Shown: positions 1 to 64,000 of the stretch, one piece after another | Layout of the letters: the number at the start of each line of letters is the position of its first letter | Position numbering within the stretch: position 1 is the stretch's first letter | Assembly (NCBI RefSeq): GCF_030013595.1 | Contig: NZ_CP122770.1 | Direction: 5' to 3' (one strand) | Origin: Escherichia coli | GTDB taxonomy: Bacteria; Pseudomonadota; Gammaproteobacteria; Enterobacterales; Enterobacteriaceae | DNA length: 64,000 bases | Program-made: the position numbers and the translations under genes | Notes under the pieces: model-generated | Databases searched by the model: none | What the model was told of the DNA's origin: nothing | The model's input: only the letters and a program-made list of their open reading frames with translations

Positions 1-89
1 CGCCCCTGAATGGCAAATGAAACGGGAAATGTTGAGTCAGTGTTATACAACTAAATGGCGAGATATTCCCCTGGCCAGGCTGGGTTAGT

Positions 90-506
90 TCAGTCATCTC
101 CGAACATATTTTCAGCGTTTCTTCTGGTCTGGTCTTCACCGTCATTTCTCGACAGACTCTGCTCTGTAAGAGGAGTACTGCAATCCACAGACGTATGGAG
201 ACCAGATTGTTTTTCCAGTAATTCAAGCAATTTCTTTTCAACCGAAAAAGCACCTGGTATCACGCTGGAAATCACCTTATTAATATCATCCAGAGTCGTA
301 TTTTCTGTCAGTAACTCCGATATCAGCAAAGGAAGACGTTTATCTATAGCTGCAAACGCCGCACCAGTAACTAACATCGCGCGCATGAAACGTCCCCGCT
401 CCTTCAGTTTTTCATTTGCAATGAGCTCATCTGCTATCTTATCTCCTGTCCGTTCATCCGGGAAAAGTTCAAATGAGCAGCGTCTGGATTTATTTTCATC
501 ACTCAT
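90..506 (-). CDS. parR: ParR/StbB-like centromere-binding adaptor of a type II (ParMR) partition system
   Basis: 138-aa ORF directly downstream of the ParM-like gene with a short start/stop overlap (499-506); N-terminal region follows the ParR(R1)/StbB(R100) pattern (..DKI..ERGR..RA.L..G...ELLT..TT..DI..). Confidence 0.6.
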   Translation of the reverse strand: MSDENKSRRCSFELFPDERTGDKIADELIANEKLKERGRFMRAMLVTGAAFAAIDKRLPLLISELLTENTTLDDINKVISSVIPGAFSVEKKLLELLEKQSGLHTSVDCSTPLTEQSLSRNDGEDQTRRNAENMFGDD

Positions 507-1478
507 TAGTCACACCACCTTTCATTTTTATCATTCCCATGACTAAATCAAACTGCGGGGATGAGCTCAGATAAAAGCGCTCATCAGGAACCTTAGTCAG
601 GTTCTTCACAGCCTCGGCCACAATTTCAGCCCCACCACCAACACACATTACATGTGTATAGTCGGTGAAACGGCTGATGACATCATTAACTCGTTTAATA
701 AGCAACTTCTGCCGTTCATTGATAACATTAATGATAGACTCACGCTGTTCAGCATTATAAATGCGACGGGAAAGGTAGTCAGGTTCATTACGGTGCACAA
801 TGATATTGTCAGCCTGGAATGAGCTCACTCTTGTATTAGCATGTACAGCCATCTGTTCCTTAACCCCGGATGTAATCAGGGACACGCCGATATTTGGATC
901 ACACCAGGTTTTTGTAATCCCTGTCATTTTGCTACGAACATGCGACACATCAAGAGTTGTACCACCGAGATCTACGATCAAAAGGGATTCATCATCCTCA
1001 AGCCCCGCAAGAACACTGAAACCAGCGGGAATACTTTCAGGAAGAACGGAAACACTGCGAATAACAAATGCATCACTCCCCTGCACCCGTACTTCACGCA
1101 TCACATTTTTTTCTTTCTTTCAATGTTTTGCTTATTTTTCTGATTGTTGGCGTCAAGGTATTCAGAGATCGGCAATGTGACGATGACATCAACAGGCTGC
1201 GCTTTCAGGCCGGTCTGCTGTAGCGCATGCTGAATGGCCACAACATTCACATCACTGTACTGATAGCGTGTTTCAGTCGTTACGACAGCATCAGCACTTA
1301 ATGGATCAAATGAAAACTTCTCGCCGTCGATCTCGTAATTAGCCGGGGCAGCATCATCCAGTAAACTAAAAGACCATTCCGGTTTAAAGCTGTTAGGGCT
1401 GATTAACGTTTTCACGTCACCATCCTCCAACCAGGCAAGTTTAATGTTGGTAGAACCATCATCAATAAAGATTTTCAT
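499..1478 (-). pseudogene. parM: ParM/StbA actin-like segregation ATPase, reading frame broken by a -1 shift in an A7 homopolymer
   Basis: N-terminal ORF ([16 protein letters not shown]..., start 1478 after GGAG RBS) ends ..NIERKKKM* at 1101; the C-terminal ORF continues in another frame (REVRVQGSDAF..LPESIPAGF..DLGGTTLD..). Both halves match ParM of R1 in order; adding one A to the run at 1106-1112 restores a roughly 326-aa protein. Confidence 0.75.
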
Positions 1479-1559
1479 AACCAGTCTCCGTTGCTCATAA
1501 ACAAATAGAAAAAACAAACATGCTTCATACATGCAATGTATATTCAATTATAATGAAAA

Positions 1560-1720
1560 AACGGTCTTTCTGAAAGGACAAATGCAACATAAAAACACGA
1601 TAAATTGCATGTACATTGTACACACAACTTTAAGACCAGAGGAAATCATAGATACAAAAACATTATGAAGGTTATATGTGATACATAAATGCAATATAAA
1701 AACATCGTGGACATCATGGT
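1560..1720. promoter_or_regulatory. parC-like centromere/promoter region upstream of parM with direct and inverted AATGCAAYATAAAAACA repeats
   Basis: Repeats AAATGCAACATAAAAACACGA (about 1580) and AAATGCAATATAAAAACATCG (about 1688) plus inverted ATTGCAT copies, in the position where ParMR systems carry parC. Confidence 0.4.
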
Positions 1721-1891
1721 TCAGGTTAGGGGAAAAGGAATGAAATGGTGAAACTGAGAGGAAAGGAAAGCGGTGACGAATCATGTCACCATAAACAGAA
1801 AGATGTCTAATGGGGACTCTTTAGGTACGTGAAGAATCCCCATAACGCATTTAAAAGACACACATCAGATACCCTTAAGGTATCCGATAGT

Positions 1892-2200
1892 TTATTGACC
1901 TATTGCACCATCACGTTCAAGCTTCTCTCTTATAGCCTCAATAATATATGAGCTAAAATCCAGAGATGTTTTACTGGTCGCTTTAAGTTCCGCATGAGCT
2001 TCAAAATACGACAGCGGTATGGCCTTAAGATTCTTAGCCTTCGTCCTGGCAGCCACGGGACGACCTGAAACTTCCTCTGCACCTTCATTTGGCTGAGACG
2101 GGGCTGTTGCTGTTACGGCAGAAGAAGAAGTTTGTAATCTGGCAGAATCCACCAGGTTTTTCAGTTTTTCAGCCTGTGCACTAAATTTCGCTTTGCTCAT
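1892..2200 (-). CDS. ParG-like small ribbon-helix-helix centromere-binding protein (partner of the ParA-type ATPase)
   Basis: 102-aa ORF immediately downstream of the ParA-like gene; C-terminal KAIPLSYFEAHAELKA..IIEAIREKL resembles an RHH fold; layout matches type Ib parFG/parAB operons. Confidence 0.5.
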   Translation of the reverse strand: MSKAKFSAQAEKLKNLVDSARLQTSSSAVTATAPSQPNEGAEEVSGRPVAARTKAKNLKAIPLSYFEAHAELKATSKTSLDFSSYIIEAIREKLERDGAIGQ

Positions 2201-2286
2201 GAGATAACCCAGGATGTTTGTTAGATACTTAAAAGATATCCATTAAAAGCCCAAAGGATACTATATGGATACCCAATAGACACACC

Positions 2287-2931
2287 TTACTGTTTGTTAT
2301 TTTCAATCAGATGATTGATTTCTTCGATCAGGGCAATAACTTCCTTACCTCCTGCCGAATAGCGCCCATGAACAGACTCAGTGATTCCCATCCCAGTCTC
2401 AATGACATCCTCAAATTCTGCACGAGCAGAAATGCGGCTCTTCATCAGCTTCAGATGTTTGAACGATGGCAGGATTGCATCAAGCTTAGGGAATTTCTTC
2501 TTGTTAGGATTAACTTTACAGAGATACAGGTGAGCAGTTATATCGGTCCCCATGATAGAGCTGATTTCGTCCAGTACTCCATCAAAATGCATCAAACCAA
2601 TACGTTCAGTCAGGGAGTCTTTTGAAGGGACAATAACGCAGTCTGCAAAGGCAATCGCAGTACGGGTAAGATCTGAGTCAAATCCCCCACAGTCAATAAG
2701 TAACGTCTTATCGCTGTTCTTGTAGGGAGTCATAATTTCGATTAACTCATCCACTGTTTTGGGTACTTTCACGGAAATTTCTTTTCCTTCAGGTCTCAGC
2801 CCCAGAATGATAGAAAGCCCGGTATGAGTATCCAGATCAACTGTATCAGACTTCATTTCACCAACAATGTTTACGGATGAAGTTGTCTTACCCACACCAC
2901 CTTTGGGATGCGTATTAGCAATAACAGGCAT
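2287..2931 (-). CDS. parA: ParA/ParF-family partition ATPase (small type Ib Walker-type ATPase)
   Basis: Deviant Walker A box KGGVGKTT near the N-terminus (MPVIANTHPKGGVGKTT), about 214 aa, GGAG RBS 9 nt upstream of the ATG at 2931. Confidence 0.85.
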   Translation of the reverse strand: MPVIANTHPKGGVGKTTSSVNIVGEMKSDTVDLDTHTGLSIILGLRPEGKEISVKVPKTVDELIEIMTPYKNSDKTLLIDCGGFDSDLTRTAIAFADCVIVPSKDSLTERIGLMHFDGVLDEISSIMGTDITAHLYLCKVNPNKKKFPKLDAILPSFKHLKLMKSRISARAEFEDVIETGMGITESVHGRYSAGGKEVIALIEEINHLIENNKQ

Positions 2932-2983
2932 AGTGTATCTCCAGAATCCACATGTAATACCCATAAAGCCCCCATAAGACACC

Positions 2984-3100
2984 TTTCGGATATCCAAGAG
3001 GTACTCAATAGATGTTTTTTTACTCTATACCGGTCCTGCATGTCAACAGAATATGAAATACCGATAATATATCCATGAGATATCCGAAAGGGATTTAAAA
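2984..3100. promoter_or_regulatory. GGATAYC-type repeats upstream of the ParA-like operon (candidate type Ib centromere/operator)
   Basis: CGGATATCCAAG (2990), ATATATCCATGAGATATCCGAAAG (3068-3090); related copies at 2232-2275 (AAGATATCC, GGATACTATATGGATACC) and 1879 (GGTATCCGATAG). Confidence 0.35.
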
Positions 3101-3110
3101 AAGTCAGAGC

Positions 3111-3890
3111 TTATGGAATTCTTTTGAGCATAGACACCGCATCGGACTCAGGCATCGAAAACTGCACCCGGTGCCGTGCAGCCACATCCAGTGCAAACAC
3201 CTTCGTGTAGACCTCCGTTGAGCTGATGGACTTATGCCCCATCAGACTCTGCAGGACCTTCAGCGGTATACCGGCATACAGCATATGCATCGCATAGGAA
3301 TGGCGGAACGTATGTGGCGTGACCGGGACAGAGAACGTCACACCATCAGCGGCAGCGGCGGCAACCGCCTCCCCAATCCAGGTCCTGACCGTTCTGTCCG
3401 TCACTTCCCAGATCCGCGCTTTCTCTGTCCTGCCTGTTCGTTTATTACGCCGTTCCATGGGGATTTTCAGTGTGGCCACCATCGTCTGCAGCTGGCTGAC
3501 GTACCAGGCGTCGGAGAGCGGAACCAGCCGGTGAGTCTGCTGACCGGCGGGCATTCTTCCTGCCGTCCTGGCGGCTTTTTCGGTCCGCTGCTTCAGAGTG
3601 GCCAGCTGCACAAACGGATACGGAGGCGTGAGCGAAAAATCCCCCCGCGTCAGCGCCAGTGCTTCATTAATGCGCGCACCGGTGTTCCACAGTGTGGCCA
3701 GCAGCATCTTGCGGCGCAGATCCGGGACGTAATGGAGCAGGGCGCTCACTTCAGGGGCCAGCAGGTATTTTGGCAGTTCATCATGAACCATCGACATCTG
3801 GCGGAGTGCCAGCGCTGCCGGATAATCGATGGCAACAGGAAGCTGAGCGGCATCCCGGGCATGGTGGATCGGTGCCGGCAGGTGCTGCAT
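3111..3890 (-). CDS. resD: Tyrosine site-specific recombinase, ResD-like plasmid multimer resolvase (phage integrase family)
   Basis: C-terminal catalytic region HTFRHSYAMHML...LMGHKSISSTEVYT (R..HxxR..Y signature); likely start MQHLPAPIHH at 3890; the close resemblance to F-plasmid ResD is from memory. Confidence 0.75.
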   Translation of the reverse strand: MQHLPAPIHHARDAAQLPVAIDYPAALALRQMSMVHDELPKYLLAPEVSALLHYVPDLRRKMLLATLWNTGARINEALALTRGDFSLTPPYPFVQLATLKQRTEKAARTAGRMPAGQQTHRLVPLSDAWYVSQLQTMVATLKIPMERRNKRTGRTEKARIWEVTDRTVRTWIGEAVAAAAADGVTFSVPVTPHTFRHSYAMHMLYAGIPLKVLQSLMGHKSISSTEVYTKVFALDVAARHRVQFSMPESDAVSMLKRIP

Positions 3891-3891
3891 A

Positions 3892-4305
3892 TCAGTGTTC
3901 ACTCCACGGGGAAACGTCGGGCAGTTTTTCCACAACCCGGTACTTTCCCGGATAACGGAGCTGGTTACCGCCACGCGTCCAGACGGTGACAACAAAACCC
4001 CCGCCCTGGTTGTTTTCGGGGAGCAGGCGATCGCACTGCTCACTCAGCATGTGGATCACGAACGGCGCATCGCTGCCGTCTTCAAATACCAGTTCCAGCG
4101 CATCGCGGCCATCCAGCGTTCCCTTACTGATGATGACGTACTCAGCCCCCCGCATCTCCCTGAGTAAATGTTTTGCCGCATCCGGGACAAGCAGCCTGGC
4201 TGCGCCGGCATTCCAGCTTAGGTAGACATATCCGGCCTGCGCCTGTACAGACTGCCAGTAATCCGTTCCGGCGACAGCCTGACCTTCATTCTCAATAAAA
4301 AACAT
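3892..4305 (-). CDS. Hypothetical protein, translationally coupled upstream partner of the tyrosine recombinase
   Basis: 137-aa ORF starting MFFIENEGQAVAG with AAGGAG RBS; its stop (3892-3894) lies 1 nt before the recombinase ATG; no family recognised. Confidence 0.5.
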   Translation of the reverse strand: MFFIENEGQAVAGTDYWQSVQAQAGYVYLSWNAGAARLLVPDAAKHLLREMRGAEYVIISKGTLDGRDALELVFEDGSDAPFVIHMLSEQCDRLLPENNQGGGFVVTVWTRGGNQLRYPGKYRVVEKLPDVSPWSEH

Positions 4306-4388
4306 GGGTGACTCCTTTTTTCTTTTCCGGGCAGGGACGGTCATGCGATAACGTCATCCGTCATCACTGCCCTTACCGTCACGCCGTC

Positions 4389-4411
4389 TGATAACATCAT
4401 GCCGTTATCAT
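4389..4411. promoter_or_regulatory. Inverted repeat TGATAAC-N8-GTTATCA, candidate recombination (res/rfs-like) site or operator
   Basis: Perfect 7-bp arms with an 8-bp spacer in the intergenic region upstream of the recombinase operon; a further GATAAC copy follows at about 4421. Confidence 0.25.
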
Positions 4412-4746
4412 CATCACCATGATAACAAGCATCCATATAACCACGCCGTTAAATTACCGGAGAGCCGCTTCCGTCAGATCCGACTTTCCTGAATATCACA
4501 ACTTTCCGGAAGTGTATCACGCTGAGGAAATAATCATATCGCTGTTTTCCGCCCCTGCGCGGCGCATCACAGGTCAGGGAGATGACACAACATATAGTGT
4601 CATCAGCAGCTGAATCAGGCACCACATGTTGTGCTGACGGGAGGTGGCGTTGTGTGGGGGGAGTGGGAGATCCGTCTCCGCCGGAAACCGGATCTGCGCG
4701 GCGGGAAACGGGCAAACGATATGATAATTAAGCAACACACATAAAA

Positions 4747-4795
4747 TCATATCAGATATGATTTTCATCGTTAAAAATTAAACAATATCTGATAT
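4747..4795. promoter_or_regulatory. Pair of palindromic ATATCWGATAT operator-like sites upstream of the 4874 operon
   Basis: ATCATATCAGATATGAT (4747-4763) and AATATCTGATATT (4783-4795), with further TCAGATA half-sites up to 4865. Confidence 0.3.
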
Positions 4796-4873
4796 TATCA
4801 GAAATCAGGAGCACACAAATCATGCAGGATATGATTTTTACCTGTCAGAACATTATCAGATGGAGCGTGCAGG

Positions 4874-5131
4874 ATGGATCAGGAAATGACGTTTTCACTC
4901 AGCTATGAACAACTGACCCGGTTTGCGGAAAAACGCATCCGGGAATGCAATCTGGACAGCCAGGGCGCGATTTATCTCTGCGAGTCAGCCAAAGCCGGAG
5001 CCGTGCTGATCTTCTGGCATGAACTGGCCATAAATGGCTATGCCTCAATGAATGCCATAAAGAGACAGGAGCTCATTGACGCCGACTTTCAGCGCCTCAG
5101 AAACCTCATCTGGCCGGAGGATGACAGGTAA
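4874..5131 (+). CDS. Hypothetical 85-aa protein, first gene of a two-gene module
   Basis: ORF with GGAG RBS; its stop overlaps the start of the next gene (TAATGA at 5128-5133), suggesting translational coupling. Confidence 0.45.
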   Translation: MDQEMTFSLSYEQLTRFAEKRIRECNLDSQGAIYLCESAKAGAVLIFWHELAINGYASMNAIKRQELIDADFQRLRNLIWPEDDR

Positions 5132-5721
5132 TGACCCAGAGCCGCCGACCGTCGCCACTGCAGCGGAGAGTGCTGATTGTGCTGGCTGCCCTTGACGAAA
5201 AACGGCCGGGTCCCGTGCTGACGCGGGACCTGGAACGGGTGCTGGAGCGAAGCGGGGAAGCCCCGGTCTACGGGCCAAACCTGCGCGCCTCCTGCCGTCG
5301 TCTGGAGAATGCCGGCTGGCTGCGTACCCTGCGCGCTCCGAACCTGCAGCTGGCAGTGGAGCTGACGGACGCCGGCCGGGCCGTGGCACAGCCTCTGCTG
5401 CTGGCAGAACAGGACCGCCTCCGGGCAGAACAGCGTGCGGCAGAAGTCGTCGTACTGCCGCTGGTCCCGGCAGCAGGTCTGCCCGCAGACGGCACTTCTG
5501 CCACTGATCTGGCGGTGGAGCTGAACGGCATGACGTATCAGGCCTGCCGTGGGGATTTTGTGGTACGTCTCGACGGCAGCACCTGTCTGCAGTTATGGAA
5601 TAAAGAAGGCAGGGTGGTACGCCTGGAGGGCGATCCGCTGGAAGTGGCGCAGTGGCTGCAGGCCTGTCACGATGCCGGAATGGAGGTTCGTGTACAGGTT
5701 AATGAAAGCGTCACCCCGTAA
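5131..5721 (+). CDS. Hypothetical 196-aa protein with an N-terminal winged-helix-like DNA-binding region; markedly GC-rich
   Basis: N-terminal LQRRVLIVLAALDEKRPGPVLTRDLERVLERSG..RRLENAGWLRT resembles MarR/wHTH domains; GC content visibly higher than neighbouring genes. Confidence 0.5.
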   Translation: MTQSRRPSPLQRRVLIVLAALDEKRPGPVLTRDLERVLERSGEAPVYGPNLRASCRRLENAGWLRTLRAPNLQLAVELTDAGRAVAQPLLLAEQDRLRAEQRAAEVVVLPLVPAAGLPADGTSATDLAVELNGMTYQACRGDFVVRLDGSTCLQLWNKEGRVVRLEGDPLEVAQWLQACHDAGMEVRVQVNESVTP

Positions 5722-5738
5722 AAACATACCAGCACGGT

Positions 5739-5954
5739 TTACACGTTATCCCATGGTGGCAGCAGGTTAACTTTCCTGCGCCACCAGTGGAAAGAGGCCA
5801 TGAGCAGTCCGAACAAAAAACCACCCGTGATACTTATAATAATGGCCTCACCTGCCACCATTCCTGACGGCCCCCAGTAGATAAACCACATTGCACATCC
5901 CCAGGAAATGCCCCATAAGCTCCCCATCAACAGCGTGACCTGCCAGAACGGCAT
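5739..5954 (-). pseudogene. 3' portion of a small inner-membrane protein gene split by the IS66-family insertion
   Basis: 71-aa hydrophobic ORF abutting the IS end; after removing the IS and one copy of the target duplication, the minus-strand frame joins in phase with an upstream segment (..MDSKKMWRSNYA, ATG at 8759) to give a roughly 100-aa two-TM protein. Confidence 0.5.
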
Positions 5955-6048
5955 AAAGGGTAATGGCGGAAGCCGGATACCCAGCCGCCAGAGAATACGC
6001 AGAAGAGGAGGGGCATAAGTAAGCGGCTCGCCAGAACCGTATTGATAT

Positions 6049-7620
6049 TTACTGAGAGGTCAGATCAACTTTCCAGGGCAACAGATCGCGTACCCGGTTT
6101 GCCGGCCAATCCTGGATATGCTCAATGACGTAACGCAGCCATTTTTCTGGTTCCACATTGTTCAGACGGCATGTGCCGATCAGCGAGTACAACACCGCCG
6201 CATGTTCGCCACCGCTGTCGGAACCCGCGAAGAGCCAGTTTTTCCGGCCTACGGCCACTCCCCGTAAGGCGTTCTCTGCGATGTTGTTGTCGATTTCCAC
6301 CCAGCCATTACTGCAGTACACGTTCAGGGCCTCCCACTGTTTCAGCAGGTATGCGAACGCTTTTGCCGTATCCGAGTGACGCGACAGTGTTTTCATCTGT
6401 TCCTGTATCCAGTCATACAGTGACTGCATCAGTGGAGCCGCTCTGGCTTTTCTTGCTGCCAGACGCTGTTCTGCTGAACATCCCCGGACTTCTGCCTCGA
6501 TGACATACAGTTCACCGATACGCTGCAGGGCTTCCGTGGTGATGTCGGTTGGCACTCTTGCATGCACATCGTGGATTTTTCTCCGGGCATGGGCCATACA
6601 CGCGGCTTCCGTTATTCTGCCGGATTCGTATAACGCCCGGTAACCACCGTAAGCATCTGCCTGAAGCACACCGCTGTAACCGGCCAGGTGATTCTGTGGA
6701 TGGATACCTTTCCGGTCCGGGCTGTACGCGAACCAGACCGCCGGGGGCATCTGTGAACCGGCGTTACGGTCATCACGGACATAGACCCACAGCCGGGCAG
6801 TTCTTGTTTTACCACTGCCCGGCTCCTGGACCGGAACGGGGATATCATCCGCATGGACTTTACCGGGCATCAGCACATACTGGCGCAGCACGTCATACAG
6901 CGGCTCCAGCAGTTCAGCAACGGCACCGGTCCAGCGCCCCAGCGTGGCGCGGCTCAGTTCCACGCCCTGACGAAGGTATATTTCTGACTGGCGGTATAAC
7001 GGCAGATGGTCTGCATACTTCCCGGTGACGATATGAGCCAGAAGCCCCGCTCCGGCATAACTGCGTGCAATGGGTTTTGAAGGTACTGGTGCCTGCACGA
7101 TATGGTCGCACCGGCAACAGGCCAGTTTCGGACGTTGTGTTTCGATAACCTTAAAAGCGCTGCTGATAAGCTCCAGTTGCTCTGACACATCACACCCCAG
7201 AGGACTGAGGTCACCACCACAGGCCGGGCAGCATTCCTCTTCCGGCCGGATGACCCGGGTTTCACGGGGAAGTGAGGCCGGTAACGGCTTACGGGCTGAA
7301 GACTGGCGCAGGGCGGATGGCAGTACCGGGTCATATTGCTCATCCAGCGTTTCCGCCATTTCTTCCTGAAGTGCGCTGATTCGCTCCTGGGCTTCCTGTA
7401 TCTGCCGTTCGGTTTTAGCGCGAAGTTTTTCTGAGCTTTTACCGAACTGCATGCGCTGCAGTTTCGCAACCAGCGCCTTCAGCCGGTTGATTTCGGAAGC
7501 ATAAGCCGCCACCCGCTGTGAGAGCAGGCGGTTGTATTTCGCCATCTGGCGGATGGTGTCCTGTTGCGTCTGCAACAGTGCCCGCAGGCGGGCATTCTCA
7601 TGAGCAAGTGAGGTGTCCAT
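6049..7620 (-). CDS. tnpC: IS66-family transposase TnpC
   Basis: 523-aa protein with the zinc-finger-like CCPACGG..CCRCDH segment and conserved central and C-terminal regions typical of IS66 TnpC. Confidence 0.9.
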
Positions 7621-7639
7621 ATCCTCACTTTACAACGGG

Positions 7640-7987
7640 TTATATGCGGATGCCAGCGCGTTCCGTTCGTTTCGGGTGCTTCCAGTCGATGCCTTCGAGA
7701 AGCATGGACAACTGAGCCGGAGTAAGGTGAACCTTTCCATCGCGGGTGACCGGCCAGACGAAGCGGCCCCGCTCCAGGCGTTTGGTGAAGAGGCACAGTC
7801 CGTCACTGTCAGCCCACAGCACTTTTATCTGGTCACCCCGGCGTCCGCGGAAGATGAACAGATGCCCGGAGAACGGGTCATCCTTCAGGACGTTCTGAAC
7901 TTTTGAGGCCAGGCCGTTAAAGCCATTTCGCATATCGGTGATACCGGCAACCAGCCAGATACGCGAACCGGCAGGGAGAGATATCAT
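7640..7987 (-). CDS. tnpB: IS66-family accessory protein TnpB
   Basis: 115-aa ORF (MISLPAGSRIWLVAGITDMRNGFNGLA...) in the conserved middle position of IS66 elements. Confidence 0.85.
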   Translation of the reverse strand: MISLPAGSRIWLVAGITDMRNGFNGLASKVQNVLKDDPFSGHLFIFRGRRGDQIKVLWADSDGLCLFTKRLERGRFVWPVTRDGKVHLTPAQLSMLLEGIDWKHPKRTERAGIRI

Positions 7988-8637
7988 CAGTGGCTGCTCC
8001 CTTTCATTTCGCGGATAAGTGTCTGTAATAACGCCGGTGTCAGTTCACCTTTCAGCCTGAGAGTTCCGGCCGGCAGAACCAGCTCGCAGCACAGACTGTC
8101 TGGCAGTGTATTTATCTGTTCAGGTATCTGCACTGGTGCCGGGATTTTATTATCCGGCTCCGGAGTTAACGTCACGGGAAGTAGCGATGTTTCATGTTCG
8201 CCGGGCGGTTGCAGGCCACCGTTACGCCAGAGATGCCGCCAGTTAAAGAGCAGGTTATCGTTAATTCCATTCTCTCGAGCTATTTGTGCGACACAAGCAC
8301 CGGGTAAAAGAGTTTGCTGAACCAGTCTCCATTTAAACTCCGGTGAAAATCGGTTCCGGCGGGGTTTCTCTGCTTTCACAGGCTGAGTCACGGTCGGGGC
8401 TGAAGGGTATCGCCCCGGGAAAAGAGCCCGGGCCAGTTGCCCGCAGGAATATTCACCGGAAAGAGGCCAGTCAGTGAATACCTGGTGAAATCGCCTCACC
8501 AGAGAAAAAATGGCGGTTTTGCTGACACCGGTCTGCGCAGAAATGCGCGGGTACGACAGTGACTCGTCAAATCTCAGCTGTAGCACACGCAGGATCAATT
8601 CCGGATTGTCTGCCAGTACCGCTTTTCGTGCATTCAT
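7987..8637 (-). CDS. tnpA: IS66-family accessory protein TnpA (orf1)
   Basis: 216-aa ORF first in the IS66 operon; its stop overlaps the tnpB start; HTH-like N-terminus. Confidence 0.7.
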   Translation of the reverse strand: MNARKAVLADNPELILRVLQLRFDESLSYPRISAQTGVSKTAIFSLVRRFHQVFTDWPLSGEYSCGQLARALFPGRYPSAPTVTQPVKAEKPRRNRFSPEFKWRLVQQTLLPGACVAQIARENGINDNLLFNWRHLWRNGGLQPPGEHETSLLPVTLTPEPDNKIPAPVQIPEQINTLPDSLCCELVLPAGTLRLKGELTPALLQTLIREMKGSSH

Positions 8638-8926
8638 CTTAAATGTCCCTTTACTGCGAAAATGGACATTAGTATCGGAAACAGGAAAGGGAGGCGAAAG
8701 ACGGTTTAAATGAGACGGTTACGGGCATAATTGCTCCGCCACATCTTTTTGCTGTCCATCAGGGCAATGGCCCGGGCTTTTTTCTGCTCAAAGGTCACAG
8801 GAGCACCTCCGTTCCATGATGTAAACGTGACACAGCTTATTGTTATTGATTATTATTATCATGCTGTGGTTGTGTTGTCATGCATCAGTACACTGACAAA
8901 AGTGCAAAAGAAAGGAAAACAGGCAG

Positions 8927-9262
8927 ATGAACAGAAAATATTATTTTAATAATATGTGGTGGGGATGGGTGACGGGGGGATATATGCTGTATATGTCATG
9001 GGATTATGATTTTAAATACAGATTACTGTTCTGGTGTATTTCTCTCTGCGGAATGGTTTTGTATCCGGTTGCAAAATGGTATATTGAAGATACAGCTCTG
9101 AAATTTACCCGGCCTGATTTCTGGAACAGCGGTTTTTTTGCTGATACACCTGGGAAAATGGGATTGCTTGCTGTTTATACGGGTACTGTTTTCATATTAT
9201 CTCTTCCGTTAAGTATGATATATATTCTTTCTGTTATTATAAAAAGGCTGTCTGTAAGATAG
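8927..9262 (+). CDS. iia: Colicin Ia-type immunity protein (inner-membrane protein)
   Basis: 111-aa hydrophobic protein (MNRKYYFNNMWWGWVTGGYMLYMSWDY...) convergent with and immediately 3' of the colicin gene; the 111-aa length fits Ia rather than Ib immunity (from memory). Confidence 0.85.
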   Translation: MNRKYYFNNMWWGWVTGGYMLYMSWDYDFKYRLLFWCISLCGMVLYPVAKWYIEDTALKFTRPDFWNSGFFADTPGKMGLLAVYTGTVFILSLPLSMIYILSVIIKRLSVR

Positions 9263-9283
9263 ACAGCCTGTCTTATATTTTAT

Positions 9284-11164
9284 TTAAATACCCCAGAACT
9301 TATTCGCTTTTTCCACAAGCGATTCATCAATCAGCGCACCGGTGACAGCCATCAGTAAACCATACCCGATAATGCCTAAAGCGCTTCCGGTAAGAATACT
9401 GAAGACCAGTGCAACAAGAGCCGTTGCGGCATTGCCTGCTATAATGGCTTCTGTTTTAACAAAAAGAGGACGCCAGTTCTCTGTCCGGACAGCCTTACCA
9501 AACTCAGTGATCCAGTCAGCAAGACTTGTAAATTTTCCTGCATATCCCAGTCCCCGACTGAATCTGTTCAGATTAGACGATATATCAGACAGCTTCACAG
9601 ACTCAAGGGCTGCGGCAATCGCTGCACGATCTTTTGCATTAATTTTTTTGTTAATGTCAGCCCGGTACTTTTCATACGTTTTTAATGCCTCTTCAACATT
9701 ACGTATTTTCTTCCCTTTAGCCTGCCCGGCCATCTCTCTGGCTAACTGCTCAGCTTTTGCACCATATTTTTCTGAAACTGATTTCAGGAACTCTGTTGTG
9801 AAATTAATTGCGTCTTTCGTTGCCTTCAGTTCATCCTGTTTTCTTTTCTCTTCCGCTATCTTCTGATTGATGCCGGCAAGCTGGTTACGGATATTCTCTT
9901 TTTCCTTCAACAGGGCATTAAGAGCGTCATTTGCATGCTTTTGCTCATTTGTTCTGGCACTGAGGTTATTTCTCGCCGAATTTACCGCAGATTCAGCAGA
10001 GGTGATTTTATTTCTGGCATCAAGCAATCGTTGCCGTAACTTATCCCATTCAGCAACTTCAGCATTATAAATTTTCTTGTCACCTTCCACATCCTCTGTC
10101 ACCACCGGATTCCGGTCATTCAGAATATTGCGTTTATAATCCAGACCGGAATGGGTCAGAAGATAATTCAGGTTTGCACGGTTATCGATGACTGCGCTGG
10201 TTGTGATTTTTATCGTACCGGCAAATCTCGGATCACCGCTCACAACAATAGAATGATTTGTTGATGAACGCCCCGGGAATTTTTCAGGGGAAACTATCGT
10301 TTTGCCGTCAGGCGTGTTTTTCTGTTGCGTCAGCTGTTGTTCAGCTCTGGTTAATGCATTACGGGCCGTGTTAAGCGATTCCGTCACTGAACTGAGTTTA
10401 TTCCGGGCCTCTGAAATGGCCCTGTCATTCCGTGTCTGCTGCCCGAGCAGACGGGCCTGTTGTGCATCAAGAACGGCAAGGGCTGCCCCGCCATTTTTTT
10501 CCAGCTCTGACAACCGCGTGTCCAGAATACCTTTTCTGCGCTCGTATTCAGCAAGCATATCAGCGGCCTTCTTGTCTGCGTTCTGCGCATCCTTCTGCCG
10601 TTTTTCAGCCTGTTCGATTAACGACCTGGCCTCCCGGGGAGATATACGAAGAGAATCAGCATCAGCAAACAGCATCCGGCTCTCTGTATGCAGCCGGAGG
10701 GCATCATATCCGGCGATTTCAGTACGGAATCCGTATTCTCTCAGCTCTGCCTGCAGGAGTCTGAACTCCTGTCGTGTAATATCAGCGGCATCTGCGTTTC
10801 CGGCACGGAGTGTTTTCAGTGTGTTTTCATCTTTTTCCCTTGCAGCAATCGCCGCAGAGAGGCGTTTTCCGGCTTCAGTACGCTTATTCTCATTCTCTTT
10901 CTGCTGCGCGCTGAGCGTGTTTTTGTACGCTGTGATTTCCTTGTCCCTTTTTTCGATATCACTTCGGGTTGGGGAATCATCAACCCACTCGTTTCCGCCC
11001 CAGATGGTTTTGTTCCCGAAGGAACTCCATGCAGGCGGGGTACCATGAAAGACATCGACACGTGGAGGGTTTACATAAATATCAACGGCCATAATTTCAT
11101 GGCCATCTGAATCATACCCCAGCGATTCTGCACCGGGATTTGTAATACGTACAGGGTCAGACAT
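9284..11164 (-). CDS. cia: Colicin Ia (or Ib) pore-forming bacteriocin, 626 aa
   Basis: Full-length match by recollection to colicin Ia/Ib: N-terminus MSDPVRITNPGAESLGYDSDGHEIMAVDIYVNPPRVDVFHG, long coiled-coil central region, C-terminal channel domain with hydrophobic hairpin ..AGNAATALVALVFSILTGSALGIIGYGLLMAVTGALIDESLVEKANKFWGI. Confidence 0.95.
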   Translation of the reverse strand: MSDPVRITNPGAESLGYDSDGHEIMAVDIYVNPPRVDVFHGTPPAWSSFGNKTIWGGNEWVDDSPTRSDIEKRDKEITAYKNTLSAQQKENENKRTEAGKRLSAAIAAREKDENTLKTLRAGNADAADITRQEFRLLQAELREYGFRTEIAGYDALRLHTESRMLFADADSLRISPREARSLIEQAEKRQKDAQNADKKAADMLAEYERRKGILDTRLSELEKNGGAALAVLDAQQARLLGQQTRNDRAISEARNKLSSVTESLNTARNALTRAEQQLTQQKNTPDGKTIVSPEKFPGRSSTNHSIVVSGDPRFAGTIKITTSAVIDNRANLNYLLTHSGLDYKRNILNDRNPVVTEDVEGDKKIYNAEVAEWDKLRQRLLDARNKITSAESAVNSARNNLSARTNEQKHANDALNALLKEKENIRNQLAGINQKIAEEKRKQDELKATKDAINFTTEFLKSVSEKYGAKAEQLAREMAGQAKGKKIRNVEEALKTYEKYRADINKKINAKDRAAIAAALESVKLSDISSNLNRFSRGLGYAGKFTSLADWITEFGKAVRTENWRPLFVKTEAIIAGNAATALVALVFSILTGSALGIIGYGLLMAVTGALIDESLVEKANKFWGI

Positions 11165-11205
11165 TCGGTATCTCCTTCATCCTCTGAGGAAAACAAATGA
11201 ATTAA

Positions 11206-11270
11206 CTGCTTACGCATATGGATACATATACAGTATTAATTTATTAAGGAGAAAATGGCATGTCAAGATT
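11206..11270 (-). promoter_or_regulatory. Colicin promoter with overlapping LexA (SOS) operator
   Basis: Minus strand reads TTGACA (-35, 11261-11266) ...TAATAAATTAATA... then TACTGTATATGTATCCATATGCGTAAGCAG (11206-11236), containing the CTGT-N8 LexA half-sites typical of colicin operators, followed by GAAGGAG RBS and the ATG. Confidence 0.6.
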
Positions 11271-11442
11271 TGATGATAGTGATTATCATTAACATGAAGT
11301 GATGTTACACCGTTCAGAAAGCCTGCTGACGCTGTGGCAGCATCACAGTCTGGGTATTCTCTGGTGCAATACAAAAACCGGACTTTCCCGTAACAACAGA
11401 CAATGTTACGGGAAAAGTTACAGAACTGAGCCACAAAATATC

Positions 11443-12789
11443 TCAGTACCTGAGATGCATAAAAACACCGTACATATGTTTCTTAAAAGGGGGATGATCG
11501 TTATCCAGCCATTTCGGTGGATCGGTATGCAGAACACCAATCTGCTTCATGCCGGTATGCTGCCTGGATTTTCTCGCGCAGTAATCACTGTCTTCATATC
11601 CCATCGTTTCGATGACCACTCTGGCCGTCTTTCCGTCAGGAGCCCTTGCTGTGACAATGAAATCCGGCAGTACATATTTCTTTTCACCATTAACATAAAC
11701 TTCTGTATCAAACAGGGGCCTTTCCAGACTTAATTCCGGCGTACCTGGCTTTCTTTTAAGCCAGCTGGCCACATTCAGAAGAGCAGTGAGCGTGTTTCGT
11801 TCCAGTTTGCTGTCCACAGGCACCGGACATGTCAGTTGATAAAGAGCATGAGCATACCCTTCACTGCAGATGATTCTGCCATCGGCACTCCGGCAAAAAG
11901 CAAGAATAACCCAGTAAGGGGGACGTATTCCGCCCTGCGCTTCACCATTAATACTGATCCCCCGCACAGGTCTGATGACCTGAATATTACCGTTCGCCCA
12001 GTGAATTTCCACAGCATCACGACAGATGTGCTGCGCCATAAAAATCTGAAAGAACATATGCTTTCTTCTGGCAGGCCAGTGTCGTTCTGAATTCTCCAGC
12101 GTTTCCATTAACCGCTCCTGAGACCTTTCAGACATTCCTGGCCGGAAATGGATAATTTCAGATAAGGCTCTTCCCCGAATATACTCCTGCTGTAGTGTAA
12201 CCTGCCGTATGGCATCAAGACACTCACGATAATTAGTCCGGATACGGGGATTAGCCAGGGAATCCAGTTTATTCAGCCCTGCATCTTCAATAAGCGACAG
12301 GAGTAAACGGCCAAGGCGCGGACGTTTCTTGCGAACGGAGGAGCGCTCACCATTATGGTAAGCAGAGCGGGCCTGCAGTCTGATAACAGAATTACTGTCA
12401 TCAGGTGGTAAAAAGTTTCTGTAATTTATACGGGTGCTAACGGGATGCCGGCTTGCTCCGAAGGATGTTTCCTCTTCATTTCCGGATAACTGACGATACA
12501 TGGGGCATTCAGGTGCATGCTCATGATTAAAACTGGACAGATAAAGAGTACCCGTATTGTTTTTAAGAGCAGCAAAATTCATGGCCGGCGAATCTCCCGG
12601 AATACAGTCACACTGTAACCATGCATCATACTCACGCATTTCCCGGAGAAGAGCATTGGCCAGGTTATGTTGTGCCATGGTTGCTGGCCTTTTCAGTCCA
12701 CAGACCGTCTTTACTGCAGTCTCTTCCTCACTGCTAAGCTCCCGAATCACTTTGCCCCGGGGATTCTTCTTTACAAGTATCATTGGCAT
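11443..12789 (-). CDS. Hypothetical 448-aa protein with a Cys/His cluster and a possible nuclease-like C-terminal region
   Basis: Long ORF with GGAG RBS before ATG at 12789 (MPMILVKK..); motifs CDCIPGD and HEHAPECP; C-terminal YVLPDFIVTARAPDGKTARVVIETMGYE loosely resembles a restriction-endonuclease-like core; no family assigned. Confidence 0.6.
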   Translation of the reverse strand: MPMILVKKNPRGKVIRELSSEEETAVKTVCGLKRPATMAQHNLANALLREMREYDAWLQCDCIPGDSPAMNFAALKNNTGTLYLSSFNHEHAPECPMYRQLSGNEEETSFGASRHPVSTRINYRNFLPPDDSNSVIRLQARSAYHNGERSSVRKKRPRLGRLLLSLIEDAGLNKLDSLANPRIRTNYRECLDAIRQVTLQQEYIRGRALSEIIHFRPGMSERSQERLMETLENSERHWPARRKHMFFQIFMAQHICRDAVEIHWANGNIQVIRPVRGISINGEAQGGIRPPYWVILAFCRSADGRIICSEGYAHALYQLTCPVPVDSKLERNTLTALLNVASWLKRKPGTPELSLERPLFDTEVYVNGEKKYVLPDFIVTARAPDGKTARVVIETMGYEDSDYCARKSRQHTGMKQIGVLHTDPPKWLDNDHPPFKKHMYGVFMHLRY

Positions 12790-13142
12790 AATGAAAGCAC
12801 TCCTTATGTACATGCTTAAACAGTAAGTAAAATATACAAAGAACCCCCCATGAAACAAAGGCAGAGATGAACTGTGCGCCCCGATATCTTCTTCTGATAT
12901 CCTTTCAAATGAATTGTTTTTATTTATATCATGACAACATTAAAGTGAGAGAATATATCAACCATGTTTCTGTCAGGGTTCAGTAGAATATCAATTCGAC
13001 TGTCACGCCATAACTGTAACTACCTCGAGTATAAATATTCAGAGAATGGACTTATTAGCCATGAAAAATCACCTGATGGGAAATTTACTAATTTATGGAT
13101 TGTGATATTATTAAAGAGTAAAACCAGCCAGCCGAGGTATTT

Positions 13143-13736
13143 ATGGGAAAAAATCAGGAAGAAAGGAAAACTCCCGTCATTGTGGTGAAAAAACGTCGTA
13201 CTTTTTCGCCACCGTCCTTATCCGAAAAAACAGATATTATCGCACCTGTATTTACTGAACAGACGGCAGAATCAGCCCCCGCCGGAATAAATTCATCTGC
13301 CGTCGAAACACATATCCCCGAAGCGCCAGCCAGGAAGAAGAAAAAGAAAAGACACCGTTTTCCACGTCCCTCCCACTGGACCCGTGAGTATACTCACGAG
13401 TGCGTGGAAAAAATAAAGGCCCTGTTTCCTCATCTTCGTGCTGAAGGTGGTGGATTTATTCCCCTGAAAATTGGCATAAGCAATGATATTTCGGCATTTC
13501 TGGCAGAAAGCCCGGATACAGAACTGTCCATGGACGAATGGTTCTGTGCAGTGTCCTGCATCACCTCCCGCCGCGTATATCTGCAGCGGACCTCTGTCGC
13601 CGGCGTCCCTCGTTATGGGCTGGATGGTCATCCCGATGGGCAGGTCTCAGAAACTGAAGCACAGAGTGCTGTTCAAAGACTGGCGATAATAGAACAACGG
13701 TGGCTCAGGATGAAGGAACGGCAGACTGAGCAATAA
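13143..13736 (+). CDS. FinO/ProQ-domain RNA-binding protein (FopA-like)
   Basis: Basic N-terminal half (KKKKKRHRFPRP) followed by a FinO-like domain pattern (..EKIKALFP..GGFIPLKIGISNDI..RRVYLQRTSVAGVPRYGLDGHPDGQVSE..); a hairpin GAGTCTGcttaCAGACTC follows the stop. Confidence 0.65.
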   Translation: MGKNQEERKTPVIVVKKRRTFSPPSLSEKTDIIAPVFTEQTAESAPAGINSSAVETHIPEAPARKKKKKRHRFPRPSHWTREYTHECVEKIKALFPHLRAEGGGFIPLKIGISNDISAFLAESPDTELSMDEWFCAVSCITSRRVYLQRTSVAGVPRYGLDGHPDGQVSETEAQSAVQRLAIIEQRWLRMKERQTEQ

Positions 13737-14017
13737 ACATTTCAGATAACATCATGACATTGTGTATCAGAGTCTGCTTACAGACTCATGGATGCCACCA
13801 AAGGCTCATCAGATGTAAGGCAGAAGCGACGTAACTGCCTTTTGAAAGGAAAAAAGCGACCGCAAGGATGCAATGGATATCTGCCGCATACTGAAATAAA
13901 GTAACAAAAAAATCACCACAATCACGGGGGCTTCCTTCCTGTACTCAGGCCATACCCCCCGCACGTATAAATTTCTCAATCAACAATACAATAAAACTGT
14001 GAATAATATCATCATGA

Positions 14018-14884
14018 TTAACGCATAATTACCCGTGATTCTTTCCTGGTAACGTAAGTACAGTTATCCGGAACCTCCTCCATAATAAAAGACATGGCTC
14101 CAATTTTTACATTACTGCCTATTTTTACGTTAAGCCCGATAATACACGTATGGGCACCGATATCGACATTATCACCAATAACGATATAATTCTCTCTGCT
14201 GTCAGATTCCTTTTCGCCAATGGTCGTATTCTGCCGTATAATCACATTCTCACCGATTTTTACATTTCCGTGAATGACGACGCCTGAATGGTGGGGCAGC
14301 ACGAGGCCTTTACCAATCTGCGCCCCCAGACCAATATCACATCCATACTTTGCCATAAGCGCATTTTTTATCTTGATCGCACATTTTCGTTGTTTTTTAT
14401 TCCCCGATATATACATTTCATTAGCCAGGCGCCACCACAGAAGAAAACCTCTCTGCCTCTGCATACCGTTCCTGATAAGCCGGTGAAAAACAAACTTATC
14501 CCGCATGATAACTTCTGCTTTCCAGTATTCCAGAAGATGACGTTTTTTTCCTGAAAATAAAAACGTGCCAATATGGAAATAAGAAATCGGATTTTTTATC
14601 AACATACGCAAATTTTTAGAAAACAATGAATACAGATGTATTTTATATACACAGATAAAACCGCGCAACAGACATAAATATGACAGTAGCAATGAAAAAG
14701 CAGAGAGTGTGGGTGATACAGAAAAGTAACTGTCAGACATTAAATCTGATGCATCGATAAACAGACGCCCCAGCAGATGCACCTGTAATGCAACGATTTT
14801 GCCGTGTCTGCTACAGAAGTAATACACAAATTTCCGGGGATTCTGCCTTAGCATTTTGATATATTCAGATACGGTAAATCTCAC
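14018..14884 (-). CDS. CysE/WcaB-like hexapeptide-repeat O-acetyltransferase (serine acetyltransferase family)
   Basis: C-terminal left-handed beta-helix repeats GCDIGLGAQIGKGLVLPHHSGVVIHGNVKIGENVIIRQNTTIG...VIGDNVDIGAHTCIIGLNVKIGSNVKIG align with the CysE catalytic domain; the gene is strongly AT-rich; N-terminal start uncertain. Confidence 0.6.
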   Translation of the reverse strand: MRFTVSEYIKMLRQNPRKFVYYFCSRHGKIVALQVHLLGRLFIDASDLMSDSYFSVSPTLSAFSLLLSYLCLLRGFICVYKIHLYSLFSKNLRMLIKNPISYFHIGTFLFSGKKRHLLEYWKAEVIMRDKFVFHRLIRNGMQRQRGFLLWWRLANEMYISGNKKQRKCAIKIKNALMAKYGCDIGLGAQIGKGLVLPHHSGVVIHGNVKIGENVIIRQNTTIGEKESDSRENYIVIGDNVDIGAHTCIIGLNVKIGSNVKIGAMSFIMEEVPDNCTYVTRKESRVIMR

Positions 14885-14904
14885 TTTAGATGGACTAAGG
14901 ACTT

Positions 14905-15246
14905 ATGATATTTACAAAATTTCAATCTCTGACCCACAAGATAGATACAATGATTATTCATGATATTAAACGGGAGATGCCATTGAAATACGGGTTATAC
15001 AGGGTGGCCAAATGGTTTGCCTGGCTCGCCCACACAGGAATTTTTTGTACCTTTATTATATATATAGGGTTTTCCATCATCACTCAGCACGCCGGCCAGG
15101 AACTACCGGAGACGTTTAAACATGGATTCGCCTTGACTTTCTGTTCATTTGCAACAGCAGCTCTGGTCAGCCAGTGGATCGGAGGCGGATTGCATAGCAA
15201 ACTGGAAGAAAGAATTCGGATGAAGTGGCAGAACCACGCTCACTGA
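14905..15246 (+). CDS. Hypothetical small membrane protein, divergent from the acetyltransferase gene
   Basis: 113-aa ORF with two predicted hydrophobic helices; its stop sits inside a hairpin CACTGAC-N11-GTCAGTG (15241-15265). Confidence 0.35.
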   Translation: MIFTKFQSLTHKIDTMIIHDIKREMPLKYGLYRVAKWFAWLAHTGIFCTFIIYIGFSIITQHAGQELPETFKHGFALTFCSFATAALVSQWIGGGLHSKLEERIRMKWQNHAH

Positions 15247-15441
15247 CAGGATCACCCGGTCAGTGCACAGAGGGCGGGTGGCGAAGACTCCGGTGACTGC
15301 TCCCCGCCCGCATTGGGCGAGGATTCTCGGCGGTTCTTCGCTGACTGCACCATACCTCCCAGACAAGACTGTTCGGAATATATCGCTCTTACTGGGGGAG
15401 CAGTAAACTAAAAATGAAAAGTATTATTCCTGACTGGAATT

Positions 15442-15723
15442 TTATGGCCACTTCTGTGCGGTATGCAACACGCGCAGGACATACACTTTTCCCCACTGGC
15501 TGTCGACCTCATAAACCAGAACAAAATGGGGGTGAATAACCAGTTCCCGGGTTCCTTCCACACGACCGTTGCGACCTTTATACGGCTGCCCGGCCAGGCT
15601 GCTGGCTGAATAACCAATCCGTTCGTCCAGTTCAATGGCGGCCATCAGGTTCTGCTCCGCAATGTACTCACGAATGCGCTTCCTGTCCTGGCTGGCCAGC
15701 ATGGTCCAGAATATCTCCATCAT
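15442..15723 (-). CDS. ParE/RelE-family type II toxin
   Basis: 93-aa protein ending ..GTRELVIHPHFVLVYEVDSQWGKVYVLRVLHTAQ, typical of ParE/RelE toxins; 4-bp overlap with the upstream antitoxin gene. Confidence 0.8.
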   Translation of the reverse strand: MMEIFWTMLASQDRKRIREYIAEQNLMAAIELDERIGYSASSLAGQPYKGRNGRVEGTRELVIHPHFVLVYEVDSQWGKVYVLRVLHTAQKWP

Positions 15724-15989
15724 TTATCGGAAACCTTCCTGCTCATTTCATCCCGCCATGCAGCGGCAGAAGATTCGACCATGTCATGGGGAAGCACATC
15801 GCCGCGCTCGAGTTGCTGACGTCCTGCCGCAACCTGGTCACGGAACCAGGTATTATGCTGCCGTTCAACGGTCTGGCGCATAAAATCCCGAATTAACTGA
15901 GAGCCATTACGGTCCATGCTTTTTGCAGCGGCCATAAAAGCATCCTTCAGTTCAGCGTCGATTCTTAAACTCATATTAACCTGTGCCAT
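15720..15989 (-). CDS. RHH-type antitoxin (ParD/RelB-like) of the ParE/RelE pair
   Basis: 89-aa protein with N-terminal MSLRIDAELKDAF RHH-like segment, directly upstream of and overlapping the toxin gene. Confidence 0.75.
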   Translation of the reverse strand: MAQVNMSLRIDAELKDAFMAAAKSMDRNGSQLIRDFMRQTVERQHNTWFRDQVAAGRQQLERGDVLPHDMVESSAAAWRDEMSRKVSDK

Positions 15990-16599
15990 TTATCACCTCG
16001 TCATTACTACGTATATACACAGTATATAACGATTCAGATATCGTCACCAGGATATGCCGCGCCAGCGGCATGGAAGGCGGCACGCTGTGGTTACATGTGA
16101 TACCGGAGTAAAACCGCCGAAGCCCGGCGTCAGCCGGTACTGATTGATAGATTTCACCTTACCCATCCCCAGCCCTGCTAAGCCATACCCGCTTTCAGCC
16201 ATGAGACAGTTTCTGTGCGCGGTCGGAGTGGTCCCGACGAGGGTTTACCCGAAGTCGGGGCGTATCTCCGCGTTAGCGGGCCGTGAGGGCCGCTTACGAG
16301 CGTGTACTGAGGACTTCCAGCCAGAAGACTGGCAGCGATGACAATGTAGTTACAACATTCATAATTAAAAGCGATGTTGTTCCCGCCCTTCGGGCGGGGG
16401 CGGCCTCGCTTTTCAGTTATGAGGGGTGGGCACGGTGCTGCGTTTGTGTGGTGTTTTTTATTCCTGATGTTTTCGCGGTGGTTTCAGAACGGTGAGGTTC
16501 GGGGCCCGCGCGTTAGCGTGGGAGGTGCTTTTAGATTCTGAGCGGCGCGGCCTTGGCCGCTGCAAGCGAAGGCCTCTTTGTGTTTGTTCACGGTGGTTT

Positions 16600-16896
16600 C
16601 AGAGATAAAGACTTTCCCTGCGGCGAAGCAACGCAGGGGATTAAATAATGGGGTTAAGACTATATTGCAGGTTTGCTGTTTCAGGTTTGCAGCTTCTTAA
16701 AGTTTTTTGTTTGCGGATTTATGTGGATAACTGAAACAACGTGGCCACGTTCTGATGACTGATGCGTGGTTTTATGGGCAGATATGCCCCTCTGAGGGGA
16801 TTTAAGGTGATTACTGCGGATTTTGGGCTGAGCGGAACCAGCGCCGAAAGCCCCGGAGGGGCTGGTGATGATTCAGTGCTGAGGGAATGGTGCTGT
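16600..16896 (-). other. IncI1-type replication origin region (CIS/oriV) downstream of repZ, with a DnaA box
   Basis: DnaA box TGTGGATAA at 16721-16729 (complement of TTATCCACA); GC-rich hairpins (AGCCCCTCCGGGGCT, CCCCTCAGAGGGG) directly after the repZ stop; position matches ori location in IncI1/IncB replicons. Confidence 0.5.
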
Positions 16897-17928
16897 CTAG
16901 TGCGGCGGTGGGGCAGCCAGCGTCAGTTCAAGCTGACGCAACTCCCTGATGGCCAGTCGCTTCAGATGGTCATCGGAACAAAAATAGGCTTCATCCGGCG
17001 GCAGACGCTTCCTGAGATATTCTGCCATCTCATGAATCTGCTGGTCGGCAGGCAGTTTCTTCAGGCGTCTGGCGCGCTTACTGGCTGCTGCTTTCGCACG
17101 ACGGTGTTTCAGCGCATCCTGACTGCGCTGCAGATACCAGCGTTTTCTGGCCGCATGTACGGAGATATCTTCATCCTCACGCAGAACACCTTCCCGAATG
17201 AGCTGCTGGCGGATTTCACTTTCACGCAGTCGTTTCTGCTGCTGTTCGTGAAGTTTTACCATGTCGACGCCCAGCATCTGCCAGCCTGCCGGTGTTATCC
17301 AGACGTAACGAGGCAGACGCTGGCGGGTTTCACGGTCCCACAGGGTTTCATCTGAAACACCCAGCACACCAAAACGTACCTGTTCGGCCAGCAAACGGGA
17401 AAGGCGGGAGACCGTCACTTCCAGTTCCGGAATAACCTTCCCCTTGCTGTCTTTCGGGCTGATTTCTCTGGCCAGACGGGAAACACTCATGCCTACGGTA
17501 TGTGTGCCCGCATCACTGAAGCTGACCAGAACCGGCCAGACGGCATCGAGGAGGCGTTGTTTTTCCGGACGGAAAGCATATTTGCGACCGGCATACGTTC
17601 GTTTCTGCACGTAAAAAGGATGCAGAGACATGTGCATGCGCAGGCTCTGCTCGCCGGTCACCGGGTCCTTTTTCACCAGACGGTTGTAGGCGTGCCCGAG
17701 CTGCCCGCTCAGCGCCTTATAGCGCTCAGGACGATACCAGGACGGATTTTCGCATTTGGGTTTGGTGGAGTGCTCACCACGACGACGCTTCGTGCGCTTC
17801 CTTTCCGGTTCAACCAGGAAAGTGGTCGCCCTTCCCGCTTCATAGTCTTCCCAGAAACGGATCTGCTCTTCGGGTGCTAACTGACTCCAGTGTACTGCGT
17901 TATATGGAGTATTCTTCAGACCTGCCAC
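16897..17928 (-). CDS. repZ: RepZ replication initiator (IncI1/IncFII RepA1 family)
   Basis: Characteristic RepZ sequence (..GLKNTPYNAVHWSQLAPEEQIRFWEDYEAGRATTFLVEP...); no in-frame ATG near the 5' end, so the start is placed at the GTG at 17928 next to the repY stop; exact start uncertain. Confidence 0.9.
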   Translation of the reverse strand: MAGLKNTPYNAVHWSQLAPEEQIRFWEDYEAGRATTFLVEPERKRTKRRRGEHSTKPKCENPSWYRPERYKALSGQLGHAYNRLVKKDPVTGEQSLRMHMSLHPFYVQKRTYAGRKYAFRPEKQRLLDAVWPVLVSFSDAGTHTVGMSVSRLAREISPKDSKGKVIPELEVTVSRLSRLLAEQVRFGVLGVSDETLWDRETRQRLPRYVWITPAGWQMLGVDMVKLHEQQQKRLRESEIRQQLIREGVLREDEDISVHAARKRWYLQRSQDALKHRRAKAAASKRARRLKKLPADQQIHEMAEYLRKRLPPDEAYFCSDDHLKRLAIRELRQLELTLAAPPPH

Positions 17929-18005
17929 AAGCTGTCGCTTATGGCGGAGCGATTGTGCCGTGTATTTATACACTGCACAGGGTTGAATCTCTGGTACGGT
18001 TTCAT
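17916..18005 (-). CDS. repY: RepY leader peptide (29 aa), translationally coupled to repZ
   Basis: ATG at 18005, MKPYQRFNPVQCINTRHNRSAISDSLWQV, stop TGA at 17916-17918 overlapping the repZ 5' region, as expected for the IncI1 repY-repZ arrangement. Confidence 0.7.
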   Translation of the reverse strand: MKPYQRFNPVQCINTRHNRSAISDSLWQV

Positions 18006-18019
18006 TATACTTTACCCGT

Positions 18020-18091
18020 ATTCTGTGAGGCCCCCACTATCTTTCGTCGTTCCGCCAAGTTCGTAAGAAAGATAGTGGGGGTTTTCCTTTT
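18020..18091 (+). ncRNA. inc: Inc antisense RNA (replication-control countertranscript) with terminator hairpin
   Basis: Perfect 15-bp stem CCCCCACTATCTTTC / GAAAGATAGTGGGGG (18031-18081) with loop containing CCGCCAA (complement of the rep-mRNA rUUGGCG loop), followed by TTTTCCTTTT, on the strand opposite the rep mRNA leader. Confidence 0.55.
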
Positions 18092-18378
18092 ATGGCTTCC
18101 GGAACATCTTCAGTCTTCTGACTTACTGCCCGTACATGCCATCTCTCCTGAATGCCTTATGGCGCATTCTGCCGTCCGGCTTTCGCCGGTTTGCTCCACA
18201 GAGTGCCACTCTCTGCACAGCTAATAACAGCCGAAATATACCCGCTTTACGTTAATTTGAAAAGCATTACAACGATCTCTTCTCTTCCAGTGCCTCCTCA
18301 CTGATACCTCTAATAAGTTAATCTTGACCTACGTCAAAAAAATAAAATCTATTTTTAAAAGCAGATTTTTCTGCTTTA

Positions 18379-18527
18379 GATCTTTCTTTTGGATTAAAAG
18401 ATCGACTTTTGTCCTACTCACGATCATTTATCTTACAACCGATCTACCTAACAGAATAATATTCTGTTTTAATGCAATTAAACGATCTAAATAACCTTTA
18501 AAAAATCATTTTGTAGATCATTCGATC
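18379..18527. promoter_or_regulatory. Cluster of seven GATC (Dam) sites upstream of the rep promoter
   Basis: GATC at about 18379, 18400, 18422, 18441, 18484, 18517 and 18524 within 150 bp; near-palindrome AACAGAATAATATTCTGTT at 18451-18469. Confidence 0.3.
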
Positions 18528-18624
18528 GTAAATAGAATAATTCTTAGATGATAAAACCATTTGTTACACAACCCGCCAATTGTGTAACAACAGCCTCTAC
18601 AAGAGCATATTTGTTCATATGTTC

Positions 18625-18745
18625 GTCAGAACTGCGGATTGTCTGGACGAGGGTCAGACACCGTTTCGTGCATATGGACCAGCATGTTCGAACGCCACAA
18701 AGCAGAAGCATCATGCCTGGATCGCTTCGGCGCGGAGCGTTAAGT
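18625..18745 (+). repeat. Conserved leader element, copy A (hairpin plus GGCGCGGAGCGTT 3' motif)
   Basis: Roughly 120 nt alignable with the copies at 19690 and 39418; preceded by the palindrome TTGTTACACAA-N8-TTGTGTAACAA (18561-18590). Confidence 0.5.
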
Positions 18746-19081
18746 TTTGACGCTTTTTTGTATGTTTTTTAAGCTGTTAGTTGACTCGGTGCGTTATACT
18801 AAGTACCCTTTACTGGTCACAGGCAAAACTGTGATCGGGCGTAGGAACCCGCGTAGTCATCGTCGGCGCAGAAGTTAATTTCTTCATTTGGCGTCGTTTT
18901 TTGCCATACCATAAAGACAGGAACTTGTATTTCTTGTCGTCATCTATGGTAGCTCAGGCGGGGCAGGCATTAGCCTGGCCGGTTTCCGATGACGCCGGTA
19001 TTCCTACCCCCGTCTGGGCTATCACCAATGAGCGTAGGAACTCGGTGATAGCGTTTTTAGTTGTCATCGGAGACCTTTGCT

Positions 19082-19369
19082 ATGTCACCTCAACTGATAC
19101 AGAAACTCCCGGCCATCACTCTGTTGGAAGGCATGTTTCCCGAGCTATCAACAAACCAGCTTAAAGTCTGCGTTTTTTACGCAATGGGTGTTCCTTACGA
19201 CGCCATTGCTCAGAACTGTCGGCTTTCTCCCGAAACGGTACGAACCTACCTGAAGCGAAGCCTGAAGAATTTAAATCTGGAAGGATATGATGCACTTCGC
19301 TCTGCTGTGCTGATGCGAACTTTCGTTTTCATGATTAGCAATACAGCTAAAGAAAACGAAAAAATGTGA
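19082..19369 (+). CDS. traA: LuxR/GerE-type HTH transcriptional regulator (first of four genes in the traABCD position)
   Basis: 95-aa protein with C-terminal HTH pattern (..NQLKVCVFYAMGVPYDAIAQNCRLSPETVRTYLKRSLKNL..); GGAG RBS 9 nt upstream; name by synteny. Confidence 0.55.
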   Translation: MSPQLIQKLPAITLLEGMFPELSTNQLKVCVFYAMGVPYDAIAQNCRLSPETVRTYLKRSLKNLNLEGYDALRSAVLMRTFVFMISNTAKENEKM

Positions 19370-19689
19370 ACAGGTGTCCCCATTAAAGGGGACACTTTCA
19401 TGGAAATTGCATTTTGCACTTTACAGGCGATCCCAAATTGATAAACATAAACACCAAGCACAAGTTACTTTAATAAAGCAAATCACTTCAGACGGTGTCC
19501 CAGTTATTTGTATCTGGCTCATGCCCGATATATGGCGATCTTACTCTGAACTGACGTGCTGATGTTTTATTTCGCGTATCACAATACTGTGCCACTGTAT
19601 TGCTGATATTAGTGCTTAGCCGTTCTTTATCTGTGAGTTCGCCAAATCACCGATACAGAACGTACTAGAGTCTGCTGGTTATATGCCTG

Positions 19690-19806
19690 TCAGAACTGCA
19701 GTTTATCCAGATACGGGCTGGATACTGCTTCAGACATATGATTTAGCATATTCGCCTGACATCGCAAAATCGTCCATCATGGATCGGTTTTGCGCGGAGC
19801 GTTGAA
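19690..19806 (+). repeat. Conserved leader element, copy B, immediately upstream of the NusG-like gene
   Basis: Alignable with copies A and C; ends ..CATCATGGATCGGTTTTGCGCGGAGCGTTGAA directly before the GTG start at 19811. Confidence 0.5.
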
Positions 19807-19810
19807 CTTC

Positions 19811-20344
19811 GTGAATATAGAACACCTGAATAACCGGAACTGGTATCTTGCGCAATATAATACAGCCGGCAAAAACAGAGAATCTTTATTCTCATGGCTG
19901 AATGAGCAAAACGTCGTACCATGGACTCCATTAATAACAAGAAAGATAAGACGGGCAGACTCCAGGTGCTGTTACCGTGAAAGAATATTCGCTATTTTTC
20001 CAGGGTACTTTTTTATTCTGGCTAATTTTGACATTCAACCAGTATCGGCATTACGTCGCCATAGCGCCTTCATTGATTTCGTGAAGTTTGGCGGTGAAAT
20101 AAAACCCGTCAATAAAGATATTGTTGATGGATTAATGAAGATTTACCCGGACCCTGTGCTAAATCCGGGAGCCAAGGAAGAGCTGAATGCGGCTTCCAGC
20201 ATATGGCTGACAAAAGCACAATATCAGTATCTCCTCAGAATGGAAAATACTCTCCAGCCTGAGTCGAGGATATCCCTGCTCCTGGAACTGGTATCAAATG
20301 CCGAACATCACGGCTTTATGGAGCGCCTTGTAAACATCCCATAG
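19811..20344 (+). CDS. traB: NusG/RfaH-like transcription antitermination paralogue (TraB-like positive regulator)
   Basis: N-terminal NGN-like segment NWYLAQYNTAGKNRESLFSWLNEQNVVPWTPLI...RERIFAIFPGYFFILANFDI; start codon uncertain (GTG at 19811 or the TTG used by the ORF track at 19790). Confidence 0.6.
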   Translation: MNIEHLNNRNWYLAQYNTAGKNRESLFSWLNEQNVVPWTPLITRKIRRADSRCCYRERIFAIFPGYFFILANFDIQPVSALRRHSAFIDFVKFGGEIKPVNKDIVDGLMKIYPDPVLNPGAKEELNAASSIWLTKAQYQYLLRMENTLQPESRISLLLELVSNAEHHGFMERLVNIP

Positions 20345-20353
20345 CCAGTATTT

Positions 20354-20379
20354 CCCGGCCTTCGGGCCGGGCTTTTTTC
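20354..20379 (+). terminator. Rho-independent terminator after the NusG-like gene
   Basis: CCCGGCCttcgGGCCGGG stem-loop followed by CTTTTTT, 10 nt after the stop codon. Confidence 0.75.
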
Positions 20380-20597
20380 AATTCAAGAGAATATTCTGGA
20401 GTGAAGCCTGCACGGAGCCATCCCCACCATGGACTCCCCCTGTCTTTTGATGGAACCGTGTATTTCTTAATGGCGAAAGAAATAAAAGGCTTCACCCCAG
20501 AGTATTGATTCGTTTTATCAAAGGCCGGCCCGTGCCATCACGTGTGGCGGAGAGAACGGATACCGGTCTTCTTTTCATCTCACAGTAGGACATTCGC

Positions 20598-21281
20598 ATG
20601 ACCACGACAGAACATCCCGTGCGCCAGTTGCTCTGGTGTGCACTGAATGCCCTGAAAACGGCACAGGAAAACCACAATATAACCAGTGAAACCGGATTAC
20701 GGCATTACCTGCTTGAATGGCTTTCTGGTGCCAGCAGACATCCTGAGTTCCGTAGTCTCCCTGGCGAAATCATGGCGTTAAAAGCATTGACCGAAAAAGA
20801 TCGCAATATTCCCATCATCGGAACGCTGAATACGCTCTTTCTCAGCTCTGCCACTGTCGGGGAATGTCCGTTGTTTCGTTTTCGGGCTGCACTGGGTAAA
20901 TTACAGAAAGCAGGCTGGCGCACATATGTCTGCCCATGGCCTGAGAGGGTGTTCAATGAATCCATTGAACGGGCCTGTTCCGGGAAACGTCATCTGCTAC
21001 AACTAAGTCGCACCGAAGAGTGTTTTCTACCGACAGGCGATATGAGGGCACCAGTTACGTTGCAGCTGATCACTCCACTACACCGCAAAACTATGCAGCT
21101 TCTGGAAACGGCAGAGTTAATATTCTCCGACGAAGGATTTCAGGTGGTGAGAGGATACGAACATCAATTCGGGATCGAACGCAGAGAAACCCTCTTTCAC
21201 ACCCTATTTATCGGGCTGCCCAGCTTGCCAGAAGATGTCTGGGGTGCAACACAGGAGCAGACGACTATCACATTACACTGA
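20598..21281 (+). CDS. traC: TraC-like transfer regulator (hypothetical, 227 aa)
   Basis: ORF in the third position of the four-gene block between rep and pil; name by synteny only. Confidence 0.45.
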   Translation: MTTTEHPVRQLLWCALNALKTAQENHNITSETGLRHYLLEWLSGASRHPEFRSLPGEIMALKALTEKDRNIPIIGTLNTLFLSSATVGECPLFRFRAALGKLQKAGWRTYVCPWPERVFNESIERACSGKRHLLQLSRTEECFLPTGDMRAPVTLQLITPLHRKTMQLLETAELIFSDEGFQVVRGYEHQFGIERRETLFHTLFIGLPSLPEDVWGATQEQTTITLH

Positions 21282-21452
21282 GGATGTGTAATCCCCGGCA
21301 TACCCCGTTTCCAGTCTTCGCAGCCTGTACCGCCCTTCCTGCCGTTTCCGACATTCTTTCTGTCACTACTCGCTTGTGCCGTTTTTTCGCAACCGGTACG
21401 TGCAGTTATGACGGTACAGCTGCTTCTTTTCCCGTTCCGGAAGGAGTCTTTG

Positions 21453-21827
21453 ATGCCACAGCAACATCCCGGACGACTGCAAATACTGGTCGTCGACGCA
21501 CACTGCAAACGCAGGCTGTTTTCAACGAAAACACCGACAGACCCCGATGAACTTGCCCGACGTTTCTGCACGCCGGATAACTGTCTCGTGGTGGTACTAC
21601 GCGACAACCGCTTTCTGTTCCGACTGGAGCGTGCTCCCGGCAGCCACTGCCGCTGGCACAAGGGCAGCAGCTCCCGCCATCAGTATCTACAGGACTGGCT
21701 ATTTAAAAGTAAAAACAACTGCAAATCATTTGAAACTAACACCAATTTACTGGATAAAAATGGTAAGCCTGTGGAAATAATGGTGTGTGATGATCAGGAA
21801 CTGCATTTTTTTGTTCCAAAGAATTAA
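21453..21827 (+). CDS. TraD-position hypothetical protein (about 124 aa)
   Basis: ORF with internal ATG (MPQQHPGRLQILVVD) in the fourth position of the traABCD block; cysteine-rich C-terminal half. Confidence 0.35.
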   Translation: MPQQHPGRLQILVVDAHCKRRLFSTKTPTDPDELARRFCTPDNCLVVVLRDNRFLFRLERAPGSHCRWHKGSSSRHQYLQDWLFKSKNNCKSFETNTNLLDKNGKPVEIMVCDDQELHFFVPKN

Positions 21828-21876
21828 ACAGTTAATCCTCCTTAGTCTGTTATTTTAGTCGCCTGCCTCAGCCAAC

Positions 21877-22470
21877 ATGAAAAATAATAACGCGCCATTA
21901 TATCTCTGGTTGCTTTGGTGTACGCTTTGTCTGTACATCACTACCCCATGGCAATACTTACGTTATCCATACACTGACAACTTATCATTGCCTTATATGT
22001 TATATTTCTGTGTGGTGGTTGTGATTTGCATTTTCCCACTACTTTTCAGATGTGTACTTCTTATTGTAAGGTCTGCATCTAAATACGACTTCACATTCTT
22101 TGTGAAGAAGAAAAAGGGAAGCAAGAAATCAACTATACATCTTAGCCCCTATGCTGACACACGTTGCCCGAAGTCAATGAGGAAACACTGGGATGTATTG
22201 CTTTCTCTGATATCAAAAGCAATTAATAATGATGAAATCATTGTCATGCATTCACATCTCTTTACTCCAGCAAGAATAAATAAACTTATAAAGAGACTGG
22301 AATCTTATGATTTGAGTTTTTCAGTTATTACATACCCACGGAAAACAAGTCTGTACGAAAAATTATCAATTCCTTTTATATATCTCTTGTTTCAGTGGTC
22401 TTTCCCGCATTTGCATTCGGACGGAATGACAGTCGTCATTCGTCCTCTCCAGACCCACCACACCAATTAA
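21877..22470 (+). CDS. Hypothetical membrane protein encoded upstream of the pil operon (PilI/J/K region)
   Basis: 197-aa AT-rich ORF with two N-terminal hydrophobic helices, immediately upstream of the thin-pilus operon. Confidence 0.45.
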   Translation: MKNNNAPLYLWLLWCTLCLYITTPWQYLRYPYTDNLSLPYMLYFCVVVVICIFPLLFRCVLLIVRSASKYDFTFFVKKKKGSKKSTIHLSPYADTRCPKSMRKHWDVLLSLISKAINNDEIIVMHSHLFTPARINKLIKRLESYDLSFSVITYPRKTSLYEKLSIPFIYLLFQWSFPHLHSDGMTVVIRPLQTHHTN

Positions 22471-22610
22471 AAAATACATTTAGATATAAAAAGAATGCTC
22501 ATAAACAGGATTTTTATTTTCACAAAAAATCCCAAAACACTGGCTTAATTGGCTATCCACAACCTCACCTTTAAAATAACATGCAACATTAAAATTCAAA
22601 AGATAGAATA

Positions 22611-22802
22611 ATGAAAATACTAATCAACAATATTAAAGACCCAAGCAGACTTCTGAATGCGACTAAAACGGGACATTCAGGAGTAATTCTCTCAATACCG
22701 GTATACATTACCAATCCAATTGCACATAAAATAATGAACCCTTACTTAAAGTCCGCATTAACTAACAAACACGTATATACGAACACGGAGTCTCCGTTAT
22801 GA
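22611..22802 (+). CDS. Hypothetical small protein whose stop overlaps the pilL start
   Basis: 63-aa ORF ending at the pilL ATG (22799). Confidence 0.3.
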   Translation: MKILINNIKDPSRLLNATKTGHSGVILSIPVYITNPIAHKIMNPYLKSALTNKHVYTNTESPL

Positions 22803-23866
22803 AAAAAAACTATCTGACACTTATACTGCCGTCATTATTGTCCGGCTGTGCCGGAATTTCCGGCGGCAATAACGTGGCACCATCAGATACGCCTGCTCTG
22901 GTTTTTGTTGACGGACAAATCAGTGAGAGTGCTGGCGTCCTGGCACTTACGCAACAACGACTTTCTCCACCTAAAATAACTCCGCCCCCGAGAGTCAGCG
23001 TGCCAGAGACAGTAAAAACAGCACAGCCAGTAAGCGAATCCCGACCGTTACCTTCACCAACAATAAGTCAGAATTTCTCCCGGTTAATCATTACAGGCAA
23101 GCCTGGTAGCACCTCTGTAACACTATCGCCGACGGCCCGTAACCGGACCGTCAGTCAGTGGATAAAAACATTACTACCGGAAGGATGGAAATTCAGACAA
23201 GAGAATGCAGCCACGCCCAAACTGAATACCAAACTGGTTTCATGGTCTGCCAATGATCAGTGGACCCGTTCTCTGAACCGGTTGCTGGAAGAACAACACC
23301 TCTGGGGCCATCTGGACTGGGATAATAAAACGTTGACCGTCACAACATCGGCTGCTGCACCGGCACAGGACACGGCAACCACTATCTCGCCAGCAGCCAT
23401 GGTAACCACATCCACTTCCCCGGAGTCTTCAACGACAGCAAATAGCCAGAACAAACCACGAAACCCATTCAGGGGAAACAGCGTATCTCCGTCTACGCCC
23501 GCAGCAATCCCGACTCCGACCGGCTCTACAGTCAAGTCTATCCCACTCATGACCGGGACACCTGTCAAACCGGTATCTCAGGGTAAAGAGTGGCGTGCGC
23601 CGGCAGGCACTACATTAAGGGAAAACATTATTAAGTGGGCAGAAGAAACAAAATGCGAAAGCATGGCATCAACGCACTGGATGGTCATATGGCCACTTTC
23701 TGTAACCGATTACCGTCTTGATGCGCCTTTGATGTTCCGGGGATCATTTGAATCAGCCATGGAGCAGGTATTTGAGTTATATCGGACTGCGCAAAAACCT
23801 TTATACGCACAGGCTTCTCGCATGCAGTGCATCATTACAGTTTCTGATACAAGGGATGGTCGCTAA
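22799..23866 (+). CDS. pilL: PilL, thin-pilus lipoprotein
   Basis: 355-aa protein with lipoprotein signal (LLSGCAG); first large gene of a conserved pilL-pilV block. Confidence 0.85.
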   Translation: MKKNYLTLILPSLLSGCAGISGGNNVAPSDTPALVFVDGQISESAGVLALTQQRLSPPKITPPPRVSVPETVKTAQPVSESRPLPSPTISQNFSRLIITGKPGSTSVTLSPTARNRTVSQWIKTLLPEGWKFRQENAATPKLNTKLVSWSANDQWTRSLNRLLEEQHLWGHLDWDNKTLTVTTSAAAPAQDTATTISPAAMVTTSTSPESSTTANSQNKPRNPFRGNSVSPSTPAAIPTPTGSTVKSIPLMTGTPVKPVSQGKEWRAPAGTTLRENIIKWAEETKCESMASTHWMVIWPLSVTDYRLDAPLMFRGSFESAMEQVFELYRTAQKPLYAQASRMQCIITVSDTRDGR

Positions 23867-24303
23867 TGGGATGGCTGGTCATGGCCGTCGGCCTGACCAT
23901 TCTGATTATCACTGGTAGCTACCAGAATCAGAAGATGTCTGAAACCACAAACGCCCAGCAATATGCAAGTGCGTCTGTATGGGCAAGTCAGATACTAATG
24001 ATTGCTAATAGAATCAATGATATCAGATACGTATCAGGCCAGCAGGACGGAGTAATTTCCTCAGATAAACTGGCTCTCCCTGTCACTCCGGACTCCCGAA
24101 TTAAACATCAGTTACAACAGGGGCGTCTGTGGGTATGGATGCCTGAACAACCAGGACTTGTTGAAACTTTGCGTTCAAAAAGTCGTGGTTCTGCACTAAT
24201 AGGGATCTTCCAAAACGGGCAACTCACCTGGCTATCAGGAACTGCAACCGGTCTGACACCCCCGGCAGGCATTACTGCTGGTTCTGTCGTCTACGTTAAC
24301 TAA
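23866..24303 (+). CDS. pilM: PilM, thin-pilus biogenesis protein
   Basis: 145-aa ORF with N-terminal TM segment, coupled to pilL (overlapping start/stop). Confidence 0.8.
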   Translation: MGWLVMAVGLTILIITGSYQNQKMSETTNAQQYASASVWASQILMIANRINDIRYVSGQQDGVISSDKLALPVTPDSRIKHQLQQGRLWVWMPEQPGLVETLRSKSRGSALIGIFQNGQLTWLSGTATGLTPPAGITAGSVVYVN

Positions 24304-24316
24304 TCTGGATATATTC

Positions 24317-25999
24317 ATGAAAAAATCACACCAGCGTTCAATGAAGCTGGCGGTGCTCCCCTGCATGATCGCCGTCGCTCTTTCCATCTCCGGATGTACT
24401 TTCAGCGAAATCAACAAAATGCAGAAAAAAGCACAGGAAGACTCAGCACATGCACGGGAAAAGGTATCAGCCCTTTCGGCCCGTAAATCGCAGGCTCTTA
24501 CCTGGCTCGATAATCAATGGATAAACCCTGTTCCGGTCGCTCAGGTATCAAGAGAGAAAAAACAAACAGCTCCAGCCTGCTACATCACGCAGGCAAGAAA
24601 AGGAGAGATCACTCTGCAGGAACTGGGGCAACGTATTACTGCCGTATGCGGCATCCCTGTGATCATCACGCCTGACGCAGCCAATTCAACTCTTGAAGGA
24701 GGCGCTACCCGCCAGATGACAGGAACACTACCAGCACCAGATGAAAATGGACGTCTACCGTTAAGCAGCCTGGGCAGCACAACAATGACTACCTCCACTC
24801 AGCCATTAACGCTGAATAACCTCATGTGGCAGGGAGATATCAATGGTCTTCTGGATCTGATGGCCAGCCGGAGTGGTCTGTACTGGCGCATGGATAATGG
24901 TCGGATTGTATTCTATCTGACTGAAACCAGAACGTATCCACTTCATATGCTGAACACCAAAACCAGCAGCAGTTCCAGTGTCAGCTCTGGCTCAACAAGC
25001 ACAATGGGGGCAACAGGAGGCCAGGATAACTCAGCATCCGGTGATGCAACGTCCTCTCAGAGCACAACCGTTGGTCAGGAATACGATCTGTATGAAGATA
25101 TCCGGAAAACTATTGAAGCAATGCTGACACCAGAAAAAGGCCGTTACTGGTTATCTGCATCGAGCTCAACGCTGACAGTCACTGATACTCCAGCTGTCCA
25201 GGAAGCCGTCGCACGATATGTAGACGAACAAAACAGTATTATGAACCGCCAGGTAGCCCTGAACGTACAGGTTCTGAGCGTCAGCAATACCAGAAACGAA
25301 CAGTTCGGTCTGGACTGGAACCTTGTTTATAAATCGCTACATTCCGCCGGAGCAACGTTGAACAATGCAAGCGGAGATTTTACAGGCGCTACATCTGCAG
25401 GCGTATCAATTCTGGATACGGCAACAGGGAATGCCGCCAAATTCAGCGGTTCCAGCCTTCTGATTAAAGCACTGAGTGAACAAGGCGATGTCAGCGTTGT
25501 AACTTCACAAGAAAGCACTGTCACAAACCTGACGCCGGTACCTATCCAGATGGCAGATCAGACAGTTTACGTCGCCCAGTCAGCAACAACTACGACTACG
25601 GATGTAGGAGCAACAACAACATTAACACCGGGCATGATCACCACTGGATTCAATATGACCCTGCTGCCTTTAATTCAGAAAACAGGCAATCTCCAGTTGC
25701 AGATGAACTTTAATCTGTCTGATCCCCCAACTATCCGTAGCTTTACGTCAAAAGACGGAAACAGTTACATCGAAATGCCATATACCAAACTGCGTTCACT
25801 GAGCCAGAAGGTCAATCTGAAAGAAGGGCAATCACTTGTCGTTACTGGTTTCGATCAGAACAATACGACGACAAGTAAAGCCGGTACATTTACGCCAGCA
25901 AATCCATTATTTGGTGGTTCACAAACCGGGAAAAATGAACGCAGCACGCTTGTGATCATCATTACCCCGACTTTCCCGTCAGGAGGCAATAATGGCTGA
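24317..25999 (+). CDS. pilN: PilN, outer-membrane secretin lipoprotein of the type IV pilus
   Basis: 560-aa protein with lipoprotein signal (ISGCTF) and a secretin-like C-terminal domain. Confidence 0.85.
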   Translation: MKKSHQRSMKLAVLPCMIAVALSISGCTFSEINKMQKKAQEDSAHAREKVSALSARKSQALTWLDNQWINPVPVAQVSREKKQTAPACYITQARKGEITLQELGQRITAVCGIPVIITPDAANSTLEGGATRQMTGTLPAPDENGRLPLSSLGSTTMTTSTQPLTLNNLMWQGDINGLLDLMASRSGLYWRMDNGRIVFYLTETRTYPLHMLNTKTSSSSSVSSGSTSTMGATGGQDNSASGDATSSQSTTVGQEYDLYEDIRKTIEAMLTPEKGRYWLSASSSTLTVTDTPAVQEAVARYVDEQNSIMNRQVALNVQVLSVSNTRNEQFGLDWNLVYKSLHSAGATLNNASGDFTGATSAGVSILDTATGNAAKFSGSSLLIKALSEQGDVSVVTSQESTVTNLTPVPIQMADQTVYVAQSATTTTTDVGATTTLTPGMITTGFNMTLLPLIQKTGNLQLQMNFNLSDPPTIRSFTSKDGNSYIEMPYTKLRSLSQKVNLKEGQSLVVTGFDQNNTTTSKAGTFTPANPLFGGSQTGKNERSTLVIIITPTFPSGGNNG

Positions 26000-27287
26000 T
26001 GAAGATATCAACCCGGTAGTGCTTCTCGCAGATCCTAAAGTAAATCATCGCGTGTGGGCTGCCTGTCTTAAATGGACTCCTGTCGTAAAAAAACAGCGCG
26101 TCCCCTCACATCATAAACACAAGTCTCATGTAAAACCCAGACGGCTTACCTCCCTGAAAGTGACTGTAGGCAGCAGAAATTCCCGTGGAAAGATCAGCCG
26201 CCTTACCGGCACAGGAATACTGACCAGGCCAGAACGCAATCATTATTTTTCCCTGGCACTGGCTTTCTGCTCATGGGTCAGAAATGGATACGGTGTCTTC
26301 CGGTACAGCGATAAGGAGCTCTTATTCCTTGCTTCCATTAATGGCCAGCCTGCCGTTATGGCTGACTTATCAGGAAATGATGCCGATGTTGCCCAAAAGG
26401 TCAGCCTTTTTCTGGCGATGAACGAAGAGCCCCCCGAAAAATGGCAGGTTGTATCGTCTCTGGAACATCCTGATAACTGGGAAAGTATTATTACCCGGTT
26501 ATCATCAGCAGACCTCCGCCGTTGCAAACTTACTGTCGGCAATCGCAGCAAATTCACACTGCCTGCCGTACTGTTTTTAGTAGCAGCCGGCGCAGGCACA
26601 GTATTCTGGATGACTCAGCCAGAGCCTGATGTCGGACCGACCGCCGAGGAGATAGCTGCACGGGCAAGATTACAGTTTAAAAAGCCCGAACCACCACCGG
26701 AGCTCCCGCATCCATGGGCGTCACAACCTGTAATCAGTGATTTTCTGAAAGCCTGCGCGGACCTTCGAAAACCATCACCGGTCGCGCTAGAAGGCTGGAA
26801 ACTTACCGGTGGAACATGTACTCCCGAGACATTCACACTGATTTACGAACGACAGCCAGGAGGAACTATTGAAGGCTTTCTGGCAAGAAGCAAAGAAATC
26901 TTTAATGTTATTCCTGACTTTAACCTTAAAGATGGTGCACGCCTGGCTTCTGTAACCCGGCTACTGCCTTCCCTGCCCCGCAGGGATGAGGCAGTCCCTG
27001 CCCCCTCAGAACAACTGATGCGGGTGTTCACGTGGTTTCAGAAAAAACAGTTAACGCCGGCCATTAATGAAATAGCCATACCGGAACCATTACCAGGTAA
27101 CGATGGTGAACCAGCCCCTGTTCAGAAATGGAAAGAATATCAGTTCAGTTTATCAACGCCTGTAAATCCTGATGAGTTGTTCCCTTTATTTCAGGATACC
27201 GGCGTTCGTCTGAGCAATATCCATTTTGAATTAAACGGCGGTACTTTCAGTTATTCCTCAGAAGGTCATATTTATGCGTCCAGGTAA
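25992..27287 (+). CDS. pilO: PilO, thin-pilus biogenesis protein
   Basis: 431-aa ORF in conserved position, overlapping the pilN stop. Confidence 0.8.
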   Translation: MADEDINPVVLLADPKVNHRVWAACLKWTPVVKKQRVPSHHKHKSHVKPRRLTSLKVTVGSRNSRGKISRLTGTGILTRPERNHYFSLALAFCSWVRNGYGVFRYSDKELLFLASINGQPAVMADLSGNDADVAQKVSLFLAMNEEPPEKWQVVSSLEHPDNWESIITRLSSADLRRCKLTVGNRSKFTLPAVLFLVAAGAGTVFWMTQPEPDVGPTAEEIAARARLQFKKPEPPPELPHPWASQPVISDFLKACADLRKPSPVALEGWKLTGGTCTPETFTLIYERQPGGTIEGFLARSKEIFNVIPDFNLKDGARLASVTRLLPSLPRRDEAVPAPSEQLMRVFTWFQKKQLTPAINEIAIPEPLPGNDGEPAPVQKWKEYQFSLSTPVNPDELFPLFQDTGVRLSNIHFELNGGTFSYSSEGHIYASR

Positions 27288-27726
27288 ATCACTCATTATT
27301 CCATCCATATTTTTCTTCTCCGGTTTTTCATTTGCAACAACACAACCTCTTGTCACAATAGGAGAACTTGAAGCACAACAAAACCGGAATATTCTTTTAC
27401 AGGCAAAAGTTCAGGGCGCACAGCTACAGAAACAACTCGAAGAATCAGATGTTAATCTGTCATCTGAAACTGTTTCAGGTTTCTCTGGTATGACTGCCTC
27501 TTTGCCATCAGTTTCAGAGCAGCCGACATCTAAAAACAGAAAGGAATTGCCCGTTATTATGGAAATAAACGGCAAAGATAAACGTCTTCATGCCGTTCTT
27601 CGCATGGCTGATGGACGTCAGACAAGCGTCACCACTGGTAGCCAGCTTCCGGGTACATCCGTCACGGTGAAGTCGATCTCATTGTCTGGCGTCACGTTAA
27701 GTGATGGCACCACCCTTACTTTCTGA
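27274..27726 (+). CDS. pilP: PilP, thin-pilus biogenesis protein
   Basis: 150-aa ORF with signal peptide in conserved position. Confidence 0.8.
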   Translation: MRPGKSLIIPSIFFFSGFSFATTQPLVTIGELEAQQNRNILLQAKVQGAQLQKQLEESDVNLSSETVSGFSGMTASLPSVSEQPTSKNRKELPVIMEINGKDKRLHAVLRMADGRQTSVTTGSQLPGTSVTVKSISLSGVTLSDGTTLTF

Positions 27727-27736
27727 GTGATGTGAT

Positions 27737-29290
27737 ATGGACAAATATAATTTGAAGGATGCTCTCCTTTTTATATCCCGGGGAGACACCCATGAAATTC
27801 TCATCGAAACAAATCAGCGAACAAGACCTGACGTACAGAGTAATCTCCAGGAACTGCTAAACTTATACCCTGACATCATCCCAAAAGTAGTCTCGCTGTC
27901 TGAGTTACAGGAAGCCGGTCAGGATGATGAAAATAAAGGTCCGAAAGAACGGATTATTCATCTGAAAGATCTTGCAGATGTCAGTGAAAGTGAGAAGAAA
28001 GTTCTCTCCTATTTTGAAACGGCCAGAAAACTTGGTGCTTCAGATATTCATTTTTTAATTTCAGAGTCTATTTTCAAAGTTCGCATGAGAATATTCGGTG
28101 AACTACAAACTGTAGATGAAGATCAACCTGCGTTGGGTTATTCACTTTGCGCAACAGCCATTCTGTCAATGGCTGATGTGACTGAAACCAGTTTCTTCCC
28201 TCAAAGGGAACAGGATGCGCGCCTGTCCCCACAATTAATGCGAAAAATAGGAATATTTGGTGCACGATACAGTCACAGACCTACGGGAGATGGTCTGATT
28301 GCAGTTATGCGCCTGATACCCGATGACGGAGACAAAGTTCCCACGTTTAAGCAACTGGGCTTTATACCGGAGCAAATCCGGTTGCTGAACGTCATGCTGC
28401 GCCGCCCGGAAGGGAAAATAGTTCTGTCTGGTCCAACAGGTTCAGGTAAATCAACAACGTTACGCAGTGCCTGCCGTGTATATCTTGACGATAATCAGGG
28501 GCGACACCTGCTGACGATCGAAGATCCGCTGGAAGGACAGATTCTGGGGGCAACACAAACCCCGATTATCTGTGACAAATCCGACGAAGAGGCCGTCAAA
28601 CTGGCATGGAGTCGTGCTATTTCATCGGCAATGCGACTTGACCCCGATGCCATCATGGAAGGGGAAATGCGCGATCTTGTCTCGATGATGTCAACAACCT
28701 ACGCGGCTCAGACCGGTCACATCGTTCTGACGACATTACATACAAACTCAGCTCTGGGTATACCGGAGCGGATGATTACGATGGGTATGAATGCCGATCT
28801 TATTTGCGATGCGCAATTACTGATTGGGATGATCAGCCAGCGTCTTGTACCAACTCTGTGTCCCTCCTGCCGTATTCCATGGGAAAAGCGAGTACCTGAA
28901 CTTAGCGAAGACGACCGCGCTTACCTTGAGCGGCACTGCAATAAAGATTCACTCTGCAGTACAGATAATATCTGGTTCCGAAATCCTCACGGATGCTCCG
29001 ACTGTAATCACGACGTAATTATTAACGGCAGAAAGCGCGGTGAAATAGGTAAAGGCCTCACCGGCAGGACCGTAATTGCTGAAGTGATAGAACCTGATAA
29101 TCGCTTATTTCAGATTCTGAAAACACGCGGCAAAGTTGCAGCACGTAAATACTGGCTTGAAAACATGCATGGCATCAGTCGTGTGGAGCATCTGCTTCGC
29201 CGTATCAATGAAGGCCTGGTGGACCCTCTTGAAGCCGACAGAATCATCCCTCTGGACGAAGACGAACGCCTCAGCATCGATGATGCCTAA
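27737..29290 (+). CDS. pilQ: PilQ, type IV pilus assembly ATPase (GspE/PilB family)
   Basis: 517-aa protein with Walker A SGPTGSGKST, Asp/His boxes and a C-terminal tetracysteine motif. Confidence 0.9.
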   Translation: MDKYNLKDALLFISRGDTHEILIETNQRTRPDVQSNLQELLNLYPDIIPKVVSLSELQEAGQDDENKGPKERIIHLKDLADVSESEKKVLSYFETARKLGASDIHFLISESIFKVRMRIFGELQTVDEDQPALGYSLCATAILSMADVTETSFFPQREQDARLSPQLMRKIGIFGARYSHRPTGDGLIAVMRLIPDDGDKVPTFKQLGFIPEQIRLLNVMLRRPEGKIVLSGPTGSGKSTTLRSACRVYLDDNQGRHLLTIEDPLEGQILGATQTPIICDKSDEEAVKLAWSRAISSAMRLDPDAIMEGEMRDLVSMMSTTYAAQTGHIVLTTLHTNSALGIPERMITMGMNADLICDAQLLIGMISQRLVPTLCPSCRIPWEKRVPELSEDDRAYLERHCNKDSLCSTDNIWFRNPHGCSDCNHDVIINGRKRGEIGKGLTGRTVIAEVIEPDNRLFQILKTRGKVAARKYWLENMHGISRVEHLLRRINEGLVDPLEADRIIPLDEDERLSIDDA

Positions 29291-29302
29291 CAGGAGAACA
29301 AC

Positions 29303-30388
29303 ATGCGTGAAATGAATTTCAGTCAACGGCTGAGACGTTTCATTGTCAGAAAAACGTTCAGCGCCCCCTACAGGGTGCAGTTTTACGAAGCTCTGCGTTT
29401 TCTGCTGGAAAATAAACAGCCATTAAAGACCGCACTGGAACAGATGCGGGATGCCTGGACAGACTTTGGACGAAAATGGCATCCCTTTGCTGAACTGGCC
29501 ACAGACTGTATTGAGTCTCTTCGTGAAAACAGTGGCGAAAACTCTCTGGAATATACTCTTGGTTTATGGGTTCCCCAGGAAGAGGCTGCAGTAATCAGTG
29601 CCGGAATAAGAAGTGGTTCCATTGTGGATGCATTACAATTTGCCACCACACTTACAGATGCCAAAAAGCAACTCCATCAGGCCATATGGCAAATGGCTAT
29701 TTACCCGGTGGGGTTGTTAATCATGATGACGGGGACATTATATGTTCTTAATACAGAGCTAATACCTGTACTGAGCAAAATAAGCTCCCCTGATTCATGG
29801 AGTGGTGCTCTTGGTTTTCTCTATGGATTATCTTTGTTTGTCGATAATTACGGCGCTATATGTGCCGTTCTTTTTGCAGTGGTCACAGGTGTAATATCAT
29901 GGTCTCTGAAAAACTGGAAAAGCCGCTCTTTGGCTGACAATATAATGCCATGGAGTATTTATAAGGATATACAGGGGGCAGCATTCCTCCTGAATATGGC
30001 TGCACTTCTGAAAGCCAAAATGACAACGCTCAACTCACTGAACGTTCTTCAGGACTTTGCATCACCATGGTTAAGCACACGCCTTGACAGCATTATTTAC
30101 CGCGTACGCCAGGGGGATCACCTTGGGCTGGCTTTGCGTCAGTGCGGTTATCAGTTCCCATCCAGGGAAGCAGCCAACTTCCTGTCTTTATTACAGGGAG
30201 ATGGCGCAACGGAGCTAATCGGCAATTATGGCCAACGGTGGCTTGTACAAACGCTGGAGCGAGTAAAAAAACGAGCAGCTGTTGTGCGTTTAATTATGCT
30301 GATATTTCTTGTCATGTCACTCCTGTTACTGGTCATGGCCGTTGTAGACATTCAGTCTATTGGCGACAACAGTATGGGTAATCTTTAA
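29303..30388 (+). CDS. pilR: PilR, inner-membrane platform protein (GspF/PilC family)
   Basis: 361-aa polytopic membrane protein following the assembly ATPase. Confidence 0.85.
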   Translation: MREMNFSQRLRRFIVRKTFSAPYRVQFYEALRFLLENKQPLKTALEQMRDAWTDFGRKWHPFAELATDCIESLRENSGENSLEYTLGLWVPQEEAAVISAGIRSGSIVDALQFATTLTDAKKQLHQAIWQMAIYPVGLLIMMTGTLYVLNTELIPVLSKISSPDSWSGALGFLYGLSLFVDNYGAICAVLFAVVTGVISWSLKNWKSRSLADNIMPWSIYKDIQGAAFLLNMAALLKAKMTTLNSLNVLQDFASPWLSTRLDSIIYRVRQGDHLGLALRQCGYQFPSREAANFLSLLQGDGATELIGNYGQRWLVQTLERVKKRAAVVRLIMLIFLVMSLLLLVMAVVDIQSIGDNSMGNL

Positions 30389-30404
30389 ATAAAACGAGGT
30401 ATTT

Positions 30405-31019
30405 ATGTTAATCCAAAATATTGATGTTAACGCTCTGAAGAAAAATGAGAAAGAAACGTCTCATGACAAAGGCTGGGGTATTATGGAACAGGGTGCAATA
30501 GCACTTGTTGTAATTATCGTACTTGCCCTTGTTTTTGGTGGATTGTATATGTTGCGTTCACGAACCGGTGTGGCAAATGAAAGTTCGAACATACAGACAA
30601 TCATCACAAGTACTCAGGGGCTGCTAAAAGGTAGCGATGGATATACGTTTACCAGTGGAGCCAAAATGACGGGTGCTCTCATTCAGATGGGTGGCGTACC
30701 CAAGACCATGACAGTGCGTGGTACTCCATCATCAGGTACAGCAACGCTCTATAACTCATGGGGCGGTGCCGTAACTGTTGCTCCGGCTTCAACATCAGGT
30801 TTCAACAATGGTTTTACCGTCACCTATGAAAAAGTCCCACAGGATGCCTGTATCCAGATTGCCACACAAATCAGTCGTACTGGTTTAACTAACGGTATTA
30901 CCCTGAACAGTACGACTCACAATGATGGAAAAGTCACTACTGAAGAAGCCAGTGCGCAATGCACAGCTGATAATGGCAGCACCGGTACAAACAAACTAAT
31001 CTTCACCATCAATGGCTAA
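30405..31019 (+). CDS. pilS: PilS, type IV prepilin (major thin-pilus subunit)
   Basis: Prepilin-like leader followed by hydrophobic helix (GWGIMEQGAIALVVIIVLALVFGG) and a C-terminal disulfide-type domain. Confidence 0.85.
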   Translation: MLIQNIDVNALKKNEKETSHDKGWGIMEQGAIALVVIIVLALVFGGLYMLRSRTGVANESSNIQTIITSTQGLLKGSDGYTFTSGAKMTGALIQMGGVPKTMTVRGTPSSGTATLYNSWGGAVTVAPASTSGFNNGFTVTYEKVPQDACIQIATQISRTGLTNGITLNSTTHNDGKVTTEEASAQCTADNGSTGTNKLIFTING

Positions 31020-31028
31020 GGAGTTTTA

Positions 31029-31589
31029 ATGTCCGGGGGTAAAGTGCCCCTCAGACTTATTTCATTAATCCTGCTTTGTTCTCTTATTTATCCCGCCCGA
31101 GCTTCATACATCGCCCCCAAACAAATCTGGACTAACAAGTGGGACAATTGCTTTGCCGCCGCCGGCGCACGCTATCAAATTGAACCATTATTGTTGAAGG
31201 CCATTTCTGCCGGGGAATCTTCATTGAAGCCGGGCGCAATTAACATAAATAAGGACAGAAAAACAGGCAAAGCCAGTAGTACGGATTATGGGTTGATGCA
31301 AATAAACTCAACCCATATTCCAAAGCTTATAAAGATGGGCGTAATCAAAAAGTCTGAGGATTTAATTACCAAACCATGTCTTAATATCCATATAGGAAGC
31401 TGGATACTGGCAAGACATTTTCAGATATGTGGCGTCAGCTGGAATTGCCTTGGATCATACAATGCCGGATTCCGTAAGGACAGACATGAAACAAGAGAGC
31501 AATATGCTAATAAAGTATGGAGAATTTATCGTGACATGAAAGGGATATGCCTTCCCGGGCAGGGAGGCAGACAATGCAGACAATCGTAG
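31029..31589 (+). CDS. pilT: PilT, lytic transglycosylase (SLT domain)
   Basis: 186-aa protein with signal peptide and SLT motifs (ES...GLMQINS...Y). Confidence 0.8.
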   Translation: MSGGKVPLRLISLILLCSLIYPARASYIAPKQIWTNKWDNCFAAAGARYQIEPLLLKAISAGESSLKPGAININKDRKTGKASSTDYGLMQINSTHIPKLIKMGVIKKSEDLITKPCLNIHIGSWILARHFQICGVSWNCLGSYNAGFRKDRHETREQYANKVWRIYRDMKGICLPGQGGRQCRQS

Positions 31590-32230
31590 GCATAAGTCTC
31601 TCCCCTGTTTATATCCTCCCATTGATGTTCATATTTTCCATTATTGGACGAACTCTGTTATTCAGAGTTCGTTATTTTTTATCTGATACAGAACATCTCT
31701 GGTATAAGACACACACTGCAGTTCTGTCAGGAATATGGCTATATAGTATAGCTGTGGCATTAATTATTTTATCGCCATCCCAACTTCTCTACCGTATTCA
31801 TGCTGTTCTTATTCTTTCGTTCATGCTGCAAATGGCAGTAACGGATGCACTAACAGGCCTCTTACCGGGTACATTCACCAGGCGTTTTTTAATCGCTGGA
31901 ATATTATCACAAATCACAACTGATATATGGTGGCTCCGTGCAACAGAAATTGTCTCTGCCGCAATTGTCTTATTCTGTCTGCATAAACTGGTTAACCGCC
32001 ATCGTCTTAATATTGGCACAGGAGACCTGTGGCTTATTGCAGGTATTACCGCATGGTCAGGGCTATATAACGCCATATGGAGTGTGTTGCTGGGCGCAGG
32101 AGGATTTGTCTTATGGCATTCAACATGGTGCATAAAAGGACATAAAGAAGGCCCACTGGGTCCATGGCTGTGTCTTGGCCATGTCCTTTTGCTACTGGAT
32201 AATCTTTATCAACCACTATGGGTAATCTGA
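31574..32230 (+). CDS. pilU: PilU, prepilin peptidase
   Basis: Polytopic membrane protein; start at ATG 31574 after GGGAGG RBS gives 218 aa; conserved position before pilV. Confidence 0.8.
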
Positions 32231-33654
32231 TGAAAAAATATGACCGAGGCTGGGCATCGCTGGAAATTGGCGCGGCTTTATTGATTGTTATGATCATAGT
32301 TGCCTGGGGAGCAGGCATATGGCAGGACTATTTAAAAACCAAAGGTTGGCAGGCTGAAGCTCGTCTTGTCAGCAACTGGGCCAGTGCAGCCCGCTCTTAT
32401 ATAGGGAAAAACTACACAACTCTCCAGGCAAGTAGTACCACATCAACCCCTGCCGTTATCACGACAACCATGCTGAAAAATACCGGCTTTTTGTCCAGCG
32501 GCTTTATTGAGACAAACAGCGAGGGGCAGCGGTTACAGGCATATGTAGTTCGAAACGCCCAAAACCCGGAATTACTACAGGCAATGGTTGTATCCAGTGG
32601 TGGCACCCCTTATCCAGTGAAAGCACTTATCCAGATGGCTAAGGATATTACCACTGGTCTTGGTGGATATATCCAGGACGGCAAAACAGCCACAGGTGCA
32701 TTACGTTCCTGGTCAGTAGCTTTAAGTAATTATGGTGCCAAAAGCGGTAACGGGCATATTGCCGTACTGTTATCGACAGATGAACTTAGTGGTGCAGCAG
32801 AGGACACTGATCGTCTTTACAGATTCCAGGTCAATGGTCGCCCTGACTTAAACAAAATGCACACGGCCATTGATATGGGATCAAATAACCTGAATAACAT
32901 TGGGGCAGTAAATGCCCAGACTGGTAATTTCAGCGGCAATGTGAATGGTGTAAATGGCACTTTCAGCGGTCAGGTAAAAGGCAATAGCGGAAACTTTGAC
33001 GTAAATGTCACCGCTGGCGGTGATATCAGAAGTAATAATGGTTGGTTAATTACTCGTAACAGCAAAGGCTGGCTCAATGAAACTCACGGTGGCGGATTTT
33101 ATATGTCCGACGGATCATGGGTTCGAAGTGTAAACAACAAGGGCATCTATACCGGCGGTCAGGTGAAAGGCGGTACTGTTCGGGCTGATGGTCGCCTTTA
33201 TACTGGTGAATACTTACAACTGGAAAGAACTGCCGTTGCTGGCGCATCATGTTCGCCTAACGGCCTTGTAGGCCGCGATAATACAGGGGCAATACTTTCG
33301 TGCCAATCCGGTACGTGGAAGACTTCTGGTTCGCTCAATGGTTCTTACACAAACTTAGGTTCACATAGAGGTTCATTCTCAGGGCGGAATTCAGGGGGCA
33401 GTACATTGTTTATTTATGCATCTGGAGGTAATGGAGGATCTGCCGGAGGTGCATGTGCAAATACATCCCGACTGCAGGGATATGTTGGTGGGACGCTAAT
33501 TAGCGTGAATGCCAGTAATAACCCTGCATATGGAAAAACAGCCTTTATCAGCTTTGCTGTACCTGCAGGTACTTCCTATCAGATAACATCCTATCCAACA
33601 GAAAATACATCATGTGGTGCCGGGGTATTTTCAGTATTTGGATATCAAACTTAA
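32218..33654 (+). CDS. pilV: PilV, shufflon-variable thin-pilus tip adhesin (current C-terminal segment)
   Basis: Prepilin-like N-terminus; constant region ends at the first sfx repeat (33300-33318, encoding CQSGTW), followed by the variable C-terminus. Confidence 0.9.
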
Positions 33655-35236
33655 TTGAGCGTTACACACGACGCAATACAACCTGTCTTATGCTCGTATT
33701 TGTACCATTTGCGTGAACCTGCTGGGCTCTCAACTACCTGGCAGTAGTGGGCATCCTCTGCGTTGCCCACTCTGGCAATGGCACAGAAGTCGAATTGCCC
33801 CAGATAACCTGTGGTGGAAAGCTGAGTAACTTTGAGTTTTCCACCTATTGTCCCCACGTACCGGATTGGCACGTAGGCCAGTGCCAATCCGGTCGGTGGT
33901 CAGGGGGTAATAAAATTAATTACTCAGCATGTAATTGGTACAAATCATCCGTAGCAATGAATCACTTTATCGGCGGTAAGAGTGGTGGTTCGATCTATTA
34001 CAAGCCGATTCAATGTCCGACTGGATACATTATGACTGGAACACGCATGTACGGTATTGGTGATGGTGTTGATGAGGAACATGTCGATGCCTACTGTTGC
34101 CCCTTTAATTAAGCTCCAGCACCAGGAAGATTGAGGCATGTGACTGATATGGTCCCACCAGACTCATAATTTCCCCAAGCATAATTACTCACATACCAAA
34201 CGTTGTTTTGGTCGGAATATACCTGTTGAAAACCACCAAAGGGTGAGCCATTCAGGTAAGTCCATGAGCAATATGCATGGACCCCGAGCCTTAAATTACG
34301 AGTGTTTTTAGCTATGTTGTAGGTCTGCGTTGTGAATTGAATTTTAGGAGCGCCCCAGGTACCGGATTGGCACGTAGGCCAGCAGCGCCAGCAATTTAAT
34401 CTCAGTTCTGACACGCGACGACATAACTACATTTTCCGGTTAAATCAGCTCTAAATGTCCCTTTATGGAAATTGTATTCATCATAAAAACCACATTTAAC
34501 AATTCGATTTGCATCATAAGTTGCAACTGATCCTGCAAAGTAATTCGGCTTCCAACCTTGAGGGTTTTCTGCATTGCTCACACTCCATGAGCACTGACTG
34601 GCAGAAAACCCTGTTGGCAGCGGTATTTGCTGACCATTTGCTATACGACCAGTTATCACCGTACTACCAGAATTGCTTTTACGCCAAGTACCGGATTGGC
34701 ACTGGCCTACGTGCCAATCCGGTACCTGGAGAAAGGTAGGATCTGGTGAGCTTCAAATTGCTACAGCACAGGCCACAGGTTGGCGCTTTCCTGGAGCAAC
34801 AGCTACCTGTCCAACTGGAAAACGTGTTACAGGTGGCGGCGGAATATGCACCTCACGAACTGGTTACATATGGCTTACCAGGTCATTCCCATCAGCCAAT
34901 AACTCATGGTCGGCTGCGTGCGATACAACCGAAGATCAGAATGGTTCAATAACTGTATATGCCATTTGCCAATAAGCTATTTCAAGCAAGTAATCTTCAT
35001 AAAGTAGGACGAATACTGTGTGTAGTTTTTGGCTTGCCAAGTCATCTCGCCGTTAGAGTCAGGCATGTCAATAGGAACGACTTCTGTTTCTGCCATTTCA
35101 CGCCCGTCAATACGATAGGTGTTAATACACAGTTTAAACCTCCCTAAGACCTGTGTGTTTTTGGGATATAACGTAAATGTTTTTATATTCGTCCATATCG
35201 ACGCTGATGATGATTTCCAGGTACCGGATTGGCACG
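33300..35236. other. Shufflon: multiple-inversion region with seven 19-bp sfx repeats carrying alternative pilV 3' segments
   Basis: 19-bp repeats GTGCCAATCCGGTNNNTGG at 33300(+), 33854(-), 33880(+), 34356(-), 34684(-), 34711(+), 35218(-); every ORF in the region begins in-frame at a repeat (CQSG(T/R)W...) and so represents an alternative PilV C-terminus. Confidence 0.9.
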
Positions 35237-35286
35237 CTTGCAGAGAATGATTGTTGGCATTATTTTTTGCCTCTTTTGAGGTTAGC

Positions 35287-36441
35287 ATGCCGTCTCCACG
35301 CATCCGTAAAATGTCCCTGTCACGCGCACTGGATAAGTACCTGAAAACAGTTTCTGTTCACAAGAAAGGGCATCAACAGGAGTTTTACCGGAGCAATGTT
35401 ATCAAGCGATATCCCATTGCCCTTCGGAATATGGACGAAATAACAACCGTTGATATTGCTACATACAGAGACGTTCGTTTAGCAGAAATCAACCCCCGAA
35501 CGGGTAAACCCATTACAGGTAATACTGTACGTCTTGAACTCGCCCTTCTGTCATCTCTGTTCAATATTGCTCGTGTTGAATGGGGAACCTGTCGTACTAA
35601 CCCGGTTGAACTGGTTCGCAAGCCGAAAGTATCCTCCGGACGAGATCGCCGGCTAACGTCTTCAGAAGAACGTCGCCTTTCTCGCTATTTCCGCGAAAAA
35701 AATCTGATGTTGTATGTCATTTTCCATCTTGCCCTTGAGACAGCCATGCGGCAGGGCGAAATACTGGCCTTACGTTGGGAGCACATTGATTTGCGCCACG
35801 GTGTGGCTCATTTACCTGAAACCAAAAACGGTCACTCACGGGATGTTCCTCTGTCCAGACGTGCCCGTAACTTTCTTCAGATGATGCCCGTTAATCTCCA
35901 CGGCAATGTTTTTGATTACACCGCATCCGGCTTTAAAAATGCCTGGAGAATAGCCACACAACGACTTCGCATCGAGGACCTGCATTTTCACGATCTACGG
36001 CATGAAGCAATAAGCCGCTTCTTCGAACTGGGTAGCCTGAATGTAATGGAGATTGCTGCAATATCAGGACATCGTTCCATGAATATGCTGAAACGGTATA
36101 CTCATCTTCGTGCATGGCAACTGGTCAGTAAACTTGATGCCCGCCGGCGGCAGACACAAAAAGTGGCAGCATGGTTTGTGCCGTATCCTGCCCATATCAC
36201 GACCATCAATGAAGAAAATGGGCAGAAAGCGCATCGTATTGAGATCGGTGATTTTGATAACCTTCACGTCACTGCCACAACGAAAGAGGAAGCAGTTCAC
36301 CGCGCCAGTGAGGTTTTGTTGCGTACACTGGCCATTGCAGCACAGAAAGGCGAACGTGTCCCATCTCCCGGAGCGTTACCTGTTAACGACCCTGACTACA
36401 TTATGATTTGCCCTCTGAACCCGGGCAGCACCCCGCTGTAA
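35287..36441 (+). CDS. rci: Rci, shufflon-specific tyrosine recombinase
   Basis: Tyrosine recombinase catalytic residues (R..HDLRHE..H..Y); start MPSPRIRK gives 384 aa; directly adjacent to the shufflon. Confidence 0.9.
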
Positions 36442-36591
36442 ACATCATTCAAAACACATACAGAAAGGCGAGTTGCAACAACTCGCCAAACACATTCGAT
36501 CTGCATGATCGAAATTATTCGTTTCACCAGAAAAAACACCGAAGATACAATAACCACATGAGCTGAAAAGACTTTTTCAGTCGGAGGAACA

Positions 36592-37416
36592 ATGAGACTG
36601 AATACGACCGGTATTGCGGCCCGAATGATGCTCTCGCTGGACAAAAAAGCAATCGGCGAAAAACTCATCAACGGTCGTCAGATAAACCCGACACCTCTGC
36701 AGGTCCGTTACCCCCAAGGGGTAAGAGAAGTTCTGGGGATAATGAGCGAACAATTAGCCATATCCACCGCTGATTTAACCCGAATCCTGCTTGAGGATGC
36801 TCTTCATAATATGTTTATGCCTGCGGATAACACCACAGGGAACATAATAAGCAGAATTGAATACATCATGCTGTCGCATGATATAAATGCGCCATTACTG
36901 GCAACATTGCTGTCGCCATGGAATATCCGCTCCACGGTTATACAGGACCCGGCCAGACTTGCAGACTATCTTTCAGCTGACGCTCTCGAACATCTTGCTG
37001 AATGTTTTAATCTCAATCCGGACTGGCTGAATGGCCATGAAAACTATCCGATAGCGTTGTCCGGTGAATGGCCAGATACTGCTGATAATTTCAGAATGCT
37101 TATTAATGATAGCAGCAACACTGAAGTTATTTTCTGGCATAGTTTCCCCTTCGCAGGAAACACGAAAAGAGAATATTACGGGGTAATATTGAGACAGAAA
37201 AAAGAAATAAATGGTTCTGTAATATATCCGGCACTATCATTATCACCAACAATTCTGAACGATGAAAAAAGAAAATGGTTAACTGAATATACAACCAGGC
37301 AGAATACAACAATGTCTTTGCGACGCGTCACGTTGAGACCTGGCCTTGCCGGGAACCTTATTACAGGGCAAATACTACCTGTTAGCTTATTTAATACGTC
37401 TTTATTACCCTGGTAA
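36592..37416 (+). CDS. traE: TraE, transfer protein of unknown function
   Basis: 274-aa ORF, first gene after rci; name by synteny. Confidence 0.65.
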   Translation: MRLNTTGIAARMMLSLDKKAIGEKLINGRQINPTPLQVRYPQGVREVLGIMSEQLAISTADLTRILLEDALHNMFMPADNTTGNIISRIEYIMLSHDINAPLLATLLSPWNIRSTVIQDPARLADYLSADALEHLAECFNLNPDWLNGHENYPIALSGEWPDTADNFRMLINDSSNTEVIFWHSFPFAGNTKREYYGVILRQKKEINGSVIYPALSLSPTILNDEKRKWLTEYTTRQNTTMSLRRVTLRPGLAGNLITGQILPVSLFNTSLLPW

Positions 37417-37501
37417 ATACCAGATAGTACCAAAGTAAAAAATTACGGCACATCCGTGTCATAGCGTTGTTTTGTCTAAATTCTGATAAACAGGAAATTA
37501 A

Positions 37502-38704
37502 ATGATGAAGAAAAATCATATTACCCGCACCATCATTGCATCTGCTGTATTATTTTCCTTTAACGCTGCAGCAGCGACGTCATATTTTGAAGCACGTAAC
37601 GATGCAATGGGGGGCACCGGGGTAGCATCTTCCCATTATGGTGTGGCACCTCTGGCAAACCCGGCTTTACTGACAAAGCACAACAGCAATGATGATTTCA
37701 GCCTTCTTCTGCCGTCTGTTGGGGCACAAGTTGCTGATCCTGATGATGTATCAAATAAAGCTGATGATGTTAAAGATGACTGGGATTTGTTTGATAGTGC
37801 TGTTGATAACCAGCATGGCGTACAACAGGCAGCAGCAAATCTTAAACATCGTCTGCAGGAATTCCGCAATATCAATGCAGATGCTCAGGTAGGTGTATCA
37901 GCTGTAGCAGCCATGGCAAATGACACTCTGCCGTTTGCCCTTATGGTCAAGTCTTACGGAACTGTCAGCGTAAACGGAAAAGTAAACGATGCAGACCTGG
38001 ATTATCTGGACAAAGTTGCCAATGGAACAATTACCGACGTCGATAAGAATGCCCTGACCTCACGCGCATTCGGGCGTGCAGCTGTAATTACCGACGTCGG
38101 AATTTCATTTGCCAAAGAACTGGAAACGGCCGGACAAAAATGGTCTCTTGGCGTCACACCAAAATATCAGCGTGTGGACCTGTTTAACTACAACGTAACG
38201 GTTCGTGATTACGACAAAGACGATTTTGACGGTGACAAGTACCACAACACGAAAAACGGATTCAACGCCGATATTGGTGCTTATACAGACCTGAATGACA
38301 ACTGGACTGTCGGTCTTGTTGCCCAGAACATCATTCCACGCAGTATTGATACTAAAGTCGTCAATGGCTTTAAAGAAACCTTCAAAGTTCGTCCACAGGC
38401 AACCGCCGGTGTATCCTGGCATAATGACCTGTTTACCACTGCTCTTGACGTTGATCTGACTCCTGCCAGTGGCTTCACTTCTGACAGCAAACGTCAGTTT
38501 GCAAGTGTTGGTGCTGAATTTAACGCATGGAAATGGGCGCAATTGCGTGCCGGTTATCGTCAGAACATGGCATCAAACTCTGGAAGCGCCTTCACCGCTG
38601 GCGTTGGTATCTCTCCATTTGACGTCGTACATATCGATGTTTCCGGCCTGGTAGGAACTGACCACGATTACGGTGCAATGGCACAACTTCAGTTCACTTT
38701 CTGA
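37502..38704 (+). CDS. traF: TraF, putative outer-membrane beta-barrel protein
   Basis: 400-aa protein with signal peptide (..FSFNAAAATS) and C-terminal ..QLQFTF ending in aromatic residue. Confidence 0.7.
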   Translation: MMKKNHITRTIIASAVLFSFNAAAATSYFEARNDAMGGTGVASSHYGVAPLANPALLTKHNSNDDFSLLLPSVGAQVADPDDVSNKADDVKDDWDLFDSAVDNQHGVQQAAANLKHRLQEFRNINADAQVGVSAVAAMANDTLPFALMVKSYGTVSVNGKVNDADLDYLDKVANGTITDVDKNALTSRAFGRAAVITDVGISFAKELETAGQKWSLGVTPKYQRVDLFNYNVTVRDYDKDDFDGDKYHNTKNGFNADIGAYTDLNDNWTVGLVAQNIIPRSIDTKVVNGFKETFKVRPQATAGVSWHNDLFTTALDVDLTPASGFTSDSKRQFASVGAEFNAWKWAQLRAGYRQNMASNSGSAFTAGVGISPFDVVHIDVSGLVGTDHDYGAMAQLQFTF

Positions 38705-38763
38705 TTACTGTCCCCGCCCCCGGCACTAAACCCGGGGGTATTTTTATATTCAGTTTAAATAAC

Positions 38764-39348
38764 ATGATGAAACCACGTTCTTCTTATTCAAAAACAGCAT
38801 TCATTCTTTTATTTTCTGTTTTCCTGGTAGCGGCAGTGACAAAAGCAAAAAGCTCGCTTCCCGATATCACCCTGGAACAGGCAAAAGAAATTAATGCTGA
38901 TAACACCGTTATTTTCCTTTTCCGCCATGGAGAACGTTGCGACCGTTCAGATATGCCATGCTATTCGGATAAAAGCGGAATCACTATTACCGGTACAGAG
39001 AAAGCACAGCAGGAAGGTATTAAGTTCGCAACAATCTTCAGTGAATATGATATTTACTCCAGCAATGCGGTAAGAACCATACAAACTGCAAAATTCTTCT
39101 CCGGTAAAGAACCCGTCGTTATGGACAGTTTATCAGACTGCAATAATGATCTTTATAAGACGCTTGAATCAATCGCAAGAGAATCTCATAAAAGGAACAT
39201 AGTAATAATGACACATAATCATTGTTTATCATTTCTGGCCAGAGATAGGCTCGGCAAGAAATTCAAACCGGCGTACCTTGATGCCCTGATCATGCATTAC
39301 GATGGTACCCGACTCATACTTGACGGAAAATACAACAAAGAGGCATAG
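38764..39348 (+). CDS. traG: TraG, exported protein with a histidine-phosphatase-like RHGE motif
   Basis: Signal peptide then IFLFRHGERCDRSD (RHG catalytic signature of the histidine phosphatase superfamily); name by synteny. Confidence 0.6.
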   Translation: MMKPRSSYSKTAFILLFSVFLVAAVTKAKSSLPDITLEQAKEINADNTVIFLFRHGERCDRSDMPCYSDKSGITITGTEKAQQEGIKFATIFSEYDIYSSNAVRTIQTAKFFSGKEPVVMDSLSDCNNDLYKTLESIARESHKRNIVIMTHNHCLSFLARDRLGKKFKPAYLDALIMHYDGTRLILDGKYNKEA

Positions 39349-39417
39349 AGGATATTTGAATTTACATAAATTCTGATATACTCAGTAAGATACAAGAGTG
39401 TACGGGCACATGTGCCT

Positions 39418-39538
39418 GTCTGAATTGCAGGTTATCCGGACGAGGGCCGGGAACTGTTTCAGGGACAAGCGCCGGTACGTTCGATTCATAAATCGTCGAG
39501 TCATCCATCATGGATCGATTCGGCGCGGAGCGTTAAAG
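39418..39538 (+). repeat. Conserved leader element, copy C, upstream of traH
   Basis: Alignable with copies A and B; preceded by palindrome GGCACATGTGCC (about 39404-39416). Confidence 0.5.
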
Positions 39539-39742
39539 ATTACGCTCATATTCGTTTTATGTCTGACGACACATCAACCAGCCAGTATCAGGAATAATCA
39601 CCTTCAGTAAACTATGAGGCTATTTACCTGGCCACACTGGCATTTATTTCCGGTAACGCAAGTATAGCCGGAAACAAACATCATCCTGTCTGTACCGGAG
39701 CACCGGTATATCCCATTCTGATTTAACTGCTCAGGAATTATT

Positions 39743-40201
39743 ATGAACCGTATTATACCTGCGGGGTGTCTTGCCGCCCTTTTTCTGGCTGGCTGCAACT
39801 CCCCTTCTCAGCATACTCCTGTTCCGCGTAACTACGGTGCTGCCTCTGATGTGGCGGTTACCCGGCACACTCAGTACACATTATGGGACAAAGGTGTGTT
39901 TTCCGGCCAACTTCCGGTTTCAACGGGGTCTCATCTTCTGACAGCTAACAGCGATCGCCTTTCCTTTGACTGGGAAGGTGATGCAATTGAATTACTGAAC
40001 GAACTGGCCAGAGTCAGGGGGATGCAGTTTAACTACAATGGTGTCCGCCTGCCGTTACCAGTCAACCTTCACGTCCGGGATATGACGTTTTCCAATACGT
40101 TGAGACTTATTGAAGCCCAGACAGCCTGGAGAGCAACAATCCATCAATATCCGGGCTTGTTACAGGTCAGCTTCATGCAGCCGGAGAACCGGAAAAAATG
40201 A
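39743..40201 (+). CDS. traH: TraH, lipoprotein (DotD-like)
   Basis: 152-aa protein with lipobox LAGCNSP. Confidence 0.75.
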   Translation: MNRIIPAGCLAALFLAGCNSPSQHTPVPRNYGAASDVAVTRHTQYTLWDKGVFSGQLPVSTGSHLLTANSDRLSFDWEGDAIELLNELARVRGMQFNYNGVRLPLPVNLHVRDMTFSNTLRLIEAQTAWRATIHQYPGLLQVSFMQPENRKK

Positions 40202-41016
40202 AAGCACTCACCTCTCTCATTTTGCCAGTAATACTGCTTACTGGTTGTTCTTCTTCCCCTACCATCTCGCCAGGTGGTGTCAATACGCCACCACCTGACA
40301 TTAATGCATGGCTTAAACCACGAAGTGAAAAGCCGGATAGTCTGTCAGAAACACGCTGGAAAATGCTGACCGACGCAGGTAAAACGCTTGGATTTCGTGG
40401 TGGCAAGGCTCAGCGTTCATGGGAGCTGATTCAGGCACTCAACGCCCGGGAAAGCACACTTAATGCCTTATACGATTTCCGGCCACTGATTAGCCCGGAA
40501 GGCTGGCTACCTCCGGTTATTGATGAAGCACAGGACGTAGCTCATATCACGCCAGATCAAATCCGGACCTCTTCCCGGGTCTGGACCATCATTCGCCCTG
40601 AACGCTTTGTCAGCAATCCACCGGGCTGGCGTGACTGGCTTCTCCGGGGGCTTTCAACAACAGCCACTCCGGGTACAGAAGGCAGCGTCGTTCCAGAAGA
40701 CAGCTTGCAACGAAAAGTGTGGGAAACCGCATTACGGCAGGGATGGCAGGAAGGAAGACAAAACGCCGACCTGACGCTTGAAGCCAACCAGAAAACCCTC
40801 ACCCGTGATTACCGGGGCATGATGCTGTACTCACTTCTCTGGCGTCAGGGCATGATCACCCGTCCGGATGTTTCTGATCAAATGCAAACCGTTACAGGTG
40901 ACGGGAAAAAACTGGTTACTGGAGATCGTGTTCGTCGCCTTAAAAATCATGCGGAATTCAATCTTCAGAAATCTCACTGGCGTCCGCTTACAGGCACTGA
41001 AGGAGGCTCCCGATGA
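40198..41016 (+). CDS. traI: TraI, lipoprotein (DotC-like)
   Basis: 272-aa protein with lipobox LTGCSSS; coupled to traH. Confidence 0.75.
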   Translation: MKALTSLILPVILLTGCSSSPTISPGGVNTPPPDINAWLKPRSEKPDSLSETRWKMLTDAGKTLGFRGGKAQRSWELIQALNARESTLNALYDFRPLISPEGWLPPVIDEAQDVAHITPDQIRTSSRVWTIIRPERFVSNPPGWRDWLLRGLSTTATPGTEGSVVPEDSLQRKVWETALRQGWQEGRQNADLTLEANQKTLTRDYRGMMLYSLLWRQGMITRPDVSDQMQTVTGDGKKLVTGDRVRRLKNHAEFNLQKSHWRPLTGTEGGSR

Positions 41017-42161
41017 ATATTCCTGATGAGTTTGGTCTTTTTCCATTTCAGCGTTTCACAGCAGATGAACTACGGCATTTCTTTGTCTGGTGTGCCGCAC
41101 ATAAAGTCAGTGATGTGGATCTGACCGGTGGGTCACCAGTTTCTGTCAGTCGCTTTGGCCGACGGGTGCGTTGTTCCAGTGCAACGTTACCAACCACACT
41201 CATGTCCTCCCTGATTGATGAACTGTTCGGTCGGGAAGTCATTCCCCGTGTTCTGGCAGGCAATCCGGTTGACAGGACGATACAGATTAACGGGGATGCA
41301 TCCGGTCGCTATGGTCTTAAACGCGGAGAACGCATCCGGTTACGCTCTCACCTCATTCAGGGCACATCTGGTGCGGAGGAGAAAGCAATATCAATAACCA
41401 TGCGTGTCATCCCGACAGAAATACCGGACATCCTCTCCATGAACATTGAACCAAACCTGCTTGAAGCAATGGTCTGCAAAAGCGGTCTGGGATTTGTATG
41501 TGGTGAAACAGGGTCAGGAAAATCAACGCTGTGTGCAGCACTGTACTGTTACATTAAGAAGAATTATCCCAACGCCAAAATCGTGACATATGAAGACCCG
41601 GTGGAATATATCCTGGGAAATGAAAACGATCTGCTCCCACCGCATCAGGCAGAAATCGGGCGTGATGTGGCCAGTTTTGCTGCCGGACTGCGTTCTGCTG
41701 TACGACGTAATCCCGAAATTATCGGTGTCGGTGAAATCAGGGATAACGAAACCGCCGACGCAGCGGTACAGGCAGGCAACACCGGGCATTACTGCCTGAG
41801 CACCATGCATACGAAATCTCCTGGTGAAACGCTGGCACGTCTTCTTGGGCTGTTTCCCCCTGTCATCAGGGATTCGATGGCCTGGGCTGTCCTGTCACTG
41901 TTGCAGTTCATTCTGGTTCAGGTTCTGGTCAGAACAAATGACGGTGGTCGTAAAGCCGTCCGGGAATATATCGTCATTAACGATGAGCTTCGCGACAATC
42001 TTTCCGGAATGCCACATGCAGAGTGGGGGCATCACATTGATGCCATAATCCGGCAGGAGAAGCGCCGTATCCGGGACCAGATTCTGGAAATGTATATCCG
42101 GAATGAAGTTGACCGAAGAGAAGCGATTCTTTTTATCCCGCCAGGGGAGTTACGGTCATGA
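41013..42161 (+). CDS. traJ: TraJ, PilT/DotB-like secretion ATPase
   Basis: 382-aa protein with Walker A GETGSGKST and PilT-family architecture. Confidence 0.85.
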   Translation: MNIPDEFGLFPFQRFTADELRHFFVWCAAHKVSDVDLTGGSPVSVSRFGRRVRCSSATLPTTLMSSLIDELFGREVIPRVLAGNPVDRTIQINGDASGRYGLKRGERIRLRSHLIQGTSGAEEKAISITMRVIPTEIPDILSMNIEPNLLEAMVCKSGLGFVCGETGSGKSTLCAALYCYIKKNYPNAKIVTYEDPVEYILGNENDLLPPHQAEIGRDVASFAAGLRSAVRRNPEIIGVGEIRDNETADAAVQAGNTGHYCLSTMHTKSPGETLARLLGLFPPVIRDSMAWAVLSLLQFILVQVLVRTNDGGRKAVREYIVINDELRDNLSGMPHAEWGHHIDAIIRQEKRRIRDQILEMYIRNEVDRREAILFIPPGELRS

Positions 42162-42448
42162 AAAGAGAAGGTTTCTGGCGATATGCAACACCGCCAGTCA
42201 ACATCCAGGGCGTACCTCTGCCGTTCACCATGATTTATCTGTTTATATGCCCCTTTCCCTCCAAAACAACCTTCTGGATTTGCACCGGCATCATTTTATT
42301 TTTCGTTATTCTCGACCGTTCAGGCTGGACTGTCAGGACGATCTGTACTCGCATTTTCAGCATTCTGAGAGGGGCCATCGCCTCCGGTCGTCCATGGTGG
42401 TATCGCCACCATACGGAATCACCACGAGACTGGACTGGCCTCGATTAA
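42158..42448 (+). CDS. traK: TraK, small inner-membrane protein (IcmT-like)
   Basis: 96-aa hydrophobic protein coupled to traJ. Confidence 0.65.
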   Translation: MKREGFWRYATPPVNIQGVPLPFTMIYLFICPFPSKTTFWICTGIILFFVILDRSGWTVRTICTRIFSILRGAIASGRPWWYRHHTESPRDWTGLD

Positions 42449-42462
42449 ATTCTGGAGTCTTT

Positions 42463-43014
42463 ATGTCAGGTAAAAAAACTATCGTTACTCTGCTCCGGGT
42501 ATCGCTACTGGCATGCCCGTTACTGTTCACGACACCATCGTTTGCAATGATCGACACGCCATCCGTGAAGGTCGGCTTTTCTCCTGAAGGAAGCGCATCC
42601 GCTCTGGTGCTTGACACAATCAACAGTGCGGAAAGCTCCATCAGGATGATGGCATATTCCTTCACCGACCCGGATGTAATGCATGCGCTGGCAAAAGCGA
42701 AAAAACGCGGAGTGGACGTCCGTATTGTTGTTGATGACAAGGGGAATACGAACCGGGCAAGTCAGGAAGCGATGAAATATATCAACCTGCTGGACATTCC
42801 TCTCCGGACTGTAGATGCCTTCCCCATCCATCACGACAAAGTCATCATTGTTGACGGAAACACGGTTGAAACTGGCTCCTATAACTTCTCTCGTGCTGCT
42901 GCACGCAAGAATTCAGAGAATGTCGTTGTGCTCAAGAATATGCCGGATGTAGCCGCACAATATCTTGAACACTGGCAGGATCGCTGGAATAAGGGTACAG
43001 ACTGGAGACCCTGA
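42463..43014 (+). CDS. nuc: Nuc-like periplasmic endonuclease of the phospholipase D (HKD) family
   Basis: Signal peptide then HKD motif HHDKVIIVDGNTVETGSYNFS (HxK-x4-D-x6-GSxN); GGAG RBS 7 nt upstream of ATG 42463. Confidence 0.8.
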   Translation: MSGKKTIVTLLRVSLLACPLLFTTPSFAMIDTPSVKVGFSPEGSASALVLDTINSAESSIRMMAYSFTDPDVMHALAKAKKRGVDVRIVVDDKGNTNRASQEAMKYINLLDIPLRTVDAFPIHHDKVIIVDGNTVETGSYNFSRAAARKNSENVVVLKNMPDVAAQYLEHWQDRWNKGTDWRP

Positions 43015-43103
43015 CAAACATTTCTCCCCCGATTTTCTATCCCCCCAGCCACCCCCGGCTTCCGGCGGTGGTTTTTTTCCGTCTTTTTTCAGGAGAAGCA
43101 CTC

Positions 43104-46100
43104 ATGCCGTCTGTATCCCGCTACCGCACCTGGCTTGCCGTGCCTGCAGATGAAATAGAAGATCTCAAAAAAGCACATCCCCCGATGAACGGGCACACGC
43201 CCGTCATCTGGGACAAGGAGCACAAACTCTGGTTCGCCCGCCCGGGGGCGGACCTGTCCAGGCTGGACCGCTGGCTGCCCCGGCCACAGGACGTCTCCAT
43301 GAACGGCAGTGATCCGGTCACCGAGTTTGCCCAGGTTCTGGAGAATGCCGGACTGGTTCTGAAAGAACTGCCGGTCATGGACGGGAAAATCCACCGTGTC
43401 CCGACCGCCGATGACAAAAAAGGACAAAAAAGTGGCGCATATCGCGGATTCCTGGACGGCAGACCTGCCGGCTGGTACAGGGATTATCGCAGCGCGGATA
43501 ATTCGCCGATCACCTGGACCTTCTCCGGCGGAGAACAGACAGATCCCCGCGCAAGACTCCACCTGAAAGCGCATTCAATGCAACGCAGGGAGGACGCGGA
43601 GCGGGAACTGAAAGCACAGTACAACCGACAGGCCGCGTATGCCCGCCGCTATATCAACAAATGGCCGCAGGCCACAGCACATGAATACCTGACCCGGAAA
43701 GGCATTCAGGCTGCACCGGGGGTGCGGGTAAACAACAAAAATGAACTGGTTATTCCCTTCAGTAACCGTAACGGCGCGATACGCTCTTACCAGCGTATTC
43801 CGGTCACCGGGGGGAAAGATGCCCGCATCCTGATAGATTCGGAGAAAACCGGTAACTGGTTTGCGCTGGGCACACCGCGCAACGGTCAGCCGGTACTGTT
43901 TGCCGAGGGCTATGCCACTGCGGCCTCCCTGCACGAAGCCACGGGCCTTCCGGTACTGATGACGGTGGATGGAGGCAACATGATTGCCGTTGCCGAAAAT
44001 GCCCGGCAAAAGTGGACGCAAAGCCCCTTTATCTTCTGTGCCGACAACGATCATGCAATCCGGGTTAACAAAGGTATCGTCAGTGCAACAAAAGCCGCAG
44101 AACTGACAGGAGGATCGGTCATCTTTCCTGCGTTCACCGATGCCGAAAAAGCGCAGGGGCTGACCGATTTCAATGACCTGGACGCAAGCCGGGGACGGGC
44201 CGCTTTTCAGCATGTCATCAACGCCCAGTTAGAACACATCGGGGTTTCCACCCCCAACAGTAACACCCCGGAAATGCGCGAGGCACTGGTGATAGGCAAC
44301 CTCGTTTTTACACCGGTCCACAGTGAGGAAAAAACCATGACTCCGACAGAATATCCTGAAACATCACCCGATACAGGGCACAGCCATGACCAGGGACCTT
44401 CTCTGCCGTCCGCCACACAGCAGGAACAACCAGCTGCTTCCAGCAGTAACATTGCTGATGAAACACAGTCATTTACCAGTCACGCCACTGAAAATAACGG
44501 CAAAGATGAGCGGCACGCTGATAACGTTCAGGCGCAAACGGAAAGCTCTGTAGTTCAGGACTCCCCTGCAGAATCACCGGCGTCCCCGGAAAGTACAACG
44601 GCGTCTGCCCCTGATGAACCCGCTCATCCGGCGGAACCTCCGGAAAAAGTTGTCTCGGTGGCCACAGATAAAGACTGGCGTGAATTTGAAGCTGAACTGT
44701 CACAACCGGAAAAAAACGAGTCACAACAGGAATCCGGCACTTCACCTGAAATACCGGCCCCTGCTGCCACCACCGCATCCCCTGAAGACAGTCCCTCATC
44801 TGAAACCATGAATGAATCAGCCGAGCCATCACCTTCCCCTGATGCAGTCAAAGAGGAAATGACCGTGATGACGGAACCTGATGACAAACAAAGCACCGGA
44901 ATATCCCCGGATACTCCCCGGGAAGAGGCGGTCAACCATGTAACTGAAGACATTCCCCTTCAGCCAGAGCCGTTCCTTCCTGAGTCAGATGGCCCCGAAG
45001 AATACGAAAACTACAGCGCATATCAGGAGCTGATGAACAATGAAAATCCTGAGCATCTGCAGGAAAACAGTGATATGCCGTCGCAACCGGACACAGGCCA
45101 CGTTCAGGCTGATGAGTCAGAACTTCAGGCCACAACAGATACAGTAGAACCGGCTGTCCGGGATGCCCCCACTCCACAGCAACCTGTTCAGAGCACATCA
45201 TCTTCTGATAATACTTCATCGTTTCTCGACAAAGCGCGTGGCTTTTTTACGCGTAAAAAAACGGATTCACAGGCGCATGAGAACAGTGATCCCACACCCT
45301 CACCGGAAACCACGACGACCACACCGGCACCTGACAGTATTGTCTACGCCCCGGAACGCCCTGATGCACCGATATCGCTCAATCTGGACGAAATCATTAA
45401 ATCGCTGGAAGGTGAAGAACGAGCAGACAGAACCGTCCTGTACAAACTGGATGGCAAACCTGCCTTCATTGACCGGGTAAACCGGCTGGAAATGGTCAAC
45501 GGTGCCAGCAATGACGATCGCAGTGTTCTGGCTGCACTTGCTGTGGCCACTGATTTTTATGGTGGTGTCATTGAGCTGACGGGCAGTGATGCCTTTAAGC
45601 AAAAAGCGATGCAGTTGATCATCGAGCACAACATCAAAGTGCGCATGAAATTCCCGGATCAGCGAGCGGCGCTCGAAAAATTACGCAAGGAAATGGCTGT
45701 CGGTAAAGATACTGTTGTCACCCATAAGCCAACACCGGAACTTAACCGGAATACCCCTGAACAACCAGCAGTCCCAGACCCTGTTCAGGAAAAAGAAGCC
45801 ACACAATCCCCGGCGTCCCCAGTAGCCCCTGAAGCATCAACCGTCAGCACCGTCCCTGCATCATCACCGGCTGAACCTGGCAAAACGGCAGATGCGGCAC
45901 AAGGTGAAGAACCACCAGGAAAACTTCGCCCGGGAGAGAGCGTGACTGCCGTACTGCACAATTTTGGTCGTGCTGAATATGCACCCGGCAAAGGAGAGAG
46001 TTTCTTTGTTGAGCTTAAAAACCGCAGTGGCAGCAAACTCTACTGGGGGGAACAACTGGAAAGTCTGGTCAAAAACCATCAGAAAGGTGACGTGGTGACA

Positions 46101-46871
46101 CTGACACTTCAGAACCGCGAACAATTCATCCTCCCGGGAGAGCAAAAAGCACGTTTCCGGAATAAGTGGTCCATGGAGTCAGTTACCAACGGGATCTCGG
46201 TATCACATGATAATCCGGATAAAGGTCAGCGTATTCAAGCGATTCCGGTCGAAACCTTTATGAAAGTGGCTGCGCAAATCAGCCAGGGGTGGCCCGAAGA
46301 GATGAAAGCGTTACGTATGCCAGAAAACGTCGGCTCACATCTGTTTATCGGTGAAGACCGACATCCGGTCTCCGCGCCACAGAACGCAAATCAGGTAACA
46401 GAAATAACCAGCGCAGCCCCTGACAAGCTGACACCTGTTCTGGGATCAGTGGATAAGGATACGCGTGAACTCAACCTGCTACTTGTCCAGAGTGCCGATG
46501 AACATCTGCAGGGTGTGGTCCGGCTGAACGGCACATTGTATCCGGCACTGGCCACCCCATCAGCCGACAACAGTCAGCTGGTTATCAATGCGCTGACCGA
46601 CAAAGGTTTACGCTTTGCAGGTTATGGTGAAGCGGTAAACCACGATGCTGACAGCACGAATCGCCCCGCACCGGAGCTTATGCAGTTTCATCTGAAAACC
46701 CGGGAAGAACCGCTTTTTGCTGCTGTCTACACGCCGGAAAAACAACCTGATGCGTTGTACCGGAACCTGGGCTTCGAGCAGTCATGGCAGCAGTGGTCCA
46801 ACAGCCAAAAGCCGGAGGACAGGCAGGAAAAAACTCTGCATCAGGATCTCTCCCACAGCCCCGGCCGATGA
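43104..46871 (+). CDS. sogL: Sog DNA primase (SogL; the in-frame short form SogS is not delimited)
   Basis: About 1255-aa protein with N-terminal primase region and a long acidic Pro/Glu/Ser/Thr-rich linker; AGGAG RBS before ATG 43104; conserved position between traK/nuc and traL. Confidence 0.85.
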   Translation: MPSVSRYRTWLAVPADEIEDLKKAHPPMNGHTPVIWDKEHKLWFARPGADLSRLDRWLPRPQDVSMNGSDPVTEFAQVLENAGLVLKELPVMDGKIHRVPTADDKKGQKSGAYRGFLDGRPAGWYRDYRSADNSPITWTFSGGEQTDPRARLHLKAHSMQRREDAERELKAQYNRQAAYARRYINKWPQATAHEYLTRKGIQAAPGVRVNNKNELVIPFSNRNGAIRSYQRIPVTGGKDARILIDSEKTGNWFALGTPRNGQPVLFAEGYATAASLHEATGLPVLMTVDGGNMIAVAENARQKWTQSPFIFCADNDHAIRVNKGIVSATKAAELTGGSVIFPAFTDAEKAQGLTDFNDLDASRGRAAFQHVINAQLEHIGVSTPNSNTPEMREALVIGNLVFTPVHSEEKTMTPTEYPETSPDTGHSHDQGPSLPSATQQEQPAASSSNIADETQSFTSHATENNGKDERHADNVQAQTESSVVQDSPAESPASPESTTASAPDEPAHPAEPPEKVVSVATDKDWREFEAELSQPEKNESQQESGTSPEIPAPAATTASPEDSPSSETMNESAEPSPSPDAVKEEMTVMTEPDDKQSTGISPDTPREEAVNHVTEDIPLQPEPFLPESDGPEEYENYSAYQELMNNENPEHLQENSDMPSQPDTGHVQADESELQATTDTVEPAVRDAPTPQQPVQSTSSSDNTSSFLDKARGFFTRKKTDSQAHENSDPTPSPETTTTTPAPDSIVYAPERPDAPISLNLDEIIKSLEGEERADRTVLYKLDGKPAFIDRVNRLEMVNGASNDDRSVLAALAVATDFYGGVIELTGSDAFKQKAMQLIIEHNIKVRMKFPDQRAALEKLRKEMAVGKDTVVTHKPTPELNRNTPEQPAVPDPVQEKEATQSPASPVAPEASTVSTVPASSPAEPGKTADAAQGEEPPGKLRPGESVTAVLHNFGRAEYAPGKGESFFVELKNRSGSKLYWGEQLESLVKNHQKGDVVTLTLQNREQFILPGEQKARFRNKWSMESVTNGISVSHDNPDKGQRIQAIPVETFMKVAAQISQGWPEEMKALRMPENVGSHLFIGEDRHPVSAPQNANQVTEITSAAPDKLTPVLGSVDKDTRELNLLLVQSADEHLQGVVRLNGTLYPALATPSADNSQLVINALTDKGLRFAGYGEAVNHDADSTNRPAPELMQFHLKTREEPLFAAVYTPEKQPDALYRNLGFEQSWQQWSNSQKPEDRQEKTLHQDLSHSPGR

Positions 46872-46888
46872 GCCGGTAAGGAAGCCAT

Positions 46889-47236
46889 ATGAACATGCAT
46901 AAGTCTCTGGTTGCCGTGCTCGGCCTTATCCTGATTTCATCCACGGCAAGTGCTGCAACCTGTCGTGCGGGTAGCGCGGCACAGGCCGGTAGTAATACAG
47001 GATATGAGCGAGCACGTGCAGCTGCGGATGCATGGTCACAACGTGAAAACGATGTTTCCTCATCCCTGCAGTCCTGTCTGTCACGAATCAAAAAAATCAG
47101 CATAAACCTCCCCCAGTTCCCCAGCCTTGACGACATTCTGTCGCAGCTGGAAAACCAGGTCTGCGACGCGGTCGTGGACAAGGTGAATGAAAAGCTGCCG
47201 GGGAATATTGATCCCTGGAAGGACTACAACCTATGA
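46889..47236 (+). CDS. traL: TraL, exported transfer protein
   Basis: 115-aa protein with signal peptide; name by synteny. Confidence 0.7.
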   Translation: MNMHKSLVAVLGLILISSTASAATCRAGSAAQAGSNTGYERARAAADAWSQRENDVSSSLQSCLSRIKKISINLPQFPSLDDILSQLENQVCDAVVDKVNEKLPGNIDPWKDYNL

Positions 47237-47925
47237 CCGAAAATACCGAGCCATCCTCGCCATCACATCCGGCACCTGACCCGGAAATACTGAAGAGCAC
47301 AATCAGGGCTATGAAGCAGTCAGAACAGCGGGCAAATAATGTCCCTGCGCTGATAAAAGCGCTTTTATGTACGGGCACATGTCTTCTTATCAGTATTACT
47401 GGTAACGCCATTCAGTACTGGCACTCAACGAATGTGGAGCGCGAATATTTCGCTACAGACAATGGTCGTCTGGTCAGGCTGGCACCAACAAGTCAGCCAG
47501 CATGGAGTCAGAATGATGCAATGGCCTTTGGCAGCCAGGCACTGGCGACCGCATTCAACCTGGATTTTGTGCACTATCGTTCACAGATCTCCTCCCTGTC
47601 TCCGCGTTTTTCTGACGAAGGTTTTGTCGGATATGTGAATGCATTACAGGCATCTAACATTCTGGAGACGATCAAGAAAGAGAAGATGAATCTGACCGCC
47701 ACGACAGGTGCTGGCGTTCTGGTACGACAGGGACAAATGTCCGACGGCGTATGGTTCTGGACATTCCAGTATCCTGTCCGTATGCGTCTGGTCGGCCAGA
47801 CAACCAGCAAGCCAGAACAGTCTTTTGTTTTCGAAATCACCATCCAGCGTGTTGACCCCAGACTGAAACCATCCGGTATGGAAATCCGGCAGATGATCTC
47901 CCGTAACGCCGGACCGAACTCCTGA
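47233..47925 (+). CDS. traM: TraM (DotI-like) membrane protein
   Basis: 230 aa with one N-terminal TM segment; coupled to traL. Confidence 0.7.
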   Translation: MTENTEPSSPSHPAPDPEILKSTIRAMKQSEQRANNVPALIKALLCTGTCLLISITGNAIQYWHSTNVEREYFATDNGRLVRLAPTSQPAWSQNDAMAFGSQALATAFNLDFVHYRSQISSLSPRFSDEGFVGYVNALQASNILETIKKEKMNLTATTGAGVLVRQGQMSDGVWFWTFQYPVRMRLVGQTTSKPEQSFVFEITIQRVDPRLKPSGMEIRQMISRNAGPNS

Positions 47926-47935
47926 GATAAGTAAT

Positions 47936-48919
47936 ATGCAATCACGTTATTTACTGAGCACACTGCTCCTGGTGTGCAGCGCCGCCACGTCTGCAGATAA
48001 CGCAGGATGGCAGAACGCACGCACACCACAAACGACAAATTCTGCCAGCGATCACGTTCAGAACGCCTCCCAAAACACCGGAGGTGTTCCGGCAACACTG
48101 GTAAAAGGTGAGCTGCCTGCCCCCGGGCAGGCCAGCCCGCTGGTACAGGATGCGGCAAGGCTTGATTCTGAGCTCTCCGCCGATGAGATTCGCTCACTAC
48201 GCAGTCTCATGGCGGATAACGAGCGGGCCATCAATGCGCCCATCACCAGTGTTGTACCCCGTATCAGCTCTCTGACAGTTAATCTGTCCCCCGGTGCCAG
48301 CCTTCCTCTTGTTCGCACAGCCATGAACAACCTGAGCGTGGTGACATTTACCGATATCAACGGTTCACCATGGCCACAATCCGATCCTCCTTATAACGCG
48401 GCACCAAAACTCTTTGATGTGCAGTACAACGAGAACATGGTGACAATCACACCATTGCGGCCATGGGCATCCGGAAATATTTCTGTCTACCTGAAAGGTC
48501 TGTCGGTACCGGTCATCCTGAACGTAACCAGTGGCGAAACAGATACGCCGTCATCCAGTCAGGAAATGGACAGTCGTCTGGATCTGCGAATACCACGGCA
48601 GGGACCAACCAGCCCAGTTGTCTCCATCCCGACGGATAAGATCGCCCTGCATGATGCAACATTACAGGCATTTCTGGATGGTATTCCTCCCCGGGACCCT
48701 TCAGTTAAGAGGCTGAAATTCACAGGTAATGTCCCGGATACAACGATCTGGCAACACGGCGATGACCTTCTGGTTCGTTCCCGGGCGATGTTGCGCGATG
48801 AATTTGAACAGACCTTGTCCTCTGCCGACGGAACTCATCTCTGGAAACTTCCCGTCACCCCACTACTGACTTTCTCTGTGAATGGCCAGTCCGTTCACGT
48901 GACACCAGAACTGGAGTAA
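47936..48919 (+). CDS. traN: TraN (DotH-like) outer-membrane-associated core protein
   Basis: 327 aa with signal peptide; name by synteny. Confidence 0.7.
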   Translation: MQSRYLLSTLLLVCSAATSADNAGWQNARTPQTTNSASDHVQNASQNTGGVPATLVKGELPAPGQASPLVQDAARLDSELSADEIRSLRSLMADNERAINAPITSVVPRISSLTVNLSPGASLPLVRTAMNNLSVVTFTDINGSPWPQSDPPYNAAPKLFDVQYNENMVTITPLRPWASGNISVYLKGLSVPVILNVTSGETDTPSSSQEMDSRLDLRIPRQGPTSPVVSIPTDKIALHDATLQAFLDGIPPRDPSVKRLKFTGNVPDTTIWQHGDDLLVRSRAMLRDEFEQTLSSADGTHLWKLPVTPLLTFSVNGQSVHVTPELE

Positions 48920-48921
48920 TC

Positions 48922-50211
48922 ATGAGTGCTGAACAGGATGCCGGTAAATCCGGAAAGAAACTGGCTGCCCTGCTTGGACTGGGCAGCATCATCTTATTTG
49001 GCGGCGGCTATATCGCGTTTTCCAAACTATCAGGGAGTAACAGCGATATGCAGTCAGCCGTGAACATTAACAGTGCAGCAAGCGGCGGAACGCGCAGCGT
49101 TACCGAAACGCCTCACTATCGTGAACTGTTAAGAGCGGATAATGAACGAGGGGCCGCAGCTGCAGCCCGCAATAATCAGACGTTCATTGCCAGTCTTCCA
49201 CAGGGGCTTGATATTCCGGACACTCCGGAAAAGCAACAACAGCCTGCAGCAAAACCGGAAAACTATGCTCATCGCCAGGCTTCCGGCACACCACAGGAGG
49301 ATCGAGCAGCCAGTGAAAAACGTATGGAGCGGCTGCAAAAGCTGATTGTAAGAATAAAAGATCAGCATCCTGCCGGTAGTACACCAACCATAGCAACGGC
49401 TATGTGGAATAAATCTCCGGCAGAAACAACAGGGCAGAATGGTACGCAGCAATTCGCATTACAGAATGCCAGCCTGTCCACGCCGGTAGCAGAAAAAGGG
49501 ATACAACTGATACCTGCTCTGACCCGTATACCGGCATATATTGATACTGCAGTGGATTCTGATAACCCATCATCCAAGGTTATCGCAACCATTCCCGCTG
49601 GCCCCTGGGCAGGGGCAACGCTGTTCAGTCCGGGAGTCAAACTGGTGGGTAACGGCGTGGAGATCCATTTCGACCGGATGAGCTGGAACGGCATGGACCT
49701 TAAGGTCAATGCATATGCTCAACGGGAAGACAACCTGATGTCATCCGTGGCCAGCAATGTGAATACACGCTGGTTTAAACATATCATTCTGCCGTCAGTG
49801 TTAGGAGGTGTGGGCAGTATTGGCACACTTTATAAAGATGCCAACACGCAGGTTATTCAGGGTAACTATGGCACGGTTACCGGACGCGTGGGAATGCCCA
49901 GTGGTGAAGCTGTTGCGGGCGTTATTGCCGGTGGTATGGCGGAAAGAGGAAGTCAGATATTAACCCGCCAGGCAGAAAGTGAGCCCTATAAACAGGTAGA
50001 AGTGTATCAGCATGAAGTCGTATCAATTCTGTTTGTTGACCCGGTAATGACAAACGACGCCAGGTCATCTTCCCTTTCCAGTGGCATTTCCCCTTCAGTT
50101 AATCGTACATCACAGGCGGAACAACGCTCGCAGGCACGAATGCAGACAGCCATGGAGCAAAGAAAAGCTGTGATGCAACGTCGGTATGATGAACAACCGG
50201 AGACACCATAA
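48922..50211 (+). CDS. traO: TraO (DotG-like) core complex protein
   Basis: 429 aa with N-terminal TM segment; name by synteny. Confidence 0.7.
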   Translation: MSAEQDAGKSGKKLAALLGLGSIILFGGGYIAFSKLSGSNSDMQSAVNINSAASGGTRSVTETPHYRELLRADNERGAAAAARNNQTFIASLPQGLDIPDTPEKQQQPAAKPENYAHRQASGTPQEDRAASEKRMERLQKLIVRIKDQHPAGSTPTIATAMWNKSPAETTGQNGTQQFALQNASLSTPVAEKGIQLIPALTRIPAYIDTAVDSDNPSSKVIATIPAGPWAGATLFSPGVKLVGNGVEIHFDRMSWNGMDLKVNAYAQREDNLMSSVASNVNTRWFKHIILPSVLGGVGSIGTLYKDANTQVIQGNYGTVTGRVGMPSGEAVAGVIAGGMAERGSQILTRQAESEPYKQVEVYQHEVVSILFVDPVMTNDARSSSLSSGISPSVNRTSQAEQRSQARMQTAMEQRKAVMQRRYDEQPETP

Positions 50212-50915
50212 TGAAACCTGAAACAGAAATAGATGAAACCGGCAGCTTCGGTGAACCCGAAGAGAAACCCGCCCCCTTCTGGAAACGTTCCGTCTGGGGG
50301 ATATCTGTAGCAACATGGGGGCTATGTGCAGTCGTGTTGCTCGCAGCCATATGGTATCTGTTCCTGAGAGCGCCATCGGAAACAGGCATGCCTCCGTTTA
50401 ATGATGCGGATGCTGGCGTACAGACCTGGCAAACCACACAAGAATCATCACCTTCCGTTCAGTCCACTGATACCATGACTGTCCGGACAGGAGAAGATAT
50501 GAGCCAGCTTGCCCGGGATGTAAAAACAGAGCTGGATAACCGCGATGAAAAAATTCAGGCAACACTGAATATGCTTCACGACAGCATTAACAAGCTGGGC
50601 GAAGCTATAAAAAAGGATGAAGAATACGCACAGGAAACGCGCCGTCAGCTGGATGATATCCGGAGCCACCTGAACGGAATGATGACACAGAAAAGCGTCA
50701 CCGAATCCTCTTCCACACCGCATCCAGCAAAGAAAAAAACGTCGTCTGTACTTAACGGAATGAAAATCATGTCGATGGAAACTGGCATGGCCTGGATTCG
50801 CTGGCAGGGTAGTACCTGGGCTGTCAGAGAAGGTCAGACTCTGGGCAATGTGGTGATCCAGCGGATTGATCCGACGACCCGGACCATCATCACCAGTGCA
50901 GGGACGTTACGCTGA
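50211..50915 (+). CDS. traP: TraP (DotF-like)
   Basis: 234 aa with one TM segment and coiled-coil region; coupled start/stop. Confidence 0.7.
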   Translation: MKPETEIDETGSFGEPEEKPAPFWKRSVWGISVATWGLCAVVLLAAIWYLFLRAPSETGMPPFNDADAGVQTWQTTQESSPSVQSTDTMTVRTGEDMSQLARDVKTELDNRDEKIQATLNMLHDSINKLGEAIKKDEEYAQETRRQLDDIRSHLNGMMTQKSVTESSSTPHPAKKKTSSVLNGMKIMSMETGMAWIRWQGSTWAVREGQTLGNVVIQRIDPTTRTIITSAGTLR

Positions 50916-51442
50916 TGAACATGGATGCCCTGACCGCCATTGAGAACTTTGCCAGCAGTATTTTCAGTGCCGGAATGGATTTCCTGTTTACCTGGGGAGA
51001 ATTCATCGGGGTGATCAGCATGATTACCCTGTTTGCCCGCGCCCGTTCAGCCGGTCCGGTAAAAATGTCTCCCGGAAAATTTATTGCGGGGATGTTAACC
51101 AGCTGCATGCTCGTATCACTCCCGGCAATGATTAACGCCGGAGGCGTACAAATGGGATTCAGGGCTGACTCATTTGGCCCGATTGCATATGTACAACCTC
51201 AGACGTTTGGCGCTGCTGCTGGCGCAGCAAATGCAGTTCTGTCGCTGGCCAAGCTGGCCGGTGTTGGATTTGTAATGAACGGGATATCCATCTGGCGCAA
51301 GGCCGGACTCGATGGACATACCGCACTGAGTGCCAGTGAATCCGTCAGTAAGGGAAACGTCAAATTTATTGCCGGCGTCCTGCTGGTCTTTATCGATCGT
51401 GTCCTCAATGCCCTGCTGGCAAGCATTGGAATCGTCTTCTGA
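50915..51442 (+). CDS. traQ: TraQ (DotE-like) polytopic membrane protein
   Basis: 175-aa hydrophobic protein; coupled start/stop. Confidence 0.7.
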   Translation: MNMDALTAIENFASSIFSAGMDFLFTWGEFIGVISMITLFARARSAGPVKMSPGKFIAGMLTSCMLVSLPAMINAGGVQMGFRADSFGPIAYVQPQTFGAAAGAANAVLSLAKLAGVGFVMNGISIWRKAGLDGHTALSASESVSKGNVKFIAGVLLVFIDRVLNALLASIGIVF

Positions 51443-51492
51443 TTTTTTTCACCTTCATATAAACCACTGATATATCCATTTAAGGAGAAACT

Positions 51493-51897
51493 ATGTCACG
51501 TATTCGTGTCGTAGCGGCCCGTCTGTACGCCGCATTTATCCACGCACAACTGTTTGTAATGTCATGCCGGAGCAAACTGACTAAGTTCCTGCTGCTCATT
51601 CCCATGATGTTGCTGCCCAAAGCCGTTCTTGCCGATGGAGATCTTGCCGATATGGTTCGCAATGTCGAACAAGGTGCCAAAACAGCACAGTCATCATCAC
51701 TGACTATTGCGCAGTTCATCGGCGTAATTCTGTTTCTCGGGGGCCTGATTGGCCTGAAAAAAGTTGGGAAACAAGGGGGGATGGGACTGGCTAGTTGCAT
51801 TGTATCTATCGTCATTGGGGCGGTACTTGTCGCCGGACCTGAAATGATGAGTCGCAGCCAGAAACAGTTGGGGATTTCCTCAATTTCCATTGGCTAA
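51493..51897 (+). CDS. traR: TraR (DotP-like) membrane protein
   Basis: 134-aa hydrophobic protein; name by synteny. Confidence 0.65.
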   Translation: MSRIRVVAARLYAAFIHAQLFVMSCRSKLTKFLLLIPMMLLPKAVLADGDLADMVRNVEQGAKTAQSSSLTIAQFIGVILFLGGLIGLKKVGKQGGMGLASCIVSIVIGAVLVAGPEMMSRSQKQLGISSISIG

Positions 51898-51960
51898 TCT
51901 TGTCCAGGGCACTGGCATTTATCCGGTGCCCTTCCTGTTCGGCAATACAAGGAGGCACAT

Positions 51961-52149
51961 ATGTCTGCCTGGAGCCCGGAGCACATAACGTTACGACGAA
52001 CAGAAAACGGCAATGTGATTGCCCACGACAGTCGGGACGATCAGGAATTCATTTTTGCAGAATGCTGTTCCGATGAAATCGCAAACATCATTCTGGAAGC
52101 CGTGAAACGTTACACCAGTACGGAGCCTGCTCATGCAACACAGCATTAA
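51961..52149 (+). CDS. traS: TraS, small transfer protein
   Basis: 62-aa ORF overlapping the traT start; name by synteny. Confidence 0.55.
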   Translation: MSAWSPEHITLRRTENGNVIAHDSRDDQEFIFAECCSDEIANIILEAVKRYTSTEPAHATQH

Positions 52150-52933
52150 AGACTTGTGGTTGTATCCCTTTCCAGAAATTGATGTGGTTCATACACAGGA
52201 GCCACTGTTACCGGAACCGGAATTAACAACGCCCGGTCGATGTATCTGCTGCCGGCAAAACGTCAGGCACCGTTTCAGACTGGATGACTCATGGCCACTC
52301 AGACAGCTTACCGACACAATCAGTGACACACGAGTTCGTCTTAATAAGGCCACAGAACATCTGGATAAGTTAAAAAAGCGTGGTGAACCAGTCGCAACCG
52401 GCGAAAAGGAAAAGTACAACACGGCAGTAAAAGCCGCTGAACGGGCGCTTGAGCAGGCCCGTCTGTCTGCCAGACGTCTTTCACTCCGCCATGTACAGAA
52501 AGCTGAAATCACCAGTACAGAGTCGTTGTCAGAGAAAGAGCAGGAACTGTTTCATGAAGACGGCCCGCCTTACAGCTTATGTGCTTTCTGCCACGCCTGG
52601 CATTCACTGAATGGTTATGCCGCAGCACAGGGCGTTATGGTGTGGCTACCCGACCTTCATCCATCCACGGTCGTGGCCCTTAACCGTCGTTCATTACAGG
52701 AAGTTTTCAGTAATGATAAGTTCCGGGTCCGGCGGGGACGGGAAGCGCTCTCTGCACTGATGCAAAACAGACTGGCGGTTGAGGATAAATTCCGCAGTTT
52801 CCGCCCGGCCGATTTCGCTGACGTTTTTCGTCGCTATCCACCTTCCGGTCGTTCGCCCCTGCGTGAAAAAATGAACGGGATTGCCCTGATTCTGACACCA
52901 GATTCATTCATCAAAAAAGAATACGTTGATTGA
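52133..52933 (+). CDS. traT: TraT (DotN-like) cysteine-rich protein
   Basis: 266 aa with CICC..H and C..CHAWH motifs suggesting zinc binding. Confidence 0.7.
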   Translation: MQHSIKDLWLYPFPEIDVVHTQEPLLPEPELTTPGRCICCRQNVRHRFRLDDSWPLRQLTDTISDTRVRLNKATEHLDKLKKRGEPVATGEKEKYNTAVKAAERALEQARLSARRLSLRHVQKAEITSTESLSEKEQELFHEDGPPYSLCAFCHAWHSLNGYAAAQGVMVWLPDLHPSTVVALNRRSLQEVFSNDKFRVRRGREALSALMQNRLAVEDKFRSFRPADFADVFRRYPPSGRSPLREKMNGIALILTPDSFIKKEYVD

Positions 52934-53022
52934 TTTTTCTTCATGCCACTCCAGCGCGGGGTGGCATTAAAAAAATCAAACTGCACAAACCTCCCTCCTG
53001 TAAGTCCGGAGTTCCCTCACCT

Positions 53023-56000
53023 ATGAACATAAACCGTTTAATCTTCACTATCGAAGACTGTCTGAACACGCTATCCCGTTTCTCTGTCGCAAGCAGTTTT
53101 GTTGAGTATTGCGATTTACGTACTGTAATTGGTCTGGACAGACAGGATCGTGAACGTCGCCCATGGCTGAATTCGCCCTATATTGCAGCCACAAAGCGTG
53201 GAGAATATCTCTCTGTCTTTGAAGTCAGCGGTGCTTTCAGGGAAATGGATGAAGCATCCGACCAGACTGGCCCAGGTTCACTGGAATCGCTGATCACCAG
53301 CATGAGTGACAGCCTGAATACGGCATATAAAAACAGCGGTCATAAAATCAGCTTCGTTTTTGAGCGTGATCCTGACATGGGGAAAGAAGAAATCGAAGAC
53401 ATGGTCGCCCCACAAAAGCGCTCACTGGCTAATACAGGTATCCAGTTACAGGATGTGGTCGATGAGAAAGTCACAACACTGTCCCCATGGCTGGTCCGGG
53501 AGCGTTGCTGGCTGGCGATCTGGAGTGGACCCGACCTTATCAGCAACAGCGATCGCACCGCCCATGATGAGCTTGTCAGAAGACTGGCTGAACGGGTACC
53601 GAAAGCACGCTTTGCCCAGTCCCCCTGGCAGTGGGCCTTATCTGCACTGAAAATCCGCCACGAAGCTTTTCTTGATAATGTGGAACAGGCACTGAGACAT
53701 TCATCTGATGGCCTGATTATCCGGCTACTGGATATACACGAGGTCGGGCGTGAAATACGTCGTCAGACAGAACGGCACAGCACACCGCGTAACTGGCAAC
53801 CCCACCTGCCTGAAGATGCCCAGCCAGCGGGATATCGCTGGACTGACGATGAATCCGTACTACATGCTCCTTCATTGCATTTGCAGTTATTCAACACTCA
53901 GGTGACCACACAGGGCAACCTGGTTCAGGCGGGCGGACTCTGGCACGGAATGGTATCGATTACTTTACCTCCGCAAAATCTGCAGACGTTTAACGAACTG
54001 GTCCGTGCCGTCCCCCGCGCAGTCCCCTGGCGCATCAGAATGGATCTGATGCCCGGCGGGATGAAGGCTCTTAATCTGAAGAAAACGCTTCTGACTTACA
54101 GCAGCTTCATTTCTGCCGTTCGTCCAATGTATGAATCCGTTATGACCCTGGCGGCAACGGATGAAAAAGAACCTGTCTGCATAATGACCATCATGGCCTC
54201 CACGTGGGGAAAAACACGTGAAATATGCACACGAAACCAGGCCATTCTGAAATCGGCCATTGAAGGCTGGGGCGTATGTGGCACCACGACAACATTTGGC
54301 GATCCCCGACGCGCCTGGGTGAATACCATTCTCGCGGCATCCGGAGGCTCCGGCCCGGTTCCCCTGTATCCCCCGTTGTCACATGCCATCTCGCTTTTCC
54401 CGCTTAACAGGGCAGGCTCTGTCTGGCGAGGTAAAGGGAATCTTATGTTACATACAGAAGACGGTTCCGCATTTGAGGTTGGTCTGGCGTCATCCCAACA
54501 AAATAAACATACAGAACTGGCACCAGGCGATCCGGGACTGGGTAAATCAGTTCTGATTAATACGTTGTCGGAAATACAGATATCATCTGCTCAGAAAAAC
54601 CTGCCCTTCATTGCCTATATCGATAAGGGATACAGTGCTCAGGGACTGGTTCAGCTTATTCGCGACAGTCTTCCTCCGGAAAGAAAAGACGAAGCTGTCG
54701 GTATTATTCTGAGCAATGATCCGGAATACACCCGTAACCTTTTTGACGTGATGTACGGCGCTAAAAAGCCTATTACGCCGGAAAAGAATTTCATGTCATC
54801 TGTGCTGTGTGCTCTCTGTGTCGATACCGGTACCGGTCAACCCTGTAACCCCGGAGACACCCGACAAATTATCAACCAGCTTATCGAGCTGGCTTTTAAA
54901 GAGTACGGTGAAAATAATCCGCGACTTTATCGCGCCTCAACGGAAGAACTGGTGGATTCAGCACTGCAGGACTCGGGACTGTATGAAAAACATGATGCAA
55001 CCTGGTGGGCCAGATCAACCTGGTTCGAAGTCCGGGATATGCTCCACAATGCCGGGTATATCATGGCGGCTCAGCGGGCACATTATCAGGCAATGCCCCA
55101 GCTTCCCGAAGTGTCCTCGATGCTGGGCCATACCAGTCTCAGGGATGTTTTCGGTACTGTTCAGCGTGATGGTTCAAACGAACTTCTGCTGGACTACATC
55201 CGCCGCGCTCTCGAGCAGGGACATAACGACTACCCCATGATATCCGGGTATACCCGGTTTATGATCAACCCGGAAACCCGGGTCATCGCTGTCGATCTGA
55301 ATAATGTTGCCGGTGACAAAACGCCTGCAGGCAGGCTTAAAACCGGCATCATGTACCTGCTTGCAGGTCAGATCGCCGGTGGTGACTTCACCCTGCCACA
55401 ATACAGGGATGAAGTGTTAAAGCAGCTTCCACGGGAATACCATGAAATCGCTCTTAAACGTATTAACCAACTTGATCAGGAGGTTAAGACAAAAGTTTAT
55501 GATGAACTGCATAACGCCCGGGGCATTGACTTCATCTGGGAAAATCTGGATACCCAGGAGCGTGAGCAACGCAAGTTTGCTATCCGCACGGTTCTGAGTA
55601 CGCAGTATCTGAGGGACTACCCGGAAAGCGTTCTTAAGTCAGCAAATACTCTCTGGTTACTGCGCTACAAACCCGAAGATATCCCCGTACTGAGGGATAA
55701 CTTCAACGTGCCTGAATTTATGCTGAAACGCTTCCTGAAAATGCCGGAAGGCCCGGCACCAGATGGTAGTGGTGTTCCTGTTCTGGGAGTATTCAGGGTA
55801 AAAAGTGGCACGCTTGCGAGAATACTCAAATTTACCGTCGGTCCACTGGAGCTATGGGCGCTGAACTCATCGCCAAAAGACAGTGCCCTGCGTAAAACAC
55901 TGACAAATAAGTTAGGTTCAGTTCGGGCACGTAAGATTCTGGCCGAAAACTTCCCCAGAGGTTCTGCAACGTCATTAATTGAGCACCGGGCGGGCCAACA

Positions 56001-56067
56001 TAACAGTGACAATGTTATTGAAGAACTGGCCTCGGAGCTCATCCGAAAACAGGGATACAATCTCTGA
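53023..56067 (+). CDS. traU: TraU (DotO/IcmB-like) large secretion NTPase
   Basis: Walker A GDPGLGKSV; starting at ATG 53023 gives 1014 aa; the ORF-track start at 52930 is a TTG. Confidence 0.85.
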   Translation: MNINRLIFTIEDCLNTLSRFSVASSFVEYCDLRTVIGLDRQDRERRPWLNSPYIAATKRGEYLSVFEVSGAFREMDEASDQTGPGSLESLITSMSDSLNTAYKNSGHKISFVFERDPDMGKEEIEDMVAPQKRSLANTGIQLQDVVDEKVTTLSPWLVRERCWLAIWSGPDLISNSDRTAHDELVRRLAERVPKARFAQSPWQWALSALKIRHEAFLDNVEQALRHSSDGLIIRLLDIHEVGREIRRQTERHSTPRNWQPHLPEDAQPAGYRWTDDESVLHAPSLHLQLFNTQVTTQGNLVQAGGLWHGMVSITLPPQNLQTFNELVRAVPRAVPWRIRMDLMPGGMKALNLKKTLLTYSSFISAVRPMYESVMTLAATDEKEPVCIMTIMASTWGKTREICTRNQAILKSAIEGWGVCGTTTTFGDPRRAWVNTILAASGGSGPVPLYPPLSHAISLFPLNRAGSVWRGKGNLMLHTEDGSAFEVGLASSQQNKHTELAPGDPGLGKSVLINTLSEIQISSAQKNLPFIAYIDKGYSAQGLVQLIRDSLPPERKDEAVGIILSNDPEYTRNLFDVMYGAKKPITPEKNFMSSVLCALCVDTGTGQPCNPGDTRQIINQLIELAFKEYGENNPRLYRASTEELVDSALQDSGLYEKHDATWWARSTWFEVRDMLHNAGYIMAAQRAHYQAMPQLPEVSSMLGHTSLRDVFGTVQRDGSNELLLDYIRRALEQGHNDYPMISGYTRFMINPETRVIAVDLNNVAGDKTPAGRLKTGIMYLLAGQIAGGDFTLPQYRDEVLKQLPREYHEIALKRINQLDQEVKTKVYDELHNARGIDFIWENLDTQEREQRKFAIRTVLSTQYLRDYPESVLKSANTLWLLRYKPEDIPVLRDNFNVPEFMLKRFLKMPEGPAPDGSGVPVLGVFRVKSGTLARILKFTVGPLELWALNSSPKDSALRKTLTNKLGSVRARKILAENFPRGSATSLIEHRAGQHNSDNVIEELASELIRKQGYNL

Positions 56068-56681
56068 TGTGTACAATTCATATCACCCCACGCTGCCGGA
56101 GACCTGCCAGAGGGCAGGTATTTCTTAAAAAACTTGAGGTAAAAGGTGACAGTTTCTCATTCACTCTGCCGTCACGTGTCTTCAGGTTACATCCGGCCCC
56201 CAATCCCAGAGTGATATACGCCTCGGATGCCAGAACACAGGGAAAGGTTACAGGCATGCGGCTGTTGTTGCCGTCCAGCACAGATGAGCTGATAACAACG
56301 GCAATATGGCAGGTTTCTGTCCCGGATGAAGCACCATTCGACGTTCAGCATGTCATCCAGTGGATACTCCCTTCACCGCTGGCTTCGCTGATGTCCGATG
56401 ACACCTGGTTATGGCCATCTGTTCCCGGAACGCCGGCACTGAGTGCCGGTGACTGGCCTGTTATGGATACTGACCCTTCCACCTTACGGCGCGTCAGACG
56501 TCGTTCTTTCAGCATCATCGATAACCGGAACAGGAAAGGTTATATCACCAGGCGATATCAGTGTTTCCCACTGGCCCCACTACCTGAAGACAGAAAATAC
56601 GACAGCCTTCCTGACCTTGTGCTCCACCCCGAGCAGGAGACAATAAAATGCAAAGAAAAACATTACTCGCAGCCCTTATAG
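56067..56681 (+). CDS. traV: TraV transfer protein
   Basis: 204-aa ORF coupled to the traU stop; name by synteny. Confidence 0.6.
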   Translation: MCTIHITPRCRRPARGQVFLKKLEVKGDSFSFTLPSRVFRLHPAPNPRVIYASDARTQGKVTGMRLLLPSSTDELITTAIWQVSVPDEAPFDVQHVIQWILPSPLASLMSDDTWLWPSVPGTPALSAGDWPVMDTDPSTLRRVRRRSFSIIDNRNRKGYITRRYQCFPLAPLPEDRKYDSLPDLVLHPEQETIKCKEKHYSQPL

Positions 56682-57850
56682 CTATCCTGAATGGAACGGC
56701 ATACCAGGCTCATGCTTATTCAGTCACCGTCGTCGCCAGCCGTCCCGTTGAACAGCAGGTCGTCCCCAGAATGGAGGCCATCAAAGGTGTGCTGAGTGAC
56801 ATACTGAGTACCCAGACAGCCACGGGTACCGCTATCAATCAGAACTCTGAAAAGCTGGCAAGTGTCATTGCCCAGAACGGACAGGCGACACGTCAGCAGA
56901 TGATTTTCAGTAATGAAACTCAGCGCCTCGAGGAGGCACGGAAAAGCTTCACCGTGCCAGACTCCATCTGCAGTGAATCCGCATCAGGGATTGCAACAGA
57001 AAGCAAAAGTGCCTCAGCATCCGCAGCCTCAAAACTCAGTAAAGGTGGCGGTGTGAGCAACCGTAGCATCCGCGACCGTCTGGCCAGCGCAGCAAACTCT
57101 CCCGTGCGGGAAGCTTATGATGGCGCGGCCATACACGCCAGTTACTGTACAGAAGCAGAATATGCACGTTTTGGAGGAACCGCCGTTTGTCCTTCTGTGG
57201 GCGAAATACCAGGTGGAGACAGTCAGGTACGCTCGATTTACCACGGCGCAGGTACAGCGGACACACCTGCGGCACTGACATGGGATCAGAAGCAAATAGA
57301 TGCAGCGACTGCTTACATGAAAAACACTTCCCGCCCCTCTGCCGGTCGTGCTCTGGGTAAAGGAGAAGTGAATACCCAGAGTGGGCGAACCTACGTCGGA
57401 CTCCAGAACGAATACAACGGCATCATTGATTCTGCGTCGAATCCCCAACTGACGTTGATTGCTGACAGCACGCCTAATGAAAGCACACGTAAAGCACTGG
57501 CTGAAACACTGCAGTCAGACTCAGCGGCCGCTTACTTCGACCAGGTGGCTTCACCAGAAGCAAAAGCACGGGGATATATGAGTACCCGTGAGTTTGAAGC
57601 TTTTGAGGCTGGCCGGCGCTACGCCAACACAGCATACCTGGTGGATTTACAGGAAATGCAGGGGGATAACCTGCTCCGTGAACTGGTAAGAATCACTGCG
57701 CAAATGAACTGGCAGCTGAACGATCTGAAAGAACAGATCCGCCAGGGTAATGTTATCTCTGGCCAGCAACTGGCTCTGACTGCCCGCCAGTATTATGAAA
57801 AACAACTCGGTAGCCTTGAGAAAACAATCAATCAGGCAAACGCACGTTGA
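56648..57850 (+). CDS. traW: TraW exported transfer protein
   Basis: 400 aa with signal peptide; name by synteny. Confidence 0.65.
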   Translation: MQRKTLLAALIAILNGTAYQAHAYSVTVVASRPVEQQVVPRMEAIKGVLSDILSTQTATGTAINQNSEKLASVIAQNGQATRQQMIFSNETQRLEEARKSFTVPDSICSESASGIATESKSASASAASKLSKGGGVSNRSIRDRLASAANSPVREAYDGAAIHASYCTEAEYARFGGTAVCPSVGEIPGGDSQVRSIYHGAGTADTPAALTWDQKQIDAATAYMKNTSRPSAGRALGKGEVNTQSGRTYVGLQNEYNGIIDSASNPQLTLIADSTPNESTRKALAETLQSDSAAAYFDQVASPEAKARGYMSTREFEAFEAGRRYANTAYLVDLQEMQGDNLLRELVRITAQMNWQLNDLKEQIRQGNVISGQQLALTARQYYEKQLGSLEKTINQANAR

Positions 57851-57878
57851 AAGCTGACGTCAGAACAGGACTGAAACA

Positions 57879-58463
57879 ATGAATAAGTTACCGGAAAATT
57901 CAGACCAGACGAAAAACGTCAAAAAATCACTATCCATAACCCGCATAGCCACCCGGAGGATTATTAACATTTTTGTTCCTCTGATGGAGACTCGCCTGAT
58001 AACGAATTCTGTACAGCATATGCTGAAGCAACAAAAAAGCAGGCTGGAAAAATTTCGTCAGGTAAATAATAAAAAGGCGCAACTCTGCCTCTCGTGGGAA
58101 GAAGCTCTGCAGGCCAGCCATATGTCAGTAGACGACCTGGATCGTCGTTTCCGCCGGCGCAGAACAGTATGGCGGTTATGCTGCTGGAGTCTGCTGGCCA
58201 TCGCTTTATTCCTCAGCGGTATGCTCTTTGCCGCCTCCTCATTACCTTTGATGACACAGGTACGCGCCATCAGCACTCTTGTGTTGATTCTGTCAGGCGT
58301 CGCTCTTTGTGCTTCCAGAGCTCTGATAGTTACATACCGCCTCTGGCAGTTGCATGAACGAAAAGTCAGCGAACCCGAGCAGGGGACTTTCCGTGATTTT
58401 CTGAACGACCGCAATGGCTGGCGCAATGCCACATTAATTGCCGTAACCAGTAAACAATACTGA
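57879..58463 (+). CDS. traX: TraX membrane protein
   Basis: 194 aa with two hydrophobic segments; name by synteny. Confidence 0.6.
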   Translation: MNKLPENSDQTKNVKKSLSITRIATRRIINIFVPLMETRLITNSVQHMLKQQKSRLEKFRQVNNKKAQLCLSWEEALQASHMSVDDLDRRFRRRRTVWRLCCWSLLAIALFLSGMLFAASSLPLMTQVRAISTLVLILSGVALCASRALIVTYRLWQLHERKVSEPEQGTFRDFLNDRNGWRNATLIAVTSKQY

Positions 58464-58490
58464 TCACGTCCAGATGCCAGTACCACTGGC

Positions 58491-60728
58491 ATGTCGCCAT
58501 CCCCCTTAATTAAATCCTGTGTGGCCTTTGCCCATACGCAATTCTATTCCGGAGTTACTGTGAAAATTTTACTTCGCGCACTCTGTGCAGGCCTTGCTAT
58601 ATCCTCACTGCCGGCAATGGCTTCAGTGACCTATCAGGATATTGTGTCTGCCGCCACCAATCCTGACGATCTGTCCCGCCAGGCGCTGGTCACGATATTC
58701 GGTGATGTGGTCACCAATCCACTGTCAACCAGCGACCCCACCCTGATCGGAAGCATGTTCTGGGTGTTCAACAATATCATTGCCGTACTTGCTATCGTCT
58801 GGTGTATCTTCATTAGTATCCGCCATGTTGTGCGTTCGGGGCATCAGGGACAGGTATTCAGCGTCGGGCGCGATATTGTCGGCATACTGAGTTTCGTCGC
58901 AGGCTTTCTGATGATCGTTCCTACCGGAAATGGCTGGAGTCTCGCTCAGCTCATTATGTTATGGGGCGCATCGATAATGGGGGTTGGGTCCGCCAATGTG
59001 ATGGTGCAAGTTGCCGCTGATAATATCGCAAATGGTTATTCAATGACTGTACAGCCAGTTCAGGCATCCACACGAACAGCTGCGCGTGGCATTTTTGAAA
59101 TGGAACTATGTAAGTATGCGGTTAACGCAGGACTAAATGATTTTAATCAGACCGCCAAATCCTCGACTTCACTGATGACAGAATCAGCTAAAACCGCCAG
59201 TGGTAATTACACTGTCACGGTATCCAATGGCAGCGGTATCTGTGGTACAGCCAGCCTGTCAGTAGAAGGAAACGGAACAACAGATCAGTCGACGATTGGA
59301 AAATTCTTTAATCCCTTCAGTAAAAACGAGTACAGCGGTGTTATCTCAGCACAACGTGCAGCCATGGATAATATGATTAGCGACATGGACAACGCTGCCA
59401 GTGAGTTTGTGACAACATTTCTGGAAAAAAGAAATTCTGGCAACGGAACACTGCCGGATATCGAGACACGAATTCAGAAAGCAGCCGACGAATACGAACG
59501 TGCTGTGCAAAAATCGCTACCCACTGATAACGGAGAGCAATCCAGAAAAGAGGCTCTTAAATCTTATCTCACAACCTACGGGTGGGTAACGCTTGGCGCA
59601 TGGTATCAGACCTTTGCCACTGCTAACCAGCGTCTGGCAGAGCTGGCTGACAGAGCTCCAGCTGTAACTTCAATGTCATCACTGGGAGAAGTTGGTGATA
59701 CTGACTTATTCAGTGCGGTCATGAGTGCCTATAGGACGCAACTGCAGAATTCCTCCTATACGCCACCGCTGGGCACAGTAGTATCATCCAGTGAACAACG
59801 CATGGCAAATGCACAAGATCCGAAATCTGCCTTGTCTGAAATTATGGGCCCCCTTGTTAGTCTCACTAACAGGATTGCAACGGAAACAAGTGGCACAGGC
59901 ACAACCAGTGCTCAAATTAATCCTCTGATAAAAATGAAAAATATCGGAGATATAACAATGGTAAGTGCAGAAGGAATCTGGACTATATATACAACGGCCA
60001 GAGTTGTCGTTGCCGGTGGCAAAGATTCAATTCTTGTAAAATTCTTTAACTCACTAACAGGTGCCGCTTCGATGCTTACCGCGCTGTTTGAAGCACTTGC
60101 ACCACCTGTTTATTTTCTTTTGTTCCTGATGTTCTGTGCTGGATTTTCCTTATCAATTTACCTGCCATTCATTCCGTTTATTTTCTGGATGACAGGCATC
60201 GGGAACTGGATAGTCAGCGTATTAATAGGATGTACCGCCGGGCCGCTGTGGGCTGCAACACATCTCGGGACATCAGAAGACAGAGGAAGTCGGGCAGCCT
60301 ACGGTTATATATACTTAATTGATAGTATGATAAGGCCGCCCATCATGGTCTTTGGTTTTTTCTTTGCTTCTGTAGCCATCATCGCCGTAGGCACAATACT
60401 GAATGCATTATTTGGCGCTGCCCTGGTTAACGTACAGTTCAATTCGCTGACCGGTATTTTCAGTCTTGCTGGTTTCTTGCTGATATACGCCAGAATTTGT
60501 ACAACCACTGTAGCTGCCATATTTGCCCTTCAGGCCTACCTACCTGATCATGTTATTAACTTCCTAGGGGGACGTGATGGAGCCAACACGCTTGGCAGCA
60601 TGGCAAATTCTGTTAAAGAAATATTTATTGGAGGAAGTCGCAATATCCGACATACTCCTGGAATGAAAACAGATCGTCTTAAAGATAATACAAAAGGAAG
60701 TGACGACAAGGACGGAATAAAAGGATAA
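58491..60728 (+). CDS. traY: TraY (DotA-like) large polytopic inner-membrane protein
   Basis: 745 aa with signal sequence, large periplasmic domain and multiple C-terminal TM helices. Confidence 0.8.
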   Translation: MSPSPLIKSCVAFAHTQFYSGVTVKILLRALCAGLAISSLPAMASVTYQDIVSAATNPDDLSRQALVTIFGDVVTNPLSTSDPTLIGSMFWVFNNIIAVLAIVWCIFISIRHVVRSGHQGQVFSVGRDIVGILSFVAGFLMIVPTGNGWSLAQLIMLWGASIMGVGSANVMVQVAADNIANGYSMTVQPVQASTRTAARGIFEMELCKYAVNAGLNDFNQTAKSSTSLMTESAKTASGNYTVTVSNGSGICGTASLSVEGNGTTDQSTIGKFFNPFSKNEYSGVISAQRAAMDNMISDMDNAASEFVTTFLEKRNSGNGTLPDIETRIQKAADEYERAVQKSLPTDNGEQSRKEALKSYLTTYGWVTLGAWYQTFATANQRLAELADRAPAVTSMSSLGEVGDTDLFSAVMSAYRTQLQNSSYTPPLGTVVSSSEQRMANAQDPKSALSEIMGPLVSLTNRIATETSGTGTTSAQINPLIKMKNIGDITMVSAEGIWTIYTTARVVVAGGKDSILVKFFNSLTGAASMLTALFEALAPPVYFLLFLMFCAGFSLSIYLPFIPFIFWMTGIGNWIVSVLIGCTAGPLWAATHLGTSEDRGSRAAYGYIYLIDSMIRPPIMVFGFFFASVAIIAVGTILNALFGAALVNVQFNSLTGIFSLAGFLLIYARICTTTVAAIFALQAYLPDHVINFLGGRDGANTLGSMANSVKEIFIGGSRNIRHTPGMKTDRLKDNTKGSDDKDGIKG

Positions 60729-60798
60729 TATCAATATAAATATTGCACAACCTCCCCATCGGCATTAAAATAATAGATAGTACGAGGGGAGGCATTAT

Positions 60799-61461
60799 AT
60801 GAAAGCTAAAAAAGAAACAACAGACAGATTTCCAACCTGGTGGCTATTTTATTATGTATTAAGAAAAGCTTATTTCTTTCTTGGAATACCTTTTTTTCTG
60901 TTCTGCGCATTAGGCTTTACCGAAATGCTATGTTCTGATCGTTATTTCGGAAATAAGGTCGAAGATTATGTTGTCACTTTCGGTAGTTGGTTCTTATTAC
61001 TTGCGCCAGGCATATGGATGTACTCACGTGCAAAAACAAGGAGAGAAAAAATAAGAAAAGTTGTACAAACAATAAAAGAGTCAGGCTTCTACTCTCCAGA
61101 GAAGGGGTATGAGGGATTATCTTTAACCCAGGGAGCTTATTTCGGCATTGACCTTAAAAATGGCACAATGTTGTATGTCCGTATCTATCCAGGCAACATT
61201 ATGGATGTTATCGGTTTTGACATTCATAATTTCACTCGTACTGTAACAGACGACAAAAAACTGGAAATTCATACGAAATACATCAATCTGCCAATGGTTC
61301 CTGTTCCATCATGGTGTGCTCATCCAGAAACAGCATCAAACACCATGCACGCAATGGCAAGTCGAGGATATGATTACCCAGTCGACTTTCCTCGCCTGAT
61401 TCAGGAAAAGCGTAAGGAGTGGGAGCAGATTGCAGGCATGCCTGTAGCCGAAGTATTTTAA
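60799..61461 (+). CDS. excA: ExcA entry-exclusion protein
   Basis: 220-aa protein with N-terminal TM helices, located directly after traY. Confidence 0.7.
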
Positions 61462-61532
61462 GATAAGCTCCCTCCATAACAGCCGGTTCAAATGAGCCGG
61501 CTTTTGTTCATTACAACAGATAACTTATGCCG

Positions 61533-61748
61533 TTACCGATAAATTCGACCAAGTGCTTTAATCGCAGCAATTTTTATTTCCATATCATCACTTTGACTCA
61601 ATCTATGTAATTCACGAGTAATGTTCTCCGCCTGACACCGGCCTTCACCTAATGCATAGATCGCAGCAAGTGTAACGTCTTTTGATTTACTCTTCATCAT
61701 TTCAAACAAGAAAGTATTAGCTATCGCAGGAGGCATGCTCATAATCAA
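61533..61748 (-). CDS. Hypothetical small protein convergent with excA
   Basis: 71-aa ORF with two helical-repeat-like segments (AIYALGEG / AAIKALGRI); weak support. Confidence 0.25.
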   Translation of the reverse strand: MIMSMPPAIANTFLFEMMKSKSKDVTLAAIYALGEGRCQAENITRELHRLSQSDDMEIKIAAIKALGRIYR

Positions 61749-61976
61749 TCCTCTTCATGAAATAAACAATGGCACTCACTTACAAACAGGAGTCCACTAT
61801 CGCAAGCGACTCAACTTAGCAATATCTCTCAATTTGAATGAAAAAACCAGATGGCATGTGACAGGGAACCGTCCGCATGATGTCCGTGACCATTTAACCC
61901 CATAAGCTAACCTTGTCACAAACGGGCGCAGAACAGCCTGCCAGACAGACAACAAAACAAAAGTCCAAGATAAAAC

Positions 61977-62105
61977 ATGAATACCGGTATCTCAATGCGA
62001 AGAAATAATCTCCGTAGAAACCCCCATGAGAAAAATATCATATGGGAGAAAATCGCAATTATCACAGCCAGCGCATTCATTATTTTCGCTGTGCTCTGGC
62101 ATTAA
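61977..62105 (+). CDS. Candidate small membrane peptide (42 aa from ATG 61977; 36 aa from ATG 61995)
   Basis: Charged N-terminus (RRNNLRRNPHEKN) followed by one hydrophobic helix (IAIITASAFIIFAVLW); below the ORF-track size cut-off; weak RBS. Confidence 0.25.
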   Translation: MNTGISMRRNNLRRNPHEKNIIWEKIAIITASAFIIFAVLWH

Positions 62106-62133
62106 TTATTTTCAACACAAAAAGGAAAAAACA

Positions 62134-62310
62134 ATGAATCTGGTAGACGCCTTTGTCAAAAAAGTAATATCCGGGCCATATGAAGAATATGGAAAATGGT
62201 GGATAGATGTTGAATACATTTCATGGGGTGTTCCCGGGAAAACAAGACTGATGTTTGAGTCAAAGGAGCAGGCACTGGAAGTTAAAGAAGGGTACAAATT
62301 TTTAACGTGA
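62134..62310 (+). CDS. Hypothetical 58-aa protein
   Basis: ATG 62134 preceded by AAAAGGAAAAAACA RBS; MNLVDAFVKKVISGPYEEYGKWWIDVEY... Confidence 0.4.
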   Translation: MNLVDAFVKKVISGPYEEYGKWWIDVEYISWGVPGKTRLMFESKEQALEVKEGYKFLT

Positions 62311-62371
62311 GATCTCTTTTTTGATTAGCAGGATTTTTGACATAGTGTGGGACAAAGCATAGAATTGATTA

Positions 62372-62459
62372 TGTTAGATACAGACTGTCTTTTCCCGCCC
62401 AGAGCAACCAACTCTGTAGCGGAACAGTAAAAAAGCCGACCTCACCAGTCGGTTTTTTT
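62372..62459 (+). ncRNA. Candidate small RNA unit 1 (promoter to intrinsic terminator, about 88 nt)
   Basis: Sigma70-like promoter TTGACA (62337-62342), 17-nt spacer, TAGAAT (62360-62365); hairpin CAGAG-caaccaa-CTCTG; terminator GCCGAC-ctcacca-GTCGG plus T7 (62435-62459). Confidence 0.35.
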
Positions 62460-62618
62460 ACATCTGTTGTTTCTGCAAATCCGCCCCACCATGCCTGTTA
62501 TACCGGGAAGACTCATGTTCTGGTTACCGTCATCACGACAGAAGTGTCGCCAGACAGTGCTAACCTGCGGATTACAAGGGTGGTTGTTATCAAATGAACA
62601 GAACACTATTATAAGAAC

Positions 62619-62705
62619 GTTAGCTGAAAAGAGATTTCCTCCAGTCAGGGCCACCAACTCTGTAACGGAACAGTAAGAAAACCGACCTCATCAGTCGGTT
62701 TTTTT
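62619..62705 (+). ncRNA. Candidate small RNA unit 2 (paralogue of unit 1)
   Basis: Promoter TTGTTA (62584-62589), 17-nt spacer, TATTAT (62607-62612); conserved 3' block CCACCAACTCTGTAACGGAACAGTAA and terminator (62681-62705). Confidence 0.3.
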
Positions 62706-62771
62706 ACATTTATTACTTCTGAGTAACGACAAGCTGTACGTAGCAAGCTCCCTCTGGCGTGGAGGACGTCA

Positions 62772-62915
62772 GCGGGCTACTATAATGTTGTCTAGGCATT
62801 ACAGTAGAGCCCTTGGTTGATTGATAGAACAATCTCCCGGGGCTTTCACAAACGCTTTCAGCTTACAGCCTCAAGCTCCCCACCGCGATTTTGACGACTT
62901 TCGTATTTTGCAACA
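62772..62915 (+). ncRNA. Toxin-less duplicate of the pnd antisense/leader region (putative orphan Sok/PndB-like antisense RNA)
   Basis: About 85 percent identical over roughly 150 bp to 63735-63900, including the promoter-in-hairpin GGGCTACTATAATG...CATTACAGTAGAGCCC; the minus strand has only a truncated 28-codon mok-like ORF and no hok-like ORF. Confidence 0.4.
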
Positions 62916-62990
62916 ATATCAGGTGGTCAGCCTTTCCCGTAAACTTATGGCATGTTGCATTAATCAGGTAGAACAAATTATCATTTTTAG

Positions 62991-63078
62991 CGTCAGTTAT
63001 AGACAGCTCTTTTCTGGTCAGAGTCATCAACTTTGTAGCGTAACAGTAAAAAAGCCGGCCTCACCAGTCGGTTTTTTT
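62991..63078 (+). ncRNA. Candidate small RNA unit 3 (paralogue of units 1 and 2)
   Basis: Promoter TTGCAT (62955-62960), 18-nt spacer, TATCAT (62979-62984); hairpin CAGAG-tcatcaa-CTTTG; terminator GCCGGCctcaccaGTCGG plus T7 (63053-63078). Confidence 0.35.
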
Positions 63079-63233
63079 ACGTCTTTTGTATCTGCAAAAT
63101 CCGCCCCGCCATGCCCGTCACACCGGGGAAACTCATGCTCTGAACCTGAACCAGCCATCTCAACTTTGCCGTCTTCTGAAAAAACTGGCACATTCAGTTC
63201 GATAACTACCCATAAATACAGAGAGAAAATCCG

Positions 63234-63485
63234 ATGTCAGAAAAGTGGAGTAAAGAATTCGACTCTTGCTTTCAGGTGGGGAGCATAGAAGAAATTGCCG
63301 ATGCTCTCGAGAAACGCAGCGGAAGCGAGGAAAACGCGTTAGCCATGCTGGCAATGACAGCCTTCACACTCATGACCCGACGTGGTATCTGCGAAATGCA
63401 GAACGTGGCCCCCGATGGCAAAGGCATTCGGCTGGAGCTAATCGGCTTCAGGGGAAATGAAACAATACCGGATACGCTTCATTGA
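63234..63485 (+). CDS. Hypothetical 83-aa protein
   Basis: ORF followed by hairpin GCGGCGGCAG-aaaacc-CTGCCGCCG (63523-63548) that could also terminate the convergent pnd transcript; RBS weak. Confidence 0.3.
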   Translation: MSEKWSKEFDSCFQVGSIEEIADALEKRSGSEENALAMLAMTAFTLMTRRGICEMQNVAPDGKGIRLELIGFRGNETIPDTLH

Positions 63486-63556
63486 AGAAGAAAGGGCGCA
63501 ATGAGGTCAGCCTTCGCAACAAAGCGGCGGCAGAAAACCTGCCGCCGTGTTGCCCG

Positions 63557-63709
63557 TTAACGTTTAACTTCGTAGGCTAACGTTGCCACAAGCACTGTGT
63601 TTCCCTGCTGGAGCCGGAGTACGCAAAGCGAATCCCTCACCATCCAGACAAAACACAGAATCGTCACACAGATGACGATTAACATCATTAAAAACGTTCG
63701 CTGTGGCAT
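63557..63709 (-). CDS. pndA: PndA, Hok/Gef-family type I toxin (50 aa)
   Basis: MPQRTFLMMLIVICVTILCFVWMVRDSLCVLRLQQGNTVLVATLAYEVKR, matching the Hok family TM helix, SLC motif and LAYE C-terminus; found by manual translation (below the ORF-track cut-off). Confidence 0.9.
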   Translation of the reverse strand: MPQRTFLMMLIVICVTILCFVWMVRDSLCVLRLQQGNTVLVATLAYEVKR

Positions 63710-63767
63710 CATAGCCCCTCCATTGCCTTACGGCGGTTATCGGGCTACTATAATGTTGTCGAAGCAT
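63564..63767 (-). CDS. pndC: PndC, Mok-like overlapping reading frame needed for pndA translation
   Basis: ORF in another frame overlapping nearly all of pndA and ending 7 nt before its stop; start taken at the internal ATG (63767) within the antisense target region; start uncertain (ORF-track ATG at 63848). Confidence 0.45.
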   Translation of the reverse strand: MLRQHYSSPITAVRQWRGYDATANVFNDVNRHLCDDSVFCLDGEGFALRTPAPAGKHSACGNVSLRS

Positions 63768-63815
63768 TACAGTAGAGCCCTTGGTTGATTGATAAAAAAA
63801 TCTCCAGGGGCTTTC
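63748..63815 (+). ncRNA. pndB: PndB/Sok-like antisense RNA with promoter embedded in a hairpin
   Basis: TATAAT at 63748-63753 on the strand opposite pndCA; predicted transcript overlaps the pndC start region and ends at stem CCCTTGG...CCAGGGG followed by CTTTCT. Confidence 0.45.
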
Positions 63816-64000
63816 TGCTGTATACCGTCCACAAAACGCTTTCGGCATACAGCCTCAAGCGCCCGCAGCTATTCTAACGACTTTCGTATCTGCAACAATC
63901 CTTTTATCACACGGCTAATTCCTCTGGTTAGCTCTTATCGCCTGCAAATAAATTTTTAACCTTTCCGTTTGATTTAAATTCCAGAAATGGAGACTTTGTC

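Follow-up and report, generated by a model that had tools for sequence, protein, structure and literature searches.

Introduction

Plasmids that carry two partition (par) loci, one of type Ib and one of type II, have been textbook examples since pB171, and R27 is a further double par plasmid. In pB171, par1 is reported to be a type II parMRC locus and par2 a type Ib parABC locus (Ebersbach & Gerdes 2001). R27 and Shigella pINV also combine two par systems of different types on one plasmid, there a type Ia system with a large HTH ParB together with a type II system, whereas the Walker-type system considered here resembles the small type Ib kind. A 2026 NAR survey found more than one system in 19% of par-bearing plasmids, and its supplement does not list R64 and its relatives. 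Among I-complex plasmids, partition function has so far been studied for the parAB of the pESBL/pMS7163B type, a parABS system shown experimentally to stabilise mini-F and to bind its own repeats (Poidevin 2020, PMC7602700; Lian 2023, PMC10286972). For R64-type plasmids, the only partition genes named in the literature that we searched are the actin-type 'parAB'. IncI1 plasmids rank among the main vehicles of ESBL and AmpC resistance genes in E. coli and Salmonella, and they rely on maintenance modules of this sort to persist where no antibiotic selects for them.

Here we analyse a 64-kb stretch of an Escherichia coli contig (NZ_CP122770.1), referred to as the window, and conclude with a probability of roughly 80% that its positions 90–4300 form the 'stability block' of an R64-type IncI1 plasmid and carry two independent segregation machines.

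Organisation and distribution of the block

The block reads along the minus strand in the order resD, yefA, yegA, parM and parR, and it abuts impB. The first gene, resD (3111–3890), lies directly upstream of yefA in the same orientation and encodes a tyrosine recombinase, presumably a multimer resolvase, that matches Pfam Phage_integrase (3.9e-18) and XerC/XerD-like NCBIfam entries; its name is taken from an R64-style annotation. All four par genes lie in the same orientation where the sequence-only reading had placed them, in a ParA operon (2931 to 1892) and a parM-parR operon (1478 to 90), and profile matches in Pfam, NCBIfam and PHROG bear out the gene identities of a small Walker-type ParA operon beside an actin-type one. 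The two operons follow one another in tandem with 413 bp between them. Each has a promoter and repeats of its own, and we treat them as separate because of the stem-loops that follow yegA and the separate promoter. Gene identities, the parM frameshift, the iteron arrays with their conservation, and synteny are direct observations.

That a double par locus is unusual, as first supposed, does not hold: at least 80% of the 3.2-kb block is covered in 1075 PLSDB records, the prototypes R64 and ColIb-P9 among them, and doubles of type Ib and type II have long been known. The ParA module is present in 1130 records, parM in 1083 and the whole block in 1075, and where the ParA module occurs, parMR accompanies it in about 97% of records. 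Plasmids of Pectobacterium and Cedecea preserve the order integrase, ParA, small gene, ParM, ParR as well. The double partition block is a conserved standard part of the backbone of R64-type IncI1 resistance plasmids and, because this backbone is shared by more than 1000 sequenced plasmids, the arrangement is largely ordinary. Less attention has gone to yefA-yegA with its 11-bp arrays and to a one-base deletion in this copy of parM.

[quoted passage not shown] The layouts differ, since par1 and par2 of pB171 are divergent and share a central parC1 (a layout seen in the pB171-like plasmid L012), whereas the operons here have separate control regions, and pB171 lacks an array between parA and parB where one is present between yefA and yegA. 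With L012 as a stand-in for pB171, the ParA proteins are 19% and the ParM proteins 37% identical and the small proteins show no similarity, with an hhalign probability of 0.6%; the proteins are not orthologous.

The yefA-yegA module

The yefA gene (2287–2931, minus strand) encodes a small Walker-type ParA ATPase of 214 aa with a deviant Walker A motif, KGGVGKT, at residues 10–16 and without an N-terminal HTH extension, and the same protein sequence occurs in R64 (WP_001144036.1). YefA matches PHROG 164, 'ParA-like partition protein', at 9.4e-23, and its residues 3–203 align to positions 1–202 of the 203-position NCBIfam ParA_partition profile with an E-value of 1.6e-14, a score below the curated cutoff; Pfam matches to AAA_31, MipZ and CbiA are weak.

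Downstream, yegA (1892–2200, minus strand) encodes a presumed centromere-binding protein of 102 aa. Alignments of YegA define a conserved N-terminal helix (residues 1–25) with an invariant arginine R21, a variable linker and a conserved C-terminal domain (residues 53–102), which AlphaFold secondary structure resolves into an extended segment and two helices. This plan resembles that of TP228 ParG, in which the N-terminal tail is flexible, bears a conserved arginine and precedes a compact C-terminal strand-like segment and two helices, and ParG also partners a small ATPase in the TP228 ParF-ParG-parH system, as YegA would partner YefA. At the level of sequence and profile the likeness ends: hhalign assigns YegA a probability of 0.14% against ParG (1P94), 0.6% against pB171 ParB, 1% against pESBL ParB and 0.2% against a CopG-type antitoxin, sequence and profile comparison detects no similarity to any known centromere-binding protein, and AlphaFold models of YegA do not recover the RHH fold. 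YegA matches PHROG 19714 (3.2e-17), and searches of Pfam, NCBIfam and the PDB found no family for it. Of the earlier description of a 'type Ib ParA/RHH' operon, the small Walker ParA is borne out, and a ribbon-helix-helix (RHH) or ParG-like fold of YegA is no more than a candidate. Existing annotations widely give yegA the wrong name 'molecular chaperone GroEL'.

Three arrays of 11-bp iterons (TTATGGGTATC-like) flank and interrupt yefA-yegA. The first occupies a control and centromere-like region upstream of yefA (2934–3089, minus strand), where seven iterons (3010→2934) lie between a conserved TTGACA box (3046–3041) and the yefA start codon and four more (3089→3046) lie upstream of the box. 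The second, with seven to eight units of 11 bp, fills the 86-bp gap between yefA and yegA (2202–2286, minus strand). The third lies downstream of yegA (1771–1889, minus strand) and consists of about eight to nine degenerate 11-bp iterons (1889→1791) overlapped by three stem-loops, which probably end the yefA-yegA transcript, with terminator-like matches at 1889–1863 and 1791–1771 and an RNA folding z-score of −5.2. Autocorrelation at a lag of 11 gives z = 5.9 for the array upstream of yefA; the intergenic array gives z = 3.2, 3.0 and 2.3 at lags 11, 22 and 33, the downstream array peaks at the same three lags with z = 2.0–2.5, of which 2.0 belongs to lag 11, and coding DNA has no lag-11 peak. 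Pairs of GATAYC at 11-bp spacing are likewise concentrated, with 8 of the 19 pairs in the 64-kb window falling in this 1.3-kb locus, whereas plain hexamer counts show no enrichment over the whole window; the signal lies in the 11-bp phasing. All three arrays are kept in Pectobacterium, Cedecea and metagenome relatives (L008, L010 and L011) with YegA proteins that are 61–64% identical; the intergenic array sits in the same gap in each of these (z = 3.9–6.6), and L008 and L010 also keep a TTGACA box flanked on either side by iterons.

An experimentally studied counterpart occupies the same backbone position. Like the module here, the parABS locus of pESBL and pMS7163B lies beside impB and combines a ParA of about 210 aa with a partner of about 100 aa that belongs to no known family, with arrays on both sides. 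The pESBL ParA is 24% identical to YefA and its partner is unrelated to YegA, its repeats are tight 8-bp TTGTTATC units in contrast to the 11-bp units here, and pESBL and pMS7163B carry a single system with no parMR adjacent. We considered and rejected the pESBL par locus as the system present here, because GATAACAA octamers are unclustered in the window and form tight arrays in pESBL, and because pESBL-EA11 carries that different ParA and unrelated partner at the shared backbone site. An equation of 'parAB R64' with the pESBL system, suggested by a sentence in Lian 2023, was rejected as well: pMS7163B matches pESBL, and the 'parA/parB' of R64 are ParM and ParR.

From this anatomy, namely the 214-aa KGGVGKT ParA, a small downstream gene with a tail-linker-domain plan, and iteron arrays with their conservation, we infer that yefA-yegA is a divergent type Ib-like module with a predicted role in partition. 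[quoted passage not shown] By the usual ParA gradient mechanism YefA and YegA would then position plasmids, and they would also autoregulate their own operon. A literature search for yefA/yegA found no paper that characterises the module.

The two genes could instead encode a ParA-like ATPase and a small DNA-binding regulator that serve, for example, transcription of the resD/stability region or placement for conjugation, which would leave parMR as the sole par system. R64 nomenclature and Lian et al. 2023 (PMC10286972) indeed identify the partition system with the parM/parR pair ('parAB R64') only, and the missing Pfam and NCBIfam assignment of yegA, the sub-cutoff YefA score and an iteron array between the two genes, which is not the usual type Ib layout, all fit such a role. 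We consider it improbable, because type Ib loci such as pB171 par2 and pESBL parABS are defined by just this anatomy: the size, the order of the genes, the Walker motif, a small partner gene whose N-terminal tail is conserved and basic, and repeat arrays flanking the operon. In pESBL and pMS7163B, moreover, a single type Ib locus that is required for maintenance stands in place of this block, and the relative L011 carries the ParA module with parMR absent within 5 kb.

The actin-type parM-parR operon

The second operon spans parM (1478→499) and parR (506→90), which overlap by 8 nt. In this copy parM is split into a 5′ part (1101–1478, minus strand), an open reading frame of 125 codons that ends at a premature TGA (1103–1101), and an out-of-frame 3′ part (499–1104, minus strand) corresponding to about residues 126–326 of the intact protein. 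The 5′ piece matches positions 1–123 of the 158-position Pfam StbA_N profile (1.2e-64) and the 3′ piece gives a hit to ParM's C-terminal domain in Pfam (9.1e-73), and the intact 326-aa ParM allele of pSAG-76334 aligns over residues 1–317 with R1 ParM (PDB 4A62, 1MWK; E-value 6e-104). The parR gene (90–506, minus strand) is intact and encodes a type II centromere-binding adaptor of 138 aa with the same sequence as in R64 (WP_001278818.1), where it is named 'parB'; it matches Pfam Plasmid_stab_B (7.6e-28), and its N-terminal 83 aa align to pB171 ParR/StbB (PDB 2JD3, E-value 2e-6). This type II pair is the 'parAB' of R64 nomenclature, in which parA and parB denote ParM and ParR.

Upstream of parM lies a parC-like control region (1479–1720, minus strand) with a promoter, direct and inverted repeats and a degenerate 11-bp phasing. 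A promoter scan identifies a sigma-70-like promoter with 10 of 12 matches (−35 TTCAGA at 1574–1569, −10 TATAAT at 1552–1547), accompanied by an 18-bp direct repeat AAATGCAAyATAAAAACA (1580–1597 and 1687–1704) and inverted repeats at 1528–1549 and 1600–1618. The repeats are degenerate, with lag-11 autocorrelation reaching only z = 2.6–2.8, and the Pectobacterium relative L008 has clear 11-bp iterons on both sides of the parM promoter. Repeat-bearing DNA had been proposed upstream of each operon, and the lag-11 signal agrees with this at both yefA (z = 5.9) and parM.

R1 ParMRC has the same parM-parR order and overlapping genes, and its promoter lies within 11-bp-phased repeats like the candidate ones here; in contrast to R1, the repeats here are degenerate, ParR is nearer to the pB171 StbB type (over the N-terminal 83 aa only) and parM is frameshifted. 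Judged from these sequence features, parM-parR and the upstream parC-like region make up a type II, actin-type system of the R1 kind with predicted partition activity. ParR would bind the phased repeats around the parM promoter and repress it, and would cap ParM filaments, which push sister plasmids apart.

A one-base deletion in the parM sequence

The parM frameshift lies in a homopolymer run at 1106–1112, T7 on the plus strand and A7 in parM, where alignment places a one-base deletion relative to the A8 of R64, ColIb-P9 and most relatives. Loss of one base from the A8 run brings the stop at 1103–1101 into frame and truncates ParM after 125 codons. The frameshift, which the sequence-only reading had already noticed, is present in the sequence, and RefSeq labels the same A7 allele 'frameshifted' in NZ_CP122766.1. 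A7 occurs in 29 of 1083 plasmid records, and A8 in 97%. Among the 29, 19 come from one pig-ETEC sequencing project and the remaining ten from other submitters and hosts; among RefSeq E. coli records, 12 of 680 carry A7, all 12 from one project. A project-mate plasmid, CP122702.1, does not contain this region.

We slightly favour a genuine deletion, which would leave active segregation to yefA-yegA only, while ParR would still be able to bind parC. Nearly as probable, at just short of even odds, is a homopolymer error of sequencing or assembly, in which case the plasmid itself would have A8 and, like R64, two intact systems. Runs of 8 nt are well-known sites of long-read error, A8 prevails across records, and a single project supplies both the 19 of 29 plasmid records and all of the RefSeq E. 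coli records with A7; within that project A7 spans plasmids of 79–136 kb with differing backbones, and the window and NZ_CP122766.1 both carry it despite 1–1.4% divergence elsewhere. Against an error, comparison with relatives was possible for 15 homopolymers of at least 7 nt in the window, among them a further A8 run at 22802, and parM is the sole discrepancy. The alignment to pESBL-EA11 has just seven gap events over about 40 kb, no CDS other than parM carries the 'frameshifted' mark in 50 kb of NZ_CP122766.1, and ten A7 records have other submitters and hosts.

A third account, in which the deletion is real and the run acts as a leaky or reversible switch that yields some full-length ParM through −1 ribosomal or transcriptional slippage or through A7/A8 flipping, appears highly improbable. 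The A7 zero frame reads AAG AAA AAA ATG TGA, and if the P-site tRNA-Lys slipped by −1 on the final AAA, exactly the wild-type ...KKKNVM... would be restored; the A8 run is confined to the R64-type lineage of parM, and A7 records come from several sources. Slippage on runs of seven is generally weak, however, the locus has no stimulatory element or other sign of programmed shifting, and error or simple decay accounts equally for the A7 pattern.

Implications for IncI1 plasmid maintenance

We tentatively extend these findings, at somewhat less than even odds, to a model in which yefA-yegA is an active uncharacterised par system, YegA founds a new family of centromere-binding proteins, the centromere is tripartite and includes the intergenic array, R64-type IncI1 plasmids are natural dual-par plasmids, and the parM A8 run is a recurrent site of type II loss, after which yefA-yegA keeps the plasmid going. 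These findings leave the known principles of partition as they are. If yefA-yegA is active, a Walker-type system would have escaped attention because in R64 nomenclature the name 'parAB' belongs to the actin-type pair, and for about half of the I-complex plasmids work on stability, incompatibility and anti-plasmid strategies must reckon with two systems. Natural parM frameshift alleles would then represent ready-made single-system variants, and annotation would need correcting, both in the 'GroEL' label on yegA and in the type labels. In R64-style records, the labels 'type I' and 'type II' are swapped.

Results

Every gene between positions 90 and 4300 lies on the minus strand. yedA (3892-4272, within an ORF reaching 4344; 126-150 aa) stops one base before the start of the tyrosine recombinase gene resD (3890-3111), which is followed by yefA (2931-2287), encoding a Walker-type ATPase of 214 aa, yegA (2200-1892, 102 aa), parM (1478-499) and parR (506-90). 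ORF and Pfam analysis confirmed the coordinates and gene calls of the sequence-only reading for both par operons: the parM pieces match StbA_N (1.2e-64) and the ParM C-terminal domain (9.1e-73), ParR matches Plasmid_stab_B (7.6e-28), YefA has weak AAA_31, MipZ and CbiA matches only, and YegA has no Pfam match beyond sub-threshold DUF3950 hits. No match to yedA was found in Pfam, NCBIfam or PHROG; F and pB171-like plasmids instead carry ccdAB at this place.

The parM-parR genes encode an actin-type system. The intact 326-aa ParM allele aligns with R1 ParM structures across residues 1-317 (E 6e-104) and is 37% identical to ParM of a pB171-like plasmid, and ParR aligns with pB171 ParR (PDB 2JD3, E 2e-6) over its first 83 residues. 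The DNA 5′ of parM holds a candidate promoter (TTCAGA-16-TATAAT, 1574-1547), an 18-bp direct repeat (1580-1597 and 1687-1704) and inverted repeats (1528-1549 and 1600-1618). In a Pectobacterium relative, the corresponding promoter is flanked by crisp 11-bp iterons.

YefA carries a deviant Walker A motif, KGGVGKT, and matches the NCBIfam ParA_partition profile (1.6e-14, under the curated cutoff) and PHROG 164 'ParA-like partition protein' (9.4e-23) from end to end. It is 19% identical to pB171 ParA and 24% to pESBL ParA, and its sole PDB match is a weak, N-terminal one to a Soj protein. YegA homologues with 59-99% identity occur in Escherichia, Salmonella, Klebsiella, Pectobacterium, Cedecea, Kosakonia and Cronobacter, and their alignment reveals a conserved N-terminal segment (MSKxKFxEQAEKLKxLVGSARLQTS, with R21 invariant), a variable linker and a C-terminal domain that hardly varies. 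Exhaustive profile searching widened the family to 59 cluster representatives at 50% identity, most of 70-100 aa, which have this C-terminal domain in common as well as a short motif at the N terminus. Family members in public records are widely mis-named 'molecular chaperone GroEL'.

Three regions of the yefA-yegA locus are made up of 11-bp units with the consensus TTATGGGTATC in gene orientation: about 4+7 units 5′ of yefA, with a TTGACA box between the distal and proximal units, 7-8 in the 86-bp gap between the genes and 8-9 3′ of yegA. Autocorrelation at lag 11 and its multiples gave z = 5.9, 3.2 and 2.0-2.5, respectively, and no lag-11 peak in coding DNA. Repeat-bearing DNA had been proposed upstream of both operons, and 11-bp periodicity is indeed present at each, the signal 5′ of parM being modest (z = 2.6-2.8). 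GATAYC-like pairs exactly 11 bp apart concentrate in the 1.3-kb yefA-yegA locus (8 of 19 in the 64-kb window), which holds at most one such pair at any other spacing from 6 to 19 bp. Relatives from Pectobacterium (L008), Cedecea (L010) and a metagenome (L011) have three arrays at the same three positions (z = 3.3-6.8 at lag 11 or 22). Arrays and promoter are arranged as in a type Ib locus that regulates its own promoter, to which the array between yefA and yegA is an unusual addition. Three stem-loops lie 3′ of yegA (RNA fold z = -5.2), which argues for two distinct par operons. A hairpin at 1863-1889, immediately past the yegA stop codon, consists of two inverted iterons (GGATACC TTAA GGGTATC) and is called terminator-like in a scan; it may serve as binding site and terminator at once.

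The locus had been read as a type Ib ParA/RHH operon, of which the ParA-type ATPase and the type Ib anatomy stand, whereas models and profile comparison did not show a ribbon-helix-helix (RHH) or ParG-like character for YegA. A monomer model (pLDDT 65.6) contains an N-terminal helix, a disordered linker, an extended segment and two helices, and a tandem-fused pseudo-dimer model (pTM 0.57) packs four helices and forms no sheet. Sequence and profile searches of the PDB returned no matches to YegA, and hhalign against ParG, pB171 ParB, pESBL ParB and a CopG antitoxin gave probabilities of ≤1%. Read as a pattern, the topology and helix-2 motif are compatible with RHH.

The parM frameshift noticed earlier is present in the sequence, where the A-run at 1106-1112 is A7 compared to A8 in R64, ColIb-P9 and pSAG-76334, so that the A7 reading frame ends at a TGA following codon 125. 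In NZ_CP122766.1 this allele carries the RefSeq label 'frameshifted', and A7 occurs in 29 of the 1083 plasmid records having the parM segment. One Belgian pig-ETEC project supplies 19 of these 29 records, as well as all 12 A7 records among 680 RefSeq E. coli records. This concentration favors either a technical artefact or an allele that recombination has spread regionally, as do the project's A7 plasmids, which span 79-136 kb and include one differing from the window by 1-1.4% elsewhere. However, the other 15 checkable runs of at least 7 nt in the window, another A8 run included, all agree with relatives; only 7 gap events separate the window from pESBL-EA11 over ~40 kb of alignment; in 50 kb of NZ_CP122766.1, no CDS other than parM has the 'frameshifted' mark; and the remaining 10 A7 plasmid records come from unrelated submitters. 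We give slightly better than even odds to A7 being a true mutation. Judged by sequence alone, the A7 allele would regain the wild-type peptide through a -1 slip on its last AAA, and nothing in the allele points to a programmed slip. The A8 run is specific to this R64-type parM lineage, in which parM is occasionally frameshifted at that run. Another homopolymer of the locus also varies in length: a T7 run (3015-3021; T6 in R64) amid the promoter and iterons of yefA, in the candidate -10 region.

Discussion

The window is a colicin-Ia IncI1 plasmid, and its paired par systems, thought unusual in the sequence-only reading, turn out to be ordinary for this group and to belong to a known kind. Hundreds of IncI1 plasmids match the 3.2-kb stretch at 99.9-100% identity, with partial matches in 4097 PLSDB records and at least 80% coverage in 1075; the prototypes R64 (NC_005014) and ColIb-P9 (NC_002122) both have the block, and ParR, YefA and YegA are identical in R64. 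Counted separately, the ParA module is present in 1130 records and the parM segment in 1083, against 1075 for the entire block, so the two modules co-occur in ~97% of cases. LC567055, annotated in the R64 style, gives the order impC, impA, impB, parB (ParR), parA (ParM), yegA, yefA, resD, yedA; its labels (LC567055.1, 1740-4582) make ParM a 'type I plasmid partitioning protein' and the YefA Walker ATPase a 'type II bacterial partitioning protein'.

Established examples of double par loci are cited for pB171 (type II and type Ib), R27 and Shigella pINV. Surveying PLSDB, a 2026 study reports several par systems in 19% of par-bearing plasmids and an RHH-type I plus type II pair in 971. The number of records with pB171-type ParR, 977, is similar, which may mean that the 971 are pB171-like rather than IncI1 plasmids. 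A pB171-like IncFIB plasmid differs in having divergent par operons, and its proteins, except resD (94% identity), are not orthologous to those of the window. Our literature search found no paper treating yefA-yegA as a partition system; Lian et al. 2023 (PMC10286972) mention neither parM nor stbA and for R64 cover just the pair known there as parAB. The modest novelty lies in recognizing, besides parM-parR, a second par module on the R64-type backbone, Walker-type and apparently uncharacterised, whose 11-bp iterons have a distinctive tripartite arrangement.

Pectobacterium and Cedecea plasmids retain the gene order integrase, ParA, small gene, ParM, ParR, and in one relative from a metagenome the ParA module has no parMR in its vicinity. 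The spacer between the modules is 1.1 kb in Pectobacterium, where contig L009 contains only a DUF4113 (umuC C-terminal) remnant at 838-1071; in Cedecea (L010, 5605-7306) a whole inverted umuDC operon lies there, and IncI1 plasmids have impCAB beyond parR instead. Both par modules and the SOS-polymerase operon seem to have been shuffled as neighbors. In place of this block, pESBL-EA11 and pMS7163B have an unrelated, single parAB of type Ib adjoining impB, making the site beside impCAB a place of par-module exchange in I-complex plasmids. This agrees with the frequencies among 460 such plasmids of 'parAB R64' (48%) and the pMS7163B type (20%) (Lian et al. 2023, PMC10286972). Compared to pSAG-76334, the window is 99.9% identical in the par region, 89.6% at 4785-5708 and 93.4% at 13080-13724; against ETEC1739 plasmid unnamed8, identity at 4785-5708 again reaches just 89.6%. 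These drops just beyond the stability block suggest recombination breakpoints flanking it. IncI1 plasmids also carry a third par-related gene in the leading region, encoding a 652-aa ParB/Spo0J-family protein (pSAG-76334, 9150-11108; outside the window); this gene, parB_2, is dispensable for maintenance and harmful if overexpressed (Lian et al. 2023, PMC10286972).

Follow-up and report, generated by a model that had tools for sequence, protein, structure and literature searches.

The parM gene of the plasmid considered here is deposited in two pieces, and this raises the question of whether the plasmid has lost its actin-like partition ATPase or whether the assembly has lost a base. The window is a 64,000-nucleotide stretch of an IncI1-type conjugative plasmid that carries colicin Ia, pil, shufflon, and tra/trb genes. 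Its minus strand encodes, in order, a ParA-family ATPase, a 102-aa partner, a repeat-rich spacer, parM, and a parR-like gene. The parM gene (499–1478, minus strand, 980 nt) encodes a type II partition ATPase and is frameshifted at a homopolymer located at 1106–1112. This run is T7 on the plus strand (context CACATTTTTTTCTTTCTTTC) and A7 on the coding strand, where it corresponds to gene nucleotides 367–373 and reads GAAAGAAAGAAAAAAATGTGATG; it is eight bases long in relatives. A sequence-only reading had held that the parM frame is broken at this A7 run, leaving two open reading frames offset by one base, and this description is confirmed, as a 125-codon frame is followed by a 200-codon frame in the −1 register. 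That reading had left three causes side by side: a sequencing or assembly error, a genuine mutation, and a slippage-prone site. The evidence described below favors the first of these, as A8 prevails among related plasmids and A7 tracks error-prone long-read assemblies.

Translation of parM from the ATG at 1478 proceeds through GAA AGA AAG AAA AAA ATG TGA and stops after 125 codons. The resulting N-terminal fragment (1101–1478, minus strand) contains ParM residues 1–124 followed by a Met, with the TGA at 1103–1101. The last 200 codons of parM lie in the −1 frame and form a C-terminal fragment (499–1101, minus strand; ParM residues 127–326) that begins with the ATG at 1101–1099 and ends with the stop at 499–501. 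The ATG and the upstream TGA overlap as TGATG, the gene calls for the two fragments (3001–3378 and 3378–3980) share 1 nt, and the pair omits only residues 125 and 126 of ParM. Addition of one A to the run produces a 326-aa open reading frame whose product is identical to WP_000688514.1 and whose DNA differs from the intact gene of relatives at 0 of 981 positions, indicating that there has been no secondary decay in parM. Of the other run lengths tried in silico, neither A6 nor A9 restores the frame. Residues 1–317 of the repaired protein align to residues 1–316 of the R1 ParM structures (4a62, 1mwk; E = 6e-104), so that the homology to R1 ParM extends over the full length of the actin fold and, on the strength of the alignment, the repaired gene is clearly a member of the ParM family. 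The expectation that eight A residues would yield a continuous frame colinear with ParM of R1 is thus borne out.

The distribution of conserved domains and motifs over the two fragments is informative. The Pfam domains StbA_N and ParM_N are found on the parM fragments, and because ParM/StbA domains occur on both of them the split is not a chance pattern. The nucleotide-binding motifs of ParM (DxGxxN, DxGGxT, GGG) do not occur together in a single polypeptide as deposited, but do so after addition of the one A. The phosphate 1 motif (DDGSTN) is located on the 125-aa fragment, while the phosphate 2 motif (DLGGTT) and the adenosine motif (GGGA) are located on the 200-aa fragment. As the 125-aa fragment is missing the phosphate 2 and adenosine motifs, neither fragment possesses a complete actin-fold ATPase site. 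The identical lesion in a second plasmid record, NZ_CP122766.1, is annotated by RefSeq/PGAP as a "frameshifted" ParM pseudogene. Searches against NCBIfam returned no model above its cutoff for ParM, ParR, or the ParB-like protein.

The surroundings of parM resemble the ParMRC system of R1. As in R1, a repeat region lies upstream of parM and a small partner gene overlaps the parM stop downstream, R1 ParM and the repaired 326-aa protein can be aligned from end to end, and the Pfam families StbA_N, ParM_N, and Plasmid_stab_B are represented among the genes of the window. The partner is an intact parR-like gene of 138 aa (90–506, minus strand; WP_001278818.1; Plasmid_stab_B, PF10784) whose start overlaps the end of parM. 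The region upstream of parM (1479–1720) is a candidate for parC and the promoter, with direct repeats at 1580–1599 and 1687–1706 and inverted repeats at 1528–1541 and 1600–1613, all within the repeat-bearing segment 1520–1706. In contrast to R1, parM is split into 125-aa and 200-aa reading frames as deposited, and the locus is situated on an IncI1-type backbone beside a second, ParA-type module. If the run is repaired, the gene would encode a normal R1-type ParM, an actin-fold ATPase, which together with parC-bound ParR would push plasmid copies apart. A literature search found no paper in which a parMR system of this type has been tested.

The nearest relatives of the window provide a direct comparison for the homopolymer. 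Sister plasmids in four other assemblies carry T8 and show 0 mismatches over window positions 1–6018, which includes the whole par region, and 0–2 mismatches over ~13.3 kb; for two further sisters, 21.7 kb of alignment contains 1 mismatch and no gap. The accessions and contig-name style of these sisters suggest that they are short-read assemblies. The only 100% match to the window over a 1.1-kb segment is NZ_CP122766.1, which diverges from the window after ~4060. All that sets this parM apart from the intact gene is one base missing from a long homopolymer. Four differences separate the window from its sisters: an IS66-family insertion, shufflon rearrangements, the A8 to A7 change in parM, and a C5 to C4 change. 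No further homopolymer indels were found in ~55 kb of comparisons between the window and its relatives, ~104 of 105 longer runs in the window agree with the relatives, no indels at Dcm sites were found in these comparisons, and the single substitution seen relative to the sisters lies outside any methylation motif.

The C5 to C4 change is a second contraction specific to the window. The C4 run at 33852–33855 (feature on the minus strand) is C5 in five comparators, among them near-identical sister contigs and three relatives; the sisters that share C5 differ from the window by 0–2 substitutions over ~35 kb. On the minus strand the corresponding G5 to G4 change truncates a C-terminal exon of the PilV shufflon, which then ends in GTWGQ*. 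The C4 state is rare (~20–30 of 1,190 PLSDB records) and occurs together with the parM A7 in 2 of 20 PLSDB records, which is above expectation (P ~ 0.03). This second homopolymer contraction is more easily explained by sequencing technology. The only remaining homopolymer of eight in the window, an A8 at 22802–22809, is equally long in a relative; thus not every A8 run has been shortened in the assembly from which the window derives.

Run length in related plasmids, a comparison proposed in the sequence-only reading, was determined with an 81-nt probe spanning the run that tells A7 from A8. In PLSDB, 1008 records carry A8 and 34 carry A7, and among complete E. coli genomes A7 is found in 12 records versus 632 others with A8. 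In a large protein collection the exact truncated product accounts for 578 blocks, compared to 57,458 for the intact protein, and the exact 125-aa product is found on 463 contigs. Overall, parM is in frame (A8) in ~97–99% of relatives. A gene decoded by programmed frameshifting or transcriptional slippage would be expected to retain its out-of-frame arrangement; the out-of-frame state is not conserved at this locus, and consequently the site is not a programmed frameshift. Results from haplotype comparisons indicate that A7 occurs on more than 10 haplotypes differing from the window by 2–72 mismatches, and that a single exact 6-kb haplotype includes 4 A7 records and at least 55 A8 records. The A7 state is sporadic and polyphyletic, is tied to error-prone data, and never marks a clade.

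The origin of the A7 records is uneven. A single project on porcine ETEC strains accounts for all 12 of those from complete E. coli genomes; its workflow combined ONT R9.4.1 flow cells and a rapid kit with Bonito 0.4.0, Trycycler, and medaka and did not include polishing with short reads (PMC10151945). Of the complete-genome records, at least 12 of 13 from this project carry A7, versus 0 of 631 elsewhere (Fisher P ~ 1e-24), and the latter count corresponds to an upper 95% bound of 0.5%. Within the project A7 spans at least five flanking haplotypes, with differing alleles of UmuC, the integrase, and the ParB-like protein, and one of the isolates is from another country; one plasmid of the project has A8. 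The project contributes 16 of the 30 A7 matches from PLSDB that were listed, and apparently ~20 of 34 overall. The recurrence of A7 is thus independent of phylogeny and follows the sequencing technology.

The A7 records from outside the ETEC project point in a similar direction. Most of the other long A7 contigs contain 4–25 extra indels per 6–14 kb, many of them at CCWGG sites or in short homopolymer runs, and on most of them many neighboring genes are split. In the large collection 66% of the A7 blocks are shorter than 5 kb, compared to 16% for the intact gene and 9% for a rare neighboring allele. It was considered that this fragmentation might merely reflect rarity, as the longest contig per block is reported; however, the shift persists against the rare neighboring allele, and this explanation was rejected. 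Sparse annotation, with neighboring genes missing or altered, hints at frameshifts in NZ_CP051282 and CP061240, although this sign is unquantified. An inherited A7 lineage represented by LT985286, MF152729, and ETEC1732 was also considered and rejected, since at least 55 A8 records share exactly that haplotype and MF152729 carries 1-bp deletions of its own. Over 16 kb the only differences between NZ_LT985286.1 and NZ_MF152729.1, which were deposited by separate submitters, are four 1-bp deletions in MF152729; three of these fall in C/G runs, and two of the affected genes are absent from the MF152729 annotation table. Finally, some A7 records are locally clean (AP027247.1, CP092313.1, CP020494.1, LT985286.1, and one 76-kb Logan contig), and given these records genuine A7 alleles may exist.

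Taken together, these results lead us to favor an under-called homopolymer in the source assembly, that is, an assembly or base-calling artefact, with a probability of roughly 0.8; in the plasmid itself parM is probably intact, with a run of A8. This reading is preferred because real A7 alleles are rare (<~0.5%), at least one widely used long-read workflow miscalls the run at a high rate, the sisters carry A8, and the window contains a second suspect run. The lesion, its uniqueness among near-identical sisters, and its tie to error-prone assemblies elsewhere are each matters of direct observation. In relatives only two runs in 64 kb reach eight or more, and the A8 of intact parM, as one of them, is consequently the likeliest place for a long-read consensus to lose a base. 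In its purine-rich context (AAAGAAAGAAAAAAAA), consensus calling from long reads would drop one A from the eight, and we infer that the source assembly is long-read based and unpolished at the parM run. The pattern matches that of under-calls known from ONT R9.4.1 with medaka, in which one base is lost from the longest A-run in 12 of 13 parM copies on at least five backbones; other homopolymer or Dcm-site indels accompany A7 in most of the other A7 records, and PGAP flags the gene as "frameshifted". Unlike an unpolished assembly, the window has no dense pattern of errors and only one further suspect run (C4 at 33852–33855). However, the ONT-only plasmid of ETEC1739 is accurate over nearly all of its 89 kb and yet contains two homopolymer frameshifts (parM A8 to A7 and traY A6 to A5), so that the cleanness of the window is no argument against an artefact at the parM run. 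At traY (59420–59425) the window itself has A6 and an intact gene, while the ONT-only record NZ_CP122766.1 has A5; there the gene (87818..1056) is annotated as DotA/TraY "frameshifted", which makes traY the second homopolymer frameshift seen in the ETEC project.

The main alternative is that replication slippage in the A8 run has very recently deleted 1 bp in the isolate itself and inactivated ParM, the plasmid persisting through its ParA-type module, its toxin–antitoxin genes, and conjugation. This is unlikely, although several features of the window suit it. The window is otherwise very clean, its alignment to sister contigs running for 21.7 kb without a gap, as would be expected of an accurate assembly of a true mutant; A8 tracts are real hot spots for replication slippage, and no site on the plasmid is more prone to slippage than the one in parM. 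The lineage has been altered recently in another respect, as the IS66 insertion is missing from the sisters, and the A7 state is also found in some clean assemblies elsewhere. The two contig entries that share the IS66 junction would favor a real allele if they were sequenced independently. The ParA/partner module 400 bp from parM is intact and flanked by repeats, and some hosts tolerate large deletions that remove parM, at a cost in stability (bioRxiv 10.64898/2026.02.20.706986). Against a genuine deletion stand its very low base rate (none of the 631 complete E. coli records that lie outside the ONT-only project carries A7), the failure of A7 to mark a clade anywhere, the A8 runs of the nearest sisters, and the second rare homopolymer contraction in the window, which is easier to understand as an effect of sequencing technology. 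Moreover, the compensating role of the ParA module is putative, its ATPase being only 24% identical to the validated ParA of pESBL. Should A7 be real, polarity from a stop 600 nt ahead of parR could reduce the expression of ParR, and compensation for the loss of parM by the adjacent ParA module, itself a putative activity, is plausible.

A third possibility treats the run as a functional slippage site, either as a phase-variable switch of ParM between A8 and A7 or as an A7 state that still supplies ParM activity, and this is very improbable. Activity from A7 might arise in three ways: ribosomes could shift by −1 on A_AAA_AAA and so produce exactly the wild-type protein, transcription could slip, or translation could reinitiate at TGATG and the two fragments reassemble. 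Some details of the site are suggestive, as the stop and start overlap in TGATG, only residues 125–126 are omitted between the fragments, and a −1 shift after the second AAA codon reads AAT GTG ATG, the wild-type sequence; the A7 state also recurs across many backbones. However, the wild-type state is in frame and for that reason requires no recoding, and A7 makes up ~1% or less of the sequences overall, mostly in error-prone assemblies and in 0 of 631 complete-genome records outside the ONT-only project. The A7 site showed no identifiable stimulatory element, and the restart codon is preceded by only a weak purine-rich stretch. Efficient transcriptional slippage in E. coli needs runs of ~9 or more, and A7 is shorter. 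It is very improbable that A7 is a real allele and anything other than null, whether by a putative reassembly of fragments 1–125 and 127–326 or by −1 slippage restoring a little wild-type ParM. In that case the tract, by changing between A8 and A7, would reversibly dim one of the two partition systems of IncI1-type plasmids.

The second partition-like module beside parM merits separate consideration. Both of its genes are intact (1892–2931, minus strand): a ParA-family ATPase of 214 aa (2287–2931, minus strand; WP_001144036.1) and its 102-aa partner (1892–2200, minus strand; WP_000030199.1). The ATPase scores 53.9 bits against the NCBIfam model ParA_partition, below the cutoff of 180. Candidate parS arrays made up of GATATCC/GGTATCC-type repeats are located upstream of the ATPase gene (2974–3090), with a further copy downstream at 1864–1890. 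Repeats of this type at 1864–1890, 2229–2280, 2974–3011, and 3053–3090 flank the operon in an arrangement like that of type Ib parS. The module shares several features with the type Ib ParAB/parS locus of pESBL and R64 (Poidevin et al. 2020, PMC7602700), including a small Walker-type ParA, a partner of ~100 aa, repeats on both sides, and the same backbone position beside the impCAB/umuDC genes. In contrast, the two ATPases share just 24% identity (E = 2e-10), and the ATPase of the window is not a close relative of the validated pESBL/R64 type Ib ParA. Because of this low identity, the ParA/102-aa module appears, from the sequences compared, to be an uncharacterised partition system. A further difference is that pESBL has no parMR. 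The pESBL Tn-seq data (PMC7602700) were considered as proof of an active neighboring ParAB and a dispensable parM and were set aside, since with pESBL lacking parMR and the ParA proteins 24% identical these data show neither that the ParA module of the window is active nor that parM is dispensable. A second study, by TraDIS, concerns yet another type of parAB (PMC10286972). The 3-kb par module as a whole is common and is at least 80% covered in 676 complete E. coli records.

Whichever of these readings is correct, the finding at parM is ordinary: the lesion is of a familiar kind, being a homopolymer artefact or, at most, a pseudogene of the usual sort, and RefSeq/PGAP already flags it. Its practical significance under the preferred reading of an under-called run lies in quality control: assemblies built from long reads alone repeatedly show false frameshifts at the parM A8 tract of IncI1-type plasmids. 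Consequently, "ParM pseudogenes" encountered in plasmid surveys should not be counted as loss of partition unless supported by reads. A real deletion would be an ordinary loss of function in one of two partition modules, and would offer a natural test of whether the neighboring ParA module alone maintains such plasmids.

Comparison of the window with its relatives also revealed several features away from the par region. The IS66-family element (6019–8722; 2,704 bp) contains open reading frames of 523, 115, and 216 aa and is bordered by an 8-bp target duplication (GGGCATAA). The sisters lack this element, which truncates a DUF6404 gene adjoining the colicin Ia region. An exact look-up of the protein encoded across the IS66 junction returned this plasmid alone, in two contig entries. 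The window is identical over 15,721 of 15,721 bases to JAUANJ010000005.1 of GCA_030346525.1. The start of the window corresponds to position 50,393 of this 93,524-bp contig, and the end of the contig corresponds to window position 43132, 29 nt into a transfer gene with an LPD7 domain. The window reads through the end of JAUANJ010000005.1, and is thus a wrapped circular copy or a second contig entry of the same plasmid. In the shufflon, the sfx cores ACCGGATTGGCAC and GTGCCAATCCGGT are inverted and 8 bp apart (33856–33893). Apparent indels at 33873–33881 and 34703–34710 proved to be spurious, as the 8-bp segment between the inverted sfx cores is flipped in relatives.

Follow-up and report, generated by a model that had tools for sequence, protein, structure and literature searches.

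A tyrosine recombinase gene that follows an orphan ORF almost without a gap raises two questions, namely at which site the recombinase acts and whether the protein encoded in front of it takes part in recombination. The locus was analysed within a 64-kb stretch of DNA (the window), and its features are collected in Table 1. Judged from its sequence, the locus represents a known type of module, the ResD/rfsF multimer-resolution system, carried here by an IncI-type conjugative plasmid. The combined reading, with the rfsF core at 4668–4695, YedA as a passenger and the TGATAAC repeat as an operator or 5′-leader element, is probable. The module is ordinary and already known; the orphan family of YedA and the cargo slot in which its gene lies are modestly interesting.

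Table 1. Features of the resD locus and their positions in the window.
Feature	Position	Strand	Basis or remark
resD, tyrosine recombinase of 259 aa, multimer resolvase	3111..3890	-	PF00589 match, identity to F ResD
yedA, 137-aa ORF (as named in IncI1 records), begins MFFIENEGQAVAG	3892..4305	-	sequence
Shine-Dalgarno AAGGAG of yedA, strong, 6 nt before ATG	4312..4317	-	read from sequence
Swap unit relative to ccdAB-type modules: distal leader, yedA, first 16 resD codons	3844..4468	-	BLAST against L024, F and pMAR2
Inverted repeat TGATAAC-N8-GTTATCA	4389..4410	.	probable operator or leader element, not crossover site
Conserved non-coding leader, candidate accessory sequences	4420..4667	-	15 aligned leaders, 47 modules
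Leader motifs: TACACTTCCGGAAA (4503-4516), TCGGATC (4477-4483), GGTAATTTA, CAGCTG, ATATGTTGTGT	within 4420..4667	-	
Perfect inverted repeat GATGACAC-N8-GTGTCATC	4581..4604	.	in conserved leader; imperfect in F
rfsF core, inferred crossover site AGATCCGTCT-CCGCCGGA-AACCGGATCT	4668..4695	.	conservation, breakpoints, published boundaries

ResD matched Pfam PF00589 with 67.1 bits (cut-off 27.1) over residues 42–231. It is 94% identical to ResD of the F plasmid over 251 of its 259 residues (E = 9e-176), and the first ~16 residues are different. The first-pass annotation had called the recombinase ResD-like, which is borne out by this identity, and the locus is therefore assigned to the known ResD/rfsF system. 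The motifs TGARINE, HTFRHS, GH and EVYTKV align with the catalytic Arg (box I), the HxxR (box II), the His/Trp and the nucleophilic Tyr of XerD/XerA, respectively. Most members of the tyrosine recombinase superfamily contain an N-terminal core-binding (SAM-like) domain. This domain is missing from ResD, which has ~36 residues before the catalytic domain in the alignment to XerD/XerA (residue 37–39 aligns to XerD 107 and XerA 99). F ResD also has no core-binding domain, so its absence is no argument against membership in the ResD group. ResD scored below the NCBIfam equivalog cut-offs of XerD (83.9 versus 329.6 bits) and XerC (76.7 versus 335.15 bits), and below that of the integron-integrase model integrase_gron (60 versus 265 bits).

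Plasmid typing assigned the locus to IncI-gamma/K1 or IncI1. The region is 98–99% identical to R64 (98.7% by BLAST), and the pair of resD and yedA is annotated alike by PGAP in more than 1000 plasmids. The rfsF-resD module has been described in R64 and other IncI1 plasmids (PMC8004404, PMC9412624). As a ResD/rfsF module the locus is nothing new, since its genes and site already occur, under the same names, in R64 and in >1000 sequenced plasmids.

The rfsF site was placed by comparison of modules and by boundary coordinates given in later papers. Its core is a 28-bp imperfect palindrome, AGATCCG-N14-CGGATCT, with 10-bp imperfect inverted arms and an 8-bp spacer. All 15 aligned leaders have the same 7-bp outer arms, which match exactly in 33 of 47 related modules, and the spacer is variable. 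The core lies at a constant ~179 bp from TACACTTCCGGAAA and is unique in the window; no second core-like site was found in the 64 kb even when 2 mismatches were allowed. In five independent plasmid pairs the homology switches inside the core, and all five clear breakpoints map to 4668–4695, about 260–300 bp upstream of the TGATAAC repeat. In three of these pairs (L017/L020, L034/L041 and R64/F), identity is 100% from the left up to and including the core and then falls to 56–79%, and the other two (L033/window and L019/L030) are unrelated left of the core and 95–96% identical right of it. The published rfsF boundaries at nt 43,620 of R64 (PMC8004404) and nt 45,922 of F (PMC4398462) both map exactly to position 4695, the outer end of the core. 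The comparative breakpoints give indirect evidence that recombination occurs at 4668–4695, which we infer to be the crossover site. For F, "two rfsF sites" are mentioned in one paper (PMC4398462), whereas the present analysis found a single full palindrome together with a third CGGATC half-site. The interval of the first-pass annotation (3111–4435) was too short and left the recombination site outside.

Two further palindromes were considered as the main core and rejected. The repeat GATGACAC-N8-GTGTCATC has no perfect counterpart in F, and the clean pairwise breakpoints, all at 4668–4695, speak against both this repeat and the GCACAACATGTGGTGC palindrome. In L016, a junction with foreign DNA is located inside the spacer of the former repeat. 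Genes such as pif and vapBC and those of the Abi and TrlF types are frequent neighbours of rfsF.

The motifs of the conserved leader show little or no variation across the 15 aligned leaders and 47 modules, and >5000 plasmid records contain a conserved copy of the leader region. About 200 bp of conserved leader and the 28-bp palindrome are common to the window and F. The ~250-bp leader most likely provides accessory sequence and/or regulatory sites. Plasmid dimers would be resolved through ResD-mediated recombination between two rfsF copies at the core.

The arrangement of the two genes points to coupled expression. The yedA coding sequence runs from 4305 to 3895 on the minus strand and is followed by the stop codon TGA (3894–3892), one A (3891) and the resD ATG (3890–3888), in agreement with the earlier report that resD starts 1 nt past the stop of the 137-aa ORF. 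The only Shine-Dalgarno sequence of resD is a GGAG 11 nt upstream, within yedA. This site inside yedA is compatible with translational coupling, as had been supposed when the two genes were described as probably co-translated. Among the 11 modules with annotated gene coordinates, 10 showed tight coupling of the preceding gene to resD, whichever gene was upstream (gaps or overlaps of 0, 0, 0, -4, -8, +4, +2, -11, -11 and +1 nt). An operon precedent is found in pSLT, where ccdAB-PSLT029-030-rsdB-032 forms a single transcript (PMC5065971). resD would stand at the end of an operon transcribed from the leader and be translationally coupled to whichever gene precedes it (yedA in the present plasmid, ccdAB in F). 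In F (NC_002483), ccdA-ccdB directly precede resD; they are missing here, as had been stated. All four sequence statements of the first-pass annotation (the gene pair with its 1-nt spacing, the signs of co-translation, the repeat and the absence of ccdAB) were therefore confirmed. Its interpretation held for a true ResD, for tight coupling and for an ORF in the place of F's ccdAB, but not for a crossover site at 4389–4410.

The stretch that separates rfsF from resD is hypervariable: the 36 modules compared hold 31 unrelated ORF clusters there. A Pfam scan of ten representative proteins from other slot cassettes gave no significant match. L024, which has the same IncI-gamma backbone, carries ccdAB in the exact slot of yedA. 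The distal leader, the passenger gene or genes and the first ~16 codons of resD are exchanged between plasmids as a unit. Comparison of plasmids places the left boundary of larger exchanges at the rfsF core and their right boundary inside resD. The exchanges end in resD and at or within the leader, which suggests homologous recombination plus rfsF crossover. On this basis a wider proposal can be made tentatively. The slot may be a dedicated cargo site of Enterobacterales plasmids that holds at least 31 unrelated, mostly orphan clusters, driven by the leader, coupled to resD and swapped as units of leader, cassette and 5′ resD by rfsF crossover and homologous recombination in resD. YedA would then be one cargo, from a family shared with phages (often after a PAPS-reductase/ParB-nuclease pair), and would serve establishment or counter-defence rather than recombination.

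YedA belongs to a large orphan family of about 1,100 clusters. No significant match was found in Pfam, NCBIfam, PHROGs, PADLOC or a profile search of PDB sequences. The structure model is confident and beta-rich, with no structural match in the libraries searched and no recognisable DNA-binding fold. After protein search and structure prediction without a family or structural match, the earlier description of an ORF without known function still stands. Homologues without recombinase were found in a Thiocystis prophage, a Pantoea IncFII-like plasmid, Salmonella and 32 IMG/VR contigs, and most YedA relatives have no recombinase nearby. Since phages and plasmids that have no recombinase also carry YedA, it is probably a cargo or passenger and not a partner of ResD. 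It would use the operon for expression and would not act as a recombination factor. A role in mobile-element establishment or in competition with host defences is our guess. In two non-plasmid contexts, the genes downstream of yedA are unrelated to each other, so no conserved downstream partner is indicated.

YedA could be a more specific kind of cargo that substitutes for CcdAB, either as a plasmid-stabilising (addiction-type) function or as a defence or anti-defence function, in a slot that favours such functions. We consider this somewhat unlikely. yedA does occupy the exact position of ccdAB in a backbone that is otherwise identical. A distant YedA homologue, P0264, is fused to a C-terminal ArdB/KlcA-type antirestriction domain and adjoined by another such protein, although in YedA itself the Antirestrict domain (ArdB/KlcA, PF03230) was not found with Pfam. 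Another homologue has an AcrVA2-like gene as its neighbour, a further one is encoded near a plasmid ssb, and a trio of PAPS-reductase/DUF3440, ParB_N and YedA is recurrent in phages. The pif, vapBC, Abi and TrlF-type genes beside rfsF fit this possibility as well. However, the evidence from association is thin (single fusions), yedA is a single gene with no antitoxin-like partner, and YedA has no match in PADLOC or any family library. Homology to CcdA/CcdB was not detected either, as no Pfam or NCBIfam match was obtained and YedA formed a separate cluster in the all-against-all BLAST of slot ORFs.

A partnership of YedA with ResD was implied by the first-pass annotation and is unlikely. YedA would be either an accessory DNA-binding factor that makes up for the missing core-binding domain of ResD, or an autoregulator that acts on the TGATAAC array and sets the level of resD, as CcdAB in the F/pSLT operons. 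The 1-nt stop-start coupling would fix the stoichiometry of the two proteins, the array of half-sites is confined to the yedA-type leader, and the first genes of the pSLT operon regulate rsdB (PMC5065971). yedA is also located inside resD operons of Cronobacter and Leclercia plasmids (69–77% identity), so some functional link between YedA and ResD is possible. In contrast, F ResD functions in the ccdAB context without YedA, and the same slot holds 31 unrelated families. The beta-rich fold does not look like that of a DNA-binding protein, and a natural yedA allele has an in-frame deletion of 11 residues that removes the invariant, most conserved motif ELVFEDGSDAP. This allele, together with the relatives that mostly have no recombinase nearby, weakens the partner idea and favours YedA as a passenger.

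The TGATAAC repeat is a perfect match and unique in the window. It lies 84 bp before the yedA ATG, one base off the position implied by the earlier statement of about 80 bp upstream of the operon. An extra TGATAAC-type half-site is present at 4420–4426 and GATAAC at 4347–4352, and the 568-bp intergenic region contains 10 perfect 7-mer inverted pairs versus 0.33 in shuffles. The recurrence of half-sites and the excess of inverted pairs indicate that the repeat is beyond chance. It sits in the cassette-specific, gene-proximal part of the leader (segment 3844–4468), and other cassette types have only TGAT...ATCA at the homologous position. Most likely the repeat is regulatory, an operator or 5′-leader element controlling yedA-resD expression. 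No sigma-70-like promoter was found near it by a consensus scan, in which the minus-strand hits were only at 4774–4746 and 4848–4819, and with no promoter adjoining the repeat the operator reading is a guess. By hand inspection, the conserved TATATG and TATTATC boxes had no convincing -35 element.

The three alternating half-sites (4420–4426, 4404–4410 and 4389–4395) might also form mutually exclusive RNA hairpins in the 5′ leader of yedA-resD and modulate transcription or translation, which seems very unlikely. The second half-site can pair with the first or the third, the minimum-free-energy fold takes the first and second, and the leader RNA folds mildly better than shuffles (z = -2.2). However, this z-score is modest, no U-run follows either hairpin, and no Rfam match was found in 3000–5200. 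Across cassette types the outer TGAT/ATCA recurs and the three inner pairs are confined to the yedA type, so the arms show no clear compensatory pattern. That the repeat at 4389–4410 is the ResD crossover site, as first annotated, is highly improbable: with 7-bp arms around an 8-bp spacer it has the geometry expected of a tyrosine-recombinase core, and it is perfect, unique, surrounded by clustered half-sites and close to the recombinase operon, but it is absent from the ccdAB-type modules F, pMAR2 and L024 despite their 94–96% identical ResD, its arms are not conserved in other ResD modules, and no breakpoints fall on it, whereas five clear ones lie in the 4668–4695 core and the published rfsF boundaries map to its end.

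The precise rfsF core is useful for designing resolution assays and for reading breakpoints in IncI/IncF mosaics; a test fragment covering 4380–4440 would probably fail to resolve. What the slot ahead of resD encodes differs greatly between plasmids and consists of uncharacterised proteins, of which YedA is the most widespread example. Should these passengers serve stability or counter-defence, the slot would offer a compact region in which to look for further functions of this kind.

The closest known system is ResD/rfsF of F, which shares the 94% identical recombinase, the conserved non-coding region of ~200 bp with the 28-bp palindrome, and resD as the last, tightly coupled gene of the operon. 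F differs in having ccdAB and the oriV1/ccd promoter region where the window has yedA and its own distal leader with the TGATAAC repeat. The 8-bp spacer of the core is CCGCCGGA (plus strand) in the window and ACCCCAAG in F (operon strand, which corresponds to the window minus strand), and because of this difference the two sites are probably not efficient partners. The Rsd/RsdB-crs system of the Salmonella virulence plasmids pSDL2 and pSLT likewise has a ResD-family resolvase in a multi-gene operon with uncharacterised genes upstream (PMC5065971). In pSLT, ccdAB is kept at the head of the operon and further genes are present. The Cronobacter and Leclercia relatives of the window locus have such a pSLT-like multi-gene layout, with yedA as one member. 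ColE1 cer/XerCD and related plasmid resolution sites resemble the present site, whose ~28-bp core is flanked on a single side by about 250 bp of conserved sequence, and this one-sided accessory architecture would suit a topological filter favouring resolution. The recombinase of the window is plasmid-encoded, however, and is not a Xer protein (77–84 bits versus 330–335 for the XerC/XerD NCBIfam models). As in integrons, a tyrosine recombinase gene lies beside hypervariable, promoterless-looking orphan genes. Unlike in integrons, there are no attC-like second sites in the window, and the cassettes are located between the site and the recombinase gene, where they would be co-transcribed with resD.

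The region 3000–4900 was matched by more than 5000 plasmid records, and among the matches listed the full-length ones are IncI-type plasmids of E. coli, Shigella and Salmonella with 98.4–98.7% identity. The top match was typed as IncI-gamma/K1 and has the neighbours parA, parM/stbB, umuDC and repA in common with the window. In R64 (IncI1) the same two genes are adjacent, with 98.7% identity from 4675 to 2300, and one IncI1 record gives the 137-aa gene the name yedA. The recombinase scored 67.1 bits against Pfam Phage_integrase (cut-off 27.1) and is 94% identical to F-plasmid ResD over 251 residues. Its box I arginine, HxxR, His and Tyr regions line up with XerD and XerA, and it scored far under the cut-offs of the Xer and integron-integrase models. 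Only about 36 residues of ResD (window 3114–3890) lie ahead of its catalytic domain, as in F ResD, so that the N-terminal core-binding domain seen in recombinases of the XerD/Cre type is missing. The locus is real but already known, being the ResD/rfsF module of IncI plasmids, in which yedA is annotated as a hypothetical gene.

The first-pass annotation placed the recombinase start 1 nt after the stop of a 137-aa ORF, and the coordinates agree. AAGGAG is a strong Shine-Dalgarno sequence 6 nt ahead of the ATG of the 137-aa ORF. For resD, the only candidate ribosome site is GGAG, 11 nt upstream and within the preceding gene, which makes translational coupling of resD to yedA plausible. The last gene before resD nearly always overlaps it or leaves a gap of at most 4 nt; the annotated distances in 10 of 11 modules (rfsF leader, passenger genes and resD) were +1, 0, 0, 0, -4, -8, +4, +2, -11 and -11 nt. 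Because the passengers differ among these modules, the tight coupling is to be ascribed to resD and not to yedA.

The first-pass annotation also proposed an inverted repeat about 80 bp upstream of the operon, TGATAAC-N8-GTTATCA, as the crossover site. The repeat exists at 4389–4410, 84 bp upstream of the yedA ATG, and occurs only once in the window. Chance does not explain it: its half-site is found again at 4420 and GATAAC at 4347, and 10 perfect 7-mer inverted pairs were counted in the 568-bp intergenic region, versus 0.33 in shuffles. TGATAAC and GTTATCA face each other elsewhere in the window only at 26471–26504, with 20-bp spacing, probably by chance in apparent coding sequence. The comparison with L024, a locus in which ccdAB is flanked on either side by the same IncI-gamma backbone, is decisive at the sequence level against the repeat as the crossover site: the segment that differs, 3844–4468, takes in the first 16 codons of resD, yedA and the distal leader, in which the repeat lies. 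The ResD proteins of F, pMAR2 and L024 are 94–96% identical to that of the window, yet these plasmids do not have the repeat, and such similar recombinases must use a site common to all four. The gene pair and the F comparison of the first-pass annotation were right, but its crossover site was wrong by about 260–300 bp, and the suggested resolution assay on 4380–4440 would most likely come out negative.

Other cassette types have only TGAT...ATCA at the homologous position, so the repeat is a feature of the yedA-type leader. Its three alternating half-sites have the look of either an operator array or alternative hairpins in the leader. The RNA fold of the leader had only a small advantage over shuffles (z = -2.2), Rfam gave no match for the leader, and the promoter scan found no sigma-70-like site beside the repeat. 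With modest confidence, the repeat is most likely a putative regulatory element of the yedA-resD operon.

A three-way alignment revealed that the window, R64 and F share about 200 bp of non-coding sequence (window ~4470–4675). On its pif side F and R64 are identical, and on its resD side F departs from the IncI plasmids. Modules were gathered from the plasmid collection and from a scan of one genome per species for TACACTTCCGGAAA-N17-21-TCGGATC, which returned 34 loci, nearly all labelled Enterobacterales, with 3 in metagenome bins under other labels. In total there were 47 modules; 36 of them are followed 0.6–2.7 kb downstream by a ResD homologue (more than 200 aligned residues; 78–100% amino-acid identity), and in 2 further modules the contig end cuts off the resD region. 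AGATCCG-N14-CGGATCT is exact in 33 of the 47, about 179 bp upstream of the TACACTTCCGGAAA motif, and most of the remaining modules have 1–2 mismatches in its arms. No second site of this type was found in the 64-kb window with up to 2 mismatches allowed.

This site is a 28-bp palindrome whose arms are conserved and whose spacer is variable, with at least 12 versions among plasmids. Three pairs (compared loci L017/L020 and L034/L041, and R64/F) show 100% identity on the left through the palindrome and then 56–79%, and two pairs (L033/window and L019/L030) reach 95–96% identity on the right after an unrelated left side; in all 5 the homology switches within the palindrome. The 'rfsF to yfcA' segment of R64 begins at nt 43,620 (PMC8004404), and the F RepFIA block beginning with rfsF starts at nt 45,922 (PMC4398462). 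Transferred to the window by locus offsets and BLAST coordinates, both fall exactly on 4695, where the palindrome has its outer end. From the conserved arms, the internal homology switches and the two published boundaries, we conclude at the sequence level that this palindrome is the rfsF core.

Features of the rfsF-resD region in window coordinates
Feature	Position	Remark
resD, 259-aa ORF	ATG from 3890, end 3111	minus strand; one base after yedA TGA
yedA, 137-aa ORF (MFFIENEGQAVAG...)	ATG at 4305, TGA 3894–3892	minus strand
third TCGGATC	4477–4483	leader motif
TACACTTCCGGAAA	4503–4516	leader motif
CACAAnATGT	core to ~4420	leader motif
CAGCTG	core to ~4420	leader motif
ATATGTTGTGT	core to ~4420	leader motif
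GGTAATTTA	core to ~4420	leader motif
TGCTTATTATC	core to ~4420	leader motif
GATGACAC-N8-GTGTCATC	4581–4604	perfect inverted repeat within conserved leader
rfsF core, AGATCCGTCT-CCGCCGGA-AACCGGATCT	4668–4695	28-bp imperfect palindrome, 10-bp arms; outside first-pass interval 3111–4435
AAAATCATATC/GATATGATTTT and related copy	4743–4765 and 4817–4838	11-bp perfect palindrome; divergent promoter-like region, rfsF to plus-strand ORFs
Hypothetical ORFs, 85 aa and 196 aa	4874–5131 and 5131–5721	plus strand

The leader motifs between the core and ~4420 are invariant or nearly so across genera. Cer-type sites consist of a core with one-sided accessory sequences, and by analogy the leader motifs are candidate accessory or regulatory sites. 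The F plasmid does not have the perfect GATGACAC-N8-GTGTCATC repeat. In plasmid NZ_CP109602 (L016, 2990–3010), a junction with DNA downstream of aph(6)-Id (strB) lies inside the 8-bp spacer of such a repeat, which could be due to chance or to illegitimate recombination. Beyond rfsF, as seen from resD, the AAAATCATATC/GATATGATTTT palindrome and its copy look like putative operator sites for the ORFs at 4874–5721, and the sole match of the 196-aa ORF is a PHROG of unknown function. The flank opposite resD is variable DNA that often bears defence- or addiction-type genes (L002, L003, L017–L020); genes found there are pifA/pifC (F, R64), vapBC with an AAA ATPase and a UvrD helicase, an Abi protein and a TrlF-like ATPase. 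At 6049–8637 the minus strand has three ORFs in a row (523, 115 and 216 aa) whose stops and starts overlap or abut; they presumably resemble an IS66-family insertion sequence (tnpC, tnpB, tnpA).

Between the leader and resD, 31 unrelated ORF clusters were found in 36 modules, in combinations of 1–4 genes (ORFs of at least 45 aa on the operon strand, uncurated, some short ones possibly spurious). The occupants include ccdAB, yedA and many orphans, and a Pfam scan of 10 representative slot proteins gave no significant match. Gene content differs widely among L001–L003, L008–L010, L017–L024 and L027–L060. The N-terminal 7–17 residues of ResD change with the cassette. By gene content, the rfsF-resD interval is best described as a hypervariable cargo slot.

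YedA is a real, conserved protein. It was annotated as an ORF of unknown function, and no match was found in Pfam, NCBIfam, PHROGs, PADLOC or PDB sequences. There are 275 close homologues, the family comprises 1126 clusters (50% identity, E ≤ 0.001), and 15 residues are invariant in an alignment of 51 sequences. The proposed structure prediction, run with AlphaFold, gave a mainly beta model with a mean pLDDT of 90.4. YedA belongs to a large orphan family of mobile elements that has no structural match. At 77% identity in Cronobacter and 69% in Leclercia plasmids, yedA lies inside a longer resD operon, separated from the recombinase by another gene of ~280 aa. The other contexts inspected were a Pantoea IncFII-like plasmid with two unrelated integrase genes ~2 kb off on the other strand, a Salmonella contig with an adjacent AcrVA2-like gene, a metagenomic contig with ssb near, a Thiocystis prophage and 32 IMG/VR contigs, and in none of them does a ResD-like recombinase gene adjoin yedA, which counts against a dedicated YedA-ResD role. 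PAPS-reductase/DUF3440 and ParB_N genes lie directly upstream of yedA in 10 contexts (9 IMG/VR contigs and the Thiocystis prophage), and the three form a recurring, conserved phage/prophage trio (L004, L062, L072, L075, L082–L084, L088, L091). The compared protein P0264 (L025, 339–1241) is a fusion of a YedA-like domain with an ArdB/KlcA-type antirestriction domain (PF03230), and the latter is also encoded by the next gene; another homologue is fused to DUF4262. A natural allele (P0003, P0005; L058; two 90%-identity clusters of 44 and 48 sequences) has lost the invariant ELVFEDGSDAP by an in-frame 11-residue deletion with the resD junction intact, which suggests that the activity of YedA can be lost whereas the frame into resD is maintained.

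The remaining interest is secondary and concerns the YedA orphan family and the cargo slot. Operons of the tightly coupled kind have an experimentally shown instance in the six-gene ccdAB...rsdB operon of pSLT (PMC5065971). In the F plasmid, ccdA and ccdB precede resD, as the first-pass annotation stated, and they do so with zero gap, whereas in the window this position is taken by yedA.

Follow-up and report, generated by a model that had tools for sequence, protein, structure and literature searches.

Insertion sequences of the IS66 family have imperfect terminal inverted repeats that begin with GTAAGCG in the ISfinder descriptions. One of them, IS679 of the EPEC plasmid pB171, was reportedly published by Han et al. 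in 2001 with a length of 2,704 bp. Another one, ISCro1, likewise gives an 8-bp duplication (PMC12115866). The IncI1 plasmids have taken up insertions in their backbone genes, such as an ISEcp1 unit in yagA of p628-CTXM, ISCro1 in pKHSB1 and IS66 in pEK204 (PMC4541600).

Here, we analyzed a window, meaning one whole 64-kb stretch of DNA, from an IncI1 colicin-Ia plasmid. An earlier note, made from its letters, had read an IS66-family insertion into a small membrane-protein gene. We conclude with a probability of about 95% that a copy of IS679 transposed into this plasmid, splitting a 115-aa DUF6404-family gene and duplicating 8 bp of the target, GGGCATAA. The event is ordinary and the element was already known.

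Results

The element occupies 6019..8722 (2,704 bp) with its genes on the minus strand, and the window holds a single copy. BLAST alignments of the element to many other replicons break off exactly at query positions 301 and 3004, the equivalents of 6019 and 8722. Six independent copies fetched from elsewhere (L002–L007) share these ends with identical termini, each flanked by its own, different 8-bp duplication. The window element differs from the six by 1 nt (8296, synonymous). Hence, the boundaries given in the earlier note were exact.

Between the flanking repeats, the element begins with GTAAGCGG and finishes with GGTTAC, so that its ends, each read inward, are GTAAGCGG... and GTAACCGT.... 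The terminal inverted repeats are imperfect, matching at 17 of the 25 end bases. They are GTAAGCGGCTCGCCAGAACCGTATT at the tnpC-proximal end (6019..6043, plus strand), where the terminus is identical in L002–L007, and GTAACCGTCTCATTTAAACCGTCTT as read on the minus strand at the tnpA-proximal end (8698..8722). These ends agree with the IS66-type terminal repeats.

Three minus-strand genes make the element complete, and their products are identical to proteins of many other copies. The first is tnpA (7987..8637) for an accessory protein of 216 aa (NF038385, E 6e-85, 284 bits with a cut-off of 150; identical to WP_000993956.1). Its stop overlaps the start of tnpB (ATGA) at 7987, and tnpB (7640..7987) encodes a 115-aa accessory protein (NF033819, E 5e-38, 129 bits with a cut-off of 50; identical to WP_000624618.1). 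The start of tnpC (6049..7620) lies 20 nt past the tnpB stop, and its 523-aa product (identical to WP_000381442.1) is an IS66-type DDE transposase by the equivalog NF033517 (E 8e-143, 476 bits with a cut-off of 180; 5–386 of 387 model positions covered). These NCBIfam matches to all three proteins confirm the family assignment made earlier.

The element is flanked by two copies of GGGCATAA, at 6011..6018 and 8723..8730, whereas the empty-site plasmids have one copy only. They are the only two plus-strand occurrences in the 64-kb window. Chance repeats were rejected as their source, since two prescribed positions would share 8 bp by chance with a probability of about 1.5e-5. The duplication is 8 bp long also at all six other copies, so the identical direct repeats noted before are properly read as a target-site duplication.

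The interrupted gene lies in two fragments on the minus strand. The 5′ fragment (8731..8798) holds codons 1–23, the last of them by its first two bases, and starts from GTG 8798 behind a GGAGG ribosome-binding site with a 6-base spacer. The 3′ fragment (5739..6018) begins with the third base of codon 23, extends through codon 115 and the stop, and holds both transmembrane helices. Removal of the element and one repeat joins 5739–6018 to 8731–8798 in a single continuous frame, as the earlier note had proposed.

This frame extends 13 conserved codons upstream of the MDSKK start, to GTG 8798, and conservation within the family includes the N-terminal residues. With this start and its ribosome-binding site, the protein is therefore 115 aa long, which is the length annotated by RefSeq in the intact plasmids. 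The earlier proposal of a two-helix membrane protein of about 100 aa was thus right in its two long hydrophobic helices and short in its length, the start being GTG 8798 and not that at MDSKK.

As they now stand, the 5′ fragment reads through the right-hand repeat (8723–8730) into the IS to make a 30-aa ORF (8706–8798). The first in-frame start in the 3′ fragment is ATG 5954, which opens the previously listed 71-aa ORF (5739–5954) and has no obvious ribosome-binding site. Neither the 30-aa nor the 71-aa product was on record by exact look-up, which is a weak negative as such short ORFs are seldom called. For annotation, the two ORFs are the halves of one IS679-interrupted DUF6404 pseudogene rather than genes.

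The rebuilt protein matches Pfam PF19942 (DUF6404) with an E value of 2.3e-36 and 125 bits, query 1–114 aligning to model 1–114 of 115. It is residue-for-residue identical to a public protein found on 64 contigs, and the intact gene carries the RefSeq name "DUF6404 family protein". Hence, the gene was rightly called one of unknown function, but its family does have a name. The protein carries all 31 residues invariant in DUF6404, by construction of the alignment. Its hydrophobic helices span residues 47–71 and 78–106 (AlphaFold pLDDT 90.6), and the N-terminal 45 residues hold nine K+R against two D+E.

Searches with the protein gave no match in NCBIfam, in PADLOC or among the PDB sequences, and Foldseek with the AlphaFold model against the PDB returned nothing better than E 4.8. 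In PHROGs, the only match was phrog_31022 (E 9e-38), a phage family of unknown function, and no paper in the library searched names DUF6404. Homologues at 55–61% identity sit in unrelated neighborhoods, a Klebsiella chromosome, a Xenorhabdus prophage and a Salmonella plasmid, and no neighbor gene is shared across these three. From this anatomy and distribution, our best guess is a stand-alone inner-membrane protein, with a basic cytoplasmic N-terminal domain followed by a helical hairpin, encoded by an accessory gene of plasmids and prophages.

Many independent truncated or frameshifted DUF6404 alleles occur in the public assemblies, their breaks ranging from residue 51 to residue 107. For some of them, the break may come from the end of a contig or from a mistake in sequencing or assembly. 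As a counterpoint to neutrality, the intact form heavily outnumbers every other allele, with 1,842 member sequences in its cluster, and the gene is thus retained as a rule.

The uninterrupted junction is present as one continuous match in 1,094 PLSDB plasmids, where an annotated DUF6404 family protein adjoins the colicin Ia immunity gene. These IS-free relatives span different backbones (IncI1, IncFIA/FIB) and genera and have the continuous ORF that the earlier note had predicted. The empty site is thus the common state in related plasmids. When the IS and one repeat copy are taken out, the window matches two sibling IncI1 contigs (L009 and L015) over 16,087 bp with no mismatch. Their only indel is in an A-run about 5 kb from the junction, and this near-identity accords with the recent insertion suggested before.

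The same insertion was sought with a 3.3-kb region, consisting of the IS and its flanks, in 72,556 PLSDB plasmids and 5,426 complete E. coli genomes, and no record extends past the IS. Among the best matches, the element itself occurs abundantly in E. coli associated with pigs. It can be multicopy, and some pig isolates have it at as many as about 10 places on one chromosome. A similar kind of IS event is seen nearby in three sibling loci (L011, L013 and L014).

On the other side of the insertion lie the colicin Ia genes. The immunity gene iia (8927..9262, plus strand, 111 aa), annotated in the intact relatives, is divergent from the DUF6404 gene. The structural gene cia (9284..11164, minus strand, 626 aa) is identical to that of the sibling loci, which carries PF11504 (Colicin_Ia) and PF01024. 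A promoter-like site precedes each of the divergent genes, GTGACA-18-TATTAT for iia (8827..8856, plus strand) and, by consensus match only, ATGACA-18-AATAAT for DUF6404 (8852..8881, minus strand). Both lie to the right of 8722. A scan for SOS boxes (CTGT-N8-ACAG with at most one mismatch) found no site in the intergenic 8799–8926. As it flagged none just upstream of cia either, the scan says nothing on co-regulation with the colicin.

Discussion

The locus is best explained by a single transposition. An active IS679 copy with tnpA-tnpB-tnpC would have jumped into the IncI1 colicin-Ia plasmid and landed in codons 23–26 of the 115-aa DUF6404-family gene with its two transmembrane helices, and the transposition would have doubled 8 bp of the target. 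The insertion is real, derived and recent, because a public protein equals the rebuilt one, over 1,000 plasmids are uninterrupted at the site and the siblings are near-identical. It would also show that IS679 has recently been active in the source lineage. An indirect sign of such mobility is the presence of occupied versus empty sites in otherwise identical plasmids and of many identical copies at different sites.

The interrupted allele is almost certainly null, judging from the reading frames, because the element sits in codons N-Y-A-P within the family's invariant motif S-N-Y-A-P-P-L-L. From the DUF6404 promoter, the first 25 codons would run on into the IS, where the frame closes at 30 aa, and the remaining 90 codons would be cut off from the start and ribosome-binding site. 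In principle, the 71-aa product with both helices could be made from ATG 5954 if transcripts leave the IS. The DUF6404 gene is codirectional with tnpA, so transcripts that start at its promoter and read through may raise the transposase expression. In the other direction, the predicted immunity-gene promoter lies outside the IS and is not disturbed, so it and the colicin Ia and immunity genes should be unaffected.

The insertion is probably neutral or near-neutral to the plasmid, because the public assemblies contain the DUF6404 gene with truncations or frameshifts at many further positions. The same disruptions could reflect recurrent selection for loss, if the plasmid or host gains from the loss of DUF6404 or if the IS alters its neighbors, namely the colicin immunity gene and the downstream 196-aa and 85-aa genes. 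IS elements are able to create outward or hybrid promoters, and expression changes have been reported for the related ISCro1 together with IS1 (PMC8764528). Selection is nonetheless improbable here. The scattered truncations are equally well explained by relaxed selection, the intact allele predominates, and the insertion appears in no other record of PLSDB or the complete E. coli genomes and thus has not spread. Moreover, the predicted iia promoter is outside the IS, and the genes that follow the 3′ fragment are encoded on the other strand.

Misplacement of a true IS679 copy from elsewhere in the genome into the DUF6404 locus by the assembly is very improbable, even though the element can be multicopy, repeats are the usual cause of misassembly and a homopolymer frameshift at about 1105–1111 of the window hints at imperfect consensus quality. 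A misjoin would not yield a perfect 8-bp duplication with both junctions base-exact, which is the signature of true IS66-family transposition as in six of six other copies, and the window has a single copy of the element. It is hardly credible that the interrupted state is ancestral and the empty sites came from precise excision, a reading for which we found nothing specific. The empty site is in more than 1,000 plasmids of varied backbones and genera and the interrupted one in none of them, while the siblings differ from the window by the IS only, besides the one A-run indel. Each excision would also have to take one repeat copy precisely, and precise excision of this kind is a rare event. 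Thus, a recent insertion of IS679 is retained as the explanation.

A colicin accessory role was considered for DUF6404 because of its gene position. As a lysis or immunity accessory gene it was rejected, as its homologues at 55–61% identity sit without colicin genes and the protein has no match in NCBIfam, PADLOC, the PDB sequences or the PDB folds. Its position, divergent from the immunity gene, is fixed in both IncI1 and IncF colicin-Ia plasmids, and no lysis or release gene is known for colicins Ia and Ib. There is therefore a slim chance that DUF6404 works together with the colicin Ia module in release, auxiliary immunity or phage/plasmid exclusion. If so, the natural IS679 knock-out would be a ready-made mutant with a measurable phenotype.

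Beyond annotation, the importance is small with a modest use as a natural knock-out. The plasmid and its near-identical intact siblings make an isogenic pair for probing DUF6404, a membrane protein widespread on mobile elements. The insertion is also a useful strain-level marker, because it is absent from all the PLSDB plasmids and complete E. coli genomes searched.

Among the known elements, ISCro1 was considered first. This IS66-family element of 2,699 bp, known from Citrobacter rodentium and from E. coli plasmids including pCT, has the same architecture and ends, its end in pCT being 96% identical to the last 24 bp of the window element. It was rejected under a same-IS threshold of 95% nucleotide identity or more along the whole reference. 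The identity is 94.0% over IS positions 1–2286 only (85% of the length; tnpC, tnpB and the 3′ part of tnpA), and the pCT copy has no DNA-level alignment to positions 2287–2680 in the 5′ part of tnpA. Thus, the overall similarity is lower than is customary for two copies of one IS. The RefSeq names also differ, "ISCro1 family" for the transposase of pCT and "IS66 family" only for that of the window.

IS679 is like the window element in its length (2,704 bp as reportedly published), in having the three genes tnpA, tnpB and tnpC, in its imperfect terminal repeats of about 25 bp and in its 8-bp target duplication. The two were compared through the copy of plasmid KY471146 (match H39), which is about 100% identical to the window element, and no difference was detected; from the commonest copies, one synonymous base (8296) sets it apart. 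The KY471146 element is listed as IS679 (PMC5812201). By way of that one paper's table and the reported length, the window element can provisionally be named IS679.

Compared with the insertions described in IncI1 plasmids (PMC4541600), this one is likewise a single IS that sits as an accessory module in a dispensable backbone gene close to the replication and colicin region. It differs from them in target gene and position.

Results

The element and its boundaries

The insertion in the DUF6404 gene (Pfam PF19942) is an IS66-family element, as the earlier note had claimed, with all three of its minus-strand ORF products above the cut-offs of NCBIfam equivalogs. These are an IS66-like TnpA of 216 aa (8637-7987; 284 bits, cut-off 150), a TnpB of 115 aa whose start overlaps the TnpA ORF stop (7987-7640; 129 bits, cut-off 50) and an IS66-family transposase of 523 aa (7620-6049; 476 bits, cut-off 180). 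The window TnpA, TnpB and TnpC are identical to WP_000993956.1, WP_000624618.1 and WP_000381442.1. The element spans 6019-8722 (2,704 bp), starts with GTAAGCGG and ends with GGTTAC; these termini form imperfect inverted repeats, in which 17 of the first 25 bases match. The direct repeat GGGCATAA brackets it at 6011-6018 and 8723-8730 and occurs nowhere else on the plus strand of the window, which holds one copy of the IS.

The boundaries and the identical 8-bp repeats, both noticed earlier, recur elsewhere. When the element was used as a query together with 300 bp on either side, it hit hundreds of replicons in PLSDB and the complete E. coli genomes, many of them matching exactly at query 301-3004, that is window 6019-8722, with 99.9–100% identity. 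Six copies and their flanking sequence were retrieved, from plasmids (IncHI2, IncF and others) and from one chromosome. All six end at the same termini, and the 8-bp direct repeats that flank them differ in sequence from copy to copy. The window copy differs from them at one base, 8296, synonymously.

Full-length copies are present in 290 of 5,426 complete E. coli genomes. The best-matching IS-bearing genomes are mostly of pig isolates (ETEC, O139:H1; Japan, Belgium, China, France), and the best-matching records have up to about 10 IS places per chromosome.

The interrupted gene

Once the IS and one repeat copy (6019-8730) are taken out, the minus-strand frames fuse into a single ORF that begins at GTG 8798 and ends with the stop codon 5739-5741. 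The in-frame rejoining and the continuous protein thus stand as previously described, but the length is 115 aa rather than about 100 aa and the start is not ATG 8759 (MDSKK). GGAGG lies upstream of the GTG with a spacer of 6 bases. The longer form is correct, because the 13 residues before MDSKK are conserved family-wide (F3, E4, K7, R9, A10, A12) and the RefSeq CDS in intact plasmids has 348 nt, or 115 codons and a stop. Across its full length the rebuilt protein fits PF19942 (E 2.3e-36), and an exact look-up finds it on record as "MULTISPECIES: DUF6404 family protein [Enterobacteriaceae]" in 64 contigs, while its 90%-identity cluster holds 1,842 member sequences.

Empty sites

An insertion would be contradicted, according to the earlier note, by IS-free relatives having no continuous ORF across the junction. 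When the uninterrupted site was reconstructed as a 600-bp query, it matched 2,365 PLSDB plasmids, 1,094 of them in a single continuous place that spans 80% or more of its length. The top matches have 99.3% identity across all 600 bp and are annotated with a DUF6404 family protein adjoining the colicin 1A immunity protein, an arrangement found on IncI1 and IncFIA/FIB backbones. No occupied site was found in PLSDB plasmids or complete RefSeq E. coli genomes.

Sibling IncI1 contigs encoding the exact DUF6404 allele were retrieved. The window without the IS and one repeat copy aligns with two of them, L009 and L015, over 16,087 bp with 0 mismatches and a single 1-bp indel in the A-run at ~1105-1111, ~5 kb from the junction. 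Judged by the earlier note's own test, these results favour the insertion reading. The insertion is the derived state and recent, as its intact repeats had suggested.

A StbA/ParM-like partition gene (499-1547, minus strand) is split into ORFs of 148 and 201 aa in the window, and is a single 326-aa ORF in L009. The split is due to the T run at 1105-1111, which is one base shorter in the window (7 vs 8), the sole L009 difference in 16 kb; it may reflect either a true frameshift or an error in sequencing the homopolymer.

The surrounding region

At 4874-5721, two co-oriented plus-strand ORFs of 85 and 196 aa overlap by ATGA at 5131, and their G+C content is 61%, compared with 48% in the window as a whole. 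They match no NCBIfam family and have a weak PHROG match alone (phrog_19460, E 4e-7), and they travel with DUF6404, iia and cia on IncI1 and IncFIA/FIB plasmids (locus L001). Other mobile insertions lie nearby in three near-identical IncI1 contigs: an IS3-family element (L011, ~5047-6275), a different IS66-family element with a 512-aa TnpC and a 126-aa TnpA that cuts a 448-aa yagA-like gene (L013, 4138-6450), and a group II intron reverse transcriptase (L014, 18979-end). The replicon-to-colicin region seems to tolerate insertions. Rfam gathering-level matches in the window, at 18942-19029 (plus strand), 17941-18089 (minus strand) and 62374-63864, include a repZ pseudoknot (194.5 bits), which confirms an IncI1-type replicon, a C4 antisense RNA (77.5 bits) ~0.9 kb from it, two sok antitoxin RNAs (131.7 and 67.5 bits) and two AgrB antisense RNAs.

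Discussion

The duplicated target corresponds to coding nucleotides 69-76 in codons 23-26 (N-Y-A-P), within the invariant family block S22-N-Y-A-P-P-L-L29. The 5′ piece runs on into the IS, where a stop codon closes it at 30 aa. The 3′ piece holds both hydrophobic helices, and its first start codon is ATG 5954, before which a reading of the sequence and ORFs found no Shine-Dalgarno-like sequence. The interrupted allele is therefore regarded as almost certainly null. Promoter-like sites lie at 8881-8852 (minus strand) for the DUF6404 gene and at 8827-8856 for the divergent colicin Ia immunity gene, the latter site and the colicin gene being outside the IS. The DUF6404 and IS genes have the same direction, so transcription from the former site would enter tnpA.

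The two-helix membrane protein proposed earlier is also predicted here. The AlphaFold model is confident (pLDDT 90.6, pTM 0.78) and, with hydropathy, gives short N-terminal helices at 3-16, 19-22 and 27-34, then long hydrophobic ones at 47-71 and 78-106. There are 9 K+R and 2 D+E among the N-terminal 45 residues, and the C-terminal tail is basic too, so the positive-inside rule would place both termini in the cytoplasm. Neither NCBIfam nor PADLOC matched the protein, the PDB held no relative by sequence or by fold (top Foldseek E 4.8), no paper on DUF6404 was found in the literature searched, and the family is also a PHROG of unknown function.

Homologues of 55–61% identity occupy unrelated contexts, namely a Klebsiella chromosomal locus, a Xenorhabdus prophage accessory region and a Salmonella plasmid, there adjoining clpP-like and hns-like genes. 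Therefore, its behaviour is that of a stand-alone accessory gene carried by mobile elements and not that of a fixed component of colicin operons. Dozens of public-assembly clusters at least 85% identical to the IncI1 gene (P0028-P0134) break off at residues 51-107 with tails from its other reading frames (frameshifts) or foreign sequence, none of them at the window's insertion site. They point to frameshifts, insertions and rearrangements that arose repeatedly and independently in this small gene, and suggest that its loss is frequent and does no harm, though some may be assembly artefacts.

The finding from the sequence alone is real and was correctly interpreted. The insertion itself is ordinary, with a known IS, a known uncharacterised gene family, a very common plasmid type and textbook transposition signatures. 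It serves correct annotation and as a lineage marker, and makes a natural DUF6404 knock-out paired with near-identical intact siblings.

As to its name, IS679 was reportedly described by Han and colleagues in 2001 as 2,704 bp with 25-bp imperfect repeats and an 8-bp duplication, and its transposition is said to need all three ORFs. The 47,038-bp plasmid KY471146 (H39), which is listed as a carrier of IS26, IS679 and ISApl1 (PMC5812201), matches the window IS at 100.0%. Because of this match and the published description, we would call the window element IS679, a name taken via the KY471146 listing. ISCro1 was the initial candidate and was dropped. Its copy in plasmid pCT (2,699 bp; ISCro1-family transposase in RefSeq) has 94.0% identity with the window IS at IS positions 1-2286 and 96% in the last 24 bp, but the 5′ portion of tnpA (positions 2287-2680) is unalignable. 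Thus, ISCro1 is a close relative and not the same element.
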